Below are positions 1-64,000 of a stretch of 64,000 nt of DNA, piece by piece. Under the pieces are notes generated by a model. The model did no database searches. It was not told the origin of the DNA and worked only from the letters and a program-made list of their open reading frames with translations. Within the stretch, counting starts at the first letter, position 1, and each line of letters opens with the position of its first letter. The stretch lies in NCBI GenBank assembly GCA_002269645.1, contig NIVC01003839.1, forward strand, positions 10,430 to 74,429, read 5' to 3'. Both the position numbers and the translations under genes were made by a program. Source of the DNA: Macrostomum lignano. Lineage: Eukaryota.

Positions 1-409
1 CGTCAGACTTAATGCGCCCATGATAGGCTAGACAACCGATTTCCAGCGAAAATCACCTGACAAATCTCATAATAAACAATGACTGCACGTTTGCCTTTCG
101 GTGCAAGTGACGAGCAGACAATGGATGCCTTTGTGACTCGTGAGTTAATTGTAGCGGTAGCTACCGTTTCTTTACGATAGCAACCGGCCATAGATTGCTA
201 AGCCTTTGACTTGTGCCACAATTTTGTTACATTTGACTCTGCAAATGATAAATGACACAATTTAATTGGACTTTTTTGAAGCTGTCAAGCGACTTCATCC
301 GCAACCTAGAACTCGCTCAAGTACCAATATTCATGTAGTACACTGTTCTCATTTGTTCTCGTTGTACATGTTACTCGTTCTAGACTATAACAGGGTATTC
401 TGGGACGCT

Positions 410-849
410 AGAATTCGCGCGACTGGATTTCAGGCAAATGGACATTCACGCAGCTGCATTAGCGCGGCGCGACTGCATTAGCGCGACTGGATTTTGAACA
501 ATCTGGAATTCAAGCGACTAAATTCAAGCGACTGGATTTAAATACATGCAAATACTCCTATCTAATCTAAATCTATCTAAAATCTTAAATATGGGTTTAA
601 AATCTCTTAAATGAAAAAACCCAATATCTCTACCAGGACTAATAAAGTAGTACGTACTACGTTGCTTAGTTGTCCTTAATTGATCTCTACATGTAACTCA
701 AATCCAGTCGCTCGAAATCCAATCCAGTCGTGCGAAATCTAGTCGCTTGAAATAAGTCTAGAGAAATCAGTAACTTCAATTTCAATTCGCGCAAAATCTA
801 GTCGCGCAGAAAACAAGTATAGCGCGAAATATATGGTCGCGAGAATTCT
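410..849. mobile_element. Foldback/MITE-like element with internal inverted sub-repeats
   Basis: AGAATTCGCGCGAC (410-423) is inverted relative to GTCGCGAGAATTCT (836-849), 1 mismatch. GCGACTGGATTT-like motifs recur in 420-540 and their reverse complement AAATCCAGTCGC recurs in 700-810. No TSD found. Confidence 0.5.
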
Positions 850-3357
850 GCCAGTGTTCCAGTGTTCAAATTGAAATCCCTATAGTTTGGAAACCAAAAA
901 TTATCTTAGTGCCGATGATGCACTTTTAGTACCACTAAAATTGCTTTTCAAATTCATGGTACAATTCAAAAACAGAATGAGTATAGTGTGTATACATAGA
1001 AATGGAAAAGAGCCGGCCACGGAATCATGTGCATCCGGCTGCGCCACTGGGTTTGATTAAAATCTTGGAAAATTTAAAGAGAATGAAGAAATCTGATTTT
1101 GCGTACAGTATATCTATTATATGTAGATGTATTATATGTTTAAATATTATCGCAATAAAGAGTGTATATGCGTAATCCCATCTAAAATAAATAAAAATAA
1201 ATATTTTTACTAAGCATGCTCAAGGCATATGAAGCGTACATAGCTGAAGCTGAACATTAAACATGTAATACGTGTAGCTTAAGTAAGCAATCGGGATAGC
1301 TGTACTGTAAATGTACTACTCATGTACATGCGCAGAAACAGAGATATATCCGGTTGTTTTCCGCTCATTCAGACAACGTGAGCGTATATTTTCTGTTATA
1401 TCCGAATGAGCGTTAGAACAAAAACTCACCTAAAGCAAAGACATGATTATGTGCGTCCAGTCAGAGAAATCCCTAGGACATTTTGATTCTTTTTTTAGTG
1501 ATTTTTCACAGCCGTTAATTTTAATACTAAGCCTAATTTTTTGATATCAGGCTTTTGTTTTTTCCTGGTCCTTCCTTCTATTTTAGGAAACTAATTCAGT
1601 CATTGTGCAATATGCTCGTATAAGCCGACTTCTAGAGACTTGCAGCCTGACTTGTGATAAGTTAGATTTGGGTTGGTCCGCCTGCGTTTAAATTTCAGGT
1701 TTAGTTCACTTTTACGTTTCACCTAGGCCTATACTATTATATGATTTAACTCACCTTCGCTTCATGGATCTAGATATTAGTTAGTGCTTTAACTTAAGCC
1801 AAGGCCTAAAGTGTAGGCCTAACTTCAAAAAATCTCACTCGTCTAGTTTTAGCCCCGGTTCTGGCCTAGTTTTATTGCTTTATTTTTTTTCTGACCCATT
1901 AATCCACAATGGCAGCACTGCACACCAAGATTATTTAGATATCTCATATGCACTGCACATTGCATGTCAAGGGAATGGGAAGGGCCTTATCTACATTGGG
2001 TGCCACACACAAGACTAGCAGAAGAAGTTGAAAGCAAAAATGCACTCGTATTTTTTGGGGACTTTGCTTAAGTAAAAGCAGTGAAGCCTGTTTAAACAAA
2101 TTAAATTCTTTCTTTTCCATGGATCAGATTACTTTTTTGTCTTTTATTGTATTGCAAAGTTACAAAAATATGTATGTTATATTAATTTATAATTATTTTT
2201 TAAAAATGTTATAATTATAAAAACTTTCAATTAAGACATTGCCAATTTTAAATATCCATGTCTAGCCAAATCCAAACCTCTATTTTATTTTTGAATCTAT
2301 TTTGCATGCGGTTATATGCCAAATTTTTTTTGTAAGTATTGCTATATCTAAAGTCTCTTTGCATATATTATTGCATATTGCATAAGGGCCAAAAACCCTT
2401 ATGCACGCCGCAACTTTGTGGAGAAAACAGCATCTTTGGAAGAGTGGTCTAGTTCTAATAGGCCTATATAGATGCTATTTAATTTTTCCAACGTAAAAAA
2501 TATTCTGATTAATAGAACAATGAAATTGATAGATGCTACTTAGGCCTACCTTAAAAGCTAGAAAAACAATTGCTAGTATATTTCTAGTATGCTTTTTTGC
2601 ATATGTTGCTTAACTTTAAGAAAAAATAAGAGAGAAATTTTTACAAATGGCTAAATTGTAAGGCCTAGGGTTCACATTTTTTCTACCTAGAAAATTTTTT
2701 AATATGCTAGTAGACAGTTTCCATGCATTTTGCCTATGCTTTTTGGTACCCCAGATTGCTTTTTGGTATCTCAGTTTATGATGCCAAAATGATAAGGCCT
2801 AATAAAAAAGTAATCTAATCAATTTAATTGCATGCATTTGCTATATCCTATATATACAAATACAAAGTATACTTAGCAAGCGTGCTATGAAGACTTAGTT
2901 AGGAAGTAAAGATAAAATCCATCAACAATGCTATATGTAGTTTTTATCAAATTCTATGACTAGTCTATTATAATAATATTGATTTTTTGAATCACAAAAT
3001 CATGTTTTATTTCTTGAGAAATCAAATCAAGAGAAAAAAATTAAATGAAATGAACCTATTTTTTAATTAACACACTAGATCAGCTTAATAAACTGAATAA
3101 TACCTTAGTTTTTAAAATAAATATTGCAAAAACAAAGCAATTACTGCTAAATTAGGGCTCACTTTTTATATTTTTGTGTCTAATTCTAATTTATAATTTA
3201 GGCACTAAAAAGTAAGCTGAGGCATCAAAATGCTAGGCACCAGTGGTCCCAGGATGGCGCAAATTCACACCAGGCGCAAATTTTGAGTAAAGTGGCGCAA
3301 ATGCGCGAGTTTTTCTGCTGTGGTGCAAATTTTTTCTAACTGACTGGCGCAAATTTT

Positions 3358-4138
3358 TTGCAACTGAGTGGTTCTTTTGACATTGGTTCTCTCGAAGTAG
3401 AGGCTCGACTGCATCAAACCGAAATTTATTCCACAGCCAATGCTGATTTGGACATTGTTACATTCTGGCAAAGACTTTCCGAGCAAGTGGGGGACAAGTG
3501 CCCTCTATTGATTCGACTTGTTTGCGCACTTCTAATCCTTCCTAATGGAAGTGCAGAAGTTGAGCGCATCTTTAGTACTTTGAGTGACACGGTCACAAAG
3601 AAACGCTTAGTTTTGAAACCGGAAACAGTCAGGGCATTGGTTGTGGCTCGTTCCTGCCTTCAAGCTCAACAATGGACTGCAGCTACTCTGCCAGTGACTT
3701 CTAGTCTGATCAATATGTGTAACAGTGCCTACGCCAGCTACCGTCAAAGACTGAAGGATGATGCAGCTTTTGAGGAGGCACGCCGTGCAAAGGAGCTCGC
3801 AGAGTCGCCTGCTTCTCGGTCCAAGCCAAGAAGCAGGCCAGTAAGGCCATTTCCAATCTGCACGAGAAGTTGGAGGAGAAGGACAAAGAAATTGAGACTA
3901 AACTTAAGGAGAAGGATGTCGCCCACCAGCTGCTGCTGGATGCTCAAAAAGCTGAGAAACGAGAACGAGAAATTGAGATGCTGTGACAGGATCGCAACAA
4001 ACTCCAGAGGCGCAAAGAGAAGGAGGCAGAGTGTGTGACTGACAGTGTGCTAAAGCAAAAGGCATGCAAGCTGGCAATGGCCAGTTCGGAGGCTTATGCA
4101 TCGGTGAAATCGCTTCCCAAAATCCTGAAGCGTCTATG
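3358..4138 (+). pseudogene. hAT transposase C-terminal fragment (dimerisation domain plus coiled-coil tail), disrupted
   Basis: FWQRL...CPLLIRLVCALLILPNGSAEVERIFS matches the hAT dimerisation motif. A frameshift near 3800-3820 leads into a K/E-rich tail (LHEKLEEKDKEIETKLKEKD) with an in-frame TGA near 3982. The catalytic N-terminal part is absent. Confidence 0.85.
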
Positions 4139-4235
4139 ATTTTCCTTATCTCTAGCTGACTTGACTGACTGCGCACTTTTATTTTACTAATATTCACTTT
4201 TTATATTAGGGTACATTCACTTCTAGTTAGCACTA

Positions 4236-4579
4236 AGCCAGCACCATAGCAACGAGGGGTTTTCCCTTGGATACGTATCTTTCCTTAAGTGCGCCAGCTG
4301 GCGCTATATAGTACCACATAGACAAACATTTGTGCCACCTTTTGATGCTGCCTTCACACCTTGAAGTTTAAGTGAGATCCCACAATGATGAAAAGAAAAA
4401 TGTTTTTTTTTCGTAATTTTTAAACTTCTACTTTCAGCGCCCAGAAATGTCTATCAATGCCACTTTTTGCCAGAAGGTGGCACACACGTTTGTCTATTTG
4501 GCACACGCAGAGCGTCAGCTGGCACACTTAAGAAAAGATACGTATCCAAGGGAAAACCCTCGTTGCTATGGTGCTGGCT
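4236..4579. mobile_element. Nested foldback element with ~105-bp inverted arms inside the hAT element
   Basis: AGCCAGCACCATAGCAACGAGGGGTTTTCCCTTGGATACGTATC... (4236-~4341) is near-complementary to ~4474-4579. No clear TSD. Confidence 0.7.
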
Positions 4580-6209
4580 GGTTGCTATAGAGCGCCGCCG
4601 CCGTACATCCTGATGTTGAGGTGAAGAATACACGTCTATGAAAGTGCATTACCATACAAGCTAATAGCATTGGCATGTTTTGAACTTTTGAAGCTTTAAA
4701 CTTTAAAGCCTGCAGGCAAAAATATTTGTTGTCTTATTGCTACTTTTGTTCTGCGCGAATTCTGGCGCGAATTTTTTTTCATGGCACGAAAAATCATAGA
4801 CATCATCGCTGGGACCACTGCTAGGCACTGAAAAACATAGGCACCAAAAAGTGTAGATACCTAGCAGACTAAAGTTGATTGTTCTTTTGGCTCTTAAAGC
4901 AGGTGTCATTTAACAAATTTGCTTTTCTATTGATTAGAATGTTTTCCATATTGGAAAAACCAAAAAATCATCTATATACTAGAGCTAGAGAGCATAGAAT
5001 AAAAGTTTTGCTGTTTTATTAATCAGAATGTTTCATATCTTGGAAAGACCAAATGATATTAGTATATACTTGAGCTAAAAACAGAATAGAAATTTCTGCT
5101 GTCTAAGTCTACCTTAAATTGTGTTCAGCAACAATAACTTGATAAAGAATGAGAAATAATTTTCGAAGTTATTTTCTTTAATTAAATAATACAAAACAAA
5201 ATATATAAATATTTATTTATTTCAATCTTTATGATCAACCAAATATATTCAAGATGTCAAACTATATATACACAACCATTGAATTTATTAGGCCTACTTA
5301 CATGTCTTAGTATTTTATTATAACTTATCATTCTTTGCAATTTTTTCTTTTTGTATTTTTTTTCATTCCATTGCTTTTTGTCTTTTTTATTGTTGGTTAT
5401 AAATTTTATGACTTGTTCTTAGTCTGCCACAATTTATCCTAGTTAGAGCCACCATATCTATGCAATGAACCTAGCTGATCTAAGCATTTTCATAGTAGCA
5501 CATTGCGCAACCAATCAACCCAAGGCTAAATAAGTAAGTTGCACATAGAATAAAAACATTAAGAATGAATAAAAGAAAGAATAAAAGAAAAGCCTACATT
5601 TGTGATCAAATCAAGAGAGAGAAGCCAGAGAGAAGATAGAAAGGATAGAGAGAAGAGAAAAGATTAAAATTGGATATAGAGCAAAGCTATATTTCAAAAT
5701 GCTTTGTAGATATCAGTGTCTCATATTTTTATATTGATATGTTTTACTATGTTACACTAGCCAGGTAAAATTTAGATTGCAAAGGTATGGTCAGCCAGTA
5801 GGCTAGCAGTTGTGCATGTATGTTCCAGTCCCTTTGACTTTAATTTTTTATATAGAAGTTTTTTTATAAAATATAATTTTTAGTTCATTGACCTCAAATA
5901 GTTAAAGTAGGCTGGGGAAGTATGGCCACATAGAATGTGAAAGACAGTTAGTTTCCTCAAGGTTATAGTTAATTACAAATAAGCTAAAATTATTGGTGGC
6001 ATAAATATCTAGCCACTATTTAGAATAAAGGCTCAGTCTATGAAGCAGCTCTATATTAAACTCAGTTCTAGTTTTTGATTTGCAAATATAGTTTGTGCTG
6101 TCTGTTTTATACTTTCATTAGTTTGATTTTGATATTACATTTTCACTGATAAACTCTATTTATTGCATGACTAGATAGTAATAAGTTATCAAGTTTGGAA
6201 TACACATAA

Positions 6210-10605
<4,396 letters not shown>

Positions 10606-13600
10606 GAGTTCTCGGAATTATTGACAAGTTCAAAGCTCTAACAACGGGCGCCGCCATGCTGTGTGAACAATAAACAAATAATCAAATTAAATTCAGAACG
10701 CGCTTTCCCTAGCTACTTGAAGTTATTTTTTGATCAGCTAATTCTCATGTCAGCGTTCTCTCCCCTAATTTCTAAGCAGATAATATTCTTGTGTTGTGGA
10801 AAATTTCTCAGCCTCGGAACAGCCTATTGAGAAATTGAGTTGTTTATTTGTGTGCACTATATCTTGTTTAATTAACATGTTGTTCGTTTCACTCCAGCCA
10901 ATGGTAATCACTAACTACTCCAGCGCATCCCAAATCTACGCTCGTATATACGATATTGAAACGTTCTAGCCTTCCCGAGAGGCAACTGTTGAGTCACGAG
11001 CGACGCAGACAATCAACGCCTCAAATTGACTTTTAGGCGACTCTTTAACGATGGCACATATTCAAGTGACTCCAGGACGCTTCTTGGCTTAGGTTCCGTT
11101 TTGATCGACCTTGACATTTTCCAGTAATAAAAAATCCGGTAGTTATTTTATAATTGCCAAAACGTTGCAAGCTTTGTCTAATTTGGTGGCCGATTTCGCT
11201 TTCCCGTGCCTGGCTAATTCCATTCCGCCTATTTTATAGTATAAGTTGTAGCATAGCAACGAATTGTTTATCTTAGCTACGCTTTACAGTTGAATCTGTT
11301 GATTGCTAAGAAATTTTATAACAATCCGTATCTAAGGTAAACAATATCGTCGCTAATTTGTTTACAATCTGCTGGCTGAATTTTCTATCTTTATTTTCTC
11401 TTTTTTTGGCGTGTGATAAAAATACTTACACTTTTTCTATTGGGTATTCAATATCTATTATCTTTGTTATTTTTTAGTCTTCTGCTATACTATTTATCCA
11501 ATTCCTAGAAGCGAGTGCATCCTTGCTGACTGAGATTGATACGGCGCTGTGCACAAGTGCCGCAGTCTCCGCCGTTTTGCCTATTATTCCGCACTAAATA
11601 TATAATTCCTTTGTATTTTCCCTTATAATAGTTCAGTTCAGACAAATTGTATTTGAAACTTACATATATGCAAAACAAAACAAATAAACATGCCCTCGGA
11701 AATTGATTTTTCATAGTCTCCAACCAATTCCGTCAATTTTTCTGACGTCTTTTTTCACGCAGTGAAGTGCTTCTTTACTTTCCTATTGAAACCTTGTAGC
11801 AGAAATTCGGAATACAGACGAACATTAGGTAGGTAGATAGTAAGTACGAGCTTAATTATTGTTGAGCCACCTCACCACCTACAATGTTCAAAATCATCAC
11901 AACTACGAGTACATTGCACTAAAATCGAATCGTATTATAAAGATATGTTAATTAAAAATACGGAATCAATAATTTAGCTGGCTTTAATATATTTATGATT
12001 GTGTGTGCAACTAGTGCGACGTCTACATGTACATATTATTAACTGCCAATCGCAACTGCATCTGCACGTACGTATTTTTGTTTGCAATTACGTATACGAC
12101 TTGTGTTTAGTACTTTTATATCTAGATTTGCTTCATCTGTAGCATAAGTAGTGGTATTAGTAGCTAGTTATGAATCAAACACTTTTATTATAATCACCAT
12201 CACATTTTAACTCGGCTGCGTGCGATGAACGTCCAATTTTCCTCAATATATTAAACCGGTGTACCTACCGTTTTTGCTTTCGGGGAAAGCATACTACTAA
12301 AACAAAGCGTACATTATCGTAGAAAGGTTTCATGAAAATCATGAAAAGGTTTATCGTAGGTATGTATTTTTTATTTTATAACTATTTTAATATTTTCTTT
12401 AACAATCTAAACTACTTGTCTGGCTATGCACAAACAAGAAACGAAAACAAACCTTTAAATTGTTTTTGAAAATAGATGAACTTATAAATTAAGTCTCTTA
12501 GACTGGCTAGAGTGACGACAAGGGTTTTATAGAGTAAGAGTCCTTCGCTACTGCTGTCACCCTGAATCGAATCAGTTAATACTTATCAGTGTAGAAAGTC
12601 CAGTACAGTATATGCAGGAAAGAGACAGCACCAATGATGATTTAAAAATATTGGAGAACTTTCTGCTGCGCATGCGCACCTCACTTCTAAAACAAAAATC
12701 AAGTGGCCAGGCCAGGCCAGTCAATCCCTCAAATTCTCAGAATAGTGAGGGAAGTAAGCCATTGGCATAGTCAGGAAGGTGGCACACTGTGTGCCAAAAA
12801 AATTAGGGACACAATATATATACCCTGTGTACTGTTTGTGAACTATCTGATACATTTTTGTGCCTTAAGTTCTAACCCTTAATGACTATCTATATAAGAC
12901 ATACATAGAAATTTTAAATTTGGAAGTCACAGAAAGTGCAAATTACACAAAATACTTTAACAAATGTCTACAAAATGTTTAACAACAAATTCCTCACTAA
13001 ATAAACTAATAGTATAAAAAAAATACAAATTGTATTTGTTTGCTTTTTATATATACTTAGATTTTTTGTTAGAGTAGGCCTATGTATCAGCATTACAATA
13101 TAAGAGAAGCTTTACTATTATAGTTTTTTACAACCTAAATTTGGATGCTAGATACCAAATTAGGCCTAGCACCTTGTTTTTAAGTGAAATATAGGCCTAG
13201 TTAAAGTCCCAATAACAAGCCTAGATTGTTTCTAAGCAAAGCTCAAGTGAAGTAAAAACAATTTTTAAATAGTCAAGTTTAGGTCATAAGTTAGAATCAT
13301 TAAACAATAGTTATTATATAGTCATGGTCAAAAAGATCTTTAGTAGGCCCTAAATTTTAGGAAACTTTTTATTGCTTATATGAAATCTCTGCATTGTTTT
13401 TTGCCTTGATTTAACAACCTATAAAAACTCTATAAAAGTACATCTATATAGAACTATATATTGCTTATATGGAATCTATGCATTGTTTTTTGCCTTGCTT
13501 TAGCCTTTAAAAACAATATAAAAGCATATATATTGATAAATAAACAGACTAGCTTAATAAAGTTGAATACTTAACTTTTGAATATTAAGTTGAATACTTA

Positions 13601-13786
13601 TAAAGACTTAACTAGATATTATTAAATTTAAGTTATAAATTTTTTTGCAACCTCTGTTGTTCAAATAGATCTAGCAATATAATTAGGGGTAAAAATGCTG
13701 GTTCAATCTTTTTGAATCATATGAATCTATATTGCATGTTTGGCATGCCCCAGAGTACCATTGGGCTTTGAACATCAGCAATTTTT

Positions 13787-29287
<15,501 letters not shown>

Positions 29288-30082
29288 AGAATTTGAGCTC
29301 GCTATTGTTGGCCTGTCCAACAGAGTTGTGCGTCTATCTATTTTCTTACGCAACAGATATTTATTTATTGATCAAAAAGGATTTACAACACGAATATGCA
29401 TATTTTTCTGCTAACTAAAATATTTTGCACTCTTTCTTCCACTGTCTTGTCTGAGTTTGTTGACTTATTAACTGCCTGTCTGCCTCTCAATGAACGCCGT
29501 GCGATAATTGTTGTTCTACCTAGATAGGCCACAGATCTTCTAATAGCAGAGAGGCTGCAGAAAAGGGAAATCAGATAACAAACTGGTCAGTAAGAATTAC
29601 CTCAGTAATTTTAATTATTTTTTTATGTTTTCTCAATGCATAGTGAAAAAAATACCGTCGACGTTCGTAAAAAACTACTGATTAGTAGTTTGCTCTACTA
29701 TGGCCTAACTAGAGATCACACTATCTACTGGCAAGGCCATTTATAAACCTAATAAGCCTATTATATATATTACTCATTGTAAAATGACTGTATAGTAATG
29801 TGTAGAGCTCACTTTATTTCCTAACTGTTCTCGTTTTACAATATTTACTTTAATCTTATTTCATTTTTTGCCTGTCAGCGGACGCGAGATCAGAGCTTTA
29901 GGCAGGAAAAGCAATTCACTTTTCTGTTAGCTGTTTATTTTCATACCGAGAACAAGCCTATTATATAAATATACATATACTCAAGCCATTATATTGCACA
30001 TTGCGCAGAGTGAGTTCTTTAGTAGTGTATTTATCCGGCCTTCAAAAAAATTCTAAGAAACTCCTATGTTCCCATGCATTGA

Positions 30083-30165
30083 ATCACCGAAGTTAAGCAA
30101 CGTTGGGTTTGGTTAGTACTTGGATGGGTGACCGCCTGGGAATACCAAATGCTGTTGTCTTTTTT
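30083..30165 (+). pseudogene. 5S rRNA-derived fragment (3' two-thirds plus oligo-T)
   Basis: ATCACCGAAGTTAAGCAACG...GGTTAGTACTTGGATGGGTGACCGCCTGGGAATACC...GCTGTTG followed by TTTTTT. The 5' third is not recognisable. Confidence 0.85.
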
Positions 30166-30589
30166 GCCTCTTTAACTGCCGCGCGCTCATTAAAACACTA
30201 ATTCCATGCAGCTGCTGCACGCATTAATACACTACTATATGCTCCCTTCGGCTTCGACTCGGTCTCGATCACGGAGAAATTCGCGATTCCCCGTGGTGCT
30301 TTATAATTTTCTATGCGCACTTTCCACGCGGTGACGCGATGCACTTCAGTAGTTTTTCGATCGTATCTCTCTAACACGGCAACTATAGTTTTATTTAATT
30401 TATATTAATATATTAATCAATTAGTAGGCGGCGCATAATTTGTACACACTGTCTAAACATGTCGTCGGCTAAAAGAAACGAAAGGCAGAGCTGCACATGC
30501 ACTTTTTGGCGCGTCTTTTCAAGCTGCAGTGCACAAGAATGCTGCACTAGTCGGCATAACTTACTTGGAGTAGATTAAATTCGACATAA

Positions 30590-30780
30590 TCATTTGCCCT
30601 AGGGCTCGCGGCTCAAGCGCAGAGCTGTGCACTGTTGGAGAGTGTGTTCCAGCAGGCGGACTCTTCTCATTGCCGAGAAAGAGCCGAAGCTGTGAAGTTT
30701 GCCAGCCGTGCCCCCATGCGCCCTGATCACCAACCGGGTTGATGAACTCTTGGTGCAGCTCAATCACCAATAACAATGTG
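30590..30780 (+). pseudogene. Possible highly decayed hAT dimerisation-domain remnant
   Basis: Fragments in different frames (LESVF, AGGLFSLPRKSRS, VDELLVQLN) loosely resemble the S..ER.FS.AG....RR..L motif. Weak. Confidence 0.25.
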
Positions 30781-32429
30781 CAACTTCTGAGCCGAGAGGG
30801 GCGTCATTCTGTTTTATGCTCTGTGCCTCTGGCATACATGTAGGGACTCAGAACGCGATTTGTTTTTTTGCTTCAGTAAAGATACAGGCCTACATGCAGC
30901 ATGGGGTCGTTTCAGTATGAAAATTCTGAATCCATCAGACGCAGTAGAATCGGGACAACCTGCTGTGTTGTGAGCTGTCTGCTCCTGTGATTGAAACTAT
31001 AGTATTCCAAAGTGCCTTTGGAAGCAGTAAACAAATAAGCTGTTCGGTAGAGATATTCTTGGTCAATATTTTACAAGTACACGGTCTATACAAAGCAGAG
31101 AGGTCATTTAGAGCAGAGAAAGTAACTAAAAAAATGTTTTGCTACGTCATCATTTGTCTAAAATTGTTTCGCCATAATATTCTTAACTAGAAAGAACTGA
31201 AGCACTGGCTTTTTTCAACGCAAATTAAGCATTGCACAAAAATGGTAATTATAGCTGCTAATTGGTAACTGGTAATTGTTTCTGGGTTTGCACAATTATC
31301 ACTTTTGAGCTAGTTTTATCCAGTTCTGATTCTTTCAGCAAAAAATGTATACATTACATATCGGGTTAGAAATAAAATTTTCACTTGTCAAAATTAGCGC
31401 TTTATGATTTTTTATTTGATTTGATACACTTTGATTCAATGTGAGATAAGGGAAAGGGAATTACCTAAGGCCATATATTATTACATATTGCATGTGTAAT
31501 TTTGATTACACATTTTTGAGCTTATATACGCGGTCGGCGCTAAAGTTTCCAATTGGAGTAAAATACAAAAAGCGCCGTATTTTATCCAAATGGCGTATTT
31601 ATTTAATAAGATGATTAAATAAATCTGTGATAAAAAGTTTAGGGTCGGGTCCGGCCGGGTTTTGGTTACCAGTTAGGGGTTCAGGGTTCAGAGGTTAGGG
31701 TCTGGGTTCTTGGTTAAGGGTAGGGGTACGAGGTTTTGGGTTTACCCAGCAGAACCCCGAAAAAATTGCCATCCCGAACACCTATTACACAGGATTGATC
31801 ACGCACAACTGTAAATATAGATAGCATTTGCTCATGCTCATGCTCAAGCTCATGCAACATGACTGCCATCATCTGTAGCCTGCAGAGTTCTAAAAAGTTC
31901 TTCTTAAAAAATTAATACTTGCCGTTCTACATTACTACTGTAGCCGTTATTGTAGTAGTAAATATTACTATTGTATACATGATAAATATCTTGCAATTTG
32001 GAGGCTTCTAGAAAGAGATAAAATGATGGATTTATTAATTAAAGCGGAGATTGCACAAAAAAATGCTAACGTTTTTCATCCATTTCCTTTCGGCATTTTT
32101 TCTCCATTTTCTCGTGTTGATGACTCGCTTGACTCGCTTAGCGGCGTCCCCCTGTTGGACCCCGCATGCAAGACTATACCCACAAGAGTCTAAGCAGGCA
32201 AGATGTACTCTTGTGCGGGACGTGTGCGATCGCCATCCATCACAACTCTCTAGTGATAGACGACCTATTGATAAGGGCACCTGCTGCGGGGCTTGATACC
32301 AACATCGTAAGCTGCACTGGCATGTCGTCGGGGGGGGGAGGGGGTTTCAGTTTTCATCTTCTGCAGCCGCGGTAATGGTGCAGCCAAAGGCTACCGTTTG
32401 AAAGTCAGCCACTTATCTGGAGAGCCCCT

Positions 32430-32985
32430 AGGCCTAACCCTCGGTCAGCCGCTCCCCCCAGCAGAGCTCCTATAGGCCTGACCCTCGGTCAGCCGCTCCC
32501 CCCAGCAGAGCTCCTATAGGCCTGACCCTCGGTCAGCCGCTCCCCCCAGCAGAGCTCCTATAGGCCTGACCCTCGGTCAGCCGCTCCCCCCAGCAGAGCT
32601 CCTATAGGCCTGACCCTCGTTCAGCCGCTCCCCCCAGCAGAGCTCCTATAGGCCTGACCCTCGGTCAGCCGCTCCCCCCAGCAGAGCTCCTATAGGCCTG
32701 ACCCTCGGTCAGCCGCTCCCCCAGCAGAGCTCCTATAGGCCTGACCCTCGTTCAGCCGCTCCCCCAGCAGAGCTCCTATAGGCCTGACCCTCGGTCAGCC
32801 GCTCCCCCCAGCGGAGCCCCTATAGACCTGACCCTCGGTCAGCCGCTCCCCCCAGCAGAGCTCCTATAGGCCTGACCCTCGGTCAGCCGCTCCCCCCAGC
32901 GGAGCCCCTATAGGCCTGACCCTCGGTCAGCCGCTCCCCCCAGCAGAGCTCCTATAGGCCTGACCCTCGGTCAGCCACTGCCTCA
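32430..32985. repeat. 44-bp minisatellite CCCTCGGTCAGCCGCTCCCCCCAGCAGAGCTCCTATAGGCCTGA (intergenic)
   Basis: About 12 units read directly. Confidence 0.95.
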
Positions 32986-34011
32986 GGAGAGCCCCTAGGC
33001 CTGACCCTCGCCAAGATCGCATGCAACCTATAGAGGGGCCCAGTTGGCTGGATGAGGATGGCTACAGTACGGGAGCAATTTAACAGCTACATGTCCAGAT
33101 AATGATGTGGATAAGTGCAAGTACGAGCATATATTTAACTTTGCAAACAGTTCAAAGGGTAGCACTACAAAAAAGGTTTTTTGGACCCTTTGATCTGACC
33201 TTGCTTAACCTTGATTTATAAATCTGACGTTAAAGCTATAGGGTACAGCCAAAGCTTTATAATGTTACTTTATTTTAGAGAGAAAACGTCTCATCAATCA
33301 AGTAAAAAAGCTAACCTTCTACTGTACATCCAAAATTTACAAATTTGGAGCAAATAGAAAGTCGGCCGTCAAAAAGATGCACGCGTTTCGACAGTTTAAG
33401 CGTCATTCTGCTGAAGAAGTAGAGTGAAAAGAAGTGAAGACACTGGAGAGGTGGTCCTATGCTGAATCTGATGGATTCAGAAGTTGCATGCTGAAAGTTC
33501 TGATGACTTGCGTGTAAAAAAAGCATTGGATGAAGCAAAATCAGAACAGCAGAATCCTACGATGTATCCGACAGAGAGCGGCGGCGAGGTCACCAGTTCC
33601 GGTTGTAAAAAAAGAAAAAAGTGAAAAAATTGAAAGATAAACTCCCGACAATAAAACGATTCAAACAGTAAAAATATTAAAAATTTCTCTCAATAAAAAT
33701 TTTTGACCATCGCATATCTAGACAGAGGCAGCCTTGAGCCGGCACAAGAAATCATCCAGAAGCCATGGAGGCAGGAGCCTTGCTTTCTCTGCATTGGAAT
33801 TTCCTGACTTTCAGAAGAGTCGCCAGCTCGGTGCCATAAACTCGGCCATTAGCCGAACGACCAACACCTCTGAAGGCTTCCGGACTCTTCTGCATTTAAG
33901 AAAGTGGATTTCTGGCTCAGAAAATTCAAGCCATCAGCGACTCTGCAACTGCCGAACTGCGAATTCTTTCAACTCGAAGATTCAATCTCGCTCGATCTAC
34001 AAGCCGAAGTC

Positions 34012-34173
34012 ATGCTGAGATTTCTGATGCTCCTCGTTGCTCTGATTCTGGTGGGCGCCACGCAGCAGGCTCAGGCTGATTCATGCAGCTGCGAAGATAA
34101 CAAATGGCTGTGCAAGACCAAGTCAGGACGCTTCTGCGGTATCTGCCTTGGCCAGGGCGGCTGCTATGACTGA
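34012..34173 (+). CDS. Small secreted cysteine-rich peptide precursor, 53 aa (22-aa signal plus 31-aa mature peptide, 6 Cys)
   Basis: MLRFLMLLVALILVGATQQAQA|DSCSCEDNKWLCKTKSGRFCGICLGQGGCYD*. Hydrophobic core, AQA cleavage motif and even Cys count. GC-rich codons like the neighbouring genes. AATAAA at 34231. Confidence 0.75.
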   Translation: MLRFLMLLVALILVGATQQAQADSCSCEDNKWLCKTKSGRFCGICLGQGGCYD

Positions 34174-34230
34174 GATGCCGAGAAGGCCCGACTTCGGACT
34201 TAACAGGAACCACTAAACTTTGATTCTCTA

Positions 34231-34236
34231 AATAAA
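34231..34236 (+). terminator. Polyadenylation signal of the peptide gene
   Basis: AATAAA 58 nt after the stop. Confidence 0.5.
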
Positions 34237-34315
34237 ACCGACCTATCATTGCAGCTACTTACCAACTTTGTGTGTGCAATGCTTGCATCCATAAAACAAT
34301 GTATTGTTGTCATTC

Positions 34316-34515
34316 ATTCATTCAGTCAGTCAGTCAGTCAGTCAGTCAGTCAGTCAGTCAGTCAGTCAGTCAGTCAGTCAGTCAGTCAGTCAGTCAGTCA
34401 GTCAGTCAGTCAGTCAGTCAGTCAGTCAGTCAGTCAGTCAGTCAGTCAGTCAGTCAGTCAGTCAGTCAGTCAGTCAGTCAGTCAGTCAGTCAGTCAGTCA
34501 GTCAGTCAGTCAGTC
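34316..34515. repeat. (TCAG)n microsatellite, ~50 perfect units
   Basis: Direct reading. Confidence 0.98.
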
Positions 34516-36539
34516 CCCTACTCACTGGAGACCAAATTAAATACCGCTGTGCCAGCCCTGCTCCCGTAGACAAAAGCTCCAATACATTGGCAAGCGTTTC
34601 TTGGAATAAATTTAAAGCGTGTAAGTCCAAAGGGGCTGCAAAAAGCTTTATTAGAATAGCAGAGTTTACCGTGGAGTTTACTGCTTGTAGAACAGTCGAT
34701 TTGATAATTATGATTACTCAAAGACACAAAAGCAAAAATCACAAGCCCATGCGAGTGATATCGTCCATGGTGATTCTTCTCCCTACACTTTCCCACAGCT
34801 TCACAGGAAGAGTAGCTCAAAGTGAAGATAATTTCGCATTGAGATTTTTTATTCAGGATGTCTGAATCAGCATTCTGTGGTATTCTGTGCCCTCAACCAA
34901 CTACAACGAAGTTCGATGAGCAAAGACTCAATAAGCTGATTGCGTATATTGTGCCAGAAACTACTAATAATAAGTGTAATGTGGATGGTAGAAATCTTTC
35001 GATCGTGTAATTGCGAAAAGAAGAAGACTTAATGGGCTAGAGGCAGAACATATGGACCGGCTTGGTGGTGCTGGCCGATCTATCCGAGAAGAGAAAGCGC
35101 GGTTTCAGCTACGTTCTTAAGTGGTTTATCCAAAGATACGACATAAGTGTGGTGATCGCTTATCTGCATGGCGTATCGCATGTACGATGTACGCGAAGGA
35201 TTATTTCAGCATGATGAAATGCAATGAAGATGAGTACCCGTTACGTAAAGGGTAGGGATTGCGTTGTGCCAGGACCTGTAATTCCATTTAGCATTGAAGA
35301 AACTCTTGTCTGAAGGTGTGTTTGGTAGTGATAGTCCATGACAACTCGTGAGTTCCGTGAGTTGTGCGGGGAGACCATGTGTGTGATTGTCTACCTTGAT
35401 TGAGGTTAATCGACTCTTACGGACCCAGCTCGACTCTCACTTTAACTATCAAGTCAAAAAAAACTGTTCAATACTGTTCGTATATTCCAGAACATTATAT
35501 AATATTTTTGCTCATTATTTGTTTGATTTATTTCCTGCTTATTCGTTTTTCTTATTTATTTAGATTGTTTTACTTGGCCGGGACAAATAAATGCTTTTTT
35601 ACATTAAAACATATTGACTTTTTTGTCGTAACCAAAATTGGAGCTAATATAGATACCTACATGTGTGTACTATATAGTATAACGAAATAATCGGACAATG
35701 GTGATTAAGTTTGGCTTTTTGGATTCTAAGGGTAATTGGGCGAGTTCAATCTTCAGCATCGAGGAGCCTTTTCATATTGCTTGTTCTGGTTCCAGAACCA
35801 GAACCAATTTGTGAAGTATAACTTTTTGTCTCCATAACTAGAGGGAGATACGTGCTATAAAGTTTTTATTATTGAATGACAATCACCAAGAAGAAAGTGA
35901 AAAATTGTGCTAAGTGAGGTTATTAGGGCAGTCAAACATTCAACAGAATTAAATAGTTATACTGCTGTTTTTCTTGGAAGATCCGAACCGATTCTGATAC
36001 TGGTCTCGAGGTCTCGAGGTCTGTAATCGTGCTGACAAGTTTTTTTTCGATTTTTAAGTTAAATTTAGATGCTGTGATGCTGTATATTCTTAATAAATTA
36101 TCAATTTTGGTCATAAAAATTATGACTGTATAGAAACTAGAAGCCGCTTATAAATATTTGTTATATTACAATAAATGCTGCTATATGTTTTTAACTTCGT
36201 CAAGTTTTACAATTTTTTCGTACCCTCAATAGGCTAGCTAGCATCATAGTAGTAGTAGTCCACTTTAAAATTCTACTATTCTTATTTTTGGGCGGCTGGA
36301 GCCCACTAATCTCTTTAGACGTGCTTCTTAGCGAAGTGCTTCATTTTCACACTGTTGTTGTGATCAACTGCAATCAACAAGCAATAGCATCATTGCTGAT
36401 TGAAGTTAAGATTCCATAGGCTTAATCTGGCTTTTTATTTAGGCTTAGTTTAGGGGCCTAATTTAATTTTTTGTAGCTGCAGCAGACCCATTAATAGTAT
36501 TTTTATAGATAGGCTTATCTGTGTTAATCGAGTAAAATC

Positions 36540-52310
<15,771 letters not shown>

Positions 52311-54454
52311 CTGTCCCGCTTTGGGGGAGGTCGTGAAAATAATGTCAAATTTTTGCTCTCGTGCTTCAACTTCCTCAGCTGGGATTTCATCTGTTTCAAT
52401 AAAATTGTTCAAAATCAGACTAGTAAACAAAGTTCTTCGTGTGTCTACTAATAGTACAGATTTGTTTCTTATTAAGAAACTTGAACTCAAAATAGAGAAT
52501 AATACAGTACCGCCCTACTGCCAGTACCTGCTCGTAGTTAGTAGTATCGAACGCGTTTTTCTTTTCGAAAACAACAGAGACCCAAGTATTGCTGTTATCT
52601 TACCATTATTAATTGATATGCCATGCCAGCGTGTTCTATACTTTTTTACATTATAATCGAATTGTTTTGTGAACTGTTTTTCCCAGTCTTTATTCACTTG
52701 TTAATCTTCTTTAATGCCAGTAAGCTCGCAGGTTCTGTCTGTCTCTTTTTAAAAACTTATTTATTAACTTTAATTTGCATGCCTTTTACTATATGCCTGT
52801 GTTTCTTTTTATATATGGATAAATCTTTCGCGTACACACACACTACTTTTTACAAGAAGTACATAGTTGCAGAAATCTTGCTGCCTATCTGATCTGATAT
52901 TTTCTCCCGTTCACCTGGTTGCTGACCCCCTCTATCAGTCCCTATTTTGCAGGTGTCGGTGCTTCATGTTTGAAATATCGAATGAGAAAAATTAAAATTC
53001 TTTTCATTTACATTGTCATTATATTATTGACAGGCCATTGGATTATAGGACAATACAATACTGAGTAAGCATTGCGCACAGGTCTATCTGGGGCGACTGT
53101 TGAGTCACGTGTGCGTCACGTGAGCTGCAGCTTTGCAGAATCGTAAAAAAAAGTCGCAAAAAAGACGTCCAAGACGTCAAGTGTTAGCGCTTAACTTTCT
53201 ACTAACTCAAGTAGGCTAAACAGAGTTGTTGAAAATGCGAAATGCGATTCGAATTCATTAAGTGACGCAGCTGCACTTTTTAGAACGCAACTCAGTGATT
53301 CTTAGGCAACTCGTGAACGACTTTTTGGCGACTTGTACCGTGCCTGGGTACCGTCTTCATCGGGTTAAACAAATCAAGTCTTCTATTGTTGTTTTTTAAC
53401 CTGGCTAGCGTGTTGTTTTATAAAATAAGTGTGCGTGCGTTTCTAAAATCATTTGTTGCCTGTGATCTCTGATATTAAACCGGATTGGAACAGCAGCGAT
53501 GCGGGCATTCCGAAACCCCCAGTTTCTATTCGATCAATTTTGGCTCACTCTATCTTCATTATCACATTTTATCTGTACAATTTAGAATTTGTTGTCCGCA
53601 TATCAAACGATTTCAAACGAATTACATGGCAGTGTAATGTTGACAAAATTATTGAATCAAATATAACTGCTATACTATTTCTAGGAATTCGATTAGTTGC
53701 GGTTCCCGCGCTGTTAAACACTGCCCGCCTTTGAAATTGCTTATTTTACGATAATAAATCTCAAATAGCTCTACTTGCAGTAGCTAAACTTGACCTGTTT
53801 GTCTCGTAGCACAATTTGCACCAGGTTGAGGTGTAGCAATGAAGTAAAAATAAATATGCAGAGTACCAATATTGGCCAGAATTATATGAGATGGCAGTCA
53901 AAGTAATTAATAGCAGAAGGCTGTGCGCGTATTACCTTTGTAAACACGCTCTGTTCTCTCTGTAGCTGCGCATTTAACCCGCAGCTATCAACGCTAGCAC
54001 GAACTTGCAGACCTGTTTTGCATCGTCTCTCTGTCTCAAGTGTACTCAAAATGTATAGATGAAAAGAAAATGCCTTTCGAAGCAGACGGCAGGGTTTATA
54101 GTTCTGAGAAAATGAAATAAAAATTCTTGTATTTTTCGTTTTGACAAAATTGGCTAAATAATTAATGAGTACTTTTTCACAGCCAGGTAAAATATTTGAC
54201 GGAAAACTCAGAATACAGAATGACTTCTTTGTTTGAAAATATTATATATTGTGACCAAGAAGTTTTTCAACTGTTGTAATATTTGACTCCCCTGACACTA
54301 TGGGCACGCGAAAGTGTGGGCGGATGAAGCTGTGTGCAGCTGTGAGCATTGAAGGTACATGTACATTCAATCGTTGTTAGAAAGTTTTTGTTTTGATTTT
54401 CTTGCAAGCAAAACCAGGCAATGTAAGCACGCAAATATGAGAGCCTGACACGCA

Positions 54455-54825
54455 ATCTTAACTCTGACACCCAATCTGGACCCTGACACCCAATCTGAAC
54501 CCTGACACCCAATCTGAACCCTGACACCCAATCTGAACCCTGACACCCAATCTGAACCCTGACACCCTATTATGACTCTGACACCCAATCTGAAGCCTGA
54601 CACCCTTATGTCCCTATCTTAACTCTGACAGCCAATCTGAACCCTGACACCCTATCTTGACTCTAACACCCAATCTGGAGCCTGACATCCAATCTGGAGC
54701 CTGACACCCTATCTTGACTCTCGGAAACCCCTATCTTGACTCTCTGACACCCCTATCTTGACTCCCTGACACCCTATCTAGACTCTCTGACACCCTATCT
54801 TGACTCGCTGACACCCTATCTTGGA
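54455..54825. repeat. 19-bp minisatellite CTGACACCCAATCTGAACC and variants (intergenic / 3' of PLXDC-like gene)
   Basis: Direct reading. Confidence 0.9.
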
Positions 54826-55032
54826 ATGAGCTCGATGCAGAGATCAAGAAAAGGTTGATTGAATCAGAATTATAACGGCTCTCAATATGCTCTATGCTAT
54901 GCAAACGTGGCGAGATTCTGGAATAAAAAATTGTCAACAAAAACGATAGCCGCTTGTTCAATAGAATGTTTCTTGGTTTCAAACAGAACCGATTTAAACG
55001 AAAACTTTGACAATTTCACGCATAGCCGAAAT

Positions 55033-58000
55033 TCACGTGTTGCTGAAATTCACGTAGGCATTCTCCGAGCTCACCTTGTAGCTCTCGCTGGCGCCGCCGG
55101 TTCCGCTGGCGCCGCCTCCGCTGGCGCCGAAGAATCGCTCCCGGTAGCGGCTGGGCCGGTGCTCAATCAGCCAGGCGCCCAGGCGGCTTCCCGGATGTCG
55201 GAAGCCGTACAGCAGGACGCCGGCCACTGTGGCGACCGCAGCCAGCGCAAGGATGCCCAGGCAGACGCCGAGTGCCACCTGACCGGCGCTGCGCCTGCTG
55301 GCTGCCTCTGGCGGCTGCTTCGTGCCGGTGCGACCGAGCGGCACAATGCTGCGGTCGCCGTCACCGCAGGTTCCGCCGGCCTGCGGTTCATGGTGTCAGT
55401 GATGAATTTATTTGTGTCAGTGATGAATTGATTTGTGTCAGTGATGAATTGATGTGTGTCAGTGATGAATTGATGTGTGTCAGTGATGAATTGATGTGTG
55501 TTGGTGACTCAGTGATGAATTGATTTGTGTCAGTGATGAATTGATGTGTGTTGGTGACTCAGTGATGAATTGATTTGTGTCAGTGATGAATTGATGTGTG
55601 TTGGTGACTCAGTGATGAATTGATTTGTGTCAGTGATGAATTGATGTGTGTTGGTGACTCAGTGATGAATTGATTTGTGTCAGTGATGAATTGATGTGTG
55701 TTGGTGACTCAGTGATGAATTGATTTGTGTCAGTGATGAATTGATGTGTGTTGGTGACTCAGTGATGAATTGATTTGTGTCAGTGATGAATTGATGTGTG
55801 TTGGTGACTCAGTGATGAATTGATTTGTGTCAGTGATGAATTGATGTGTGTTGGTGACTCAGTGATGAATTTATTTGTGTCAGTGATGAATTGATTTGTG
55901 ACAGTGATGAACTGATTTGTGTCAGCGATAGATAGATTGTGTCAGTGATAGATAGATAGTGTTAGCGATAGATAGATTGTGTCAGTGATAGATAGATTGT
56001 GTCAGTGATAGATAGATAGTGTCAGCGATAGATGGATTGTGTCAGCGATAGATAGATAGATTGTGTCAGCAATAGATAGATAGATTGTATCAGCGATAGA
56101 TAGATTGTGTCAGTGATAGATAGATAGATTGTGTCAGCGATAGATAGATTTTGTCAGCGATAGATAGATAGTGTCAGTGATAGATAGATTGTGTCAGTGA
56201 TAGATAGATTGTGTCAGCGATAGATAGATTGTGTCAGCGATAGATAGATAGATTGTGTCAGTGATAGATAGATTGTGTCAGCGATAGATAGATTGTGTCA
56301 GTGTTAGATAGATTGTGTCAGCGATAGATAGATTGTGTCAGCGATAGATAGATAGATTGTGTCAGTGATAGATAGATTGTGTCAGCGATAGATAGATTGT
56401 GTCAGCGATAGATAGATAGATTGTGTCAGTGATAGATAGATAGTGTCAGCGATAGATTTTGTCAGCGATAGATAGATTGTGTCAGCGATAGATAGATTGT
56501 GTCAGTGATGAACTGATTTGTGTCAGCGATAGATAGATTGTGTCAGTGATAGATAGATAGTGTTAGCGATAGATAGATTGTGTCAGTGATAGATAGATTG
56601 TGTCAGTGATAGATAGATAGTGTCAGCGATAGATGGATTGTGTCAGCGATAGATAGATAGATTGTGTCAGCGATAGATAGATTGTGTCAGTGATAGATAG
56701 ATAGATTGTGTCAGCGATAGATAGATTGTGTCAGTGATAGATAGATTGTGTCAGTGATAGATAGATTGTGTCAGCGATAGATAGATAGATTGTGTCAGCG
56801 ATAGATGGATTGTGTCAGTGATGAACTGATTTGTGTCAGCGACAAATAGAATGTGTCAGCGATAGATAGATAGTGTCAGCGATAGATGGATTGTGTCAGC
56901 GATAGATAGATAGATTGTGTCAGCGATAGATAGATAGATTGTGTCAGCGATAGATAGATAGATTGTGTCAGCGATAGATAGATAGATAGTGTCAGCGATA
57001 GATGGATTGTGTCAGCGATAGATAGATAGATTGTGTCAGCGATAGATAGATAGATTGTGTCAGCGATAGATAGATTGTGTCAGTGATAGATAGATAGTGT
57101 CAGCGATAGATAGATTGTGTCAGCGATAGATAGATTGTGTCAGCGATAGATAGATGGATTGTGTCAGCGATAGATGGATTGTGTCAGCGATAGATAGATA
57201 GATTGTGTCAGCGATAGATAGATAGATTGCGTCAGCGATAGATGGATTGTGTCAGACAGAAACAAATCACAAAAACAGCAGCCCAATATCAATATTAGCT
57301 TTGGCTAAAGTGGCATGCAGAGCTGACGGGCGGCAAGGCAAACACATTCCGGCTGGTGAGAAACTGATGGATTTAACAATCGAGCACTCTGTATGATTTG
57401 CAGTTGCAACAACTGCAAGGCAATAAAATGAAGGCTGTTAAGAAACGATAAAAAGTTGATAAAAATGCTACTTAAAAGTGAAAGCAGTTCTGTGAAAATG
57501 AAACGCTTAAATAAGTGAAAGAAAGTGAATTATTGATTTGTGTTTTATTGTTGCCGTACACAGTCGTGGTCCACGACGACCACATCGACAGTGGTGGCCT
57601 CCGTGGCCTGGGTGCTGCGTTCGCGAGTAGTAGTAGTAGCAGTAGTAGCAGCGGTAGTAGTAGTTTCAACCCTACGAGTTGTGATGTCCTTCCAGCAGAG
57701 CCTTGTGAACTGAGATTACACGCGTTTGTGTTGCCCAGTCAGAACTCTATTAGCTACTTATTACTGAGGAACTTCTCTGATGCTGGCGCGATAAAAAGTT
57801 TTGGTTTGCAATAGCAAATTCTACAGATTGTATCAATTGTAAGTTGGTCAGCTTGATTTACATGAGGTAGAAGGGAAAAGTTTTAAAAATTAGATATGGG
57901 AGTGGGATACGGGAAGTGAGATATGGGAATTGAGATACGGGAAGTGAGATATGGGAAGTGAGATACGGGAAGTGAGATATGGGAATTGAGATACGGGAAG

Positions 58001-61000
58001 TGAGATATGGGAAGTGAGATACGGGAAGTGAGATATGGGAATTGAGATACGGGAAGTGAGATATGGGAAGTGAGATACGGGAAGTGAGATATGGGAAGTG
58101 AGATATGAGAAGTGAGATACGGGAAGTGAGATATGGGAAGTGAGATACGGGAAGTGAGATACGGGAAGTGAGATATGGGAAGTGAGATACGGGAAGTGAG
58201 ATATGAGAAGTGAGATACGGGAAGTGAGATATGAGAAGTGAGATACGGGAAGTGAGATATGAGAAGTGAGATACGGGAAGTGAGATATGAGAAGTGAGAT
58301 ACAGGAAGTGAGATATGAGAAGTGAGATACGGGAAGTGAGATACGGGAAGTGAGATATGAGAAGTGAGATATGGCAAGTGAGATATGGGAAGTGCGATAC
58401 GGGAAGCGAGATATGAGAAGTGAGATACGGGAAGTGAGATACGGGAAGTGAGATATGAGAAGTGAGATATGGGAAGTGAGAGATGGGAAGTGAGATACGG
58501 GAAGTGAGATATGGGAAGTGCGATACGGGAAGCGAGATATGAGAAGTGAGAGATGGGAAGTGAGATACGGGAAGTGAGATATGGGAAGTGCGATACGGGA
58601 AGCGAGATACGGGAAGTGAGATTTGGGATGTGAGATACGGGAAGTGAGATATGAGAAGTGAGATATGGGAAGTGAGATATGGGAAGTGAGAGATGGGAAG
58701 TGCGATACGGGAAGCGAGATACGGGAAGTGAGATATGGGATGTGAGATACGGGAAGTGAGATATGAGAAGTGAGATACGGGAAGTGAGATATGAGAAGTG
58801 AGATATGGGAAGTGAGATACGGGAAGTGAGATACGGGAAGTGAGATATGGGAAGTGAGATACGGGAAGTGAGATATGGGAAGTGAGATATGGGAAGTGAG
58901 ATATGGGAAGTGAGATATGGGAAGTGAGATATTAGAAGTGAGAGATGGTAAGTTTAAAAAGCCAACAGAGCCACTATGTAAATTAAAACACTCACCAAAA
59001 CTGTCAATCTTTTGACCCAAATAAAAACAATAAACAGACTGCAAAACCAGCATAACCCAAACTCACCGAATAGTGGCACTCGGAGTCGTGCCAGTCCTGT
59101 AGCCGACGGTCGACCCCGGAGCTGCAGCGGCCCAGATCGTAGCACCAGCTGCAGTTGAAGGCGGGGACTCGCGACCGGTCAGTGCAGTTGGAGCAGCTGG
59201 TCTGCTGGTTGCAGGCTGGGAATTGTGGGAGTGGAGAAGCTATTTGTTATATGATTGCTTTCTTGGGATAAATTTGTGTACAGCTAACCACAGCTCAAAT
59301 TTAGTCTCAATGTGATCTTAATGTCACCCCAATGTGATCTTAATGTCACCCCAATGTGATTTTAATGTCACCCCAATGTGATCTTAATGTCAGTCCCTAT
59401 GTGATCTTAATGTCAGTCTGAATGTGATCTTAATGTCAGTCTCAATGTGATCTTAATGTCACCCCAATGTGATCTTAATGTCAGTCCTATGTGATCTTAA
59501 TGTCAGTCTGAATGTGATCTTAATGCCCGTCTCAATGTCATCTTAATGTCACCCTAATGTGATCTTAATGTCAGTCCCTATGTGATCTTAATTCCAGTCT
59601 CAATGTCATCTTAATGTCACCCCAATGTCATCTTAATGTCAGTCTGAATGTGATCTTAATGCCCGTCTCAATGTCATCTTAATGTCAGTCTGAATGTGAT
59701 CTTAATGTCAGTCTAAATTTGATCTTAATGTTAGTCTGAATGTGATCTTAATATCAGTCTGAATGTGATCTTAATGTCAGTCTGAATGTGATCTTAATGT
59801 TAGTCTGAATGTGATCTTAATGTTAGTCTGAATGTGATCTTAATGTCAGTCTGAATGTGATCTTAATGTTAGTCTGAATGTGATCTTAATGTCAGTCTGA
59901 ATGTGATCTTAATGTTAGTCTGAATGTGATCTTAATATCAGTCTGAATGTGATCTTAATGTTAGTCTGAATGTGATCTTAATGTCAGTCTGAATGTGATC
60001 TTAATGTCAGTCTGAATGTGATCTTAATGTCAGTCTCAATGTGATCTTAATGTCACCCCAATGTGATCTTAATGTCAGTCCCTATGTGATCTTAATGTCA
60101 GTCTGAATGTGATCTTAATGTCAGTCTGAATGTGATCTTAATTTAGTCTTAACCCAAGATACCATTGAGTAAACCTAATTAAAGTCACCTCATCGTCACC
60201 TAGTCATGGTTACGAACTCGCACTAAAATAACAACACAAGTGCAGCGCCACTTACTCGGCTGGTGCACCAGATGGATTATGCCGTCTGTGACAATTTGAT
60301 CCCGTGGCACTCGCAGCTCGTGGTATCTCACAATCTTGCGCAACACGGTGCCTGAGGAAACAACTAATAAATTTAGAATGATGAATTATTTGACTGGTTA
60401 GTGCGTAAATTAGTGAAGATTTATAGATAGATTGACACGTATCTGGCAAACAAGATAATAAATTACAAGTCTAATAGATTAAAAGCAAAGTAGATAGTGG
60501 TGCAGTCAATCAGTTAGTTAAATAATGTTATTTATTACATGGTAAAGCGAAGGCTAAATTAAGTTAATTAGAATATACAGAGCAGTTATTAATTTTATAT
60601 TATACACGCAGAGAAATAGCTTGTACAGGTTTCAGAAATAGTTGCTCAGCTCAAGACAGTAAGATAATAAGTTGATTAAGGTACAAGGAGCTAGTTTAAA
60701 CAGGTAACACACCGAATAGCCTATCGAACCTTCAGTAACAGGTTGTCTGAATACCCCATCAAACCTTCAGTAACAGGTTGTCTGAATACCCCATCAAACC
60801 TTCAGTAACAAGTTGGCTGAATACCCCATCAAACCTTCAGTAACAAGTTGTCTGAATACCGAACCAAACCTTCAGTAAGGGTAGCCTGAATACCCCATCA
60901 AACCTTCAGTAACAAGTTGTCTGAATACCCCATCAAACCTTCAGTAACAAGTTGTCTGAATACCGAACCAAACCTTCAGTAAGGGTAGCCTGAATACCCA

Positions 61001-64000
61001 TCAAACCTTCAGTAAAAGTTGTCTGAATACCCATCAAACCGTCAGTAACAAGTTGTCTGAATACCCCATCAAACCTTCAGTAACAAGTTGTCTGAATACC
61101 CCATCAAACCTTCAGTAACAAGTTGTCTGAATACCGAACCAAACCTTCAGTAAGGGTAGCCTGAATACCCCATCAAACCTTCAGTAACAAGTTGTCTGAA
61201 TACCCCATCAAACCTTCAGTAACAAGTTGTCTGAATACCGAACCAAACCTTCAGTAAGGTAGCCTGAATACCCCATCAAACCTTCAGTAACAAGTTGTCT
61301 GAATACCTCATCAAACCTTCAGTAACAAGTTGTCTGAATACCCCATCAAACCTTCAGTAACAAGTTGTCTGAATACCCCATCAAACCTTCAGTAACAAGT
61401 TGTCTGAATACCCCATCAAACCGTCAGTAACAAGTTGTCTGAATACCCCATCAAACCTTCAGTAACAAGTTGTCTGAATACCCATCAAACCTTCAGTAAC
61501 AAGTTGTCTGAATACCCCACCAAACCTTCAGTAAGGGTAGCCTGAATACCCCATCAAACCTTCAGTAACAAGTTGTCTGAATAACCCATCAAACCTTCAG
61601 TAAGGGTAGCTGAATACCCCATCAAACCTTCAGTAACAAGTTTCTGAATACCCCATCAAACCGTCAGTAACAAGTTGTCTGAATACCCCATCAAACCTTC
61701 AGTAACAAGTTGTCTGAATACCCCACCAAACCTTCAGTAAGGGTAGCCTGAATACCCCATCAAACCTTCACAAACTACAATTCTTTATTGAATTGTCAAA
61801 TTTTAATAAGAGTACGGAACCTGGCAACTAGGATTGCATTGAGCAAGGTCAAAATACAGGCCCTAGCAATGGTTTTTCTTACCTATCCCAGGAGCTTTCA
61901 CTTCATAGTAAAGGCATCTGACAGTCCAATTTTCAGCATAGACGAGGCTGACCTCAAGGCTTCCATGGTGATTGGGATCTGAATTAGTCAGTAGGAATCG
62001 ATTACTATTATTAATCAATTTTAAGGCTAAACAAACCAGCACACTATCAAGTCCGATGGCTCACCTTAATGTAGTCGAAGACGATAGATCCGTTTTGAGA
62101 ATATGGCGCATTGAAAGGAAAAGGTGCCCCTGTAACAGAGTTCAGAATTTTGCGCTAGGTGAGTATTATATAAATAGATTTAAGTACAATGTTTAAATGG
62201 ATTCTGTGGTCTAATTTGACAAACTATACACAGAAAGTATCTTGTAAAGCGTGAACAGACAAGATTGAAGGAGTGTCAGTGACCTGAAGTGAGAACAGAC
62301 AAGATTGAAGAGTGTCAGTGACCTGAAGTGAGAACAGACAAGATTGAAGAGTGTCAGTGACCTGAAGTGAGAACAGACAAGATTGAGTGTCAGTAACCTG
62401 AAGTGAGAACAGACAAGATTCAGTGTCAGTGACCTGAAGTGAGAACAGACAAGATTGAGTGTCAGTGACCTGAAGTGAGAAAAGACAAGATTGAAGGAGT
62501 GTCAGTGACCTGAAGTGAGAACAGACAAGATTGAAGAGTGTCAGTGACCTGAAGTGAGAACAGACAAGATTGGGCGTCAGTGACCTGAAGTGAGAACAGA
62601 CAAGATTGGGCGTCAGTGACCTGAAGTGAGAACAGACAAGATTGGTGTCTATATGCAAAGCACAAGATCAAGAGACCATTTCAGCCCCTCATTACAACAG
62701 CAGTCAGAGAGAACTTACAAGAATAGTTTGAGCTCACAAACAGATTCTCCCAGCGCACCCAGAAGGCGTCCTCAGCTTCGACATACTTGATAGCGGACAC
62801 CGACTTCCTGGTCTCGAAGTCGGCCATCATTGGCGCAATGTATTGCGAGAAAGTCAAGTAAGGATGCGTCAGATCGTTTACGTAGATGAACCCTGCGTGT
62901 TGGGGATTGGGCGTGCAACTTTTGATTATTTTTGTTTGATTTATTTCTATTTTCAGACAAAAAGCGCACAAAGCTTGATTAAATAATAATAATAGCTGAT
63001 TACACCTGCCCTGACGGCCAGATGAGCAACCGACAGCTCAGCCGCAGCTATTGCGCGGCGCATCTGAAGGCTGCGTACGGCTGTTCAGTCCAAGGACTGG
63101 GGGTCGCCAAACACCACACCCTCAATTACCCCAGCTAATGCTGGCACCCATTTTACAGCTGGGTGAACTGAAGCAATGCAGATCGTTAAGTGTTTTGCTC
63201 AAGGACACAAACTGTTCCGAGTGGGATCGGGAATCGAACCCCCGACCTTCAAGTCGTGAGTCCGACGCTCACATTAAACAGGCTGATTAAACAGGTATCA
63301 GCAGGTTGATAGATTAAATAAATAAATAGCACAGCCCAGCGACTCAGTGGCAATAAAATCAGGCACTAACAATGCGAGGACTACACATACGTATCCGACT
63401 GTATATCTATCGCATGAATTATTGCTCAACCCTGAGCTAAAACCAATTGGAAAGAGTCGGAATGTCAGGACAGGTGGGTGCACTGTTCAGAAAAAAACAT
63501 TTATGGCAAAACCTGGGACCGCGAAGGGGAGGAAGAGCTGTTACAACAGAATGGGGAGCTGCGTACTCCACGCATGTATTCCCAAGCAGCCAGCCATGCG
63601 CAGAGCTGCATCAGTGCAGCTCCCAACAAGCGAGACAATAGTACAGCCTTTTCCTTACAGAGGCTGCTACGTTTTTAAGTCCTACGGGGAAAAGCAAACA
63701 CAATGCGTTGTCATGGCAAACCAGTGCCACGCCAGCCTCACCGCTAGTGGTAAGCACAATCGACTTGACTGAATGGCCGTAGAAGTCGAACGAAAAAACC
63801 AGTGAATTGTCTGAAATACGAGTATTAGCGGCGGGTTTATAGGGTGGCCGGTCACTCGGTGCATAGTAGAACCTATTTACCGCACAACTGATTTCCCAAC
63901 GCAAGACAAAGCTCGAGGTCGAAAAGACCCAAGCACTTACCAATGCCAGATTTTTTCCATTGTTCAATTTAATATTGGAGGCGAATCGAATAAGCTGAGA
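55033..64000 (-). CDS. PLXDC: Plexin domain-containing (PLXDC/TEM7-like) type I membrane protein, 5' end outside window; exons >64000-63941, 63810-63742, 62892-62719, 62129-62065, 61978-61883, 60351-60256, 59215-59067, 57709-57560, 55380-55033; four inferred 1-nt indels
   Basis: [39 protein letters not shown] domain C..C...[21 protein letters not shown]. Thr-rich stalk, TM segment and cytoplasmic YGFRHPGS...WLIEHRPSR (cf. PLXDC2 HHPTS...FFIERRPSRW). Confidence 0.88.
55395..57255. repeat. Compound array: 21-bp GTCAGTGATGAATTGATGTGT units, then GTCAG(C/T)GATA(GATA)nGATTGT units
   Basis: Direct reading; fills the last PLXDC intron. Confidence 0.95.
57893..58947. repeat. 14-bp minisatellite GGGAAGTGAGATA(C/T)
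   Basis: Direct reading; PLXDC intron. Confidence 0.96.
59302..60150. repeat. 23-bp minisatellite TCTGAATGTGATCTTAATGTCAG
   Basis: Direct reading; PLXDC intron. Confidence 0.95.
60715..61772. repeat. 35-bp minisatellite CTGAATACCCCATCAAACCTTCAGTAACAAGTTGT
   Basis: Direct reading; several units lack single bases. Confidence 0.95.
62250..62648. repeat. ~37-40-bp minisatellite GTGTCAGTGACCTGAAGTGAGAACAGACAAGATTG
   Basis: Direct reading; PLXDC intron. Confidence 0.94.
63016..63270 (-). mobile_element. Second copy of the CORE-like tRNA SINE, 5'-truncated (A box missing)
   Basis: Reverse complement aligns to 17695-17944, including the B box, CORE-like segment and 3' tail. Confidence 0.88.

What the first reader, a model, noticed from the sequence alone, without database searches (positions are those of the whole stretch)
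33890..34240. Uncharacterised secreted six-cysteine peptide gene (candidate antimicrobial, toxin or protease inhibitor)
Seen: a single exon, clean signal peptide, and mature DSCSCEDNKWLCKTKSGRFCGICLGQGGCYD with spacing C-x-C-x6-C-x7-C-x2-C-x5-C, a basic KTKSGR loop, a TATA-like CATTTAAG at ~33893 and AATAAA. The CxC..W.C part recalls VWC/pacifastin modules, but I cannot match the full spacing to alpha/beta/invertebrate defensins, macins or knottins from memory. Such short genes are often missed by annotation. Inference: a novel three-disulfide peptide family.
Basis: partly seen in the sequence, partly recalled or inferred. Interest (0 to 1): 0.7.

Follow-up and report, generated by a model that had tools for sequence, protein, structure and literature searches.

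The report
Orphan secreted six-cysteine flatworm peptide
A real, transcribed, single-exon gene of the flatworm Macrostomum lignano encodes a 53-residue precursor of a 31-residue secreted six-cysteine peptide; it has one fast-diverging sister gene, matches no known family, and its target is unknown.

Summary
On the + strand, an ATG at 34012 opens a 53-codon ORF (stop 34171-34173). It encodes a textbook signal peptide plus DSCSCEDNKWLCKTKSGRFCGICLGQGGCYD. CATTTAAG lies at 33893-33900 and AATAAA at 34231-34236.

The window is Macrostomum lignano contig NIVC01003839.1. The gene is already in GenBank as 'hypothetical protein BOX15_Mlig020725g1, partial', from a purely transcript-based annotation, so it was not missed and has RNA support. 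Three near-identical syntenic copies exist, consistent with the assembly's known redundancy.

One true paralogue exists, Mlig013770g1 (56 aa). It shares the promoter block, 5'UTR, signal peptide, both ends of the mature peptide, AATAAA and a downstream (GTCA)n microsatellite at 69-88% identity. The inter-cysteine core is only 37% identical and has different loop lengths. That is the 'conserved signal, hypervariable mature peptide' pattern.

Nothing significant was found in Pfam, in PDB by sequence or fold, in 5.8 and 1.8 billion protein sets, or in metagenomes. AlphaFold2 predicts a small all-beta fold (pLDDT 83). The peptides are neutral to acidic, which argues against a classic cationic antimicrobial peptide.

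Verdict: a lineage-restricted orphan family of secreted disulfide-rich peptides, probably a target-binding extracellular effector under diversifying selection. The target and the expressing tissue are unknown. Interest is modest.

The parts
33823..33924 (+). Proximal promoter block shared with the paralogue. It contains conserved motifs CAGC.CGGTG.CATAAA.TCGGCCAT and GGCTTCCGGACT (an ETS-like CTTCCGG). DNA homology between the paralogues begins at 33823.
   Evidence: blastn of the window against L004 starts at window 33823. Alignment A2 gives 69% identity. Motif roles are inferred only.
33893..33900 (+). TATA-like element CATTTAAG. CTGCATTTAAG is identical in the paralogue and in all three near-identical copies.
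   Evidence: It lies 28-30 nt upstream of the transcript 5' end implied by the 5'-partial GenBank CDS (33925 or 33928).
33925..34011 (+). 5' UTR. GenBank translates it as part of a 'partial' CDS. It has no ATG, and the equivalent frame in the paralogue carries a stop.
   Evidence: CDS coordinates; no uATG; stop in the paralogue; 77% identity to the paralogue.
34012..34077 (+). Signal peptide MLRFLMLLVALILVGATQQAQA, with predicted cleavage after AQA22.
   Evidence: It is 88% identical to the paralogue at DNA level, with dS 0.15. The cleavage site is inferred from the -3/-1 rule; SignalP was not run.
34078..34170 (+). Mature 31-residue peptide DSCSCEDNKWLCKTKSGRFCGICLGQGGCYD. It has six Cys, a mass of 3.38 kDa and pI 6.2. 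The hypervariable core is 34093-34152. The conserved ends are DSCSC and QGGCY.
   Evidence: AlphaFold2 predicts an all-beta fold with pLDDT 82.8.
34171..34173 (+). Stop codon TGA.
34174..34260 (+). 3' UTR with the polyadenylation signal AATAAA at 34231-34236. The signal is conserved in the paralogue.
   Evidence: The exact poly(A) site was not determined here.
34309..34515 (+). (GTCA)52 microsatellite just downstream of the gene. It is also present downstream of the paralogue and of the other two copies, so it is part of the ~0.6-kb duplicated unit.

Best explanation
This is a genuine, independently transcribed, single-exon gene of Macrostomum lignano (Mlig020725), driven by a TATA-like promoter.

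Shown:
- The first AUG of its ~330-nt mRNA opens a 53-residue precursor.
- The gene belongs to a two-locus family found only in M. lignano among the data searched.
- Between the two loci the promoter, UTRs, signal peptide and both ends of the mature peptide are conserved. The inter-cysteine loops are essentially randomised and differ in length, yet six cysteines are kept.

Inferred:
- A cleavable N-terminal signal peptide directs the precursor into the ER, with cleavage after A-Q-A22.
- The 31-residue product folds into a compact all-beta mini-protein held by three disulfides and is secreted.
- It acts outside the cell by binding a specific target through its variable loops. The loops are under diversifying selection because the target co-evolves (a microbe, predator or prey molecule, a protease, or a mating partner's receptor).

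My best single guess is a non-lytic defensive or inhibitory effector, such as a protease inhibitor or another target-binding peptide, made by a gland, gut or epidermal cell type. I do not think it is a membrane-disrupting antimicrobial peptide.
For: - Sequence features were verified.
- The gene is present in a purely transcript-derived annotation. The 5'-partial CDS start at 33925/33928 places the transcript start 28-30 nt after the TATA-like box.
- The paralogue P0005 (Mlig013770g1) was found by exhaustive HMMER at E=3.9e-5 and confirmed by profile at 2.2e-32.
- Segment identities to the paralogue: upstream 0.69, 5'UTR 0.77, signal 0.88, DSCSC 0.87, core 0.37, QGGCY to stop 0.86, 3'UTR 0.71, downstream 0.72. 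Fisher test of the core against non-coding flanks gives p=5e-7.
- Signal peptide dS is 0.15. In the core, pN and pS are both about 0.67.
- Only this frame is open in both paralogues.
- The three near-identical copies differ within the CDS by one synonymous Cys-codon change only.
- AlphaFold2 predicts four short beta strands with pLDDT 82.8. The paralogue gives the same topology at pLDDT 68.
- There are no dibasic processing sites or amidation signal (read directly from the sequence).
- Net charge is about -1 and about -4, which argues against a lytic cationic peptide.
Against: - No expression pattern, peptide detection or activity data could be reached. Neither gene ID occurs in the text of any paper searched or in the held supplements.
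- Secretion, signal cleavage and disulfide bonding are predictions.
- With only two family sequences, the core divergence cannot formally separate positive selection from relaxed constraint, or from segment replacement by indels or conversion. Synonymous sites in the core are saturated as well.
- The AlphaFold2 model rests on a two-sequence alignment. It found no structural neighbour, so the fold is unverified.
- The choice of a defensive or inhibitory role over a reproductive or signalling role is weakly founded.
Confidence: 0.6

Rival explanations
1. It is a seminal-fluid or other reproductive peptide, made in prostate, antrum or cement gland cells and transferred to or acting on the mating partner. 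Its loops diverge because of sexual conflict.
For: M. lignano has many small, secreted prostate-limited transcripts. Of the 76, 31 had no BLAST hit, and 38 of the 65 with an identifiable ORF have a signal peptide (PMC5977470). Reproduction-related genes evolve rapidly in the genus (PMC7336406, abstract). The conserved-signal, hypervariable-mature pattern fits sexual conflict as well as it fits defence.
Against: Neither Mlig020725 nor Mlig013770 appears in the complete (uncut) table that maps all in situ hybridisation (ISH)-characterised transcripts (prostate, antrum, gonads, glands) onto Mlig_37v3 gene IDs. Some primer pairs in that table are unmapped ('FALSE'), and the large expression tables were truncated in the held copies, so this is weak negative evidence.
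Confidence: 0.2
2. It is a classic host-defence antimicrobial peptide that kills microbes by membrane disruption.
For: It is small, secreted, disulfide-rich and lineage-specific, and it duplicates and diverges like many invertebrate AMP families. There are weak sub-threshold echoes of defensin entries: Pfam Defensin_propep at E=0.039, confined to the signal peptide, and PDB 5nce Defensin-1 at E=0.87 over 19 residues.
Against: The mature peptides are not cationic: pI 6.2 and 4.6, net charge about -1 and -4 at seawater pH. Both defensin echoes are below significance. One covers only the signal peptide. No helix or CS-alpha-beta motif is predicted. A non-lytic, target-specific antimicrobial is not excluded and is covered by the main explanation.
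Confidence: 0.08
3. It is an endogenous signalling peptide (a cysteine-rich neuropeptide, hormone or pheromone) that acts on a receptor of the worm itself or of conspecifics.
For: The size, the signal peptide and the compact disulfide scaffold are compatible with this.
Against: There are no dibasic prohormone cleavage sites or amidation signal. Endogenous ligands are normally conserved, but no homologue exists outside M. lignano in 5.8 or 1.8 billion proteins, and the paralogue's loops are randomised. A rapidly evolving water-borne pheromone remains possible.
Confidence: 0.07
4. The ORF is not translated. The transcript is non-coding and the peptide is a chance reading.
For: No proteomic evidence was reachable. 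The ORF is only 53 codons. GenBank labels the product 'hypothetical'.
Against: It starts at the first AUG, in good context and with no upstream ATG. It is the only frame kept open in both paralogues despite about 25% DNA divergence and several indels that all preserve the frame in the CDS. Both copies have six Cys, all TGC. The signal peptide is the most conserved segment of the whole unit (88%), more conserved than the UTRs. It is the only one of 275 ORFs with these features.
Confidence: 0.05

Closest known systems
Conotoxin-type and amphibian-AMP-type gene superfamilies (an evolutionary mode, not homology)
   Same: Paralogues keep a nearly identical signal peptide and UTRs and a conserved even number of cysteines, while the inter-cysteine loops of the mature peptide are hypervariable. 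Here the signal is 88% identical and the core 37%.
   Different: There is no sequence or framework relationship. There is no propeptide region between signal and mature peptide. The gene has a single exon. Only two loci are known. The animal is a diatom-feeding meiofaunal flatworm with no known venom apparatus (my own knowledge).
Pacifastin and VWC modules
   Same: Small cysteine-rich extracellular modules with a C-x-C element and an aromatic residue nearby. The predicted structure is all-beta, as in pacifastin.
   Different: The pacifastin signature (C-x9-12-C-N-x-C-x-C-x2-3-G-x3-6-C-T-x3-C) and the ten-cysteine VWC pattern do not fit C-x-C-x6-C-x7-C-x2-C-x5-C. There is no Pfam match even at E<=10.
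Cysteine-stabilised alpha-beta (CS-alpha-beta) defensins of invertebrates and plants
   Same: Six cysteines, a similar size and secretion. There is a weak 19-residue phmmer alignment to plant Defensin-1, PDB 5nce (E=0.87). Read backwards, the spacing resembles the C...CxxxC...C...CxC motif.
   Different: There is no CxxxC/CxC pairing in the forward direction, no predicted helix, no Pfam defensin-domain hit and no Foldseek hit. The peptides are not cationic.
Macrostomum lignano prostate-limited putative seminal fluid proteins (Mlig-pro1-76; PMC5977470)
   Same: Same species. Many are short, carry a signal peptide and lack homologues elsewhere.
   Different: This gene is not among the ISH-mapped transcripts. 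No tail-specific or socially plastic expression could be shown.

Membership tests
Pacifastin (Pfam PF05375) | Six-Cys signature C-x9-12-C-N-x-C-x-C-x2-3-G-x3-6-C-T-x3-C, and a match to the family HMM. | tested here: not met
   The spacing read from the sequence is C-x-C-x6-C-x7-C-x2-C-x5-C. hmmscan against Pfam-A gave no pacifastin match for the precursor or the mature peptides at E<=10. The signature itself is from my own knowledge.
von Willebrand factor type C (VWC, PF00093) | About 10 cysteines with C-x2-C-x-C and C-C-x2-C motifs, and a match to the family HMM. | tested here: not met
   There are only six Cys and no CC pair. There is no Pfam match.
CS-alpha-beta defensins (invertebrate, plant and fungal) | A CxxxC on an alpha-helix, disulfide-bonded to a CxC on a beta-strand, and an HMM match to a defensin domain. 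| tested here: not met
   There is no CxxxC. The AlphaFold2 model has four strands and no helix. There is no defensin-domain hit. The only hits are Defensin_propep at E=0.039, below its cut-off and lying on the signal peptide, and PDB 5nce at E=0.87.
Beta-defensin-like, big-defensin and sea-anemone defensin-like peptides | Six Cys ending in an adjacent CC pair. | tested here: not met
   Neither paralogue has a CC pair.
Inhibitor cystine knot (knottin) | I-IV, II-V, III-VI disulfide connectivity with the third disulfide threading the ring. | not testable with these tools
Foldseek of both models against PDB returned no match. A one-residue first loop (C-x-C) is atypical for knottins (my own knowledge).
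Inhibitor cystine knot (knottin) | A match to any Pfam knottin or toxin HMM. | tested here: not met
   No family matched the mature peptides at E<=10.
Secreted peptide superfamily with a conserved signal and a hypervariable mature region (functional class, not homology) | The signal peptide and UTRs are more conserved between paralogues than the mature loops, and an even cysteine count is retained. | tested here: met
   Signal 88% and core 37% identity. Fisher test against non-coding flanks gives p=5e-7. Both copies have six Cys.
M. lignano prostate-limited seminal fluid candidates (Mlig-pro1-76) | An ISH-verified prostate-limited transcript mapped to the gene ID. | tested here: inconclusive
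   The gene IDs are absent from the uncut ISH-transfer table S11 of PMC7336406. Several primer pairs there are unmapped, and the larger expression tables were truncated in the held copy.

The most novel reading that the evidence does not exclude
The two genes found a Macrostomum-specific peptide family with a disulfide fold not yet in the PDB. In this family one cysteine, and so one disulfide, has moved between paralogues. At DNA and predicted-strand level the 'F-C' of copy A (C4) matches 'F-C' of copy B (C5), which leaves A-C5 and B-C4 without counterparts. The hypervariable loops would be targeted at a co-evolving partner. Examples are a manipulative seminal-fluid or pheromone peptide in this sexual-conflict model species, or a new defensive toxin or inhibitor scaffold.
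Probability: 0.15. Interest if true: 0.55.

Novelty: new variant of a known kind. Interest (0 to 1): 0.3.

Why it matters
If the inference is right, this is a compact (31-residue) disulfide scaffold with a previously undescribed cysteine framework. It sits in a genetically tractable flatworm, where transgenesis and RNAi by soaking are available. It also comes with a built-in natural experiment: a paralogue with a conserved secretory and expression cassette but randomised loops.

That makes three things cheap to test:
- which cell type makes it;
- what the loops bind;
- whether orphan cysteine-rich peptides in free-living flatworms serve immunity, defence or sexual conflict.

The ~100-bp conserved promoter block could also serve as a small cell-type-specific driver.

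Orphan cysteine-rich secreted peptides are nonetheless very common in invertebrate genomes, so the finding is ordinary in kind. The gene model already exists in GenBank.

Tried and rejected
1. Pfam hmmscan of the precursor, both mature peptides, the 89-aa extended ORF, the upstream 94-aa ORF and the antisense 79-aa ORF gave nothing at or near threshold.
2. phmmer and profile hmmsearch against all PDB sequences gave only a non-significant 19-residue hit to 5nce.
3. AlphaFold2 models of both mature peptides were run through Foldseek. There were 0 hits against PDB, and the best BFVD hit had E=2. Model coordinates were not retrievable, so disulfide connectivity could not be read.
4. Three word-indexed searches of 5.8 billion proteins and one exhaustive HMMER search of 1.84 billion representatives returned only the two M. 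lignano clusters. The one extra hit, P0004 (1030 aa, 12 stretches), was rejected as a tandem-repeat score artefact.
5. The metagenome contig scan with the family alignment gave 320 pattern matches, none confirmed.
6. tblastn of both peptides against the window and all fetched loci found no further copy.
7. Full-text literature searches for both gene IDs found 0 papers. Supplement searches in six M. lignano papers found no occurrence, and a seventh paper had no supplement held as text. Most large tables were truncated in the held copy, so this says little.
8. Divergence among the three near-identical copies was tried as a test of constraint. It was too low everywhere (0-2 differences per 250 bp around the gene) to be informative.
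9. Trans-splicing acceptor reading: the implied 5' ends (33923-33928) do not sit directly after the AG at 33919-33920. They do sit at TATA +28-30, so I prefer a conventional start site.
10. The Rfam and tRNA scans show no RNA gene at the locus.

Full report
**What is there**

On the + strand an ORF runs from ATG 34012 to TGA 34171-34173. It encodes MLRFLMLLVALILVGATQQAQADSCSCEDNKWLCKTKSGRFCGICLGQGGCYD, 53 aa. The first 22 residues have the three regions of a secretory signal peptide:
- a basic residue at R3;
- a 12-residue hydrophobic core, with a Kyte-Doolittle 10-residue maximum of 3.56;
- a polar end with A-Q-A at positions -3 to -1.

CATTTAAG is at 33893-33900 and AATAAA at 34231-34236.

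**Where it comes from, and is it a gene?**

The peptide is 100% identical to the C-terminal 53 residues of GenBank PAA58764.1, 'hypothetical protein BOX15_Mlig020725g1, partial [Macrostomum lignano]'. The window is the last 64 kb of contig NIVC01003839.1 of assembly GCA_002269645.1 (Mlig_3_7). Locus L002 is 100% identical to it over the 7 kb compared.

That assembly's annotation was built only from RNA evidence: genome-guided StringTie/TACO assemblies, a de novo transcriptome, trans-splice and poly(A) read peaks, then TransDecoder (PMC5730564). The existence of the gene model is therefore itself transcript support.

The model is '5'-partial' because the frame happens to stay open from the transcript's first base (33925; 33928 in another copy). 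This puts the transcript start 28-30 nt downstream of the TATA-like box, the usual spacing. That last step is an inference from how 5'-partial ORFs are called.

The 87-nt leader has no ATG, and the start codon has a G at -3. Translation should therefore begin at 34012 and give the 53-aa precursor, not the 82-aa 'partial' protein. In the paralogue the same upstream frame contains a stop, which confirms this.

The gene lies in a 7.2-kb gap between an F-box/LRR gene and a protein kinase gene, all on the + strand.

**Copies**

The assembly holds three copies in the same F-box-to-kinase context (L001, L002, L003). They are 96-98% identical over several kb. Around the gene they differ by 0-2 bases per 250 bp. 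Within the CDS the only difference is one synonymous TGC to TGT change.

This fits the redundancy the genome paper describes, 180 Mb in duplicated blocks at least 95% identical. These are copies of one locus, not a tandem family. Their divergence is too low to say anything about constraint.

**A true paralogue, and how the family evolves**

An exhaustive HMMER search of 1.84 billion representative proteins found one further relative, P0005. It is 'hypothetical protein BOX15_Mlig013770g1', 56 aa, on contig NIVC01000025.1. A third hit, P0004, is a 1030-aa tandem-repeat protein matched in 12 stretches, and I reject it as an artefact.

The two loci share a unit of about 0.6 kb (window 33823-34434) and nothing beyond it. 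The shared unit includes:
- about 100 bp of promoter, with CTGCATTTAAG identical;
- the leader and the signal peptide;
- the peptide ends DSCSC/DECSC and QGGCY;
- AATAAA, and even the downstream (GTCA)n microsatellite.

| Segment | Identity to paralogue |
|---|---|
| Upstream | 0.69 |
| 5'UTR | 0.77 |
| Signal peptide | 0.88 |
| DSCSC | 0.87 |
| Inter-cysteine core | 0.37 |
| QGGCY to stop | 0.86 |
| 3'UTR | 0.71 |
| Downstream | 0.72 |

The core is significantly more diverged than the non-coding flanks (Fisher p=5e-7). By Nei-Gojobori counting the signal peptide has dS 0.15 and dN 0.125. In the core both proportions are about 0.67, which is saturated.

Loop lengths also change, from 7/2/5 to 5/4/7, yet both keep six Cys, all encoded by TGC. 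Only this reading frame is open in both loci. The antisense 79-aa ORF is not.

This is the well-known pattern of a conserved secretory cassette with a hypervariable mature peptide on a cysteine scaffold, seen in conotoxin and many host-defence or reproductive peptide families. The comparison is from my own knowledge. With only two sequences, and saturated synonymous sites in the core, I cannot formally separate positive selection from relaxed constraint or segmental replacement.

One nuance concerns which cysteines correspond. At DNA level, and in the predicted strands, 'R-F-C4' of this gene matches 'G-F-C5' of the paralogue about as well as the order-preserving alignment does. One cysteine may therefore have relocated.

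**Comparison with known families**

| Search | Result |
|---|---|
| Pfam-A, precursors | Only Defensin_propep, E=0.039 and 0.14, below cut-off and lying on the signal peptide |
| Pfam-A, mature peptides | Nothing at E<=10 |
| PDB sequences | One non-significant 19-residue alignment to a plant defensin (5nce, E=0.87); nothing with the family profile |
| AlphaFold2 | Mature peptide at mean pLDDT 82.8, four short beta strands, no helix; paralogue has a similar layout at pLDDT 68 |
| Foldseek | No PDB match for either model; nothing significant among viral models |
| 5.8-billion protein set | Only the two M. lignano clusters in three searches |
| JGI metagenome contigs | No confirmed relative |

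The pacifastin, VWC, CS-alpha-beta defensin and beta-defensin-like signatures all fail on direct inspection of the spacing. Knottin connectivity could not be tested. The family is, by every test available here, an orphan.

**What it most likely does**

Shown:
- it is a transcribed gene;
- the ORF is conserved, with a signal-peptide-like N-terminus and six cysteines;
- the paralogue keeps a conserved cassette but has a divergent core.

Inferred:
- ER targeting and cleavage after AQA22;
- three disulfides and secretion of a 3.4-kDa all-beta mini-protein;
- action by binding an extracellular target through the variable loops.

The peptides are neutral (pI 6.2) and acidic (pI 4.6). They have no dibasic processing or amidation sites. 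These points argue against a membrane-lytic cationic antimicrobial peptide and against a classical neuropeptide.

Hypervariable loops on a rigid scaffold are typical of canonical protease inhibitors, target-specific toxins or defence peptides, and reproductive proteins. The basic loop C-KTKSGRF-C in this copy would suit a trypsin-type reactive site, but that is speculation.

A seminal-fluid role is a serious rival in this species, where 76 prostate-limited transcripts are known and many lack homologues (PMC5977470). However, neither gene ID is in the complete table that maps all ISH-characterised transcripts onto Mlig_37v3 genes (PMC7336406 Table S11).

No paper text mentions either gene. The held supplements contain neither ID, though many large tables were truncated. 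Function therefore remains open.

My confidences:
- about 0.9 that this is a real secreted cysteine-rich peptide gene;
- about 0.6 for the whole statement, including action as a target-binding extracellular effector under diversifying selection;
- about 0.35 for the specific defensive or inhibitor reading.

**Novelty and interest**

The gene model is public but uncharacterised. The family, its cysteine framework and its mode of divergence appear undescribed. In kind it is a familiar object, an orphan cysteine-rich secreted peptide, so I rate it as a new variant of a known kind with modest interest (0.3). A solved structure with a new fold or connectivity, or a demonstrated role in sexual conflict or defence in this tractable model, would raise that.

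Noticed in passing
window 30062-30160 (+): A degenerate 5S rRNA-like element. It scores 41.4 bits against Rfam RF00001, just above the gathering score of 38. It has a 19-nt internal deletion and a mispaired helix I, so it is probably a 5S pseudogene or a 5S-derived repeat. It lies in the intergenic space about 4 kb upstream of the peptide gene.
   Followed up: partly
window, throughout; e.g. 6430-8561, 9104-10314, 23599-24429, 24778-25058, 42473-45381, 46530-47793, 55393-57255, 57892-58943, 60714-61770: The window is packed with long minisatellite arrays, with periods of 15-44 bp and up to 140 copies. They explain the extreme GC-skew blocks in the composition profile. The same 28-bp unit (CCAGCCTCCCAGAG..CAGTTGCTGGG) forms three separate arrays, at 9104-10314, 23599-24429 and 24778-25058.
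   Followed up: no
window 32429-33010: A 44-bp x 13 tandem array lies about 900 bp upstream of the peptide gene. Its copy number differs among the three copies of the locus, as shown by the staggered BLAST hits.
   Followed up: no
window 27162-27851: A tandem array with a 73/110-bp period. Its unit contains GGTTCGAATCC, the tRNA T-arm/box-B consensus, which suggests a tRNA- or SINE-derived satellite. ARAGORN finds no intact tRNA in the window.
   Followed up: no
window 34309-34515 and L004 about 10330-10470: A (GTCA)n microsatellite sits directly downstream of both paralogous peptide genes. It was therefore duplicated with the gene, or its seed sequence (TCATTCATTCAGTCAGTC) was. Its length differs among the three copies of the locus.
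   Followed up: partly
window 33823-33890: Conserved non-coding motifs in the shared promoter block: CAGC.CGGTG.CATAAA.TCGGCCAT and GGCTTCCGGACT. The latter contains an ETS-type CTTCCGG core, and CATAAA is the reverse complement of a Cdx/caudal-type TTTATG. These are candidate cell-type-specific cis-elements, based on motif resemblance only.
   Followed up: no
L001, L002 (= window), L003: The whole F-box/LRR - peptide - kinase segment is present three times in the assembly at 96-98% identity. The paralogue Mlig013770 appears only once. This may reflect the species' hidden polyploidy or uneven collapse of the assembly.
   Followed up: partly
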